Source: Gekko japonicus (lineage: Eukaryota). From it: a stretch of DNA of 64,000 bases. Positions within the stretch are counted from its first letter, which is position 1. Each line of letters starts with the position of its first letter. The stretch covers positions 962,205 to 1,026,204 of the forward strand of contig NW_015173679.1 of NCBI RefSeq assembly GCF_001447785.1, read 5' to 3'. The position numbers were made by a program, and so were the translations under genes. Of the stretch, positions 1 through 64,000 are shown one piece after another. Under the pieces are notes generated by a model. That model worked only from the letters and a program-made list of their open reading frames with translations. It was not told the DNA's origin and made no database searches.

Positions 1-4
1 TCTG

Positions 5-37
<33 letters not shown>

Positions 38-40
38 GAG
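1..40. repeat. (CT)n(AT)n microsatellite
   Basis: Directly visible. Confidence 0.9.
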
Positions 41-227
41 AGAGATTAGACTGAATATCAAAGCCTGTCAGAGTGGAGTATTGGAGTCTGAGACACTGTT
101 TGTGACACCAAGTTTTTGCCAGTTATATTTGCAAGTTGCTTTCTTCAGCAACAGTTCAGAATAACCAGAAACCTATTTTGTTCTTTATTAAATAAATCCT
201 TTTTTGTTTAAACTTATCCCAGCAATC

Positions 228-1044
228 TAAACCACTCTAATGGCAGAAAGTGAAGAGGGGCTAAAGAGCCTCTTGCTCAGGGTAAAAGAGGAGAGAGCAA
301 AAGTGGGCTTGAAGCTCAACATTAAAAAAACTAAGATCATGGCATCACTCCTTGGCAAATAGAAGGGGAAGTCGTGGAAGTAGTGACAGACTTTTGCCAT
401 CACTCTTTGGCAAATAGAAGGGGAAGTCGTGGAAGTAGTGAAAGACTTCACGTTCCTGGGATCCCAGATCACCGCAGACTGTGACAGCAGCCATGAAATT
501 AAAAGATGCCTGCTCCTTGGGAGGAAAGCGATGGTGAACCTAAACAGCATGATAAAAAGTAGAGACATCACCCTGCCAACAAAAGTTTGCATGGTCAAAG
601 CAATGGTATTCCCAGTAGTCATGTATGGCTGCGAGAGTTGGACTATAAGGAAGGCCAAGCGCCGAAGAATAGATTCTTTTGAACTATGGTGCTGGAGAAG
701 ACTCTTGAGAGTCCCTTGGACTGCAAGAAGATCAAATCAGTCAATCCTAAAAGAAATCAACCCTGACTGTTCCCTGGAAGGCCAGATAATGAAACTGAAG
801 CTCAAATACTTTGGCCACCAAATGAGAAGGGAGCACTCACTGGAGAAGACCCTGATGCTGGGAAAGATTGAAGGTCAAAGAAGACGGGGACAGCAAAGGA
901 TGAGATGGTTAGACAGTGTCATAGATGCAACGAACATGAAATTGAGCCAACTTCAGAGGATGGCGGAAGACAGGAAGGCCTGGCGTGATCTGGTCCATGG
1001 GGTCGCAAAGAGTCGGACTCAACTGTGCGACTGAACAACAACAG
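228..1044 (+). mobile_element. 5'-truncated RTE-BovB LINE with 11-bp TSD
   Basis: ORF 429-1034 is the BovB RT C-terminal region (KSRDITLPTKV...YGCESWT...WCWRRLLRVPWTARRSNQSILKEI); (CAA)n tail; TSD tcccagcaatc at 217-227 and 1045-1055. Confidence 0.93.
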
Positions 1045-1559
1045 TCCCAGCAATCAGGGACATAGTGTCCAGACCCTGGGTCATTCTACCAAAAGAGAGA
1101 GACTTGCAATTTTTAATCCTGGTGGCAGCAGAAATCTACCAAGTTTATGTACACAGAGAGTGTTTTAAAGGTAAAACCGTCTCCCCAATAAGCGAGGACG
1201 CCACATAGGCATTACTCACACAGACATCAAGTATGCATGTGTCCTTTGATCACTGGACCACACCATAATTTTTTTTTAACCTAATACTGAAAAAAGGCCC
1301 CTTTTCTGGCTATCATCTGCCTAATTTTAGAAAGTAGGGCTATGCAGAGAAGGACCTCAAAGGATGACCTTAATTTATGGGTAAATTCATATGGAAAATA
1401 AAAATAAATAAAATATGCAGGGAAAGTCTGGGGAACAGACTCAATCCAGTATGACCAAAGCGCAACAGCTATTGTGTGGTATGTCTTGATCCAATCAAGG
1501 TACTCAGCTGTATTCTAGTTAAAGACTGCCTTTATTCCATTTATATACAGGATTCCGTC

Positions 1560-2460
1560 GCAGCCAGTTTTTGTTGGAAAAAGGTAAAAGTCGGATCTAC
1601 ATGGATCCTCATGAATTCATATGATTTTTACATTGAAACGAAATAAAACTACCATCATATTGTAGGCCATGTGTTAATCTATAGGGGGCAGAACAAAAAT
1701 CACGCATCCACAGATTCGTGGCACCACAACAGCGCAAACACATGATTCCAAAGGACGGATCCTCATAAATTCATATGATTTTTATGCTGAAACAAAATAA
1801 AACCACCATCATACTGCAGAACAATGTCTTAGACTATAGGCAGCACTCCAAAAATCATGTCCCCACGAATTCGTGGCACCACAAAACTGCAAAAACATGG
1901 TTCCAAAGTACGGATCCTCATGGATCCTCAGGGTTTTTCAATTGGGTCACTCCAAACACACGATCAAATCACATAACACGTCCACGTCCACAGCTTGCAC
2001 CACAAAAATCACAGATCCACGGCTTCGTGGTGACACCATTCTGCAAAAACATTATTCTGAAGCACGGATCCTCATGGATGCTTGGGTTATCTCTGTTGGG
2101 ACACCACAAACATACCATGAAATCCCATATCATGTCCATGGCCACAGCCTGCACCACAGACATCACGGTGCCACGGCTCTGTGGCAACACCATGCTGCAA
2201 AAACATGGTTCAGAAGCACGGATCCTCATAGATCCTTATAATTTTTGCATTGAGTCACCCTAACATCACCATCAAATAATATGCCTTGTCCATGGCCACA
2301 GAATGCAGCACAGAAATCACAAGTCCACGGCTTCGTGGCAACACCATGCTGCCAAAACATGGTTCTGGAGCATGGATCCTCATGGATGCTTGTGGTTTTT
2401 GTGTTGGGACACCCCAAACATACCATTAAATCCCATACCATGTCCATGGCCACTACTTAG
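1560..2460. repeat. Diverged tandem array, ~154-bp unit, ~6 copies
   Basis: ggatcctcat recurs at 1603, 1757, 1912, 2066, 2220 and 2374. Confidence 0.85.
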
Positions 2461-3099
2461 ACCACAGTATTCATGGCCATCACACGCGAGAGGTCATTCT
2501 GGCTCCCCCAGGTCTTGTTAGGGGCTCTTTAAAAAGTTATGGCTGCCCGTGATGGCAGCAGTGCTAATGGCAAGGGGGGCGAAATGTCCCCCCCCCTCTG
2601 AGCCCGGGGTGGTGGCCTTGGAGTCCTAGGGACAAATTCCACCTCTCTGTATAACTGAGCTACCTTCCCAAAGCTTAACTACCGATTGCCAACTTGCACA
2701 CACAGGTTACTCCTGCATGAATTCTCAGTTGCCTCCTGTGTTCCTTGACTTCTGACACAGAAATCAGGCCCACCCCATTTCCTTCTTCAAACCTCCCTTA
2801 AAGTCATCTGCTTTAATATTGTTTTAAATGTTTTATTGTATTATTTAAACGTTTTCTGCTGATTTTATGTAAGCCGCTCTGAGCCGGCCCTGGCTGGGAG
2901 GGCGGGGTACAAATTTGAATGAATAAATAGCTGGGGTGTAGTCTGCAGGGGCATGCGTGGAAAAGAAAAACTGCAGCAACCAGGCTTGACGAGCACCGCT
3001 CCGTTGCTCTGCTGCACCGCCCCAATTAGTCTGCAGCCTCTTCAGATGCCAGGTCCCCGTTACCACCAAGGAGCTGAGCACTGCCTGCAGGGTTCTCCT

Positions 3100-3670
3100 C
3101 CTAACCCTGCGACGAAAATTACACTGACAGACTGATTAGATGACGGAGCAGCCTCATCCTGTTCCGTCGCTCGCCACTGCGCCTGCGCCCTTTTCGGACT
3201 GGGGTGGCCCTGGAGGCGGAGGGGAGAGGGGTGGCCTTAATGCCCAATCCACCCCGGTAATTCGCACAGAATCCATTGCTCGTCCATCGTTTCTTAAGCC
3301 TTTTAATGAAGTGTGGGGAGGCAGTGGGGCTAGAGACAGGCGGGGCTTTAGTTTTCAAGCGCATTCAATCCCGTAAGTCAGACAGGCCCTAGCCCGCTTG
3401 CGCAGGTGGGCGGGACAGGAAAGGGAGTATCATGATCCCCACGCCGTGGTATGAGCATGCTGGAGCGCAAGGCCCATTTGCCGAAGTCTACGAGCCCGCC
3501 GAGGACACCTTCCTGCTCCTGGACGCTCTGGAGCAAGACGCCGAGAAACTGAGACGCGCGAAGTGAGGGACGGGAAGCATCTCTTGGAAGAGGGAGGGGG
3601 AGTGAGCGACAGCCAATCGGAACTGAGAATGCCTGCTGAGGGGCATTTAATAGAGAGGGCGCATCCAGGC
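3100..3670 (+). promoter_or_regulatory. CpG-island promoter / exon 1 region of N6AMT1
   Basis: Local CpG enrichment, GC boxes (ggcggagggg, ggtgggcggg) and CCAAT-like motifs around the start codon. Confidence 0.7.
3432..3562 (+). CDS. N6AMT1: N6AMT1 exon 1 (coding part)
   Basis: ATG at 3432; MIPTPWYEHAGAQGPFAEVYEPAEDTFLLLDALEQDAEKLRRA; donor aa|gtgagg. Confidence 0.92.
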
Positions 3671-6600
3671 TCTTGGTTTCTATGGTGATGAGGGGACAGT
3701 CTCTGTAACATAAACATTGATAAGTACCTTTAACAACGTTTATTCTGACCTGCTTGGTTCTTACAGGTTGGTGCAAAAGGTTGCCAGCTCTGCCAGGCTC
3801 TTGGTTTCTATGGTGATGAGGAGACAGTCTCTGTAATCTATGTAATATAAACATTGATAAGTACTTTTAACAACGTTTATTCTGACCTGCTTGCTTCTTA
3901 CAGGTTGGTGCATAAGGTTGTAATTCTGGGTGGGTCTCCAGGCCCAATGTGGAGGTTGGCAACCCTGTACAGTAGCCGGAGTGTATGCAGCTCTCTGTGG
4001 TTGCACTCCTATGAACATTTTTTAAAAATTCAGGTAAAGCCATTTAAATGCAGGTAAAGTCAAAGTGTGTTGGAATCGTGTGTGTAAGAACTGTTAAAAG
4101 TCTGCATCTTCCAGGGTTTAACACAGAGAAGCTTAGCAGCACAACAGCTAAACAGGCCCAAGACATTTTGATCCCAGATAATGCTTGGGTGGGTTACAGC
4201 AAACTTAAAAATTTAACAAGTATGGGTCTAGCTAGTGTCTAGATAGGACACCTCCTGGGAACCTCTGCGTCATCAAGTTTGAACTCTTATCATAGATTCA
4301 GCATACAAATGTATTCAATAATAGTAAGTGGAACTTGGTCCATAAAGTTTTAATAGCAGCCTCTTCCAGTAATGAACAAGCCACAAGAAGTCCACTAGGC
4401 ACAATAGTTTTGCTTTTCAGTGGTTTTAGCTGGACTTAGCAGAACTTGCTGATAACTTGTCCTGTGAGCCAGATTTGACTGGCTCCCCAAAATACAGATT
4501 GCACAAAGGAGGCAGCTGCTTCAGTTGGTCTCATTGTAGGGTTTTCTCTGCATGAATGAAATTGCAGCTCTTAATAGTCCCCGTTGAATCAGATGTTGGA
4601 AGAGTTTATTAGTGGAAGCAGTTATCTCAGGCAACAGGTGGAGGCCTTTCCAGTACCTCCTATGGTGGAAGGGATGCTGTGTTTCAAAGGGTGCCATCCA
4701 CTTTGTTGCCATTTCCTCTGCTGCATTCACTTACAGCTACCATTCCCTCCCCTATGTCATGGGGCTTTCGTTACAGCTACCATTCCCTCCCCTATGTCAT
4801 CATGGGGCTTTCAAAAATATCTAGATCGCTATAGCATTATAACATTATGAGGATCAATCTGTGAAGTCTTTGGAATTCCCAACTTTGTTTTCTAAAATGC
4901 ATTTCTAGCCCTTTCCATTGCCAAGATCCACCTTTTCCCTTCTATCTCCAAAACAAAAAGGGGGTAGAGACTTTTTAAAATGCAAGCTGGGAATTCAGAG
5001 AACATAATGGTACATTTTTATAACATTGCAACATCATTGTGATCTAGATATTCTGATATTGCCATTTTTTTAAAAAAAGGCCCCTGGTGTTGGGTGGGAA
5101 TAGCAGCTGTGAAACAATGGGTCAGGAAAACTCACTTATCAGGACAAACCATTGATGCTGCACTGAATTGGCAAGTGCAATGGCAACAGGAAAACTACAG
5201 GGATTGTTGCTGTTTTGAAGACCCCCAACTTTCTGCGCACATAAACTATTCTGGTTGTATTTTGAGTGAGGTATAGCACCCTGGCAAACTAGATGTAATG
5301 TTTAGGGGAAATCGACAACTACATGAATTGAAGGTTCTTAGTAGTTATAGAGTATTCTACCAAATTAAAGCTTATGCTGAACATCTGTTTCTTTACCTTT
5401 TTCATGAATAAGGAACTACAGATTTTAAAAGTTCAGGATTTTTACAATATTGTATAGAATAATTAATCAGAAATATTATAATTCATATAGCCATTCTTAC
5501 GTATTCTCTCTATATAGCAGTATGACATTCATTTTTCTCCAATATTTTATGTCAAAAACATTTAGCATTGAAATCTGCCTTGAAGTAGGATCTGGATCTG
5601 GAGTAGTTTCAACTTTTGTGGCATCACTGATTGAATCCAAAGCTTTATACATGTAAGTATTATGCCATTTCATATTACTTAGGGCTAGGTGAAGAGTAGG
5701 ATGTATTTGTCTGCTTTAAGTCATATAAAATTACCTGTTTATTTGTAGTAGTGAAATAAACAGCTGTCCACTTTTCTTTCTTTGCTTCATATTCACTCTT
5801 ATTTAGTTGTGTAGCAGCCTCTGGAGCAAGGGCACAATTATGGCTAGCCAGCGCAGACAGCATGCAAAATCATGTTACAAGCCATGCTTTGCCAGCTCTA
5901 GTGTATAATTTTACTTTATCACTTTAGATAACCTGCTTCCTTAATTATGGTTTGACATGATCAATTGAACCGTTATATTGATTGGAAGCATACTCTTCTT
6001 TCATAAGGTTTGGTTAGTGGTGGTAAATGTGGTCACAACTGTGCTTTCTTTGCTTTAGTGGCAGATAGAACTCCCCTTAAAGCTATTTACCAGCTGTTTA
6101 GTTACAGTAACTAATGTATTGACTGTATTGGTACAACATAGCTTTGAGCAACATTCCTCATGTCTTTACTAGAAATACGCAGTATGCTATCATAGTTATG
6201 TTTCAGTTCTGGGTGTGGTGTTTGTAAACAGTATTCTAATACTTAAACTGGGTAAATAATAACATATTTGATTAGATTTTTATCACACCGCTCTTCCAAC
6301 AATTTAGGCCAGCCTGCGTGCGTTCTGCCCTTCTGCCATTTTTCACATTAAAAGGTAAGGCACAGGTTGCAATTCTAAGCACACTTACCAGAGAGTAAGT
6401 CCCACTGAACTTAATGGGATTTACTTCTCCATATACTTAGTTATTAAAACATTTATATCCCGCCTTTCTTCTTGGTGGCTTACAGTGTGCTTAGAATTGC
6501 ACTGTAAGTTTCCCAGTGCCCAAGATCCCCCAGTGAGCTTCATGGCACAGTAGGAATTTGAACCCATTATGTCTCTTTCTCAGTTTTATCCCCACTGTAA

Positions 6601-9600
6601 CCCTGCGAGGTAGGTCAGGCTTATCTAGTGAGTTCTATGGATGAACAGGAATTTGAAGCAGTGGCCCCGCAGTTGTTGTGTGACTTTACAACCACTGCAC
6701 CACACTGGCTGCATTGCCTAGGATTTTAGTAGGCAATGCAGCTTATAAGTACTTCGTATGTATCATATTGCCCATAAGGTCTGCTAAATGGCTAAATTTC
6801 TCTAGATGCATAAATGATAGAACATGTTAATTAAAATGTTACTCATTTTGTGCTTACAGATGTACTGATATCAACCCTGTGGCAGGTCTGTGCACAGTGG
6901 AGACAGCTATACGTAATAAGGTTGACATTCAACCCATAATTACTGATTTGGTGAGATTCAGATTATAACTGATCCATCTGATATGTCAGCCATTTTAGTG
7001 GGTTATTAAAGTTGTCTTATGATCACTGCAATTAAAAAGTTGCTGTTTCTGATAAATTTTAGCAAGCTCTTCAAGTTAGCTCAGATACTCTGCTTTTTCT
7101 AGTTAGTGATTTATTGTTGTCATAAACTCTTTCCTGACTTTCTTGTATATCCTGGGCCAGATTTAGTGGTGTTGGTAGCCTCTGGCTTTGGCAAGCAGTG
7201 GGGGCTGTCAGAAACAACAACTGTCACTTTGAGAAAGTCCCAGCAGGAGACCAAAAGAGCAGCAAAAAGGTTGTGCTAAACTTGGACAAAAGTTTATGCC
7301 ACAAGTAGTGTATAGTGTTGGTGTGACAGGAATGGGAAAGAGGCTGCTCTCTTGGCCCATGTTAGTTTTCTTTCCCATTGAAGAGACAGCCATTTGAATT
7401 GGGGCTTAGTATATTTTAATGGCAACTACTATACATCCTGTGTTAATGTCTAAGGGCTTATGAATTGTATTAACATTTTGTTTCACCTTGGGTAGAGTCC
7501 TACCACTCCGCTGGGCTTGGAACGACCATTGGTACTTACCCGTGAAGGGTCCTTCTCCTCTGAGGCTTGGAGGACATCTTGTGGGTGATTCCCATCCTTC
7601 TCTAGGGAGGCAGGACTAAGTTGAAACTTCTTCCTGTTTCCTTTGGAGGGAGTCACCCTAGCTCAGTTCGGTGCTCCGCAAGCAGTAAGCTACATAAAAA
7701 CTACACTTAGCAGAAATACAGTTAACAAGAACAGGAAGAATACCATAGAATTATGTAACTTGAACAGGAAAACAACCGAATCCATAAGAATAACATCTGT
7801 GTTCGGCTCTCTCTCTTTCCCGCNNNNNNNNNNNNNNNNNNNNNNNNNNNNNNNNNNNNNNNNNNNNNNNNNNNNNNNNNNNNNNNNNNNNNNNNNNNNN
7901 NNNNNNNNNNNNNNNNNNNNNNNNNNNNNNNNNNNNNNNNNNNNNNNNNNNNNNNNNNNNNNNNNNNNNNNNNNNNNNNNNNNNNNNNNNNNNNNNNNNN
8001 NNNNNNNNNNNNNNNNNNNNNNNNNNNNNNNNNNNNNNNNNNNNNNNNNNNNNNNNNNNNNNNNNNNNNNNNNNNNNNTCCCCTGTTTCAAAAATAGTAC
8101 ACCCCCCCCCCCCCCAAATCTGGAAGATGAGTTTTCTGTATTTGGGCTACACATGAGAAATTTTGACTCCCATTACATTTCATGTAATGAGATTTATGTG
8201 TGTCATTTAATGCAAAATGGAATTTGTTAAGGAATAAAAGGCATCTTTCTTTTATTTTGCTTCAACTTATGTCTAGGTAACAGGATTGTTGCCACGACTT
8301 CTTGGGAAAGTTGATTTGCTGCTGTTTAACCCACCTTATGTGGTAACTCCTTCTGTTGAGGTGAGACCATGTATTTAAGGAAGGCATTCATTGCATACTA
8401 GATACCAGCTGTTACACACAACATATGCAGTATTTCACTGTAGTTATCTGAAAATTTTAGGGTTTTTTTAAAAAAATGTTTTTATTAGTTTCAAAGAAAG
8501 GTACTACAGAGAGAGAAAAAGAAAAACAAAATAAGAAACAGAATAGAAAAATCTAACAGAATGGATACTATACTCATACATCAGTTTTGGTTACATTGTA
8601 CTTATAGAATCTAAGTCTTCTATGCAGTTGTCTGTAATTGTTTCACCTTGGGTAGAGTCCTACCACTCCGCTGGGCTTGGAACATTTATCTGGCAGATTT
8701 ATTTATTTATTTGGATTCTATGATAGTCTCACCCATTTTATTTCAAAGTTTCCTTTGAGAGCCAGTTTGGTGTAGTGGTTAAGTGCGCGGACTCTAATCT
8801 GGGAGAACTGGGTTTGATTCCCCACTCCTCCACTTGCACCTGGCTGGATGACCTTGGGCAAGCCGTAGTTCTGATAAGAGCTGTTCTTGAAAAAGAGCAG
8901 TTTCTGTCAAGAGCTATCTCAGCCCCACCTACCTCACAGGGTGTCTGTTGTGGGGAGGGGAAGGGAAAGGAGTTTGTAAGCCACTCTGAGACTCCTTTGG
9001 GTAGTGAAGGGCGGGGTATAAATCCAATCTCCTCTTCTTGTTTTTCATGTAATTGTAAAGTTAGTTTATCCATTTCTGCTGCGTTATCTGAAAATGTTGG
9101 TGAAGGTCTATGGAGGTTTTAATATTTACCAATTCACCTTCAGTCTCATACCTATTTTTATATTTAATAAGGTAATTTGTGAGGAATTCTTATTCTTAAT
9201 ATTAGTTAAGAATGTGTTTTCTGACACCTGCATCCTTATCCTAAAGCATGCTTGCTCAGAAGTACAGTCCTCCGATCTATGGGGCTTGCTCTCGAATAAG
9301 TGTGCTGCTAATTAAGGAGGATCCCTGTAGTAGCTGGTGGCATGTAGGACCTGTTGGGGAGGATCTAGTAGTAAATTTCCACTAATGAATTATGTGTGTT
9401 GCTGTGTGTGATTCCCCCCCCCAACTCTTTTCCTCCTATTGCAGGATCCCCCCAACCCAGTTTAACCCACATGCTGTTCCATAGGGTCCCCTATCCACCA
9501 GGAACAGGAAAGCAAGGAAGTCTCATTCCACATACAGAACTCCATTTTGCCAGTAGAAATTACTGCTGCATCCAACCCACTATTTAGTAAATGTGCTTAG

Positions 9601-11535
9601 GCTTGCAGTTTGCTAAGGCTCATCAGTAATCCTTGAAAATAAATGTTGAGATTCATTATTTAAGTTCTCCAAAATGTTCATTGGAGTTTAATAACAGCTA
9701 CTGAAGTGAGGTGATGCTTGGTTTCAGTAAATGTAGCAATCATGTTATTTATCCTACGATGTAAGTTTGTTTTATTTATTTGCAAAATTTATACCCTGAC
9801 TTTCTGGCTTCATCAGGGCCATTCAAGACATCTAACAGATTAAAAACATACACCATGAAAACATGTCTTAAAAACAATTAACCAAACAAAAACACATCAC
9901 TAAAACAACTAAAACCAAGCTAAAATACACATACAAAAATATTTAAAACAGCAGGAAAAAGGGATTACTTGAGGGTATGCCATATGAAACAAAAAAGTCT
10001 TCACCTACTGGTGGAAGATGGCAACAGAAGGGGACAGGTGAGTTTCAGAGTTTTTGTGTCACAACCAATGAACCCCTCTCTTGGGTTGCTACCTGCCTAA
10101 TCTCAGAAGGCAGGGGACCTTTAGCAGGGCCTTGGACAATGACCATAGAGGTTGGGTAGGTTCCTAAGGAAGTAGATGGTTGTTCAGGTGCGCTGGTCCC
10201 AAAATGTATAGTGCTTTAAAGGTCAACACCTGAACCTTGAGTTGTTCCTGGAAATATTGTGTGATCTGACTGCAATTTTCTTTTTTCATTTATTCTAGGT
10301 GAAAAGCCATGGAATAGCAGCAGCCTGGGCTGGAGGTAAAAATGGCAGAGAAGTTATGGATAGGCTCTTTCCAGTTGTGTCAGACTTGCTTTCAACAAGA
10401 GGTTTATTTTACCTAGTTACAGTTAAAGAAAATAATCCAGGTATTGTTTATTTTAAATTCTTTAGTTCACTGAAAGCTTAGTCTTGTCATGTTAATAATT
10501 CACTTGTCTGAAAATACTGCTTGCGAAATCTTTGTGAATGTGTCTTGGGGATGATTTTATACTGAATTGGGTGCAACTACTTTTTCTAATACCTAATCTG
10601 AGCTACATATGCCCTTCAAGGTGGAACTATTGCCATTGAACTCATACTATCAATAGATGGCCTTGTAAGGAACATAAAATCTTATTAAGCATGTATCAAA
10701 AGGTGTAAAATGGCCAAAGGGTGCCTTCCAGAACAGAATTTCTACATCTTTGTTAAGCAGGTAATAATGGTAAAGCAGAAATAGAGACAGCCAGAAGTGA
10801 CAGTGCAGTTAACAGCATTTGTAAAGTCGGTTTGTTCCTGGTAATCCGCCTTTATAAATCCATGTTCACACACTTTCAGAGTTAAAAGAAAAAAAAACTT
10901 GGACATGTCCACTTGGGGCACTGAAGGAGCTCTCGTAGGGAGTATATACACATCAAGCTGTCTTATACTGAATCAAGGTCATTTTGTCTGCTCAGAATGG
11001 CAGTGGCTCTACACTCTCAGGGCAGGTTCTTCCACATAATCTACTACCTGATCCCCTTAACTGGTGTTGTCAGGGACTGACCCTGGGACATTCTGCATGC
11101 CAAGCAGATGCTTTGCCACTGAGCTATGGCCCCTCCCTATGTGTAGCTGTCCTGTATATTTGAAAAATGCCAAGCAGCATATGACAGCTCATACCTTGAA
11201 TAAACCTTTGTCGGTCTTAAAGGTGCCACTGGACTCTAAATTTGTCCTGTATACCACTTATCCTGTTATTTTTCTAGCTTCAGTCTTTTTTCCTTTGTTT
11301 TTTGCACTTTGTCAAATAAGCAAAAGGGAAAAGATTTCCTCATGAGGCGAGACATGGCAAATAATTATTTAATAGGATATGGCTGGTGACTGCTGAATTT
11401 AAACTGAGTTTTTATTGTTTAATTGCAGATGAAATTATAGAAATGTTACAGAAAACTGGTTTAAAAGGCACCAAAGCAGTATGTAGACAAGCCGGAAGTG
11501 AAAATCTCTCAGTACTGAGATTCTGTAAATCCTGA
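3432..11535 (+). CDS. N6AMT1: N6AMT1/HEMK2 methyltransferase (eRF1 Gln / H4K12 methyltransferase, TRMT112 partner), spliced CDS join(3432-3562,5566-5652,6860-6950,8277-8360,10299-10440,11429-11535), 213 aa
   Basis: Six GT-AG exons with compatible phases total 642 nt. They encode VYEPAEDTFLLLDALE, the SAM motif LEVGSGSG, CTDINP, NPPY, AAWAGGKNGREVMDR and the C-terminal RQAGSENLSVLRFCKS*. Confidence 0.97.
5566..5652 (+). CDS. N6AMT1: N6AMT1 exon 2
   Basis: IEICLEVGSGSGVVSTFVASLIESKALY; tttag| ... |gtaagt. Confidence 0.95.
6860..6950 (+). CDS. N6AMT1: N6AMT1 exon 3
   Basis: CTDINPVAGLCTVETAIRNKVDIQPIITDL; ttacag| ... |gtgaga. Confidence 0.95.
7526..7823. mobile_element. Probable DIRS-like retroelement terminus running into the gap
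   Basis: Starts with ttggtacttacccgtgaagggtccttct, resembling squamate DIRS-type termini (recalled, not searched). Confidence 0.4.
7824..8078. other. Assembly gap (255 N)
   Basis: Run of N in N6AMT1 intron 3. Confidence 1.
8277..8360 (+). CDS. N6AMT1: N6AMT1 exon 4
   Basis: VTGLLPRLLGKVDLLLFNPPYVVTPSVE (NPPY motif). Confidence 0.95.
8757..9039 (+). mobile_element. Squam3-like tRNA-derived SINE (gecko type)
   Basis: A/B boxes (tggtgtagtggttaag / ggtttgattccc), conserved core (cacctacctcacagggtgtctgttgtgggg), (TCT)n tail; five or more similar copies in the window. Confidence 0.8.
10299..10440 (+). CDS. N6AMT1: N6AMT1 exon 5
   Basis: VKSHGIAAAWAGGKNGREVMDRLFPVVSDLLSTRGLFYLVTVKENNP. Confidence 0.95.
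11429..11535 (+). CDS. N6AMT1: N6AMT1 exon 6 (to stop)
   Basis: EIIEMLQKTGLKGTKAVCRQAGSENLSVLRFCKS*; ttgcag| acceptor, TGA at 11533-11535. Confidence 0.95.
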
Positions 11536-11572
11536 AGACTTCATATGCTATTATACTGGGGGGTAAATCACA

Positions 11573-11578
11573 ATTAAA
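11573..11578 (+). terminator. Candidate N6AMT1 polyadenylation signal (ATTAAA)
   Basis: About 40 nt after the stop, followed by U/GU-rich sequence. Confidence 0.4.
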
Positions 11579-12693
11579 AAAATATATTTTTGTATAATTA
11601 TGCTGTCATGAATTTGTTTGTAGTTTGTCATGGTGTTGAAAGATGCTAATTTTATCTGCTTAGTTAGTTGTTGAATAGTGCAAATTCACCACTGTGGAAA
11701 GAAGTCATTACAATGAAGGTGGAGAGCAGGCAGGAAAATATTATACTGCAGGATTTATGTTTGGACCCCATGGTATGCAAGTGTGTACCTTTTTATTGCA
11801 AACTTTTACAAGAAATATAACTCGGAGAAGTCCATTACCAGTGATGCAATGTGGACTGTTCTACTATCCTGATTGTCAGCAGAGTGCTACCATAAGACTA
11901 CTTTTTGCCTCTCTTCATCTTGTAGCATCGTGAGCAGTTGCTACAGCCATCTTCCATGCACTTTTCCAATATTTTGGAACTTCATTGCAACTGTGGTCAT
12001 TTTAGGAAATGACAGTTGGGTACACAGCAAAGTAGCTGCCATGGGGGCTGAGACCCAAACATAAAATACTGGGAAGTTCCATGCCGTACATCCCCCTACA
12101 ATAAATGTAGTTGTTTCCAAACGGGTGCTCCCTGCAGCAAGAAAGGCGATGGCTCCTGGACTCTTCTGATATATCTCATACTCCAGAAATGCAGAAAAAC
12201 TAATAGGATTGGCGGGGTTTGTTTTTTTTCTTGGAGAAAGAAGCAAATGGGCACTAGGAACCAAATTGGTGGGCACCATGATGCTCATAGGAATCACACT
12301 GGGGACCACCGTTGTAACCTTTCAGTGGGTTTATTGGCTTACCTTTAGAGACATCACTAGTTTCTTTGATTTACACATGAGATGGCAAATTTTGGTGTTA
12401 GAAAGTTTGGGAGCCCGTTCTCATCTGGGATCAACAGAGACTGTGCAGTCAACCCCCCCTCCCTCCCCTGATTGAAAGTGTGAGGTAGACAGAAGGCCCT
12501 AGGCTTAAGGGTTGGATGTTCTAACCACTTGGTGGTGGTGGGGGGGAGAAACATGGGAATCAAATCTCCCTTTGATTTCAAACTCCTTATCTCACTCTTC
12601 TTGAAAGGTAAGTGTGGGGAAGAATAAATAAGTCTATTTAATGGAAATTGTATGCTGTAGACATGGATCATGATGACCAAACGATGCAAGATT

Positions 12694-12699
12694 TTTATT
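12694..12699 (-). terminator. Candidate proximal LTN1 polyadenylation signal (AATAAA)
   Basis: About 90 nt downstream of the LTN1 stop on the minus strand. Confidence 0.35.
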
Positions 12700-12784
12700 T
12701 TAAATAAGGCTAAAATTAGCTTATTTCATAACTGAATCCAGGTGTGCTTGGTGTTTGAGAAATTCACAGAAGTAGAGATGTATT

Positions 12785-12847
12785 TCAGAAGAAGGTCTCT
12801 CGACAAAGCGGACAGGTGGACTTGTTACTAGATGTAAACCACTTGTA
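12785..12847 (-). CDS. LTN1: LTN1 exon 30 (to stop)
   Basis: [20 protein letters not shown]. Confidence 0.96.
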
Positions 12848-15800
12848 CTGGAAAAGGTAAAACAAAAAATTAAAAGCAGTCATTCTCATGGAGCAAATAT
12901 GCTTGATATTAATCAGCTATTTAAGGGGATAGATAGGTGCTGCCTTGTCAAGGAATATTCATTCTCTCAGTTTCACTAAAATGATGCAGTTTCTACATAT
13001 TTGCCTCTGAGTGGCACGTATAACTACTCCAGTTATTTACCCATGGGAATCCTTGGCTCTGTTTCACTTCCTGTTGTTTTAAATGAAAAGTGTGTCTATT
13101 CCAGGTACTTACAAGGCAGGCAGAATGGAACTTTTTCTTGCATGTTCTGCAGGCTTTTTTGGGAAGAGAGTAGTTAGAACCATGTATAACAGAGAAACAG
13201 ATCATGCAGTCTTCAACACCTTCAAAACGCTTATCCACGTTGTTTTTCCATAATGCTAAACCTTCCATAATGCTTCCATTCTAAAAAAAGAAAAGGAAAG
13301 GAAATTCTTCATAGTAGTCAGTAATACATTGTTATATTGTTTCCCACAGTATCCCAGCTTTTCTTGGATCCCTTCATCTATACAGATATTTCAGGGGAAA
13401 TATAAATGGTGGTAAGATGTTTTAACTATTATTGTAAGCTGCCTTGATTGAACCAAGAGGAAAGGCGGGATATAAATGTTTCCATAAAGAAATAAAGTAA
13501 CAACTTAGCTGTAAGAAATTTCAAAGCAGCACTGTCTTTTAGAAAAAGCTGTGTCCTCTGGATGGACAATGTTATACTGGTCAAGTCAAACTGGCACTGT
13601 CAGACGGTAAACAGCAGGGCTTGCACGGTTTTCCTGCACCTGTTTGCTGCTCTGAGCAAATCTCTGGTATAATGTGGGTTGTTTCTGATATTATACAGCA
13701 AAGACTGAACTACTACAGTGTTCTCCAAACTGAGAGGATTCTGATTAGAAACATACCTGATGAGTGAGATATGTGCTCAACTGTAGCATCCAGTTGCGCC
13801 ACTGTTGAACAGCTACACCAACTCTCTTTCCACTCTCCACAGTGATGGAGCCCAGGGGGTAATTTTGGGGAAGCTGTATTATCAACTCGATGAATATATC
13901 ATCGACTGAGTATGTAGCAATGACTTCTCGAGTAGCAGATCGAGCCTTTACCTGTGGAAAACAGAAATCTTCAGTGCATAGAACACTTCTCACTTTCCAG
14001 AGATCTTTATAGTGCCAAATGATTTTAAATGTACATCACAGCAGAGCATTATACACAGAGTTTTAGCTAAAATATGAAGCATAAGTGGACACCTGATTGG
14101 TCAAACAAATAATAAAGCATTCTGTTTACATAACTGTCATTTTTAGAAGTAGTACAGGATCAGTTCTTTGGCAAGCTTTGACTTTTTGTTTTCCTTTCTA
14201 TTACTAAGCACAAGAAAGACAATTATCCTAGAAATAGTTCTGCTTCACCTGTGTTATTTCAGGTATTACAAGACACTTCCAAATATCACTGTTCAGGATA
14301 GTATATGTGTCCTGTGGCAACCTTTGTGCTAACTGAAAACACCATTTAGAAACCTGATTTTGAGGAGGTGGCTTTTGGTACCACTTCAAATATCTATATA
14401 TTTTAGGGTTGACTTGAAGCATATTGTATAATAGTCATATATTTATTTAAATATTTAAAATATTTCCATCCTATCCATCCCAATATCAGAGGGCAGGTAA
14501 TACCAAGAAACTTTAAAACAGACATCTGTTAAAGCTCCAAAAATGTTTAAAATTCTATCTAGTTTCAACAAATATAAAAGAACCAGTGTTTTCTATAGTA
14601 TACTAACACATACCCCAAAAAAATCCATGTAAAAATATATTTTATTTTGATAACAGAAAGCGTTCTGAAACAGATAGGTTTTACCGGCCTTATGAAATGT
14701 CAGCAGAGGCCCAGTACATTGCTTCAGGGTAAATTATTCCATAATTTGAGGGGCAAATTTCAAGAAAATCCTATTCTTGGACTACTGGACTTCCAGAGGA
14801 AATGGCACAGTTAACAAATGCTGATAGGCAGAGCTAACAAAGCTTATAAATCTAAATCAGAAAAGGTGGTCCTTCACTTATGTGGCCCCCAGATTATATC
14901 AGTAATCACCAGCACCATGAATTGGACCCGGAAGCAAGATGTTTTAACACAGGTGTGTGTATGATATGACAAACACCCTTAAATAAGCATGCAGCTGAAT
15001 TTTGAATGAGCTGTAGTTTCTGAGTTGTTTTCTAGGGCAGGCCTACACAGAGTGCATTACATCTAGCTGAGAGCTTATTGTGCCACTGATCACAATATTC
15101 AGATCAGTTGAGTTCAAAAGATAATTTCTTAACCAAGGCAACTGAGTTGGGAGCGGGGGTGTTCTTGTTTTTGCCACATCTTGTACTTGTTTTTTTAAAA
15201 AGAAGGAAAGAGTCTGAAAGCTTTCCAGACTTTTTGCCTGCTCTGACTATGCTGACTTCAGCCCATTTAAGATGGGAAGTTTAATTTACAAATATATAAA
15301 TGCATGCAGACTTGGTGAAGATTATACTAACCATCATGCCATTAAACAACTGTGTGCTGGTCTGCACCGAAGATATTTCTTGTGATGAAAGGATGTTACT
15401 GACATATTTGCTTGTAAATTTATCTACAATGCTGAAGACTCGTTTCTCACAGCTATTCCACCAAAGGCGAACCATGGCTGGCAAATCTTTTAATGTCATG
15501 CAGTAAACTGAGCAAGCCAGATGTGGGATCTGTGATGACAGTGTTGACATGTCTGGAGAACACATTGGGAAAGTGGTTATAAAATAAGAGAAGTTAAGAC
15601 TATAGCTCCTCCACAGATCTCCCACAATTTCAATTGCTTTCTTCTCATGATGTGATAAAATCTGTAACTTGATGCTGGGGTACATGATAGACTCACCAAG
15701 GGAGAGCAGACAAGGCTTTGCCTGTTGAGAATTCTGACAACTCCCCTGCCTACTCCACAGTGACTAATTTTCTTTGCTCCTCACCTTCCCAGCGCTAAAG

Positions 15801-18800
15801 GAAAATTAGTTGCTTAGTAGAAACGCAAGTCAAAATAAACAATGGACAGTTGACAGTTTTCTTTCTGGGACAGTAAAGCTATCACTCGTAGTCTCTGAAC
15901 ATGCTGTACTGTACATGCTTACAATCCACACATGCACAACACAGGAGTTACCCACATGCTGCTGTCTCAACTGGTGGGCTATGGTTCTTAGTCATTAATA
16001 AACCTGCTTGTGCAAAGATGAGCCATCTGCCTGGTTAAACCAGAAGGCTGCAGTGCTTACTCTCAAGGACTCGTATTCACAGTTCCATGTGCTAAAGTTC
16101 ATGAGCAACACGGCAGAGAATCTGGCAGCTCAGGAGGTAGTGACTTTGCCAAACACGCCTGTAAATGGAGTGCTCATTTGAAAACGGCTTGATATGAGAG
16201 GCAGAATGCACCAGTTATATAATGAGAATATATGATGACAGACATAACCCAAGAGCTTGACTTGGGAAACTCAAGACAAAACATGCAGTGTAACTATTAC
16301 AACAAATGACAAATGTAGAATTAACTTTTAACAGTCTGAGAACTAAACTCCAAAACAGTGTTAGGAGGGTTTTTCCCCCTTGCATGATTTATATCATGAC
16401 AGAACAATGACAATATAATATTTGCAGTGACTGTGCTGAAGGAAATGTCTAATTCCAGGTGTTTTCTAGCAATAGCTCACTTATGATTCAAAATTAGAAA
16501 TAAAGGGTCTTTCAGGTTGCTCTCCTAGGAACACTCCCCTGGGAGTAAGTCTCATTGTCTAAAACGGGACTCGAGACTCTTGCATGGGATCATTTTGTTT
16601 CACTTTAAAGTATGTTTAACCTTAACAATTAAAAAGCTTCAAACCATTTTGACTGACCTTTAACATCTAAAGTAAGCTCTTCAGTAAAATATGTTTTTGT
16701 GTCCTTATTAGGAAATTCAGCTGTTGATCCTGGAAAAGCTGGGTTTTCTGGCATAAGCCTGAACAGGTGATACAGTAGTTTATTCAAACTCTTAGTTCTT
16801 CGAAGGTATTGTGAATAAAGAGCTCGTAACTGACAGTGAAGAAAAAATATATTAAAATGATTCCCAATGAAACGTGTTCTCAAAAACAGACAGACAAAAG
16901 AATGTATCCAACAAGACAAAAGTTGTAGTAGAATTCAAAGCAGATTAGATAATAATATTCCCCTATCAAGTTTTAACACATACTCTTAAGTACACTGATG
17001 GTATCATTGCTCAAGCTGTTTAAAAAGCAGATCACAATCCAACATGCAGTCATTCAGAGAAGATTAAATTATCCTATCTAGCTAAATTATATGCCATACA
17101 CTACAAAGTCCAACAAAATCTGTATGTTTGTGGGTCACTATAGAAGGGAACAAAGAAAAGGACCATGAACAAGAACCACATTGAACAAAAGGTTCACGCA
17201 ACAGAATGCTAGGCCACCCTAATTTCCATTTGGGGGTGTGTGTGTGCTACTACAGCATATACCCTGTTGGATAAATAATATGTTACTGATGCATGGAGAA
17301 AAACTGGAGCTTTATAGTCCTATTCTTCCACAACTTTTTAAATACCTGAAATTGTGCCTACAGTTTATAGACAAGTAGATCAAAATCCAACATGCAGTCA
17401 TTCAGAGAAGATGAAATAATCCTGTCTAGCTAAACTATATGCCAAACAATACAAAGTGCACTAAAAGCTGTATGTCTGTGGGTCATTCAGCATACCGTTA
17501 ATTAACATTCAGCATACCATTTATCTATAAACACAGCAATATAGTTCCCTTGGTAAAAGTCAGATTGCTCACATATGTAAGAGCCAGGTATGTTACCAGG
17601 TATAAGAAGCACCTTATGCACTTCCAAATCTTTCCTTCCTATAGTCAGAAATGAGATCTCTATATTGTTTTGTACAATTAAATGCCATTTATTCCAACTG
17701 CCACAGAACATCTCATGTACAGATCTGTGAAAGTACAATTTACACACTGGGTTACACTTACCTGAGAAGATGCTGCCTTGAAAAAAGTTAATATTAATTT
17801 CCATGTGAGCAGATACCCTAAAACAAGGCAAAACTCCTCACTCAATGGCTGAACAACTGCAAACTCTCCAACTGGAATGCATTCTAGGACATTTTCTAGT
17901 AAATCTTCTTGAGTGGCAAGAATAGTCATAAGAGCTGCTGGGGGAGACCTAAAATGAAAAGGAGAAAGAAAACTGTTGATTTTACTGTCAGATGGGTTTT
18001 CCTGTTCAGAACATTAAAAAAATCAGGCAGCCTTCAGGTATACAACTAAATACAAACCAAATACAACTAAAATAAAATGTGCACAAACCCAGACTGTTGC
18101 TGAAATCACATGTGTGCCTCTTTCTCCTCCCTAATTTGTGCTGAGAATCATGATTAAACACTAACTAGCAACCCACAACACAGACTGCCAGTCCCTTTTA
18201 ACTGTAGCTTCCTTCCTTAGTTACAAGTCTTTTTGCAGGTCTGTCAGGTCTGTACACATTTAGCTGTGAAAGTACCTAGCAATAACTGATTTTCTACCCC
18301 TTGTTTCAAAGCCTGAAAAATATGGTGTTATACCAGAGGAGCCACATTAATTTATGCAGGTAGAGCTAATAAATTACGTTTTGTTTTGAGGGTTTTGGAA
18401 GGTCTCCATCTGACTGAAACTCATGTTTAGGAAAAATGGTGTAGGAGCAAAGAAAGCCTTGAAATTTGAACACAAAGTATCTGCATTAGATTTATAAACC
18501 TTTAATATTCAAATACTATTGCAAGTGTGTCAATTTCAACCTCAGATATTAGCAAAGAAACATACAATGATAGTTCTTCCTCTTCATCACCATAGGACTT
18601 GAGGTCTTTATTGTCAAATTCAGGCAAATCAGACATTAACCTGGAAATTGAAAAAAAGAAAAAAGAATCAGTCCATATTTTTAAAGCGTGGAATTTATCT
18701 TATTCTGATTTTATTAACCACTGGTAATTAAGTACTAAAGTGAACACACTGTTACACATTACAGTCATCTACATAAAACAGGCTACAATAAGACTGCATA

Positions 18801-20912
18801 ATTGTTTGTGGATGAGAAAGGCTTCTGTCCTAAGCTGGTGACTTTCATAATGCAACACGCTGTAATGCAGAGCTTCTCTTGCCATCCTCACCCCAACAGT
18901 AATTACGTTTAATATACTGGCCACTGTATATGGCAAAAGGAGACCTGCAATACCTCACTACTGGGTGAGGAGAGGCAGAAGGAGTAGAAGATTCATCGTT
19001 TCCCCCTTTCACTCATTTACTCTGCCTTCAGGAAACGAATTTGTGGAGCAACCCACCACGGTACAGCAATGGTTTGCAATTCCTCTGCAGAAGAGTAGAA
19101 CAGATGAAACACTTTCTGAGCCCCTTATTCCAAGGACTTTCCAGTTATATGTATTTATGGCAGAAAAAGCAGCAGCTGATCCCTGTGTCTTAGGATGATG
19201 TTGGGGGGCACTTAAAGACTGTAAGGATTTAACAGGCTCCTAATTTATATGATTAACCAAGATCACTGCTAGTGCATAAGACGCTATTTATTGTTTGTAC
19301 ATCATGTGGAACATTAAGACTCATTCATTAATGCAAGATGATGCCTAGTTGTTTTTCCCCCCTAGGCAAATTTTCTATTGATAAGGTGAAAATGAAAACA
19401 GAAAGACATCAAACTATATATATGGAGGAGTAACCAACTTACTTATTTAGCATGTGGTATACCGTGATTTGAACAGGTCTAGCTCTGAACAGCAGTAGTG
19501 GAGATAGTGTATTTAACAAGGTCTGCACTTTATCAGGAAGGTTTGTCTTCTGGCTAGCAACAAATTTGGCAGGAAGTTTGTGGTTCAGTAACTGATCCTT
19601 TGAGACAAATATTAGAGCTTCACCCAAGGGCTTCAACACAGAGTTCTGAAATGACGTTTCTGACATATTTTTGTCTCCTGGTCAAAGAACATAAAAGACA
19701 ATTTTCATTAAGTTTTGCAGTTTATCACAGAAATTAAAGAGCACTATTATTTCCCAAACCAGCCGAATACCGAAAACGTGTGATACTGTTCTTGTATGTT
19801 TTTTCAACAGCCCAAAGGAAAAGTGGGATAAAAATATTTTAATAAACATATAAACAGACTGCAGAAGATAAATCATTATTAGACACTTTAACTGGCTCAT
19901 AATTTTAATGAGTTTAAAAGTGTGGAAAAGCAGATGGAACAAACTGATATTAAATGGATGGATGTTTATCCTATTTCATCCATTTAGCCTATGTTGAAAG
20001 GTTAGAGAGTTGTAATTCTGGCAACAAGGGGTGGGGAAAGTGGACAGAGGCAGCTGTTTGTCCCTTTGCCATAATACTAGAACTCAAGAGGCACCTATGA
20101 AGTTCATAGGCAATAGATTCAGGATGAATAAATGAAAGGACTTCTTTACTAAACGAACAATTAAATTGTGGAATTTGCTACCAGAGGATGAAGTGAGGGC
20201 CATGAGCACAGATGGCTTTAAAAGGAGATTAGTTAGATTCACTGAGGATATGTCCACTGCAAATGCTAGACTAAAGGGAATCTCCACATTCAGAGGAGGA
20301 GGAGGAGATTGGATTTATACCCCGCCCTTCACTTGGAGTCTCAGAGCAGCTTACAAGCTCCTTTCCCTTCCCCTCCCCACAAAAGACACCCTGTGAGGTA
20401 GGTGGGGCTGAGAGAGCTCTTTCAATAACTGCCCTTTCAAGGACAGCTCTGACAGAACTATGGCTTGCCCAAGGTCATCCAGCAGCTGCAAGTGGAGGAG
20501 TGGGGAATCAAACCCGGTTCTCCGAGATTAGAGTCTGCACACTTAACAAACCTCTGACTATTAGTCCAAGAAGGCAACATCAGGCCTTGGCCACTATGTC
20601 CTGTTTAACCCCCTTAGGGTAACTGGTAGACTACCGCATCAGGCCTTGGCCACTATGTCCTGTTTGTTAACTCCCTTAGGGTAACTGGTAGACTACTGCA
20701 TAAAACAGGATGCTGGACTAGATGGACCACTGGTCTGAGCCAGCAAGGCTCTTATGTTCTTATGATTCTGACTATGAGATAAAAGGCCTGACTTTTCACA
20801 TACCTTTAAATATTGAGTTTATTATTCAGTGGTGGCAACTGTTAAATACAAAGGCTATTCAGAATATGTGGTAAATGTCTTCCTACAAGACCACTGGTCA
20901 CAGCCTTAACAG

Positions 20913-20944
<32 letters not shown>

Positions 20945-23900
20945 ATTTTTAAAAAGGATTATGGTCTTGGTACTGTCTGCCCCCTTACTAAAAGTTGCAA
21001 TCCCTGGATATAAACTTTTATCTAAGTGGTGAGGATCTGTGAAAAAGAAGAGTTTGAGACTGCAACTAATGTCACTATGAGCACTGAATAAACATAAACT
21101 TAGAGAATCTTCCTGAGGGATATTCTTACAAATGCGCAAGTTTGGTGTAGTGGTTAAGTGCGTGGGCTCTAATCTGGGAGAACCAGGTTTGATTCCCCAC
21201 TTGTACCTGGCTGGATGACCTTGGGCAAGTCATAGTTCTGGCACAGCTGTCCTTGAAAAAGAGCAGTTTCTGTCAGCGCTCTCTCAGCCCCACCTACCTC
21301 ACAGGGTGTCTGTTGTGGGGAGAGGAGGGGAAGGGAAAGGAGTTTGTAAGCCACTCTGAGACTCCCTTGGGTAGTGAAGGGCAGGGTATAAATACAATCT
21401 CTTCTCTTCTTCTTCTATGTAAGGAGTTTTCCAGTGGGAAATGGGAAGGGACTGAAAACAACAGGAGAAAAACTGGAGGGATAGGCAGAATGAAAGGATG
21501 CTGAAACCATGCAAAGAATATCTCTAATTTAGGATCATGCATTACCCTAGAAGCATTGGCTATAGCTTGCACTACATCTCTAGTTGTGCAGTTTCAGTTT
21601 TATTTAAATTAAACAGATAGAAATATATATTATTAAAATAAATGACCTGGCACTGTAGACAGTGTGTCATGGATTCCATACTATGTCAGTTAGCACACTT
21701 GTCTTTTGCCACAAACTTACTTGTGATTTTTACCATCAAAGGTAAAAGTAAACTATGAATGCCTTCAGAAAAGAACTCCTGCCATTCACTTATGAGGTTT
21801 GCTGGAAGTTTTTCAATGATTTCTGGAGTTAATGCCTGGAAGTAGGCACTCAAGGCAGTAGTCAAGTCACAGCTCACACAGGCAAACACTTGTACCAGTG
21901 CAATAAAAAAGACTGCCTGGCTTTCACTTGTGGTCTGAAAAGAAAGGCAGACACAGACTTCTGTTCTTTTTCCATCCTGTTAATACCCAACCACACAATT
22001 GTTACCTCTATCATGTTATACATTCTTTTAGTTTATCATCTCAATCAAGCTCTTTTTTTCTTTTATGACAAATAAAAGCAATTTCTGTCTTTGAGTATAC
22101 TCAAAAGTCTTTAAAGCTTAAGTAATGCCTTAATGATTCTCATTCTGTATTGTTATCATCATCATATATTCTAATAGCAAAGTCAGCCAGATCATTGGAT
22201 ATCTAAATTCAGTGACTAGAGCTGTGAAGGAGCAAGAGATATCTTTCTCCAAACCTGAAAAGGGCCCCATGTTTGCAGGAAAATGTGAAATTAAAAATTT
22301 TTGGGGGGAATTTTAAAACCTGAAAACAATAACAGGAGCATTTGTAGCTTTAAGCAACAGATTCCCTCAATGGCTGGCGCTAGGCAACCACAGTATTCCA
22401 GCCATGGTCTGTCAGTAAAAGAGAGAGACCTTTCCAGGCCTATTTTGGCCTTTGAGGGAGGACTTATTGGGGCCAGGAGATTTAGTGGTTGAGTCTTTGG
22501 AGGGCAGGGTTTGGAGAGTGAAGAGGCCTCAGTCAGATATCATACCATACAATCCACTCTCCAAAGCAGTCATTTTCTCCAGGGGGACAGATCTCTGTCA
22601 TCTGGAGCTCAGTTGTAATTCTGGGAGATCTCCAGGTTAAGAGCTTAAGACAGAGGAGCAGATAAAGGTAGGCTGCCTGATGTGCAGGAAGGAGATAGGG
22701 TTGCCAGCTCCAGGTTAAGAAATTCCTAGAGAATTGGGGGGTGGAGCCTGGGGGGGTTGAGGAGGAGAGGGACCTCAGAAGGGTATAATGCCATTGATTT
22801 CACCTTCCAAAGCAGCCATTTCTTTCCTGGGAACTAGGGTTGCCAACCTCCAGGTGGGGGTTGGTGATCACCCAGAATTATAACTTCTCTCCAGATGACA
22901 GAGATCAATTCCCCGGAGAAAATAGACTCTATGGCATTACATCCTGCTGAGGTTGCTTCCCTCCCCAAGCCTTGCCCTCTCAAGGCTCCATCCCCAGATC
23001 TCGAGGAATTTCCCAACCTGGAGCTGGCAACCCTAAGGGGGAACTGATCTCTGTAGTTGGGAGATGTGTTGTGATTCCAGGAGATCTCTAGGCCGTACCT
23101 GGAGGCTGACAACCCTACAAGGAAAGCAGGAAGTAGAAAAAGGGGAAAGGCTATGGGGCTCTCAGAAAAGGGAANNNNNNNNNNNNNNNNGAAATGAGAT
23201 GCCTTCCGCAAATCCTTGCATGTTCCTACTTGAATATTCTAATTGCCAATTCGGCCAAACCTGAGGATACTTAAATCCAGTGACTGCAGCTGCTAACGGA
23301 CAAGACGTGTATTTCTACAAACCTGAAAAATGCCCCAGGTTTGCAAAAAAATCTGAAATCTTAAAAAAAAAAAAAAAACTACCACCACCCATGGGGGGGG
23401 GAGAAAAAGAAAATGATAACACAAACACATGTAGCTTTATGAAACGGAAGCCCTCAATGGCTGTTGCTATAGGCAACCACAGCAATCTGCTCCCGGTTCT
23501 CTGCTGCTTTCAGATCTTCCTGAGATTCCTGAATATATCTGTGATTTTCTTTGGATTTTTCTTCCAGTTTTCCCAAGAAAACTCAGATACATTTGGAAGC
23601 CATCCCAGCCAGGTTATATTTTCAGCTCGGGTATATCTGAATGCACATCCTTAGTAGCTTTTAAAAATGGATGCCCTCAGTGGCTGTTGCTAGGCAACCA
23701 CAACAGGCTTGGCTTCTGTTAGAAAAAAGCCACAAGGGCCCTTTCTAGGGTTGTTTGAAGAAGGACTCATTGGGGCCAGACCCAACATGACTCACCAAGG
23801 CTTGGATACCTGCCTGTCTAATAGCGGGCACAAAAGTCAGAGGACTCGATCGGGGCGCCTCGTATACGGCAGTAGAGAGTGGCAGCCCGGAGAGGGACCC

Positions 23901-26900
23901 AAGTCAGAGGACTCGATCGGGGCGCCTCGTATACGGCAGTAGTGAGTGGCAGCCCCAGAAATGTCCTGAAGGAAAGAGCCGAGCAGGAGCCCTCCATGTC
24001 AGACAGGAAAGTGCAACCGCAAGCACCCAACGGAGGGAAAAAGAAAAGGACCTCATCCATAACACCGATGAAGAAAAATCACCGTACGTTTATGTAAATA
24101 CAACATTCTTAGAGGATCTATTGACTGATTGATTGCCCCTTTAAAGAGTCAAAGGAAAGGAGGAGGTGAAAGTTTTTCCTCCCCCTTCCTCTTGCAATCG
24201 GCTAGGAAAAGAACTTCAAGAAATTCCTTTTAAGCTGTGGGCCAAAAGGATAAGAAAGAGCTGCTGTCTGAGACCACAATTCTTATATGGAGTTTTTACA
24301 AAATTCTATAATATTTCTCTGTGAACTTTATTGAACTAGAAACAGACACCTTATGGAAAAGGAGAAAAAGAAGACCTGGATTCCACTCTGAACTGGTTCT
24401 GTGCTACATTCTCATAACATGGTGTATTTTTACTATAAAGGTACAAGCTGTTCTGATTGTACTTTATTCTGTTGGAAGCAACTGATAAGACTCCCAAGCT
24501 ATGGTGTGAATCTTTTTTTTTCAGATATGGCTATAGTGACTAGTGTTGGTAGATAATGGGAACTGGTGTGACTTTAAACTATTATTGAGTGGGGAAAATT
24601 TGAGACTCTTTGTTTTTAATATGTTGCTGTGGAATGTCTGGTGGTTCAAACAAGATGTCTGGAGATACATCCTCAACAAGTGTGGGACCTTTAGATATTG
24701 ACTGGACACAGATTTCTTTAAAAGGTTTCCAACTCAATGACCTCGGCTGTGATACTGGCAGTAAGAGAGATTGTTGATGCTATACAAGCTGAACTGGATA
24801 TATTGCCAAAGCAGGCTTCAACCAACATGGAAAAAGCCTGGAAGCCAGAGAAGGAAGAGGAACAAAATCTCAGAGATATAGAACATAGTGAGGAAGTCTA
24901 TAAGCAAGTGGATATCAACAGAGTGTATTTACCTCCAGCAAAGAGAAATAAAAGATCCAGGGAAATGTCTAGAAAATTGACAGGTGAAAAAACCCTTAAC
25001 ATTTTGAATGACGCACCACTACTACAAGAGGAAAGAATCTACAGAATTCTAAATTCTACTGACAATGGACTATAGATGGCAACTTCAAGAAGAAAACTTC
25101 ATTATTTACAAGGAAAAAAGACATAGAAAAAAGATTTTAAAATTTAAGAGAAGAAATCAGAAAATGGAAAAGATGATGAAATATTACAAAAAGTTTTAAA
25201 ATGTGTTGTATGATTCTCTGAGATTATATTGTGAAATTGGATTACTAAAAACAGATGTGAAAATAGTTAAACATAATCCACACAAAAAAGAGAGAATATC
25301 AGACAAAATCTGTTTAAGGTAAAAGTTTAAATAAAAGAGAATATGGAATGTAGACACATATATGTAAAGGATTAGTCACTAGTATAAGATGGAGAAATGA
25401 AAATACTGTATAATCTATGACACTCCATAGTAGATAATATAGGTTTGTATTGATTCAATTCACTTATATGTATTTTGATTGAAAGGTATGGAGAAATAAG
25501 ACCTTTTATAGTATTTATAAAATGATTTAAATAGAAGGTATAGAACAAGAAAACTAGTAACTTCTTTTTTTGTTTAGTAGAAATCTTTTTGGACATAAAC
25601 TCAAATTAGAAGAAAATATGAAATGTACTCGTATATATATGCAAAAATCTAGATTTTAACATAAGGTGAAATTTTTTAACATAAGGTGAAAATTTTTTAT
25701 ACATTGTATAATGTATACATTGTATAATGTATAAGGCTTTAAAAATGGAGAAATATATGTACTATCCCAGTTTTATGTTTGTTTGTTTGTTGTGTTTGAA
25801 AAGTAATTTTAAAAATCTCAAAAAAAAAAGACAATGCTCGGCCAGGCTGCACACAAGGTGAGGTGAGGTGAGGTGAGGTAGACAGCAGTGACCAGCTGAG
25901 CCCTACACAAAGTAACGCAAGGCAGATGGCAGGGCAAGCCCTGCATTGGGCAAGGTGAGGTAGATGGCACCACCCAGCCAAGCTTCATGCAAAGCAAGGC
26001 AAGGCAGACAGCTTCCAACCAAGCCTTGCACAAGGCAAGGGTGGTGCCCAGCTGGCCTAGCCAAGGTGAGGGAGGCAGTGCCCCGTCTGCACAAGGCAAG
26101 GGAAGCAGCACCTGGCCAATTAGTTACGCAGGCTGCCTCTTTCTCCTTCCATCCATCCTCCCTTTGTGAAAGAGAAGCAGGATCAAACAGACTGTTTCTT
26201 CCTTTCCTTCTCCTCCTTTATGGCAGGGCTCTTTCCCAGGGTTTTTCATTCCCAGTCCACCCCTGCTCACAGAGTTGTTCTGAGAATAGACTGGAGGTGA
26301 GGCGAATGAAGTTAGCTGTTTGGAGTCCTCATTGTGGACAAAGGTGGGATATAAATGAAGTAAATAAGTAATAAATACAGCTGAAGATGGATGGGCAGAT
26401 AAAACTATTGCTGGAGGGTGGGTGGGAAGGACAGAAGGAAGCCGAGAAGACTGAGGATATGGGGACTGTCAGGTGAAGAGAAAGAGGAAATAATGTGGGG
26501 AGGTTGAGATGGGGCAAATGGGTTCCCTTAGAAAATCCTTGCAGGTTCCCCACTGTGCAACTGGGCCTGCTTTGGTAACCATCACCACACAACCTGGCCG
26601 TTGTTTTCCTGGGCAGAGGGTGCTGGGGTAGGGTAGGATGGAAAACTGAAGATGGGGAGAAAATAAACATAGGTTGGCTGGTGGATGGAAAAGAGAGGAG
26701 GCAGTAAGAAAAAGAAAGAAGGAACTAGTGGGGGAGAGAAAAATTCACCCCACATGTCCTTGTAGTTTCCCATTTGTTGATACATCTAATTCTCAACATG
26801 GTTAATTCTTAGGGTACTTAAATCCAGTAACTGGGGGCATGAAGAGATAAGACAGGTCTATGAACCTGAAAAACATCCCAGATTTGCAGAAAAGTCTGTA

Positions 26901-29900
26901 AAATTTGTTTTAAGTATCCCAGATTTGCAGAAAAGTCTGTAAAAATTTTTTTTACATTGAGTTAAACCCTGCCTGTCAAATAACAGAAGCAGCACCCATA
27001 GCTTAAAAAACAAATACCCTCAGTTATTGTTGCTAGGCAACCACACCAGTATTGCCACCCTGCAAGCCTTGGTTTGAGTCAGAAAAAGGATGAGGGAAAG
27101 GAAGAGCTGTTTCCAGGGCTATTTTGGCCTTTAAGGGTGTACTCATCAGGGTCAGGCCTGGCAGCAACCACTGGGTGACTTGCATGACCCACCTAGGCCT
27201 GGCTACTTGCTCCTCCTATTCAACAGCAGTCACCTCATGGAAGTCAGTGTTTAGTAGTGGCTAGAGTTTGGTTCAAATCATCACTCTGCTGTGGAAGCTC
27301 ACTACGTGACCTTGGTCCAGTTACACATTCTCAACCTAACTTACCTCACAGGGTTGTTGTGAGGATAAAATGGAAGAATTATATAAGCTGCTTTGGGTGC
27401 TCACTGTGCAGAAAGGCAGGATATAAATGAAATAAACAACAGACATAGCAGGAGATGGGTAGCATCTCTGGTTGGTGGATGAAAATGAAGTAGGGAATGG
27501 CAAAGATATGGGGGTACCAAGAGGGAGGAAAGAGGAAATAGCATGGCTAAGTGGATGCAGAGAAAATGAGGTGTCCCCTGTAAGTCCTTGGGGTTCCCCA
27601 TCATGCAACTGTGCCTGGCCTGGTGTCCACAAGTGAGCCATAGTTTTCCTAGGTACAGGCTCCCAGGGGGAGAGAAGGAAGGAAGGTTGGCTGGTGGTTG
27701 GGAAGGAAAGATGAAAGTAGGTAAAGGGGAGAGTCTATGGGGGCTTTCAGGGAAGAATAAGAGAAAATAATGGGAGAGAGTTCTTGCAGGTCTCCCACTT
27801 GTCCATACATATTTTTGAACAGGCAAAACATTTATCAGTTTGTTGTGAGAAAGAGACCAATCAAATGTAAATTAATCTGGCAGAGTATGTTGTAAACAAA
27901 TTGGTAAACATGACTAGCTTGAGTTTATATGGAATATCATTGTAACCATGTTATTCAATCAGGGTGTTTTACAAACTTTACATGCTATCCTATGGTAGCA
28001 CTGCCTCCCTGTGGATTAAAACAGAAATATGTCTATAAATGTAAGCCTTTACATAGAAGTAATGATATCATTTTCTGCCTTTATATTTGTTACTTACCTC
28101 TAACCAAGCCAGCATGGAACACATGACAAAATCCCACTCGCTATCCAGCAGAGAGGAAGAATTTTTCAGCAACAGAGAAAGGAAACGTATCATCTCAATA
28201 TTGAATCCAAGTAACTGAGGACTTGCTTCCTTTAGATTGCTTGGACATGGAGAAGAAGAGTTAAGATAATAAGCGCATGTTTTTATATGTAAAGATTCTT
28301 TATTTTTGACCCTTGTTCAGCTGCTCCTTAATAATTACTAGCATTATTGCATTGTACAACTTTGTTTTACTTTCTGAGAAGGCTTACATTCCTATACTGG
28401 AGATCTGAGACTTTCACTATGTGAGTCTTCCTCCATATGAAGAAGTAACTCCTCTGCCCAAAATAGCTCTTTCTCCAAAACGTTCAACAGAAGAGAGTTT
28501 CAGAGTGAACCTAGTAAACACTATAATTGCAAATGTGTAAAAATGTAATCATAATAAGAAAGTACATAAGTATCACCCACCAGCTAAAAAGAAAGATGTC
28601 TTCATAGTCATGTCGCCAGGATATAATTATTTTTAATATTCCAGGCATTAATTCTCCACAATCAATGTTTCCACCACTCAAGCAAGAATTTAAAACAGCA
28701 AGATATCCAAAAGGTCCTATAACAGAGTCAAATACCAGGTTTAAAAGGCTATATTAAATGTCCTGGCACATAACAAGAAAACAAAGATCAGAATGTGCAT
28801 TTAGAAATAAAGCGTACAAATGAAATCCACAAGTCAACAGACAGAATTATGACCCTTAAGGAGTTTTCATATTGTCTTGAAAGACAGAAGCAACTAACAT
28901 CTGATTACATTTTTGCACTGAAAATCCTGCTTCTAAAATTTAATATAGCACTGGAGAAAAAAAATAAGGGGACTGACCATCAATCTCAGAAAGCTCAATT
29001 TTGTCGCACATCATAAGTTTAGCAGTACACTGAATGACAAGCTCTTCCTTATCTTCTTCAAGTAAAAATGGAGACAGGTTCTGAAGTGTGTGCAAGTTGC
29101 CTTCTGTTAAAGGGAAAAAACTGGCCATGGAAATGAGACAAAGTGAATATGGAAACAAATATTGGTTATTCAATATATATTGAAATATCTAATAGTCTGG
29201 AAGAGCCATGGAACAGAGAGAGAAGACTTCATATGCAGTTTTAGGAAAGATGCCTTTAGGGTTGCCAGCCCCACGGTGGGAGCAGGGGAACCCCTGCGTT
29301 TGCAGGCTCTTGCCTGCCGCCGGCCAGTTGCCTGGTGGGGAAAAATCCCGCCCCCAACTGACCTTTTAGTTTCAAGCCTACTTCGGGCATACTTCTGGTT
29401 GGGATTTATATAAGACTCAAATGCTAGGCTAGATCAGCATTACCTGCATCAGTCCTCATTATTTATTTGTCTGTGTACCTCATATGGTAAATATGCTTTC
29501 CTTGGAGCGAATCTTTGTCACACCTGAGAGCCAGGGTGGTGGGTATATGCATGTTTTAAATTGTTAGCTGCCTTGGTGGCCCTATGAGGGCAGAAAGGCA
29601 GGGTACAAATCTTGTATACTAATACTGGTAATGGTACTGGTAGTAGTATTAATATCATCATCATCATCATTATGATCAGCGTCTCTAATGAAGACTTGGG
29701 GGACCCATTCAGCCATGATGTTCAGTGAGTGACCTTGGGCCAATCACTCTCTCTAAGTCTGACCTACCATATAGGCTTGTGAGGATAAACTGGAGGCAAG
29801 GAGAACCATGTTGCTTCCCCAAGCTCCTGAGAGGATAAGCAGGACACAAATAAAGTGAAATGAGATTGCCATCTTGGCTCCAAACTGTAACCAAGTTAGA

Positions 29901-32900
29901 ACATCCACACACTGCACATATAGCTAATATGTGATTTTGTCCCTGCCACCTCTTTTGAGACTAGAATAACGCTTCTCTTTCTAGCATTAAATTCACAATG
30001 ACAATTCCTGCTTTGTCAATGAGCCAACAGCAGACAGAGGGCTGGACCCAGCCAGCTTTTTCATTCAGTATCAACCAGTCCCCCCCGCCCCCCATCCAAC
30101 TATAACGCCTATGCAACAAGACTTTTGTACATCCAGGTACCATGATCCCCAGCACAGCCCTTTTTTTGGCGGTGAATGAGGAACCCCTTCTTCCTCTTTC
30201 ATCATCAGAAAAGCTGGTTGGATCCATCCCACAATAAGACTCTCCAAGAAATCAGAGCATACTACCTTTCTGTTGTATTGAAAAGGGCTTTTATCTCACA
30301 GGATGAAATATTCTTTGTATTTATCATTTTAGCCAAAGTTAAGGTCCAAAGTCTTCCACTCTCTTTTGATCTATGAAAGAACAGAAGGGTATCCATGATA
30401 CACCTGATTTGTTTAGGAAATAAAAAGATGTTCATTTCCATGAAGAATTCACAAGACAATAATATTTTGAAGATAAGGAAAATTATATCCAAAGAGGCAG
30501 AATGACAGAACTTCTACTAGAAAGCAACAAAAGCACAGGAATTAGACTATGTACTTACCTTTTAAATAAGATTTGTAATAGACAGGGAATATTACTAAGA
30601 GCACATAATTTCTCAGATGAAATATTCATTACTTCGAGCTTCTGAAGAAATTCAAGAAGCAGGCACGGTGGGTTTGCTAGTTCTTCAATCCATTGTAATG
30701 CATAAAGCTGTTCTGCAACTAAAGAAAAAAGTCAACAACATAAAGCATTCCATAGTAAACATTTGAAAAGGAATGAAATGCCCAGATGAAAATAATAATA
30801 ATAATACTTTCAATTTATTAATCGCTTTCCCCAGTGGGCTCAAAGCGATGTACAGTTACACATTAGACAGTGGACTAACAATGTTCAAAGGGGATAAGGA
30901 GGACAACATATATTCATTTTTAATTGCACACGCTGTCACTGCACGGTGGAAATGTCTTCTGGCTTGGCTCAGTCATTTTCCGAACGGCTGCTTGTTGACC
31001 AGGCTTCAGGACCCGTATGTCACATCGCCACAATACCACCGCCTGGCCGGAGACATCCACTGCAGGGATTTTTGTAGCCGAGAAGTTCTTTCGCCTTTTT
31101 CCGACCACGACCAGGAAGTCCCGACCGTCAGCTAACACCCTCCCACAAGGGAGATTGGTGTGCCCACCCTCTCTAAGGAGTGGTTCCCATTTTATCTACT
31201 CGCTGAAGCTTTTGAATCGCTGGGTGGATGAGCTGGGGACAACAGGCTGGCTGCTCACACCAGCGCAGGGCTTGAACTAACACAGTTCGGATGTTAAGAC
31301 AGTGGGATGTTAACAGTCACTAAGGAAAACTGGCAGTAGGTTACTACTGTTATAAATGTTATAAATGCTGTGTTGGATCCACTGACTACCTTGCCCCCAA
31401 GCTAGATCTGGACTGGTCTGGACCCTATAGATCCATTCTACTAGTGATAGTGCTTTCCTTTGGTACGAGGAACCTTCCCCTGATGCAAAAGGGTCTTCCT
31501 CTCACAAAGGTGAAGAGTATCTCTGTAGCAGAACAGCTCTGTGGGATCCAATCCAATGACTCCCCTTTTGCTAAGTCCTCTTCTTTCAAAGCAAAGGCAA
31601 AACAAAAGCAGAATGGAACCAATGGATCAAACCATAATGCTTTAGTCTCTAGCAGGACTTAGTTCACCAAGATCTTTACAGATAGAATTCCAACTGAGAC
31701 CAGCTGACATTCCCTTTTTCCTAGTTTTAAATTCAGGGTACCATTCAATGGGCCACACTGGTCTGCTTGTTGTTCACATAAACATTCTTATGCATGCAAA
31801 GTCTTCCCCATTCAATTCAACTGAGGAGGCAGATTTGGGTACAGAAAGCTCATATCTGTGCTGCCAATGAGCAGAATGTGCATGAGAAAGTTCTGTGTGA
31901 GCAGAAAAATACCCACAGTGCTTTAAGTCAGTCAGAGCTTCAAGAAACAGCAAGCTATAGAAAGCACAACATAAAAGTGGATTATTTTATCTAAAATTAT
32001 GCTTACCAATTCATAACTTTTAAAATGTTGGAGGCAGGACTCAGGCAACGCAGCCAGAGGATAGGGAGATCTTCTGTGTGACAGATCAGGGAGCCAACTG
32101 ATTTGGGAGCGTGTGGAATGTCCAGGAGAGTCCATAATCAAAACACAATTATATATAAGGAGAGATTACATTCTAGAGAAATAAAAAATCAAGGCTTAAC
32201 TTCCCAGTTTATACACAAAGCACCTTTGCCGCATACACCAGCATTAGCAGTGGTAACATGCCTCTGAGCAGTTACAAAATAATCTTGCTCACTTTAAAAA
32301 ACACAATTATATATAAGGAGAGATTACATTCTAGAGAAATAAAAAATCAAGGCTTAACTTCCCAGTTTATACACAAAGCACCTTTGCCGCATACACCAGC
32401 ATTAGCAGTGGTAACATGCCTCTGAGCAGTTACAAAATAATCTTGCTCACTTTAATGAGATTACAATGTACGTAAGTATTTACAAGATCAGACCATGGTA
32501 CAATTCCTTTTGAAAATCACAGTCAACTTCATTACAACACATTAAGAGGGTAAAAGACCCACACCAAGTTGATTTGGGGCATTTACAATACTTTATATAT
32601 TTGCAATTTCCCCAGCTAAATAACTTCCTTCTTTCTGAAAAGATGCTTTTGCAACATAAACACAGGTATACATAAAGCACACAGAAAAGTGCATCTACTA
32701 GAAACAACTATAATACTATTGTTTATTTAAAAGTACTGATCACTATGGTTATATCTAAAACTTAATTACTACAAACATGTTAGTATTTACAAAAGAATCT
32801 GTAAATGATAAATAAGAGAGGTAGAGTTTGTAAGAAGGGTGGAGATTTTTTCACTTCCACTCAGACCCAAGCTTGGGGGTCTGCCCCATCTTTCTGCTAC

Positions 32901-35900
32901 TATAGCTGCCTGATATCTCTGTTTGTGCTATAAGAACTGACTCCTTCCAAACTCCTGAAGGCCTTCACTCCAAGGCTGTTGACAGTGTGTCTGCAAATTA
33001 GGATTCTTGGCTATATCTGCAGAGAATATTACTGCCATTATGAAAAGCCTATCTGAGTTGGGGAGGTAAGAAAAAATGCTGTCCCCAATTAGGTAAAGGT
33101 ATAGCAGTAGCCCTTGATGAAGCTGTTAATGTGGAGCACAGAAGACCAGAAAAGGAGGTGGGGGGCAGTCTCTCCTTCCACTGCAAAGGACAAGGATTTC
33201 TTAATGTGCAAGGCCTATAACCTTTGAGGTAACTACACACCTTTCTTCAGTAATGGAGAACATGTAAATGTTTATATTTGAAATAAATATCCTGTGCAAT
33301 ATACATGTTTGCACTCTCCATATTCAAGTTTTCATCTCTTGCATAGATTTTTAGTTCACAGCACAAATTTTCTTTGGTAATGTGAGGACACACTGCACTG
33401 TATAAGTCAACTCTGTACCTCAGTAGATAGGGAATCCTGCATCTTTTCCCATTCACATTTGCTTGGGGTCAGCCATTCAATGTAGTCTTTCAAAATATAA
33501 GCAGAAACTTCATCAGCTTCCAACAGTTCAGTTAGCAAATCACTGACTGCAGAAATCAAAACCTGCAGACTGACATGAAAGGAAACCAGCATTTTACATG
33601 AAGAATAAAGCACAATAGCAAAATCTGTAGCAGCCTAAGGAAACAAGTCATAAGACTATGTAGCTACCTTTTAACATCCATCACAGATGACTGAAGCTGG
33701 TTCTTCACCCAGAATGCAGATCTCTGCAGGAAGGTGCTCTCTTTATGCATACCACCAGGCTGATGCACAAGTGATGTTAACCCACACATCCAAGTGTGCT
33801 TCAGCTTATTTACAAGGAAATCTACATCAATAAAAGAAAACAGCACAGTGCTTTAACTGCTGGACTACACTGAGAGTAATGCAAATGTTAATCTCTCTAC
33901 CTCAGCGCTATGATTAAGAACTGACTTGCTTTTGAAACGATTTTATGCTGTCCTTATGTCACCCCCAGTGTTTATATATCTTCTAAAAATCTGAGGGAGA
34001 ATCCCATGAGTGGGGAATGAAGCCAGAGCACTCTGGAGCAAGCAGGATGATGACTAACCAGGCCTTCCTTCTCCTGCCTGCTGGAGGAGGTGGAAGACGT
34101 AATCCCACATATTGGGCAACCCCCCCACCAAAGAAGCATCAATCAGCAGGATGATGACTAACCAGGCCTTCCTTTTCCTGCCTGCTGGAGGAGGTGGAAG
34201 AAGTAATCCCACATACTGGGCATCCCCCCACCAAAGAAGCGTCAATAAGCAGCTGACCTGGCTAAATGGAAATGTACCTGACAAATATGTTGTAGCCTGG
34301 CTTTTTGCACACAACTGAAAGATGGTGAACAACAAATCTTCTGATGATGGCATCAACAAGCATCCTTTAACTGAGCTAAAGAAGTTAGAGGCTACATCAC
34401 AGATGAATGACACAGATGGCTCAGCATTTCCAGCTTCTGAAAGATCCTTCGCTTTAGAAAGAGCCGCTTGAAGTTTGTCAATTATCCTTTTGACATAAAC
34501 TTCACCAATCAAGGACTCTATTGATAGAAAAGGACAGAGTATGTTAAATTGCTCTGTGATCAGTAAAAGCGCGGCATATCCTGTGCTCTGAACGTTCCAC
34601 CACATTCGTTAACTAGACCTGAAACAATCATGGATACCTCTTTTCAGTGAATCCAATGAGGCTACATTCCACATATTAGAAACCCCGGTCTTGACTGCTT
34701 ATTTTGACATTATCTTAGGTCTGGCTTAACAGTGTCAGTGTCTCACACTTCCTACCAATGCCTTGAAGTTTGTCAATTATCCTTTTGACATAAACTTCAC
34801 CAATCAAGGACTCTATTGATAGAAAAGGACAGAGTATGTTAAATTGCTCTGTGATCAGTAAAAGCGCTGCATATCCTGTGCTCTAAACGTTCCACCACAT
34901 TAGTTAACTAGACCTGAAACGATCATGGATACCTCTTTTCAGTGAATCTAATGAGGCTACATTCCACATATTAGAAACCCCGGTCTTGACTGCTTATTTT
35001 GACATTATCTTAGGTCTGGCTTAACAGTGTCAGTGTCTCACACTTCCTACCAATGCCAGGCCTGTGATATTAACACATTTATTATTTCAAAGAAACCTGT
35101 ACATTTTAATTCTAATTCATGTTTTTAATGTAATTTATTTATTCTATGTAATTTCAGGTTTTTATGTAAGCCATCCTAAGCGGTCCTCGTATTCATTTGG
35201 AAACAGGTGACCCTTAAATACATTCTGTTACATACACACACACACACGTAAATAAAATACTAAGCTCATTTTGGTCAGGCTAACTATGATCAAAAGATGG
35301 ACCCAGTTACTTGCATTGTAGCAGTAGTGAGAGATTTATTTATTCATTAATACACTGCCCTTCTCCCCATTAGGGATCCAAAGCAGCTCACACCATTCTT
35401 ATCTCCTCCATTTTATCCTCACAACAGCCCTTTGAGGTAGGTTAGGCTAAAAGGGTGTGACTGGCCCCAGGGTAAGCTGGCAAGCTTCCATGGCAGAGCA
35501 GAGATTCATACTATACCATACTGGCTCTTCCTCTGAAGAAAAGGCATCTTTGCTCACCCTTCAGTTGAGAGTGTCATGATGTATTCTTGCAACCAAGAAT
35601 TTTTTCAGGGCTCACAGGCACCTTTTTGGCCTAGGGACTGCCACAGAACACAAGCAAGCAGAAACATTCGCTTTTCTCTTGTGAATCTAGAGCCCCCCAA
35701 ATGTATCTCAGAAACTGAATAGGAAGGGAAACAGCCCTGAACCAGTGTCCTGTGTAGGCTTGCTTGCCCCATCAGATCTCCTCTGAAGCAGAGCATTCAG
35801 GTCCAGACAGTGAGGCTTGGGAGCATTGATACATGCAGGCAGCCGGGAGCTGGAACAGAAGGGAAGGAACTGGATGCTAGAACAGGAACCGGAAGCAAGA

Positions 35901-38900
35901 AGCTGGCACACAGGCTTGTGCCTAGGGGACTGGCTGATCCATCAAGGCAGCTTTCCCCTGCCTTGGCTGAAATAGGGTGGGATGTTATCAGGCTCAGCTG
36001 CCCTGCTGGCAGGTGTTGAGCTCCTGCAGCTGCACTGTGCATGGGCCAAGATCCTGCAAAAAAATTATTGTCCCCACTGTTTGGCTCTGGGATGGGGTTG
36101 CATGCAGCCAGTCGAGCACTTTGCCCCCACTTTGGGGCCACCTCGGTCTGGGCCTTCTGCCACCACCATTCCTGCAGAGTGAGAGCATCTTGCCCAGCAG
36201 AAGCCTGGTGGCTATTTCCAGGGCCAGTGGTGAGGCCTCCCTTGCAAACTCTGGCAAGATAGCTTCTGGTGCTGCAGGAGCCCTGTCAGGCCTCCATCAT
36301 GATAGGCTCTCCCTGGTCCTGCTTGTCCTCCTCAGCTGGTGGTCTTGGCTCCTCGGGCTCTTCCTCTTCCTCTGAGTCGCTGAGCTGGTTGGCGGGGGCC
36401 ACCATGGCAGTCAGGATTGCTTCCCTCCTTTAATAGTTCCCTTCCCATTCAGCTCCAGAGACTGCCCCAGGTTTTCTCCCTTCCCTTATTGTGGTGCAAG
36501 CAAAGCAGCCATTTTCATTTTGTGGCTGCCAGCTGTATACAGAAAAAAAGGTGGGAGATGGACCATATCTTCCTTCAAATGGATATTTTAGTGGGTAACT
36601 TACTAAACAGCTTAAATTCTAGTGTTAAGAGATCTGCCTTTTGGCAGTACTGTTAGAAGCCATCCAGGTTATTAGATTCAGATACTGGCTTGGCAACAAA
36701 CCTCAAATTGCAAAGATTTGCAACAGAGAAAATTCAGATGACACGACCTGTCTTAAAAGGGGGCATGATCACTACATAACAATTGTCTCTGTCTAGCAAT
36801 AAGCTTAAAAATCCAGAATGTAATCCATTCTGATCAGTGGGGCTTGAGCACACATTTTTCTAGACCAAACTTTTTATTTATTTATTTTTAAATAATGAAA
36901 ATAAAAAAGGAATCTTGTAGCACCTTAAATTTAGGCTTCAGTAAATTTGCTAGTCTTTAAGATACCAAAGAGCAGGGGTCATGTCATAGAAAAAGAGCTG
37001 CAGGAGCTCATTAGCATATGGTATGCTAATGAGCTACTAGGCTATTAGCATAAGAGCTCATTAGCATATGCAACGCCCCCTGACAACACCGGAAGTGGTG
37101 AAATAAAATACTAAGCTCATTTTGGTCAGTCTATGATCAAAAGATGGACCCATTGTAGCAGTAGTGAGAGATTTATTTATTCATTAATACACTGCCCTTC
37201 TCCCCATTAGGGATCCAAAGCAGCTCACACCATTCTTATCTCCTCCATTTTATCCTCACAACAGCCCTTTGAGGTAGGTTAGGCTAAAAGGGTGTGACTG
37301 GCCCCAGGGTAAGCTGGCAAGCTTCCATGGCAGAGCAGAGATTCATACTATACCATACTGGCTCTTCCTCTGAAGAAAAGGCATCTTTGCTCACCCTTCA
37401 GTTGAGAGTGTCATGATGTATTCTTGCAACCAAGAATTTTTTCAGGGCTCACAGGCACCTTTTTGGCCTAGGGACTGCCACAGAACACAAGCAAGCAGAA
37501 ACATTCGCTTTTCTCTTGTGAATCTAGAGCCCCCCAAATGTATCTCTGCTCCGGCCCGCTCTGGCCCCAAAAGACTCCTGCCAAAGAGTACTTTTTTTTC
37601 CTTCAACAAACTAACACAGTGCCACACTAGAAAAATGTTGGGCAGACTCGGAAATAGGACCATCCTTTGGGAAACAGCCCTGAACCAGTGTCCTGTGCTC
37701 TGTAGGCTTGCCCCATCAGATCTCCTCTGAAGCAGAGCATTCAGGTCCAGACAGTGAGGCTTGGGAGCATTGATACATATCAATAGAAAGACAATAACAT
37801 AGTCCAACAATAATATATTTAATGGTCCTTTTTGCCTTAGACTAACTGCAATTTTCAAAATAGACCCAGGAATCCCATGACACATATGGAGAAGCTGTAT
37901 ACACTAAGTTACATGTTTCTCCTCCATCTAGCTCCAGAATACCTTCAATACACACAGCTAAAGCAACACAATTTTATAAATGTGGGCTTTTGCACTTGTG
38001 TAAAACAAATAAGAAAACTTGCAATAGAACATATGTTAAGAGATTACCAAGCTGAATGCATGACATACCAGTCAACTGACAGGTCAAACACTGTCAATTG
38101 TCAATCAACTATTTGTTATTTGACTATAGTCACACATACAGGAGGTGGCGGATTTTACTGCTCTGTGACAGCCTTTCACACCATCTGGGGTACTGTTCCA
38201 GAAGGCTCCTGACCATCATGGAGGATGGGACCATCATGGGGGAAGCAGACGCCAAGTGTGACTGGAAGCAATTATTCCGGACTCAAACCAATATGTACCA
38301 AGTAAGAACAAAAAAGCTGACAATACCTTTTGAATTATTTGAAGGAGAATCTTCCACTTCAGATCCATCTAAAACCAGAGAAAGTTGAAATATTATGTAA
38401 CGTGGGGAGCCCTGCTCATTTCCTAGAGTGGCTTTGTTTAGGGACCTCTGTCACATAGACGTTCACATACATATGACCTCCAATCAGCACTCACCCCCAC
38501 AAATTCATAAGTAAATATACTGCAAGAGAAGCACAGCCACCCTTTTCTTAGCTTAGCTTCATAATTCTTCATGAGCCAACTGAGCCTCAGCAAACTGATG
38601 CTAGCTGGGGAAAGAGATTTGGACTCTTATTTATTTACCTCTATATTCTGGCCAGGAAATAAAACGCTGATGAGATTGCATTATGGACAGCTTCCCAGTT
38701 TATGAAGGTATGCTAAATGACTGGAATATTCTTTTGCTTAAAAAGTCGTCATCAGTAAGTTTGCAGAGGTGCCCCATATTAATTTGGGCACATACGCAGC
38801 ATTTCATGGCATACAGTGGATAGCTAGGGTGAGCTACTGTAAGAAATTTTTAAAACTAGTTAAAATCTAGTTTCAGGATTGCAGTAACGCTGCTCATTTT

Positions 38901-41900
38901 TAATACTAAATACTGAAACCATATAATCCCCATCAGAATTATCCAACACAATGTTGAAAGCCACAGACAAACATCAAACAAGCCAATTAACAATCCAAAC
39001 TACTAAACTAATCTTGCAAACTATCAGTCAACAAAATAAATATATGTAACCGAGATTTTGGATTTAGATATTTTGTTTATAAGACAACTGTACCTTTGTT
39101 AAATCATTGAGAATATTTTCTCTCTCTGTGGTGCTGCAGCAGCAATGGAGGACACTATACAAAATATCAACCAAAAAGTCTGTCTCTTTCCTCCAGTCTT
39201 CTTTCAGCCAATCTATTACATTTTCATACAGAAACTGGAGAGATGGATTTTCATACTGAGGTTTTATAGCATCTTGAATATTGCTCCTACTCTCTAGGAG
39301 TACTTGGAAAACTCTACTAGAGGCAAAGTTGCTGAGCAGAGCAGAGAGGAACTTCAAGTGCGGGTCAGATCTTTGATCACTGGTATAAACAATACTTAGT
39401 TCTGCAAGTGTACAAACTAGATCTTCCAAAGGTTCTTTCCTTAGAGGGGAAAGATGCTGTGCTTGAAAAATAATGCCAGGTTCATTACTACTTCCCACAT
39501 CCACATATGTCTCATTCTCAGTGCTGTTCTCAACTTCAGCTTCTTCTGAAAACCTGATCTTTACAGCTTTTCTTTTGTTTGGTTTCAACTTCTCTTCCGG
39601 GTTCTGAAGGACTTGTAGCAAACAGGACACAGCAGCCAAAGCTTTCTCATCCACATCTGTTCTGTCAACATGGACCACACAAACTTTAGAAAGTCCATCC
39701 CAAAAGTTCAACAACATTCTCTGAAAAGTGAGAGCTGTTTCTTCACAACTTGAATTTTCTCTTCTTGTTTCCCAAGAGCTTAAAAGGTCTGCTACCTCAT
39801 AAAACAAAGGTCCATTTTGTAACCTGGGCTCTTTAATCACCGTGTCTATGAGAGGAATTAGCTGTAAGGAGGAACACAAATTAGTTTTAACACTAAGCAG
39901 ACAATGGCTGTTTTTCATTAATTATTTCCTGTTACCAAAAAAAAAAAGTTTTCAGTTATATGCTCATGGACACTGGGAAAAAAAAAAAAGAGTATCTGGC
40001 CATTATTTTGGCTCAGATTGGGAAGAATTTCAGTATTCTTGTTTCCAAGGCAACCAGGCCAATGGCCCCACTCCTGCTATGCTGTAGCAGCACATGATTG
40101 ATCTGCCACAGTGTAGTGATGAAAGGCAGGGAGCAGCAGCAGCCCACTTCTTTCCTCCATATACCCCAACACCTATTCAGACCAAGGAAAACTGGTTCAC
40201 CGTTATTTCACCTCACTCTGACATTGTCACACAGTCTAATCAGCTACAGGACACTGTGACTTCCTTATGTTATATAATCTTTCATTTGTCAAGATCACGT
40301 AGCAGAGACAGAAGCCATAAAAATGGCATCAGTAACAGATTGGAATGTAGACAGGCACAGAAAACTGTGAATGTTCTGAAAGGTACTTTTCAGAGAACTG
40401 TCAGCTCACTCAAAGCCACACCTATTGCCCACCAGCTGTTCAGTGGTAAACATTTGTTATAATCCCAATTTGTTTAGTATATTCATATTTAATTGTAGGA
40501 ATGTTTCCTGTCACAACCTAGAGAAACAAAAATGATACAAACGATTCACATAACTTCTAACTCACTTTACCTGTTCTGGAATCTACTGTCTTGCCCTCAA
40601 CTTTCACACTGAAAATTAGCCAGCGCCAGCTAACTGCCTGGAAAATAACATTCAATGAATGAAGCTGAGTGAGAAGGAAAAGTTTCTCCAGGGCTTTCAA
40701 AGATTCCATGCTACTGACTCTCCATACACAAATAGCGTGTGTGCACACATACCAAGAAGGACACAGATTAAGCTTACACTACACCATCCCTTTGTTCCTT
40801 CCCATCCCATACCATCTCCAGTAAGTGCAGAAGGCTTCAGATGCAATAGCAGAGGGTACAGGGAGGAAGCAAGGGAGCTATGAAAGGCAGCTAGGAGAGT
40901 TCTTCCTCTTCTCCATCAACTGCCAATTTAATGAACGAATGCAATACACAGCTGGCATTGGGATCTCAATTCAAAATTGGTAAGTTTAGTTAAAGTAACT
41001 AAAAATAATCAAAACTCAATGGTATTTTGAGAACCTCATCATAAATACCTGATCACTTATAAGCATTTCTTGAATTTTAATGTCTTCTTCTTCTTCACCT
41101 ATGTTCTGCAATATGGTAAATCGCAAACATTCCATAAATGCCGATGAGATTGCAGAGCACTCTGAACGGCTAGTTGTAGCTCTTTCAGTCAACATGCTAG
41201 GCAAGCACAAAATTCAGAAACAGAATGAACTGCATTACTGACTTCATATTAAAGTATCAATGTTTAAAATGTAACTACTGATTTTACAAAGCACTACAAT
41301 ACTAATTAGAAATTAAGTATGGAAAAGTAACAATGTAGTTAACAGTATAAAAGGTAAAGGTTCCCTTGCTCGAAAGCCAGTCAAATCCAACTCTAGGATT
41401 GCAGTGCTCATCTCTATTTCAAAGCCGAAGAGCCACTGCTGTCCGAAGACGTTTCCGTGGTCATGTGGCCGGCATGACTAAACACCAAGGCGCATGGAAC
41501 GCTGTTACCTTCCCACTGAAGTGGTACCTATTTATCTACTTGCAATTTCTTGCTTTCGAACTGCTAGGTTGGCAGGAAGTTAACAGTATACGGAAATGTA
41601 AACTCTGAAACCCAGATTAGAAAAACTAAAACAGCAAACTTAAAAAAAAAAATCATCAAGACACTACGACTGACAGATACATGATATTTTAAACACTGAG
41701 GTTTGACACCTGCAGTTTTTTACATGGTTTAAATACTGTGTTCATTATTATTTCCAGACACAGAGATAAAGCAATTCTTTAAATGAATAACCAGAAATAG
41801 TTGTTCATACCCTTGAATTATGAAGGTGAAAAAGGTTCTACAAAAGTCCAGCTTTGGTTCAGTAACGTCAAGAGGTACCTTGCTAATGAAAGGTAACAGA

Positions 41901-44900
41901 TTAGGATATATGATAGTAGCAAGACCTCGTCCTCCTTCTTGAAGTACTCTCCACAACTTTGGCAGGACCCCCTTTCTGGCATTCACATGAATCCAACAAT
42001 CCTAGGGAGTAATACAACATGCATAAGACAACTGAGTGTTCTTTACTTTACTTCAGAATAGCTTCCTAATACAACTTCCAGTCTATTTTAATAAATATCT
42101 ACCCAGACTGCTTTATGCCACCTGCCATACAGAAAAGGGAAACTAGAATGATAAAAGGGTTAGAACACTTGAAGGATGGATGGCTTCAAGAGGAAATTGG
42201 ATAAACATATGGAGCAGAGGTCCATCAGTGGCTATTACCCACAAGGTATAGATAGGAACTCTCAGTCTGGGGCAAGTGATGCTCTGTATTCATGGTGCTT
42301 TGGGGGACAGAGTGTTGGACTGGATGGGCCACTGGCCTGATCCAACATTGGCTTCTCTAATGTTCTTATGTTCTTAAAATTCCAATCTGTTGAATTTAGT
42401 TCAAATTAGCAATTAAATCTATTCAGATATAACAATCTGGTTTCTCATTATGGGAACAATATTTACAAGTCCTTGGGTTTCTGAACTTCCATTCCATCTC
42501 TCCTTACCTGCGCCTCAGAGGCTGAAAACTTCTTGATTCCTGAGAATCCACCGTTTGTTGTGATGTCTGAACCAGACAAAACTTTGGTTTGTTCTCTTGC
42601 CCTCAAACTAGGATTTTAAACTATGGCATGTTGTAATGTATGAGTTCAGCCAATATTACAGATTCTAAAAAACATCTGAAAAACTTAGATCAATTTTAAG
42701 TGCGCAGATGTTCTAAGCAGAACCCTCACTGACCTCTCTTACAGATCTTGATCTATCTGACCTCTCTTCAGAAAGATTGAAGAATATAGTCACATTTGTT
42801 TTGGACCCAAGTCTCCATAAATAGAGGAAGTTTTTTTGTGCATCTCCCTCTCCTCAATACTTTCCGTTACCCCCGTAAAGTTGCTGGCATGGGGCCAGAA
42901 GTCCCCTGAAGAAAAACGGCAATCAGCACAGGGAGCTACAGAAAGAAAAGGAAATCAACCACCACCACCCTGTAAACCTTTGTTCATGGAGCTTTTTCCA
43001 CTCATACTTTCTCTCCTTCTCTCTTTACTTTCTCTCCTTCTCTCTTTCTCATGAGGCACAAAGGTCTTTAACAACTGTTATAAGAACATAAGAAGAGCCC
43101 TGCTGGATCAGACCAATGGTCCATCTAGCCCAGCATCCTGTCTCAAACAGTGGCCAACGAGTTCTTCTGGATGGCCAACAACAGGGCAGAGTGGCCGAAG
43201 CCTTCCCCTGATATTATTATTATTTATTAAATTTATTAATCGCCGAACCCTGTGAATGGGCTCTGGGCAATTTACAATGTTAAACAGATAAAATATAATC
43301 ATCATATTAAAATTATCACAATACATTACTAAAACAACTAACTCAAACAGGACACAGTATTTTGTTCCAAGACACTGAAAGGTTGGACAACACTTTCAAT
43401 TACCATGTCAGATTACACAGGGAAGCCACTGAAATTCACAAACAAACAGAATTTCAACAGGAAAGAAGAGAGTTTAAAAATAAATAGAACATGGCTTCCT
43501 GTTCTGAAAAACACAAAAGGCTTTACATCAGACAATAGCACTACAGATAAGATTAGAATTTCAACAACCTGCTCAAGAAGCGGGAAACCTCCTCAGGAAA
43601 CAAAAGAACCTCCTCAGGAAAGCTCCTCCATTAGCATGTCCATAGCCTGGGGAACTCCTACAAGACAATGACTCAGCCCTACCCACCTTCTGGAGTAGAT
43701 ATAAATTTACTGCCGACCATTTTCTTCTCACCTTGACACAGAGAGTATTCCATCTTTCTGTGTTTATACCTCTGGGGATGCCAGTCACAGTTACTGGCGA
43801 AGCGTCAGGTTCTACAATGCCAAGACAACGGCCACACATCCCAGAAAATCTACAGCAACTAACTCAGATGACGATCAACTCCTTTTGCTGGGCTTCAGTG
43901 CTCTCTGCACAGCAAGGCAGGGAAGGGGACACGGGGGCCATAGGAAGAAAAGGAGGGTTGCTGCCCTCAGCTAAAAACCTGGCGTAACATCTCTGCCTTA
44001 CAGGCCCTGCCGAATTGTATAAGATCCCGCAGGGCCCTGATGTTGTTCAGCAGAGAGTTCTACCAGGTTGAGGCCAGGACCAAAAAGGCCCTGGCCCTAG
44101 TTGAGGACAGCCAGACCTCCCTAGGGCCGGGGATCACCAGTAAGTTGTTATCCACTGATCTCAGCATTCTTCTGGGGACATATCGGAGGAGGCAGTCCCG
44201 ATGGTACGTGGGTCCCTAATAATGTTGCCTCCTGGCTCTGGGATTCAGAGGCTTAGTGCCTCTGACTGGAGGTTCCCCTCAGTTACCATGGCTAGTAGCC
44301 CTCGATGGACCTATCCTCCAAAAGACCAAAGGAACCTTGCTACTATGTCCTCCCACATCGTAAGTAATGACTTACTTAAGACTGTTAAGCAAATTAATCA
44401 TAAACCTATTGATCAAAGTGCTTTTTTCCCCAAAAGAAAAATCAAAGTTCTAATTCACTGTGATGGGTGTCTCTGCACATTATTATGCTGTAGGAGCAGC
44501 ATAACTATCCTTAAACTCATCTGAGAAGTTCAATGGCTATAAAATAATTAAGCCTTTTTAATGTGTATATGCACATATGTACTAGATTGTACTAGAAAGA
44601 AGTATGTTTACTAGATACCCAAAGTCAGTTTTCAGAAGCACAGACTGAAAGATGAGCAAGTTCCAGATAAATGCAAGAACTAACCCCTCATTCTGCCTCT
44701 TGTGTTACCTCAATGGTTGCAAGGACATGAAGCACAGCTTCCCAAAGAGCAGGGCATACAATAGCATCACTGTCATCAATGCTGAGAAGAACTGCTGGGC
44801 AAACTCTTGATGCTTCAGCTTTCACTGATTCAGGAACATATTGGCAAAGAGCAGAAATTAGTTCAAAGAAAGCTGAACGGACCTAGAGTACAAAAGAGAA

Positions 44901-47900
44901 GGGCTAAATGAAATCTTGCTGAACCATGTCTATAAAATTACAAACATTTGGCATTTTCATAATATATAAAGCTTGTTAAAATCAAAGAACAAGAAACATT
45001 TCATTAAGTATTAAGCCTTCCTATAGAATGCTGAATACATTCACTCAAGCCACAGGCCACAAAGCACTTCAGTTAAATCTATCCCTAACTGAAGCAACTG
45101 CTGTGCTGATTACAACCATAAATAAACTCAGGAGCTTTACAAGGTTTACAGGATGTTACATTAAAGATAACAGGCAATATGAACCTCAAGAGTGACACAC
45201 TGCTCTAAACATTCATTAATTCATTCATTTATTACTTTGATTTCTATCCCTCCCTCCCCACAAGTGGGCTCAGGCCAGTCAGTCACATAAAGATCGTGAC
45301 TACAATAGATAGAAGTTTAACAATAAAATCAATATTAAAACCAGAGGGAGCTGGCCTTGATAACAGAGCTCAGATGGAAGCATTTCAGAGTGGCACCACT
45401 GGATAATTAGTAGATTAAAAAATCAGCAGTGTCAGCAAGGGAGGCCTAGATGGATTTGAACATCTGATGCCTCAACTGAAAGCCCGGCCTGGATCGAGGC
45501 GGGTCGGCACTGCTGTTACCGTGTTGAATGTTGCTGTTAAGTCAAGAAGTAACAGCAGTGCCGACCCGCCTCGATCCAGGTGTCTCTGAAGGTCATCCCC
45601 GAAGACAACCAGTGCAGCCTCTGTTCCATGGCCAGGGCAAAAGCCAGACTGGAAGGGGTCCAGGATAGTAGCATCATCTAGGAAAACCTGGATTTGAGAG
45701 GTCAAGCGATGTTTTCCACAGTAGAGCGGTTTGAGAATTTGAACATACAAACTGAATGCCTGTGGGGAATCACACTTGAGGGAGGGAGAGGATAAACAGT
45801 TCAACAATCACACCAACTGCCCCATCCCACAGCTGTTTCAGCACTTGAAAATGCAAAGGGGAGGAGAAACAAGAGTACCTCAGCCTCTAGGGCTGGGCCC
45901 TCACAGCATTTTCAAATCTCTTTAAAATGGCATTGTCATCCACAGCTTGGACTATGGGTGCTGTCACATCAGTTTTGGCCCTTAATTACAAAAATGGGCG
46001 ATTTCTAACTTGCATCTGCCTGCAAACCACTCCCCTCCAGTCTAGAGATCCTGGAACATTAGGTAGACAGATGTGTATGGTTAGTGAGTAGTGAAGAAAA
46101 AAAGCACTCTACACATGTGAAGGGTGTATTTGGTCTCCGCAATCAGATACCTGATTATTATTAGCACAGATATATTGAGATCATATAAAGATTATATTTT
46201 TCTGCAGTGGCAGATGAGACTTAAGACTGCCAGAATATTATGCCCTTGCAGCCTTTCTCCTTCTACAGTAAAGTACTTGCTTTTTCTATAATGAAAGGTT
46301 CCAAAATTTAAACTTCACAAAGCATTATGCTTCTTTAGTTCTTTAGTCCCAATCCCGGGGGGGGGGGGTTGAGAGGAGAAAGAGCAGCAGTTTGACAGTG
46401 GGTATTCACTGGCAAGTAAAAGGCGTTCTGTGCATGTTCAGAAGTAAGCATTGCTTTACACAGACAAGTTGCAGTAAAGTACTTTGCAATTACTGATCAA
46501 AACCACCAGACTGATTGAAATTAGGCATTCATTTTTTTTTGCCTCCCTACCCCCTATGACCTACCTGGTCCTGTGACAAACAGAGTAGGCAACCCAGTTT
46601 TCTGATCAATGTTTTCACTTAGCATTGTGAATATTAAAGAGGGCAGAAACCAGGAAGACAGAAGCAAAGGACCCTAAACAAAAATGTTATACAGCATAAC
46701 AGAAAATAATAAATTTAATCTGCACCAGCCTTCTTAAAATGTTTCTTCCCACATTCCTTCCCATGTTATCCACACAAAACCATGTACATTTCCTCATGAA
46801 AGCATAACTGATGCTCTATCGTAAAGGTCTGGTTTGAAAAGAAACTTGAATGAATGCAAAAGAGGGAGGTAATACCTGGGGAGTATTGTGCTTCCCATAT
46901 TTCCAGAACTTGGTTTGAGACAGTAGAGGCTTAAGTTTCTCTTCCAGTAAGCAATTCTCACTACTAGGCAATACACAGAGCAGTTTCTTTAAAGCTAGCA
47001 AAGAACATGTTAAAATTCGAAAGAATTTGGCTTCCCTTTCTTCCTCGGGCACAATTCTAAAAGAAAAAAATGAATATACAACTTTGTAATTCAGTTAGCA
47101 ACATTGCCACAGTATTAGTTCTACAAATAAATAATGTAAAGGGTGCTCTTCTGAGAAGAGAACTGCTCTGATTCAACAGTTCTTGGTGAGCAAGAAAATT
47201 ACAACGTACACAAAGAACTCTCAATTCACTTCAGTGAATTCACACACAAAATGGGCAGGCCTGTCCTTTCTAAATCCAGTGGGAAAGCCTCTTAGTGTGG
47301 GAGCCAAGTGTGTGCACACAGAGCTAGAGAATGGGAAATGTAAAGTACTGGGTTCGCACATGGAGACTCAGACTACAACATGCTAACTAGACGCGTTTAT
47401 TGTACTTCACAACAAGAGAACCCACACAGACAGGCAAGGGCCAACTATATACACTCCACCCAGGCACACCCACAGTTCCATTGGGGGAGTTTGGATTTCC
47501 CCCCAAGGTACTATTGGAGGATTCAGGGTGGTCTAGGATCCTTGGTCCCTATTGTATTTGGAACCAAGCTAAGGACTGAGGCCACAGACACCTAGTGGTG
47601 GTCCGCAGACATAACAGGAAAAATGCTTCCTCTCATCTAGCATGACAGAATTAGAGCACACTATCTTTCTTATTTTCAAGAAACACCATCAGTTTTACAA
47701 ACTTACTGAAATTAACACAACATAATACACTTTATTACTTTCCATCCAACAATTAAATGTACATACTGTGGATCACTTAGTGTATCTGGTGTTTCTTTTA
47801 GAAGATGATCTTGTAGCACCTGGACAACAACAAAGCATTTAATGATATGAATAGGAAAAACCCGTACTCAGAAAAAGAAATTCATAGAAGTAATACATTT

Positions 47901-50900
47901 TAGCATTCTGTTCAATGTTACACTTTTCAAACTGTAAATAATGGTCAAATGAATCTTTAATAAAGTCTATATTTTTCTTATTTAAAGACATTCTTCTACC
48001 CATGATGACAGCAGCACCAGTATTTCCTAAAAGAGGTATATTTGTTAAGAGCTCAGGGCAGCAGACATGTTTTCTCCTCTGCCATTTTATCTTCGTATCT
48101 ACTCTGTGAGTGGTTAGGCTGAGCAAGAGCAAGTGACTCAAACCCAGTGTTCTTCACAGCTCCTGTGCTAACAGCATCAACCAATAATTAAGGTCAAAGA
48201 CTATAAGTGAATTTGTGGAACCATTGTTAGTGGTGTCTGCAGCACAGCACCTCCTCCTCTTCCTTCCTGTCTTCTTGGAACTATCCATTTGGATTGTCTG
48301 CTTTTTTTGTTGTTTTCACAACATCTGCAAGTTATAGAATCATTTAAGTATGAAATAATCTAAGGGCAACATAAACATTAAATATCAGAACCCCTAAGGA
48401 TTCGTTGCTTTCAAACTGCAAAATACCATCTACTTAAAGCTCTAAAACAGCCATACAAAATGGGAAACTCACATTCAGAATTTCACCTTTACAAAAGATT
48501 AAGGCTTCAGGTTGCTTGCTTGGTGGAAAAGCTTTTTCAAATGCCACTTTAGCTGCTGATGCAGCTGGAGAATAAGTATCACACTGAGCTATCAGCCAGT
48601 ATCCCATGAGACTTTTTAAATGAGGAGCCAAATTTTTCTTAACTTTCAGAATAAGCTGCTCAAAAGCTTGTTGTGTTGCTTCTCGGACCCGGCGATCATG
48701 ATCCTGTAAAAAATGTTGAAAATATATGTATTTGCCACATTTCCCTTCTTTCTGAGTCCTCCTAAACTCCCTGTAAAATTTGCTCTTGAAGGTCAGGAAA
48801 CCTTGAGAACGGGGTTGGATATGGTACAGGGGGCTGCAGTAAGAAATTCCCCCCTCTCCCACTCTTATGTAAGCTCCTGATCTTCTTGTATAAAAATTCA
48901 TGCAAAAGCCAGGATAAAGTTATTTCTGCCAATTCCCCTTTTTAACTGCAGCCCCACTGCCATATCCCATGCTACCTCCAAGGGTCTCTACCCTCTCTAG
49001 AATAACTTTTTGGGGACACAGAGGCTACAGAAAGAAGAGAAAGGCAGCAAAGATCTCTTCCACAAGCTACACTTTACTTAGGATTGTCTAGATCAGGTAT
49101 GTCCAACAGGTAGATCGCGATCTACCAGTAGATCACGAAGTGGTCAGAGGTAGATCACCAGTCCCACTTGGTCTCCTGGTTTGCTGGACAGGTGTTTGGG
49201 GTTTTTTTTATGATTGTTTGGTGGTTCTTTCTGGATCTTTGTCTCTCTGTTTTGTTTTTGCTCATTTTGCTTACCAGTAAATGACAGAAGGGGCCGGTGG
49301 AACCCAACTTTAGTGGGTTAAAATCTAATTTGAAACTTTATTTTCATGGTGGTAGATCACCGGCAGTTTTGGCTGGAAAAAACAGATCACTACCTGTTTG
49401 AAGTTGGACATGCCTGGTCTAGATCAAGCTTCTGGGTTGGATCCAGACTAAATCTTCCATCAGTGGAACAGAACTTTCCTGCCTCCCCCCTCCCACTGCT
49501 GCTCACTGATCTCTACAACATGCTGCTCCTGAAGGACTCTGAGGAGCCACATGGAGAGGGGTCTGTGGCAAGAAGAGAACATTAATAGATCCAGCCGTTT
49601 TAATATATAATCCAGTTTTTACTGACAAATATAGAAACTATCTGCAACTGTATTTATTATTTAAAAATTAAGACATACAAAACAATGTAAGCTTTCCTAC
49701 ACTGCCCTGTAAATATAACAATAAAACAAAGTGGTTCTTTTCTAGGCTTTAAACATTCTTTAAAGCAATCAACCTGTCAAAAAATACAATTAAATGAACC
49801 ACTGATTACTTTGCCAATTATTGTGATAAATTTTGAGAGACACAGTGTGGTCCAGGTTTGCCATAATCTGTCAATACTTACAATGGATATTTTACAATAA
49901 ATTCTAGACCAGTAAGGCAGAACTCCTTTAACAGTCTCTGTTTCTCTCTCTTTACACATTGTCCCAAATTCCTGCATAGCCTAAAAGTAAAAACAAAATT
50001 TTAAGAATTTACAAGATTTTTTAAAAAGCAAGCTGATAATTTATGAAGCTTTCCACATGTCTATGGATATATTGATTACTTTATAAAGTGAACTCATTTC
50101 ATCTGACTGACTTGCTTCCACAGCAGTGTTTCTGTGAGTGCAAAGACTTTCACAAGCAGAACACAATGTTCCAACCTCACATTGTTCCATGGCAAACTGA
50201 AATACCTTCAAATCCTGTTTCTAGGGGACTGCCTGAAGCAGGATGGGGGTGGGGATTTGGTGTACCCCAAAGAGGGGGGAGGCAGGCTAAAATCTTTGCT
50301 CCCAAAGAAGTGCTGCTCTGGATCCAAGCTATTAATTCTGGATATACAGCATTAAAATCTGTGTACTTGATGTCACATCTATTTTCATCAGGGCTGGATA
50401 ATAATTTTACAAGACAAGTATAGGAAGGGCTATTAAATATTTTTCCCCACTTCAGATATTACGGTTTACTAAGAAACACATAATATATAATCCGGAGACA
50501 AAGTGTGCAATTTAATGAAAGGCATCTCATGGAAATTTCAAAACATTACCATTACTTTTCCTTGTATATTTCATTCTTTGTACACATAAGTCTTAAGGAG
50601 GAGGAGGTTGGATTTATACCCCGCAACACAACAAAGGAGTCTCAGAGTGTCTTATAATCTCCTTTCACTTCCCCTCCCCACAACAGACACCCTGTGAGGT
50701 AGGTGGGGCTGAGAGAGCTCTCCTGAGAACTGCTCATGAGGGAACAGCTCTGAGAAAACTTGTGACTGACCCACGGTCACACCAGCAGATGCATGCGGAG
50801 AAGTGGGGAATCAAACCCAGTTCTCCCAGATTAAAGTCCGTGCTCTCAACCACTACACCAAATTGGTGTAATAATTAAAAACAATAAATATATATATGCT

Positions 50901-53139
50901 TCTTTAAAATCCAAGGCGACTAAAAATATAAAAATAGAAGTCCAGTGACACCTTAAAGACTAACCAAATTTTGGCATGAATTTCCAGGCAACAACCCAAG
51001 TTTAGCCACTATGGCACCAAGATAATTGCAAGCAAACTGAACAAATTGCTTAACCCTACAATGCAAACACATGTGTACAAAACTGAAAATGAAAATAAAA
51101 GTGTACAAATGATTTCTCATCTCTTTTGTCTATAGGTACTTTAAATGATGAACCTTTAAAAACTGTGCAACAGGCCTACCTTTAATTTGGTTATAACATC
51201 TCTTTTGGAAAGTTTTCGCAGCACCATTCGAAAGTCAGCATCTACAAGGCTATCTATTTCTTCAGCTCCTTGAACTGCAGGAACATATCCTAGATCGCCA
51301 GGAGACGTGCCAAAGCCAATAAACCCAGAAACAGTTCCTCGTTCTTTGGCCAGAAGTTCTGCTGCTCTACCACTGCTAGAGGGCTGTTTTTAAAAAGAAA
51401 GGGATTACATTTACAACACATTACTAAAGTTTACATTTACTGAAAACCTTCTTTAGTTTTATCTTTGTGTCCAAGACCTACAATTCTGCATCTTATGACC
51501 TGCTTGCCTGCCTTTGGGCATCTCTTTTTGCTTTAAGTAACAGGACCAGCTAGCTGTCCTGAATAGCTTACCGTAGGGGGCACTTACCAGAACATTTTAA
51601 ATGTGTCCTCTAGTTACACTGCTGCTTGTTCAAAGTTTTACCTGCCATTTATTTCTGCTCTCATATGTTTCCCTTGAATTGTACATTTGAGATAATTCCA
51701 GAGCAGCCAAGAATACATGCTGTTGTAGCACAAAAAAGGCTGCATTCAGATGTCAAGAACAAGCCACAATTTGTTCCTGATGTACATGAATCTCAAGTCT
51801 GATTCATTCTCAGGTCTGCACATTTCCTTCAGTCCCCCCCTCCCCCCGCCGCCACCCATGGATCCACAATTGAAAACCTCCTGATTCAAAATAATCAAAA
51901 TGGGGCATCCAAATTTGACGAGCATAACTAATTTGGATTAGTTTTTTTCCCCTAGTAACTGAGATTCTAACCCAAGGGAACCCAGAGAATAAAACTAGCA
52001 TTTGAGGCTTATTCACATCATAAAGAAATCATGGTTGGTTTGTGATAAATGAATGCAGAGAAAGAGTTGTGAGGCACCTTAAAAGGCCACAGGAAAAGTG
52101 CCAAGAGACTCTTCCGGTTTTTTTAATGTTTAGTACTGGTTCCGTCTTATAAAACTGTTGAACTCTGGTCCTCCACACATTTCTGCCATACACACACATA
52201 TACATGTACATATATACACACAGAACCACATACATACATAACCACTGCTGCCAACCACATTCAGCTACAGGTGGGATAGACACAATCATAAGAGAACTTG
52301 TGTGCTTTCAGATGTTTGTGCATAGGCTTCTGATGAATAAGTGGATGCTGGGGTGAGACAAGTGGATATGTCCTTAATTCTTTCTTTATATGCCCATTCC
52401 CTCCACAAATAAATGTCTGAAATCTGAACAGGGCTTTGTTACCCTCTTATACTCTCCCTCAGCTGACTTTCCAGATGTTATCTTTTTTTTGCTTATATCA
52501 CAGTCACAGCCAACTTATGGCGACTCCATACGGTTTTCAAGTCAAATGATTAAGCAGAGGCGGTCCATCATTGCCTTCTTCTGCAAAGTTTTCCTTGGTG
52601 ATCTCCCCTCCACGTACCAACCCTGTTTAGCTTCCGAAATCTATACTATACCATTCCACATATCTTCTTAACAATTACAACGCTTTTATTAACTCAGTCA
52701 GAGTTATATAGACTTTTGGTTAGGATCATATCAAGGTAAAAGTTAGAAACAGCAGAAAAGGCTTTCCTAGGCCCCGTTCGCTGCCTCTTTTTCTCTTCCT
52801 GTCACCTGCCAGTCCCCCTCCCCTCCTCGCACACCGTATTTAGGAGGAGTGCTGTGGGAATGGATGCCGACACGTGTTAGTAAAAGGTAACTGACAAGAC
52901 ACCACCGCGTTTCACACTTCTGCTGCCTCCGCCTCTTAGCGGAAGGGCTGCCACGGTTAGCCAGAGTTTCCTCGCAGCCTGGCCAAATGTTCCCCCCTCC
53001 CCTGCCCAAGGACTTGACAGCGAAAGGAGGCCTTCCAGCCCGGAGAGGAAGAGAAACACCAGCCAGCCCCGCCTCGCAGCCCTACTGACTGCCTCACCCG
53101 CACGTTGCCCTTCGTCCGCTGCTTATTCTTGCCCCCCAT
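12785..53139 (-). CDS. LTN1: LTN1 listerin E3 ubiquitin ligase (ribosome quality control); 28 coding exons found, two internal exons (human 12 and 16 equivalents) not found in this sequence
   Basis: N-terminus [25 protein letters not shown] in a strong Kozak context (gccgcggccATGG), a HEAT-repeat body, an RWD domain and the C-terminal [13 protein letters not shown]...[33 protein letters not shown]. The exons found sum to 4894 nt, not a multiple of 3. Confidence 0.96.
13113..13280 (-). CDS. LTN1: LTN1 exon 29 (RING N-half)
   Basis: [33 protein letters not shown]...[13 protein letters not shown]. Confidence 0.96.
13757..13951 (-). CDS. LTN1: LTN1 exon 28 (RWD domain)
   Basis: [14 protein letters not shown]...LPQNYPLG...[16 protein letters not shown]. 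Confidence 0.96.
15332..15552 (-). CDS. LTN1: LTN1 exon 27
   Basis: [26 protein letters not shown]...[17 protein letters not shown]. Confidence 0.95.
16658..16829 (-). CDS. LTN1: LTN1 exon 26
   Basis: [30 protein letters not shown]. Confidence 0.95.
17762..17948 (-). CDS. LTN1: LTN1 exon 25
   Basis: [21 protein letters not shown]...[20 protein letters not shown]. Confidence 0.95.
18566..18640 (-). CDS. LTN1: LTN1 exon 24
   Basis: [24 protein letters not shown]. Confidence 0.93.
19443..19677 (-). CDS. LTN1: LTN1 exon 23
   Basis: [12 protein letters not shown]...[16 protein letters not shown]...[17 protein letters not shown]. Confidence 0.95.
20030..20765 (+). mobile_element. CR1 LINE 3' end (interrupted by a SINE)
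   Basis: Encodes a CR1 ORF2 C-terminus (TRTQ..PMK..G.RFR...WNLLPEDEV...GFKRRL) and has a (TTCTTATG)n tail. Confidence 0.75.
20293..20547 (-). mobile_element. Squam3-like SINE inserted into a CR1 fragment
   Basis: Reverse-complement match to 8757-9039. Confidence 0.8.
20917..20944. repeat. (TG)n microsatellite
   Basis: Directly visible. Confidence 0.9.
21139..21416 (+). mobile_element. Squam3-like SINE
   Basis: Match to 8757-9039 with (TCT)n tail. Confidence 0.8.
21721..21934 (-). CDS. LTN1: LTN1 exon 22
   Basis: [24 protein letters not shown]...[20 protein letters not shown]. Confidence 0.95.
22696..23117. mobile_element. hAT-type MITE with a second copy of the same family nested at 22835-23035
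   Basis: Two pairs of TIRs tagggttgcca / tggcaacccta with degenerate 8-bp TSDs. Confidence 0.7.
23175..23190. other. Assembly gap (16 N)
   Basis: Run of N in LTN1 intron 21. Confidence 1.
23820..25829 (+). mobile_element. Probable decayed L1-derived / non-autonomous retroposon
   Basis: CpG-rich 5' tandem unit, A-rich body with a short coiled-coil-like ORF (24737-25075), and an A-tail at ~25820. Confidence 0.4.
28098..28239 (-). CDS. LTN1: LTN1 exon 21
   Basis: [22 protein letters not shown]...[15 protein letters not shown]. Confidence 0.95.
28581..28716 (-). CDS. LTN1: LTN1 exon 20
   Basis: [12 protein letters not shown]...[20 protein letters not shown]. Confidence 0.94.
28978..29120 (-). 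CDS. LTN1: LTN1 exon 19
   Basis: [31 protein letters not shown]. Confidence 0.94.
30266..30370 (-). CDS. LTN1: LTN1 exon 18
   Basis: [34 protein letters not shown]. Confidence 0.92.
30559..30718 (-). CDS. LTN1: LTN1 exon 17
   Basis: [17 protein letters not shown]...LLQILFK; starts in phase 1. Confidence 0.92.
32140..32455. repeat. Perfect 158-bp tandem duplication
   Basis: 32140-32297 is identical to 32298-32455. Confidence 0.92.
33419..33569 (-). CDS. LTN1: LTN1 exon 15
   Basis: [17 protein letters not shown]...[12 protein letters not shown]; ends in phase 0. Confidence 0.93.
33668..33821 (-). CDS. LTN1: LTN1 exon 14
   Basis: [20 protein letters not shown]...[18 protein letters not shown]. 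Confidence 0.94.
34041..34247. repeat. 104-bp tandem duplication
   Basis: agcaggatgatgactaaccagg... at 34041 and 34145, with a few substitutions. Confidence 0.9.
34278..34517 (-). CDS. LTN1: LTN1 exon 13
   Basis: [15 protein letters not shown]...[36 protein letters not shown]; starts in phase 1. Confidence 0.93.
34467..35056. repeat. 295-bp tandem duplication spanning the LTN1 exon 13 acceptor
   Basis: 34467-34761 vs 34762-35056; 5 substitutions seen. Confidence 0.92.
35250..37778. repeat. Dispersed direct duplication 35250-35834 / 37101-37778
   Basis: Near-identical blocks that differ mainly by indels. Confidence 0.9.
38327..38368 (-). CDS. LTN1: LTN1 exon 11
   Basis: [14 protein letters not shown], 42 nt, ttttag| ... 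|gtattg; ends in phase 0. Confidence 0.9.
39094..39861 (-). CDS. LTN1: LTN1 exon 10 (large exon)
   Basis: [20 protein letters not shown]...[14 protein letters not shown]...[13 protein letters not shown]...ILNDLTK; 768 nt, phase 0-0. Confidence 0.94.
41049..41196 (-). CDS. LTN1: LTN1 exon 9
   Basis: [26 protein letters not shown]...MLISDQ. Confidence 0.94.
41350..41577 (-). mobile_element. 5'-truncated Sauria SINE with 13-bp TSD
   Basis: Near-identical to the 3' part of 62990-63342; TSD agttaacagtata at 41337-41349 and 41578-41590. Confidence 0.87.
41811..42001 (-). CDS. LTN1: LTN1 exon 8
   Basis: [41 protein letters not shown]. Confidence 0.95.
42170..42375 (+). mobile_element. CR1 LINE 3' fragment
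   Basis: [12 protein letters not shown] and a ttcttatgttctt tail. Confidence 0.7.
43079..44320 (-). mobile_element. Nested cluster: CR1 3' end interrupted by an L2 3' fragment (43213-44213), itself interrupted by a Penelope fragment
   Basis: The CR1 sequence breaks at ccttcccctgat (~43212) and resumes at atgttgcctcctgg (~44222); an L2-like tail (tattat)n is at 43213. Confidence 0.65.
43346..43855 (+). mobile_element. Penelope-like element 3' fragment (GIY-YIG C-terminus + pLTR with hammerhead motif)
   Basis: Encodes [11 protein letters not shown]...[15 protein letters not shown]../[21 protein letters not shown]; TSD caactaactca at 43335-43345 and 43856-43866. Confidence 0.8.
44709..44882 (-). 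CDS. LTN1: LTN1 exon 7
   Basis: [14 protein letters not shown]...[24 protein letters not shown]. Confidence 0.95.
45470..45690 (-). mobile_element. L2 LINE reverse-transcriptase fragment
   Basis: [19 protein letters not shown]...[21 protein letters not shown]. Confidence 0.8.
46876..47056 (-). CDS. LTN1: LTN1 exon 6
   Basis: [26 protein letters not shown]...[12 protein letters not shown]. Confidence 0.95.
47767..47819 (-). CDS. LTN1: LTN1 exon 5
   Basis: [17 protein letters not shown]. Confidence 0.93.
48473..48703 (-). CDS. LTN1: LTN1 exon 4
   Basis: [17 protein letters not shown]...[13 protein letters not shown]. Confidence 0.95.
49094..49416. mobile_element. hAT (Charlie-like) non-autonomous DNA transposon
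   Basis: TIR cagg(t/c)atgtccaac; perfect 8-bp TSD gtctagat at 49086-49093 and 49417-49424. Confidence 0.85.
49882..49980 (-). CDS. LTN1: LTN1 exon 3
   Basis: [33 protein letters not shown]. Confidence 0.95.
50596..50866 (-). mobile_element. Squam3-like SINE
   Basis: Reverse-complement match to 8757-9039. Confidence 0.8.
51180..51383 (-). CDS. LTN1: LTN1 exon 2
   Basis: [25 protein letters not shown]...[17 protein letters not shown]. Confidence 0.95.
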
Positions 53140-53360
53140 GGCCGCGGCAGCGTTGTAACCAAACGAGGAGCCCAGCCGGCCAGAGGAAGAGAGACGGGGT
53201 TTCCGGGTCAGATGGACGAAGCGAAAGGAATTATGGAGAAGCCGCAGAAGTCTCCTCCCCTCCTCGCCGCTGGCGGAGCCACTGAGACGCGTTTTCTGAC
53301 GGCGGTGAGCTGACAGGCTCTAAACAGCCGGTTTGGACGCTCTTTCCGGTTGCAGTGGCT
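52770..53360 (-). promoter_or_regulatory. CpG-island promoter of LTN1
   Basis: High CpG density around exon 1, with ETS-like CCGGAA motifs on the minus strand near 53200 and 53345. Confidence 0.75.
53098..53139 (-). CDS. LTN1: LTN1 exon 1
   Basis: [14 protein letters not shown]|gtgagg. Confidence 0.95.
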
Positions 53361-53594
53361 TTTTTTAGACCCTTGAAAAACGTAGATCCCATGTCCAACA
53401 AAAAAGAGTTACGGAGTTTTATCCAAATATGCCCCTTTATCGTCTTTCCAAGGAGCTCAAGGTTGCTTTCAATGAACTCATTTATTTACTCTCATTATTA
53501 GAGTCTTCCTTTCTCACCGAGAATCAAGGAGGATTACAAAATAATATAACAATGGTTTAACACCCCTACATTGGCACTTTTATTTCCTGGAAAA

Positions 53595-53843
53595 GATGAA
53601 GAGGAGATTGGATTTATACACCGCCCTTCACTCGGAGTCGCAGAGCGGCTTACAAACTCCTTTCCCTTCCCCTCCCCACAACAGACACCCTGTGAGGTAG
53701 ATGGGGCTCAGAGAGCTGTTTCAAGAGCTGCTCTTTCAAGAACAGCTCTGACAGAATTATGGCTTGCCCAAAGTCATCCAGCAGCTGCAAGTGGAGGTGT
53801 GGGGAATCAAACTGGTTCTCCCAGATTAGAGTCTGTGCACTAA
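53595..53843 (-). mobile_element. Squam3-like SINE upstream of the LTN1 promoter
   Basis: Reverse-complement match to 8757-9039. Confidence 0.8.
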
Positions 53844-54702
53844 ATAAATCATCTGAAGTTGGAGGTAGTTTACACAATAATTTGTTCACCAAATCTCACT
53901 TTTTAAAACAGCAACTCATCGGTGCGGGTGCTTCTTTGGTTCTCCTGTTCCAACCAATAGGCACAGAGGTTTTACATATAGGATCGATAGTCTTAATAGA
54001 TCAGTTATATTTTGATACCTCTGTAACTGAACAGATTTCCCAGTTTAGGACAGGTGAATTCAAACTACTGTGATAAGAAGGCTTGAGCGAGATCATTAAT
54101 AGCAGCAACAGCTTGTCCACCATTATCAACCTTCCCCTGACATCTGCAAGAGAGAAGAGAACAGAGTTGGCAACCCCTAGCATGCATGCTGAACAACTGC
54201 ATGCCAGTTGATTTTACTGGGCCTGCAGGGCCAGCTCTGTGCCCAGGGAACTGAGGTAGGACTCCTGAGGCATGCCATTTTTCCAGGATTATTATTTTTT
54301 TTACATTTATGCCAAATAGAGTTCTAGGGTTGCCTAGACTCCTAGTATAGGATGTATTTTACTCTCAGTTCATGCATACCCAAAATTTATTGTTATTTTA
54401 CTTATAGCCCACCTTCCTCAGTGAAACTCAAGGTAGATTACACAATGTAAATCAATATAATTTAAAGCCAAATTAGACATGATATGTTAAACAATACAGA
54501 AAATCAGGGCTATTTTTGGGCAGGTATGCACAGGCAGGAATGCACAGGAATGGAGTTCCGGCTGGCGTCAGAGTTGGCCACGCCCACTGCAGCCAAAACC
54601 TCTGGGTGCATGGCTACAGAGGGAAGGCCTGGAGAGCAACCCCCCCCGCGCGACTCCAAGGTTAAATGCCTGTTATTTTACTTAACCAGCAGGAGTCACC
54701 AT

Positions 54703-54908
54703 CAGTGTTCTCTCTAAGCTGAGTTAGTGTGAGCTAGCTCACAGTTTTTTAGCCTCCGGCTCACACATTTTTGCCTTGGCTAAGGAAGGATGGCTCCAGA
54801 GCAAACTAATTTATGCAGTAGCCAAATTGCTCACTCACAACTTTAATGCCAGTAGCTCACAGAGTAGAATTTTTGCTCACAAGACTCCACAGCTTAGAGG
54901 GAACATTG
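54703..54908. mobile_element. MITE (hAT-like)
   Basis: TIRs cagtgttctctctaagctg / cagcttagagggaacattg; no clear TSD. Confidence 0.55.
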
Positions 54909-55431
54909 CTCTTCTTGACCACCTGACAGTGAGCTTTCCCCCCAAAAATAAAGATGTCTGTTATCTAAGGATCTATTTGCCTGACGAGGAGTCTCTAGGC
55001 ATTTTACAACACAGTTATTATTGCAGAGGGCTCTCAGATAAGACAGAGACCTGATAAATACAAAATACAGGTAGGTGTGCAGCCTCAGCTGTCTTGAGGT
55101 TTGTTAGCAGAACATCCAAAAACCATGGGGAGGAGGCTACATCCTAGGCTTTTCTTGAGGGTCCAACTGCATCTGCTATATGATTGCCACAGGGACCTAC
55201 AACAGGATGCCAGCTGAGCAGCCCCGTGGGAACTCAACCCAGAAGCACCACAGGGGCTTGGCCTGCATCAGGACCATGGCATCTGAGGGACACCTGCCTG
55301 CTTCCCCATGCCACAGTCCCCATCAGAATTAGCCCCCTGCAATGCCCCTGAACTGAGCCCTCATGGGGAACTTGCAGCTGATGTCCTTCCATGAGTCCCC
55401 ATGGAGATCATGTAGTAGTTCTAATGTATAG

Positions 55432-56145
55432 TTAGAGTCCAGTGGGGCACCTTTAAGACCAACAAAGTTTTATTCAAGGTGTGAGCTTTCGTGTGCATGC
55501 ACACTTCATCAGATGAAATGGAATTACATATCATAGTTGTATATATAGGAGTGGTTTGTTAAACTAGTGTGCAAAATAGTGAGGACATATAACACTGTAC
55601 CCCAGGGAAAGGATTCTGTCAGTTAACTCCATGTTTTATTGAAGCAAAATGTTATTACTACTCTTAGCAATTAAGAATATAATTGAATATGTAATGTAGT
55701 TTGGAATGACAGATTTAAATGCAGTTCTTTATTTGAGGGACAAGGAAAACACTCTACACAGCCAAGATGCTGTTAAATTCACCTCCATGCTTGAAAGGAG
55801 ATGGATGGGGTCTAAAGATGGGATTCTCACAAATCAGGGCACATCAATCTCCAGCTCTAACATATTTATTACCTATGTTGCTTCCCCCCACCCCAGTTGA
55901 CCCAAAACAGATGATAAGCAGGAACTAAGCTTGTCATTCTTTTGATCTGTTAAAAAATGTGCCCTATTTTGCATTCTAATTTAACAAACCACTATATATA
56001 CAACTATGATATGTAATTCCATTTCGTCTTATGAAGTGTGCATATACTCAAACGCTCACACCTTGAATAAAACTATGATGGTTTTAAAGGTACCATTGGA
56101 CTCTAAGTTTGTTTTATTGCTTCAGACCAACACGGCTACCCACTT
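55432..56145. mobile_element. Penelope-like non-autonomous element with inverted ~135-bp termini
   Basis: 55432-55565 is a diverged inverted copy of ~55979-56108; it carries the PLE terminal motif (gcacctttaagaccaac...) and hammerhead-like cores. Confidence 0.65.
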
Positions 56146-56528
56146 TGAACTAATGTATGCTTGTCAGTGTGTTGTATAAAGAATTGACTTCCAGAATGTG
56201 CCTCAGACCTTCCCAGAGTGCACTGGGTTTCTTCAGCAGACAGATTAATTTAATTCCCTGAAGACATTTTCTATAGTTGGAATCGTTTTACAAGATTAGT
56301 ATTAGTCACATTTTTGTATGGGTTCCATATGCCAGAATCTGAAAAGTGGTGTTAATACATGTATACAGCAATTTCTGACTATTCCCAAATCATATGGTAA
56401 GTCAGTTGTTCTTAAGCCTGGACTCGAGAAGCACATAGCATTTTAGGTATGAGCTGTCATCCTAAATCCATTTAATTTAGTGAGGGTGGCTTGCATAGGA
56501 TCAGATCAGGGTTACTGGGAATTATCTA

Positions 56529-56650
56529 GTATCTGAAGAAGTAATAATGCACACGAAAGCTTATACCTTGAATAAAACTTTGTTGGTCTTAAAGGTGCCA
56601 CTGGAGTCAAACTTTGTTCTGCTGCTTCAGACCAACGTGGCTACCCACTG
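56529..56650 (+). mobile_element. Penelope-like terminal fragment with hammerhead-like motif
   Basis: gtat-CTGAAGA...GAAAgctt-atac followed by the same terminal sequence as 56060-56145. Confidence 0.65.
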
Positions 56651-57123
56651 GGAATTAATGTGTTGAACAAGTCAGTTGGATTATATTATAAGCAAACAGT
56701 TGGAGTATAGAAGTGGTATTCTTAAAAATTACATCTAGAGAATGCAAATCATATAAACTGAATATACTAAATGTGGGTAATTTCTTTTATCAAAAATTAC
56801 AATATCAACTGCAAATCTTCAAACCTGAGACAGATTAAATTAACACAGTAATAGGCTAGTGTGGTGCAACAGGTAAGGAGAAAGAAGAGAATGAGACTGG
56901 GTATCATAAACCAAATGTAACATGTTACTCCTCATAACTGGAAATTACTTGCAGACTGGTTGCTGAGATTTCCCTGAAATCACTGTCCTTGCTTCCAATT
57001 AAAATGTTAGGTAATAAAGTTCTTAGTAATGTTTTGTTGGAAAAAATTCAGATCAAAAGGAAAAAACAAGGAAGTCTGATCAACTCTCATTTAATGTTCC
57101 ATGGATTTCCCTCAGTTGCTTGC

Positions 57124-59293
<2,170 letters not shown>

Positions 59294-59541
59294 TTTTGTT
59301 TATGTGATTCCTGAACAAGGAAGAGGAGAAATAATTTTAGTACTTGCAACTGCTAATCCTATATACAGCTATATCTGAAGGAAGAGATTTAAATCATCAA
59401 TGATTCCAAAATACTGATAATCATAATTATTGTAGTATATTGTACCTCGGGCTACCTTGGAAAACTTTTCAGACATTTAGTCCAGAAAATAGCAACAAGG
59501 TTATTAATGAGGACATATTGTAAAATATATTTGTTCTAAGA

Positions 59542-59973
59542 TAGGGGTGTCGAACTCATTTGTTATGAGAGCTGGATCTGACATAAATGAGACCTTGTTG
59601 GGCCGGGCCATGTGTGTCATAAAATGTAATGCCAGGTAGCAAAGATATAAACTTTATAAAGGACCCAAACACAAAGGTTTTTTTTAACTTAAAATAAAAC
59701 ATCCTTAAAACATTAGCACTTTTACAATATTTTGTTTATTTAACAGTGTCTGATAACTGACACCTCTTGCTCTGATTTATTACATCGAAATGCCTGTGTT
59801 GTTGCAATCTTGAGTATGCTGTTCAGGTGTGTATCTGTAAGCTGCAAACCTACAATGATGCAGCAGCAGCAGAACTGGAAGAAGAAGCAGAAGACAGCCA
59901 GTTCCACTGGGGGCCTGATAGAAGCTCTCCAGAGGCCTGATCCAGCCCCCGGGCCGCATGTTTGACACCCCAG
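59542..59973. mobile_element. hAT (Charlie-like) non-autonomous DNA transposon
   Basis: TIR ggggtgtc(g/a)aac; 8-bp TSD ttctaaga on both sides. Confidence 0.82.
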
Positions 59974-60546
59974 TTCTAAGAGCCATACATCGGAAACTGA
60001 TTTGTTTCCAAGTGCAATTCGAAGTGCTGATTTTGACTTTTAAAACCCTGAGCAGTCTGGGATATCTGGAATACCACCTTCTTCTTTATCTGAATCAGAA
60101 GTGCTTCTGTTGTTCCCACATCCATAAGACATGAAGCACATGAAGATTATTGAGAAAGCTTTTTTAGTTGCAGTGTACACCTATAGAATGTCCTCTCCAA
60201 AGAGGATTGCTTGGAAAGTTTACTAATGGTTTAAGATGTCAAACAATTATCCTTTTGTTCTTTTCTGGGGTTTTTTGGTTGATTTTAAAATATTGTTTAA
60301 TTCTTCTAGTTATTTGATATTGAATTTATATTCACTGCTGTTTTACTTTGATTATTATTATTTATTTATTTTACATTCTGATGGTTAACTGTTTTGGACA
60401 GTTTTAATATGAAAACTCACAGAATTCCCACAAAAGGGTATCTGCATTCCAATCCCATGCATATTTATTCAGTAATAAAACTCTTTGTGTCCAGTAGGGT
60501 ACCCTTGCACAGCTTTGTAGCATTAATTATATATCAAGTCTTTCCT

Positions 60547-61048
60547 CTTGACAGCATAATAAAAAGTAGAGACATCACCCTGCCAACAAAAGTCTGTATG
60601 GTCAAAGCAGTGGTATTCCCAGTAGTACTGCATAACTGCGAGAGTTGGACTTTAAGGAAGGCTGAGCGCCAAATAATTGATTCTTTTGACTTATGGTGCT
60701 GGAGAAGACTCTTGAGAGTCCCCTGGACTGCAAGATCAAATCAGTCAATCCTAAAAGAAATCAACCCTGACTGTTCTCTGGAAGGCCAGATACTGAAGCT
60801 GAAGCTCAAATACTTTGGCCACCAAATGAGAAGGGAGAACTCATTGGAGAAGACCCTGATGCTGGGAAAGATTGAAGGTCAAAGAAGAAGGGGACAGCAA
60901 AGGATGAAACGGTTAGACAGTGTTATCGAGGCAACAAACATGAAATTAAGCAAATTCCAGAGCACGACAGAAGACAGGAGGGCCTGGCGTGATGTGATCC
61001 ATGGGGTCGCGAAGAGTTGGACTCGACTGTGCGACTGAACAATGACTA
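60547..61048 (+). mobile_element. 5'-truncated RTE-BovB LINE
   Basis: Same BovB 3' protein segment as the copy at 228-1044; degenerate TSD caagtctttcct / caagccttccct. Confidence 0.92.
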
Positions 61049-61299
61049 CAAGCCTTCCCTATTTCAAAAGCTCTGAGAAAAAACATCACAGTAACATCAA
61101 ATATGTATCTTTGGCACCAAATGAAATAACTACAAACAAAAACTTATAAGCAAATAGCACAAATAAAATTATCTTGTAAACTTGGGAATAAACATAGTGC
61201 AAAAAGAACCTAAAATACAACCACCACCATCCCGCCATCACTTAGGTCTTCTCTATATGGAGAGTTCATCATGTCGGTAACTACTATCCAGTCTCAAAT

Positions 61300-62310
61300 G
61301 TTCCATTCCCAAGCAAGGTGACTGAATGGGTGACTGCACAACTTCAAGTTTTCCTGGATGAGGCAAACCATTTAGATCCTTTCCAATCTTGGTTTAGGCC
61401 TGGTTGTGGACTGAGACAGCATTGGATGCCCTGGAGGAGAACGTGCTCCGGGAGATGGACAGAGGGAGTGCAGCTCTGTTGATTTTCCTGACCCGATACC
61501 ATCAATCAGGATATCCTTCTGGACTCAACTCTATCTCATGCTTCCAGCTGATCCCATGGAGGCTGAAGCAATGCTGGAAGCAGTTTTGGAGTGGATGCGG
61601 GCTAATAAACTCAAACTTAATAAAAGCAGGATAGAAGTGCTACTGGCAAGCAGAAGGTTTGACCAGGGTTATAAAGTTATACTGTTCTGGGGCACTCCAC
61701 TTGAAGGAAATATGTTCATAGTCTGTGGATGCTAGGACTCCTGTGGACCTAGGACTCCTGCTGGATAAGCAGGTGGCAGCTCTGGCCAGGAATACCTCTT
61801 ATCCGCTTCATCTAGTTAAGCCAGCTGCAGCCTTTCCTGGCTATTGTGGTGTATAACCTGGTTACATCTAGATTAGATTACTGTGCTGTGTTCTACATAC
61901 AGCTGCTCTTGAGAAGTGTTGTTGCTCAGGGGTGGTCTTTTTGTTCCTTGTTGCTGTGGTTCTGCGAGCTGTTGGGGCTGGAATCTGGCTTGTCTTTCTT
62001 GTGGGGCTGTTGTGGTTACCTTTGGAGCCCTGCTTCAGGTGCCCCCACCTTCTGCAATTAGGCAGGTGGCAATCAAGGAGAGGGCCCTCCTAGTCATGGC
62101 ACCAAAAAATCTTGAACTCTCTCCCCAGGGAGATTAATCTGTCCTCTTCCATTGCCATCTGTTGCTAGTGGGTGAAGATTTTTTGTTTTGTTTGGCACTC
62201 CCCAGTGATTCCTCCTTCCTGCCCAATGTTTTAACTGTTTTTTATGTCTATGGATATATTGTAGTTCTGGCTTTAATCATTTTAATGATTGGTTGTCTTC
62301 TTTTGGGTTA
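61300..62310 (+). mobile_element. Decayed L2 LINE fragment
   Basis: LDPFQS.FRPG, TETAL, MDRGSAALLIFL, WMRANKLKLN, LVTSRLDYC in shifting frames. Confidence 0.75.
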
Positions 62311-62652
62311 ACATAAGAACATAAGAGAAGCCAATGTTGGATCAGGCCAATGGCCTATCCAGTCCAACACTCTGTCACACAGTGGCCAAAAATACCACGT
62401 GCCATCAGGAGGTCCAGCAGTGGGGCCAGGACACTAGAAGCTCTCCCAATGTTGCCACCCGCCCCCCAAGCACCAAGAATACAGTGCATTACTTGGCCCA
62501 GACTGAGAGTTCCTATTTATACCTTGTGGCTAATAGCCACTGATGGACCTCTGCTCCATATGTTTATCCAATTCCCTCTTGAAGCTGTCCATGCTTGTAG
62601 CCGCCACCACCTCCTGTGGCAGTGAATTCCATGTGTTAATCACTCTTTGGGT
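62311..62652 (-). mobile_element. CR1 LINE 3' end
   Basis: (CATAAGAA)n tail; the minus strand encodes RVINTWNSLPQEVVAATSMDSFKRELDKHM. Confidence 0.8.
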
Positions 62653-62989
62653 TGGCTTTAATGTCTTCAAAACATAATTTTATTATATGATTTAATTTGT
62701 TAGCTGCCTTGGTAGCTTGGTATGTATTTTGTAAATTAAATAAATTTTAAACCCAATAGTGTACCAATAGCACACATGCACAAGATCAGCAAACTAGTCA
62801 TTAAGAATTCCAGCAAAGTGGGAGTCCATGTAAATCTCCACAGAGAGAAAATCAACTATGTAAATAATTTTTCAGGAGCCAATAACAACGTTTGGACAAT
62901 CTTGCTCCATTAAGTGCACCCAAGCCAATTTTGAAAAACAGATTAGATATGCTTAACTACTGCACCCTCTAAGGGGAAGAACAATGCAA

Positions 62990-63342
62990 GGTAAAGGTAA
63001 AGGTTCCCTTGCTCGAAAGCCAGTCGAATCCAACTCTGGGGTTGCGGTGCTCATCTCCGTTTCAAAGCCGAAGAGCCAGCACTGTCCGAAGACGTTTCCG
63101 TGGTCATGTGGCCGGCATGACTAAACACCAAGGCGCACGGAACGCTGTTACCTTCCCACCGAAGTGGTCCCTATTTATCTACTTGCAATTTCTTGCTTTC
63201 GAACTGCTAGGTTGGCAGGAGCTGGAACTAGAGACGGGAGCTCACTCCGTCATGCGGCACACTCGGGTCTCGAACTGCTGAACTACCGACCTTCCACAGC
63301 CTGCAGTTCAGCGTCTTAACCACTTGAGCCACCGCAACTCCT
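62990..63342 (-). mobile_element. Full-length Sauria SINE (BovB-mobilised) with 12-bp TSD
   Basis: tRNA-like head (ggagttgcggtggctcaagtggttaag...gttcgagacc), (ACCTTT)n tail, TSD agaacaatgcaa at 62978-62989 and 63343-63354. Confidence 0.88.
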
Positions 63343-63619
63343 AGAACAATGCAAACCGACGCACAATTACCTCAGTCTAAGCCACTGTAAACCTTACTAT
63401 GGAATTTGCTTCTCACTACACAAACTCAATACATTTACTCAGAAGTAAGCAGCAAATTAAGCGTTGCTGACTCCCAAGTAGGCATGTAGTGACCCGCAGC
63501 ACTGGGATCCTAATAAACACCCCTAAATACCTCACAGGAACCGTATAGTATAGCCTAGTCCCAAGTAAACAAGGTAAAGCTCGCATTCATCTCACATCTG
63601 ACAGTTAGCTAACTGGGCT

Positions 63620-64000
63620 AAGAAACCAGGAAAACCCCGATGACGACTTAAAAGCCCGACAGTTAATGCACATGCTCAGTTCGCATTACGCCTTTCCGTC
63701 CCACGTTCTCCTGCTTTTCCCAGTAGTCGCCATGCCGGAAGTTGCCTGAAGAGTGGAGTGGCCGCTCTGTAATACCTGGTATCTATGTTCCTGGGCCGCC
63801 AATCGTGTCGCGCTGTACTCCGGAGCTGTTTGGTAACTATAAATCCAGACGCGGAGATGTGTAGTAGGATATTTCAGTTCAAGGCTTCGTTTTCCAGGTA
63901 GGGAGTGTAGGTGTAGAGCGTGACTCCGGAACCTTTAGCTATACGGCACTACAGGTTGCCGCTTTCCTAGCCGCTCGGAGGTTCCTAGTTCTCCGCTTGA
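63620..64000. promoter_or_regulatory. CpG-rich promoter, probably bidirectional RWDD2B (-) / USP16 (+)
   Basis: CpG-rich, with ETS site gccggaagt at ~63735 and a candidate + strand donor ccag|gtaggg at ~63897. The USP16 assignment rests only on known amniote synteny. Confidence 0.55.

Follow-up and report, generated by a model that had tools for sequence, protein, structure and literature searches.

Has Gekko japonicus lost exon 16 of LTN1, the gene encoding listerin, or is the exon missing from the assembled scaffold while the gene itself is whole? The loss or skipping of an exon can be rescued by a cryptic 3' splice site, and a rescue of this kind had been proposed for the 64-kb stretch of DNA analysed here (hereafter the window). 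The headline of a first-pass annotation was a real exon loss, with a compensatory acceptor and a shortened HEAT-repeat arm; as a fallback it held mis-assembly to be the more probable explanation.

LTN1 and the intron between exons 15 and 17

LTN1 occupies positions 53139-12785 of the window, on the minus strand. Its exon 10 is 100% identical to P0001, a listerin record whose source name is Gekko japonicus, and 96% identical to P0002 (Gekko kuhli); the human listerin chain 3J92_w also matches this exon (E 5.5e-65). A Pfam scan of P0001 and P0002 returned Ltn1_1st, the LTN1 HEAT regions, a UBC-like domain and a RING domain, and so the N-terminal domain, the HEAT-repeat arm, the RWD/UBC-like domain and the C-terminal RING of a listerin orthologue were all found. 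Mapping of P0002 placed 28 LTN1 exons in the window with a total of exactly 4894 nt, the figure given in the first-pass annotation. The frame of exons 1-11 is free of stops, exons 13-30 except 16 show 97.6% identity to P0002, and all 51 of 51 amino acids of exon 15 are identical. By tblastn, two segments of P0002, aa 712-775 (exon 12) and aa 958-1024 (exon 16), had no credible match in the window. Elsewhere in the window, an exon-like ORF at 58101-58607 (minus strand) belongs to the upstream neighbour of LTN1, which by its motif may be RWDD2B, and two fragments with reverse-transcriptase-like ORFs, at 544-1038 and 60551-61042, are 90.5% identical and presumably represent a RTE/BovB-type LINE.

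The features around the missing exon are the following.

33419..33569, minus strand: LTN1 exon 15, 151 nt, phase-0 end, donor GTACAG
30719..33418, minus strand: apparent single intron of 2700 nt (GT..AG), the 5' part of intron 15 fused with the 3' part of intron 16
30559..30718, minus strand: LTN1 exon 17, 160 nt, phase-1 start, preceded by the canonical acceptor ttttttctttag
30713..30714, minus strand: nearer exonic AG at +6; a splice from exon 15 would be frameshifted and meet a stop after 11 codons
30708..30709, minus strand: AG at +11 within exon 17, part of the codon for the Gln of AEQLY, in frame with exon 15, candidate cryptic acceptor

What had been read from the letters of this intron was largely corroborated. 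Exon 15 does end in phase 0 and exon 17 does start in phase 1. A diverged exon 16, sought in the 2700-nt intron by six-frame reading and tblastn, gave nothing, so that its reported absence from 30719..33418 holds for the window. There are exactly four AG|TGG sites in the intron (33180, 32859, 31381 and 31059), as had been counted, and none of the four opens the exon-16 peptide; the version of this peptide given in the first-pass annotation is itself matched by the mammalian records P0095 and P0104. Exon 15 spliced straight to the canonical acceptor of exon 17 meets a stop after 13 codons. Spliced instead to the AG whose last base is 30708, it reads on in an open frame that is 71 aa short, and the in-frame AG described 11 nt inside exon 17 is thus real.

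Exon 16 on a small contig of the same assembly

The assembly does contain the exon, in another place, and the exon is therefore not absent from the genome. The exon-16 peptide of P0002 had four matches in the assembly; one, at G000:C75501:216-413, is stop-free and covers 66/66 aa at 91% (E 2.2e-33), and the other three have E 0.58 or worse. This contig is tied to the LTN1 locus by a shared end.

G000:C75501 (L002), 691 bp: exon 16 at 216-417
31815..32025, minus strand, of the window: anchor, 211/211 identical to positions 481-691 of that contig

On C75501, exon 16 is 202 nt long and lies between a pyrimidine-rich cctag and gtaagt, with AG..GT intact. Its phases, 0 at the start and 1 at the end, fit exons 15 and 17 exactly. 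Once it is restored, exons 13-30 read through 986 codons with 0 internal stops, and the junction peptides are as in relatives. The whole restored LTN1, made of the 28 exons of the window, the 202-nt exon 16 and an exon 12 of 193 nt by P0002, comes to 5289 nt, or 1762 aa plus the stop, against 1763 aa in P0002. The frame of about 1760 aa is continuous and includes the exon-16 segment; the ~193-nt exon 12 is assembled for 163 nt.

The 211-nt anchor was found in only two places in the assembly, the window and C75501, and positions 1-480 of the contig were found once. The anchor begins 63 nt past the exon-16 donor, which gives a true intron 16 of 1370 nt. These intron flanks, together with a unique anchor in the LTN1 intron, led us to reject C75501 as a paralogue or a processed pseudogene. 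Exon 16 is the least identical to P0002 of the 18 exons compared (61/67, versus 97.6% for the others). Compared with the outgroups P0122, P0004, P0007 and P0009, it shares 55, 57, 50 and 50 of 67 residues, and the corresponding fractions for P0002's own exon 16 are 0.78, 0.84, 0.73 and 0.69; the two exons are equally close to the outgroups, and nothing suggests decay. No same-species full-length record identical to the exon on C75501 was found among the 19 matches in 48 longer proteins, the best of which was P0002 at 91%, nor did a protein cluster look-up return a same-species full-length listerin record.

The junction in the intron and the surroundings of exon 12

The place where the scaffold departs from the contig carries further structure.

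32140..32455, minus strand: two identical 158-nt copies (158/158) in head-to-tail order, both ending 27 nt into a dispersed repeat
32026..32166, minus strand: first ~141 nt of this high-copy dispersed repeat (2726 candidates, 40 scored), cut at the junction
32025..32026, minus strand: junction from repeat to intron 16 in a T/A-rich stretch, with 480 nt or more missing, exon 16 among them

The repeat begins at 32324 and at 32166 on the minus strand, once per 158-nt copy, and the duplication ends 114 nt from the junction, at the entry to the repeat. The T/A-rich stretch at the junction is imperfectly common to the repeat and to intron 16, and the two sides are joined without any N. All seven other repeat copies examined run beyond the cut point, four of them over about 1.2 kb. 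Truncated copies do exist, one of them (L010) stopping near 230 nt, so the short copy at 32026-32166 is by itself no proof of a false join. In the assembly, no contig was found that joins the 5' end of C75501 to the repeat, nor one that carries the LTN1 copy of the repeat with its continuation (six matches, the only exact one being the window). The repeat itself (window 32026-32166; L008-L014) is unclassified, with copies 87-96% alike and a sharp common end; within L008-L014 a stretch of about 290 nt is directly repeated, and 4/7 copies reach ~1.2 kb.

A like pattern was found at exon 12.

G000:C146102:1-268 (L006), 268 bp: LTN1 exon 12 in part (intact acceptor, 163 nt from the exon start, open frame)
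35190..35245, minus strand, of the window: anchor of this contig, identical at 55 of 56 positions, in part a run of GT

A search of the assembly recovered neither the remaining ~30 nt of exon 12 nor the donor, C146102 being the only contig that fitted the pattern. Several blocks of the window resemble false duplications. A 295-nt tandem duplication at 34467-35057 (98.3%, 5 differences) repeats the exon-13 acceptor and the first ~55 nt of the exon, and looks like two haplotypes placed end to end. Intron 11/12 holds two copies of a stretch of about 460 nt, at 35250-35709 and 37101-37546 (96.7%), likely a false duplication beside the exon-12 break, and a further 110-nt pair lies at 35726-35834 and 37669-37778. 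Directly past the exon-13 donor there is also a 104-nt tandem repeat (34040-34252, 2.1 copies, 92%). The assembly consists of 191,500 contigs, and the window holds two runs of N, at 7824-8078 (255 nt) and 23175-23190 (16 nt, within an LTN1 intron). P0001, a PREDICTED protein of 1660 aa, is without exons 12 and 16 and has the exon-13 start twice, translating both copies of the 295-nt duplication. It shows the same errors as the scaffold and therefore lends no independent support to an exon loss.

An intact exon on a contig that overlaps the intron exactly makes an assembly error, and not a shortened protein, the most likely source of the gap. With the unique 211-nt anchor, the junction inside a repeat, the adjoining 158-nt duplication and the like pattern at exon 12, we regard the missing exon 16 as very probably a mis-join in a fragmented draft assembly, the fallback that the first-pass annotation had preferred and that the anchored orphan contig supports. 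From what is generally known of gap filling, the steps would be a break, a fill from two sides and a closure. The contig would have broken where it ran into the dispersed repeat of intron 15; the fill from the left would have read the 158-nt end a second time and then the start of the repeat, while the fill from the right would have extended intron 16 backward to 63 nt short of the exon-16 donor. The gap would then have closed on the short T/A-rich likeness and left the exon-16 piece unplaced. The animal itself would make an ordinary full-length listerin of about 1762 aa from 30 exons. Several points weigh on the other side: real deletions too leave short likeness at repeats, the join is gap-free, no contig was found to link C75501 back to the repeat, exon 16 is the exon least identical to P0002, and truncated repeat copies exist.

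The acceptor inside exon 17, competing explanations and known systems

We compared 126 listerin proteins, 120 of which span both flanks of the exon-16 segment; the six left out as partial and not across both flanks are P0028, P0032, P0061, P0070, P0105 and P0109. The segment is kept in 117 of the 120, including all other geckos, and the exceptions are P0001 and the camel records P0102 and P0103. The third residue of AEQLY is Q in 27 of the 120 records (isoforms included, so that species are fewer), all of them lepidosaurs by source names, from geckos to tuatara. At the protein level 26 of these 27, tuatara included, keep exon 16, and the residue is thus not special to a lineage that lost the exon. 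In these alignments the Q is the usual lepidosaur residue and not a compensatory one, so its proposed role as a special rescue is not borne out.

Scored with a crude matrix built from 26 window acceptors, the AG at +11 reaches 7.2, the canonical exon-17 site 6.2 and the AG at +6 13.0; by this crude measure the +11 site ranks among the best 4.1% of the 2414 AGs in introns. The matrix did not disfavour it, and we do not describe it as a weak site. Its score borrows the canonical pyrimidine tract, past which it is the third AG. An early AG (in the first 15 nt) occurs in 19 of 27 window exons, so that an exonic AG near an acceptor is common.

An intact gene could still give rise to a minor transcript that skips exon 16 through the +11 AG and encodes a listerin 71 aa short, a reading that is compatible with mis-assembly. 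The open frame and the score of the +11 site speak for it, as do the camel records P0102 and P0103, which are without the segment in frame while their sister record P0104 keeps it. On the other hand, that score is borrowed from the canonical tract, the out-of-frame +6 AG scores more, early AGs are frequent among the window exons, and the segment is present in all other gecko records, several isoforms included. The camel records moreover have other residues at the join than the gecko, and may be automated patches. We consider such an isoform very unlikely, and it is not indicated by the data. It is extremely improbable that the species lost exons 12 and 16, evolved compensatory acceptors and makes only a short-arm listerin. 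The scaffold and the 1660-aa P0001 do lack both exons, but the assembly contains both, each with its acceptor intact and its frame open, the Q residue goes together with exon 16 in nearly all records that have it, and P0001 is a prediction carrying the doubled exon-13 start. C75501 largely refutes this species-level loss, and the real loss with a short HEAT arm that had been the headline is unsupported, exon 16 being both present and conserved.

A further possibility is that the sequenced animal was heterozygous for a real exon-16 deletion between the repeat and intron 16, with the scaffold representing the deleted allele and C75501 the intact one. The gap-free junction with its short T/A-rich likeness would suit this, and the duplicated blocks at 98.3% and 96.7% resemble two haplotypes, so that the region seems heterozygous. 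The anchor, however, shows no difference over 211/211 positions, against 5/295 in the 295-nt pair that resembles two haplotypes; the chance of 0 differences in the anchor is 0.027 at 1.7% divergence and 0.35 at 0.5%. Against a deletion stands also the perfect 158-nt duplication, which stops where the repeat is entered, 114 nt from the join. Most of exon 12 is found on an orphan contig too, and a heterozygous deletion would therefore need a second, independent one, in a gene whose knockout in mice is embryonic lethal (PMC7641731). We judge this explanation very unlikely. Without use of the +11 AG, the deleted allele would frameshift and meet its stop after 13 codons. That such an allele segregates and avoids the frameshift through an old, normally silent +11 AG, giving a viable listerin whose HEAT arm lacks 71 aa, is highly improbable. 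If true, it would offer a natural test of the HEAT-arm length needed to span from NEMF to the exit tunnel of the ribosome, and a natural short-arm listerin in a gene with a lethal mouse knockout (PMC7641731). A literature search found no LTN1 exon-skipping variant in reptiles, and one on the lister allele found nothing.

Mis-assembly remains our preferred reading, and LTN1 of Gekko japonicus is most likely an ordinary gene in which the exon loss is not a real feature. The case is a caution that a gap-free false deletion also shapes a public protein record, P0001, and that such apparent losses are settled if the assembly's own small contigs are searched. Compared with the known listerin, the E3 ubiquitin ligase of ribosome-associated quality control, the gecko gene is alike in domains, length and exon-10 match; no biological difference was shown, and what differs is a scaffold without exons 12 and 16. 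It resembles rescue by a cryptic 3' splice site in having an in-frame exonic AG 11 nt inside exon 17, but here the exon is present and the AG-bearing residue is common to lepidosaurs. False losses affected some 26-60% of genes in vertebrate assemblies of an older generation; missing exons rank among the most frequent kinds, and fragmented genes are common too (PMC9516821). LTN1 is like the fragmented-gene type described there, with a missing exon on another scaffold of the same assembly, near repeats; the cases in that paper were checked by reads or a long-read assembly, whereas ours is drawn from the assembly sequence. Unlike that type, as it is described there (PMC9516821), the LTN1 gap was closed without N and so imitates a clean deletion.

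Follow-up and report, generated by a model that had tools for sequence, protein, structure and literature searches.

LTN1 in the window and the coding sequence it lacks

The 64-kb stretch of Gekko japonicus DNA analysed here (the window) contains a gene for listerin, LTN1, and raises the question of whether this gene has truly lost coding exons or has been wrongly assembled. LTN1 extends over positions 12785–53139 of the minus strand, where 28 coding exons are present, amounting to 4894 nt including the stop codon. All 28 exons have GT-AG ends, and none contains an internal stop or a frameshift. The exon at 39861–39094 (minus strand) was 100% identical to the RefSeq listerin of G. japonicus (P0001, 1660 aa) and 96% identical to that of Gekko kuhli (P0002, 1763 aa). 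Pfam analysis of P0001 and P0002 detected an N-terminal Ltn1 domain, HEAT repeats, a UBC/RWD-like domain and a C-terminal RING, and the exons coding for the listerin domains were located within the window. With all listerin Pfam domains represented, the gecko gene is the ortholog of the gene for LTN1/listerin, an essential E3 ligase that acts in ribosome-associated quality control.

In its 28 exons the assembled copy is 96–98% identical to G. kuhli listerin, while it lacks the segments corresponding to G. kuhli residues 712–775 and 958–1024. These match exons 12 and 16, respectively, in the numbering of a preliminary description of the locus, which is followed here. An uninterrupted LTN1 frame of about 1765 codons was not found, and was restored only by adding both missing exons: the 4894 nt present, plus 193 and 202 nt, make up 1763 codons, the normal length of LTN1. 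Human LTN1 has 30 exons, a number that the 28 present plus the two missing exons would fit. The homologue set used for LTN1 comparisons comprised 120 listed of 191 matches.

Exon 12 is absent from the interval between exons 11 and 13

Exon 11 (38327–38368, minus strand; 42 nt, 14 codons) has its GT donor in phase 0, while exon 13 (34278–34517, minus strand; 240 nt), which is preceded by AG, needs to be entered in phase 1. This clash had been pointed out in the preliminary description and was confirmed: with the donor at 38327 and the acceptor at 34517, splicing exon 11 directly to exon 13 would terminate the frame at codon 714, two codons past the junction. The interval separating the two exons (34518–38326, minus strand) has 3809 bp and is, as described earlier, free of N; the only N runs in the 64-kb window lie at 7824–8078 and 23175–23190. 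By comparison with G. kuhli the exon expected here has 193 nt (64 codons plus 1 nt), close to the intervening peptide of about 63 aa originally anticipated.

The earlier failure to recognise any segment coding for exon 12 in this interval was reproduced in homology searches. Residues 717–767 of G. kuhli listerin had no tblastn match in the window, while the same search with the whole of P0002 still detected the 14-codon exon 11 (E = 0.003). A tblastn of exon 12 against the window, which the preliminary description had suggested, was run with the corresponding segments of the homologues (at least 40 aa) and a word size of 2; no credible match was found inside the interval, the best one (E = 0.012) lying outside it. 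An exon-12 profile searched against the six frames of the window gave a best E value of 0.32, and its one match inside the interval was on the wrong strand (E = 0.6). A divergent exon 12 that had simply been missed was rejected on the basis of these tblastn and profile searches. A scan of the interval for stop-free exons flanked by AG and GT and leading from phase 0 to phase 1 returned three candidates, none of them LTN1-like. A wrongly placed acceptor for exon 13 was also rejected, since its phase is backed by a genomic exon-12 fragment from another species and by all homologues.

The exon-12 segment was kept in 109 of the 113 homologues that span its flanks (among the 120 listed of 191 matches). 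The exceptions were P0001, one bird model and two coelacanth proteins with a 31-residue match; the five other aligned gecko proteins kept both the exon-12 and the exon-16 segments. A search among shorter proteins (42 matches of 1177 candidates) revealed no G. japonicus fragment joining exons 11, 12 and 13, which is weak evidence. A short-protein search for the exon-12 peptide matched one of 104 candidates; its identity to G. kuhli was only 81%, indicating that it does not come from G. japonicus. At the level of literature listings on LTN1 in geckos and reptiles, no report of exon loss in a reptile LTN1 was found.

Exon 16 is also missing

The other LTN1 exons had been considered intact. This did not hold, since tblastn and profile searches showed exon 16 to be missing as well. 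Exon 15 (33419–33569, minus strand; 151 nt) ends in phase 0 and exon 17 (30559–30718, minus strand; 160 nt) starts in phase 1, the same clash as between exons 11 and 13, and direct splicing would reach a stop 14 codons on. The interval between them (30719–33418, minus strand; 2700 bp) is N-free, and the exon expected in it has 202 nt (67 codons plus 1 nt). The best tblastn match of the exon-16 segment in the window (E = 0.019) lay outside this interval; one 24-residue match within the interval was on the wrong strand (E = 0.057). The best E value in a profile search of the window was 0.58, and the scan for stop-free replacement exons flanked by AG and GT, phase 0 to 1, returned no candidate between exons 15 and 17. 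The segment was kept in 109 of the 112 homologues spanning its flanks (among the 120 listed of 191), the exceptions being P0001 and two short camel models.

The RefSeq model and the splice sites available for rescue

In P0001, the place of the first gap is taken by 28 nt of read-through into intron 11 (38326–38299), followed by a duplicated start of exon 13 (34812–34756) used as an extra exon. The presence in P0001 of this intron-11 read-through and repeated exon-13 start indicates that the sequence of the window itself served for the prediction of the protein. Compared with normal listerin, P0001 has intron read-through and a repeated exon-13 start in place of the missing segments. The residues that patch the exon-12 gap are likely spurious, and the RefSeq model would be a patch over probable assembly errors.

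Splice sites were scored with matrices trained on the true sites of the gene itself (27 acceptors), a training that favours those sites; true acceptors scored 6.4–19.2 bits and true donors 4.8–12.2 bits. The preliminary description had proposed that an acceptor 2 nt downstream of that of exon 13 (34515) would restore the frame. On paper it does, but it scored −0.3 bits and leaves the clash between exons 15 and 17 unsolved. The alternative donor of the RefSeq model (38299), 28 nt into intron 11, is in frame and scored 3.3 bits. The exon-16 clash needs a rescue of its own, for which the best acceptor (30707) scored 5.9 bits. The out-of-frame ancestral sites are still strong (11.1, 11.7 and 7.4 bits), so most transcripts would be truncated.

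Local duplications lie in the two exon-less intervals

A duplication of about 600 bp, already noted for the exon-12 interval, was verified, with copy A at 37101–37778 and copy B at 35250–35834. Their aligned parts (35250–35709 with 37101–37546, and 35726–35834 with 37669–37778) include blocks of 396 and 73 bp without substitutions; there are five indels, and the copies differ mainly by indels. Further, a 295-bp tandem duplication that had been overlooked provides an extra copy (34762–35056, minus strand) of the intron end, an acceptor (34812) and the first 51 nt of exon 13; the pair differs at five positions in 295, all of them intronic. The exon-16 interval contains a tandem duplication of two 158-bp units (32140–32455) that is exact, with no differences. 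The duplication junctions lie at 34761/34762 for the 295-bp pair and at 32297/32298 for the 158-bp pair.

With cut-offs of at least 100 bp, at least 94% identity and a distance within 3 kb, which were chosen after the data had been seen, all four local duplications in the 64-kb window fell in the two intervals that lack an exon, leaving the other 25 introns with none. Counted as three events, such clustering would have a chance of about 0.001 relative to the window and of 0.006 relative to the LTN1 intron space, values that depend on these post hoc cut-offs. With looser cut-offs (at least 50 bp and at least 90% identity), four of eight duplication pairs were in the two intervals. Near-identical adjacent copies, a hallmark of false duplication, are found at the lesions; a gap in the assembly, which would also be expected between the copies or next to them, is lacking, there being no N in either interval. 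The exact 158-bp pair and the substitution-free blocks of the 600-bp pair seem too alike for old paralogs, and their likeness is what would be expected of alleles or re-used reads.

A 104-bp tandem pair (93.6% identity) was observed at 34041–34252, right behind exon 13, at a place from which no exon is missing. Its unit is single in P0124, a genomic ORF of a related animal, and the pair could either have arisen by a real duplication in recent times or be one more false copy. Between the 600-bp copies lies a unique stretch of 1.3 kb (35835–37100) that is GC-richer at one end and has three long open frames, for which no Pfam match was found; it is possibly a mobile-element fragment. A 23-nt hairpin is located at 37022–37068.

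Conservation of the remaining exons and neighbouring features

Against G. kuhli listerin, identity amounted to 96.3% in the part before the first break, 98.3% in the part between the two and 97.4% in the part beyond the second. Amino-acid changes specific to the window affected 10 of the 711 residues that precede the first break and 9 of the 915 that follow it (Fisher p = 0.49), with no indication of relaxation; the changes specific to G. kuhli were similar in number (12 before and 9 after). Stops, frameshifts, broken splice sites and relaxed conservation, the signs of a pseudogene or null allele, were all absent from the 28 exons. Decay of a pseudogene was accordingly rejected, the exons being stop-free, canonical and conserved. 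This lack of decay argues against an old null allele, while a very recent one would be compatible with it.

An RWDD2B-like gene (57130–59293, minus strand) lies upstream of LTN1. Its four coding segments cover a 300-aa homologue almost fully (residues 1–94 and 102–299 were matched), with no large piece missing. One RWDD2B intron contains an inverted repeat (57581–57723) with 61-nt arms, 97% complementary, and a 21-nt loop. At the other end of the window, near the N run at 7824–8078, a short frame (5429–5653, plus strand) presumably resembles an exon of the N6AMT1 methyltransferase; it had no Pfam match at E 0.05. A diverged 154-bp tandem repeat of about six units is present at 1603–2467. Two LINE-like 3′ fragments that are about 91% identical to each other (387–1031 and 60382–61035, plus strand), with open frames of about 215 aa, show what we take to be a likeness to RTE/BovB.

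Mis-assembly as the most likely origin of the two losses

Judged from the sequence, the absence of exons 12 and 16 is very probably a mis-assembly and not a real change in the gene (probability about 0.93). The preliminary description had left the choice between these two possibilities; mis-assembly is now well supported, while real loss is not. That one gene should have lost two exons independently, with a clash of phase 0 against phase 1 at both sites, speaks for mis-assembly. It is also favoured by the duplications in both lesions, the 28 intact and conserved exons, the homologues that keep the two segments, and the lethality of LTN1 knockout, described as embryonic in mice (PMC7641731).

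The most likely cause of the absence of the two exons is the false closure of two gaps by a short-read assembler. Contigs would have broken at heterozygous indels or repeats near exons 12 and 16, and local gap filling may then have closed both gaps by using flank reads or reads of the other haplotype. At each gap the flank would in this way appear twice and the unique stretch with the exon be lost, without an N to mark the place. The gap-filling step is suggested by the anatomy of the intervals and by documented short-read assembly cases. The window appears to come from the 2015 draft genome of G. japonicus, whose oddities P0001 reproduces. The description of that draft names Illumina reads as the input and SOAPdenovo (29-mers), SSPACE and a local gap-filling step as the means of assembly, with a contig N50 of 21 kb (PMC4673495). 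Short-read vertebrate assemblies are documented to contain erroneous tandem copies next to gaps in which exons were lost (PMC5632298, PMC9516828), and falsely filled gaps without N have been described (PMC9516828). The gecko case has in common with those reported (PMC5632298, PMC9516828) the missing exons next to near-identical flank copies, the partial exon copy taken into an NCBI gene model, and the N-less joins after wrong gap filling, which in the gecko is presumed. However, proof in those cases came from long reads and depth, while the gecko case is judged from sequence anatomy, and the gecko LTN1 region is not GC-rich, unlike the regions reported there (PMC5632298, PMC9516828). Indeed, the usual signs of a gap or of GC dropout are missing, both intervals being N-free with an ordinary GC content (38–45%). 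The five differences in the 295-bp pair, and the 104-bp pair that adjoins exon 13 without any exon loss, also count against mis-assembly, and real rearrangements based on replication can likewise produce small indels in clusters.

The N-free intervals would also suit a real, rare null allele, produced by duplication-deletion rearrangements in the sequenced animal, whose haplotype the assembly would show while the other allele is intact. The five differences in the 295-bp pair and the clustered small indels of the 600-bp pair could then be real, and a heterozygous LTN1 null would be tolerated, to judge from the recessive phenotype in mice. Such an allele is nevertheless improbable: two distinct events on the kilobase scale would have had to hit one allele, whose 4.9 kb of coding sequence show neither a point lesion nor an excess of amino-acid changes. 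Even less likely is a true loss of exons 12 and 16, with a shorter in-frame listerin made through cryptic sites 34515 or 38299 plus 30707. It is just as doubtful that such a protein, with some 130 residues of the HEAT-repeat arm gone, would still span the 60S subunit. In-frame cryptic sites do exist on paper, and the remaining exons are conserved, as would be the case for a working gene. However, the cryptic sites all score below the ranges of the true sites (with self-trained matrices), the ancestral out-of-frame sites have kept their strength, and the congener G. kuhli retains both exons. A true loss would moreover leave the confinement of exact duplications to two intervals unexplained.

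Two exon losses would be harmless if this were a second copy disabled not long ago and an intact LTN1 existed at another place in the genome. This is the least probable of the alternatives, since the gene adjoins RWDD2B, which we take to be the usual neighbour of LTN1, a single G. japonicus LTN1 was found among the 120 matches listed of 191, and the LTN1 exons show no decay.

Under the mis-assembly reading, the LTN1 gene of the living G. japonicus is predicted to be normal and to have 30 exons. A later PacBio/Hi-C assembly of the species exists, and the main text of its report does not name LTN1 (PMC10776941). A true loss would offer a natural test of how much of the HEAT arm of listerin is dispensable. 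If, as is far more probable, the losses are assembly errors, their significance would be limited to curation: the RefSeq listerin of G. japonicus (P0001) would contain spurious residues and lack about 130 real ones, and even N-free sequence in the G. japonicus draft would not be trustworthy for claims of exon loss.
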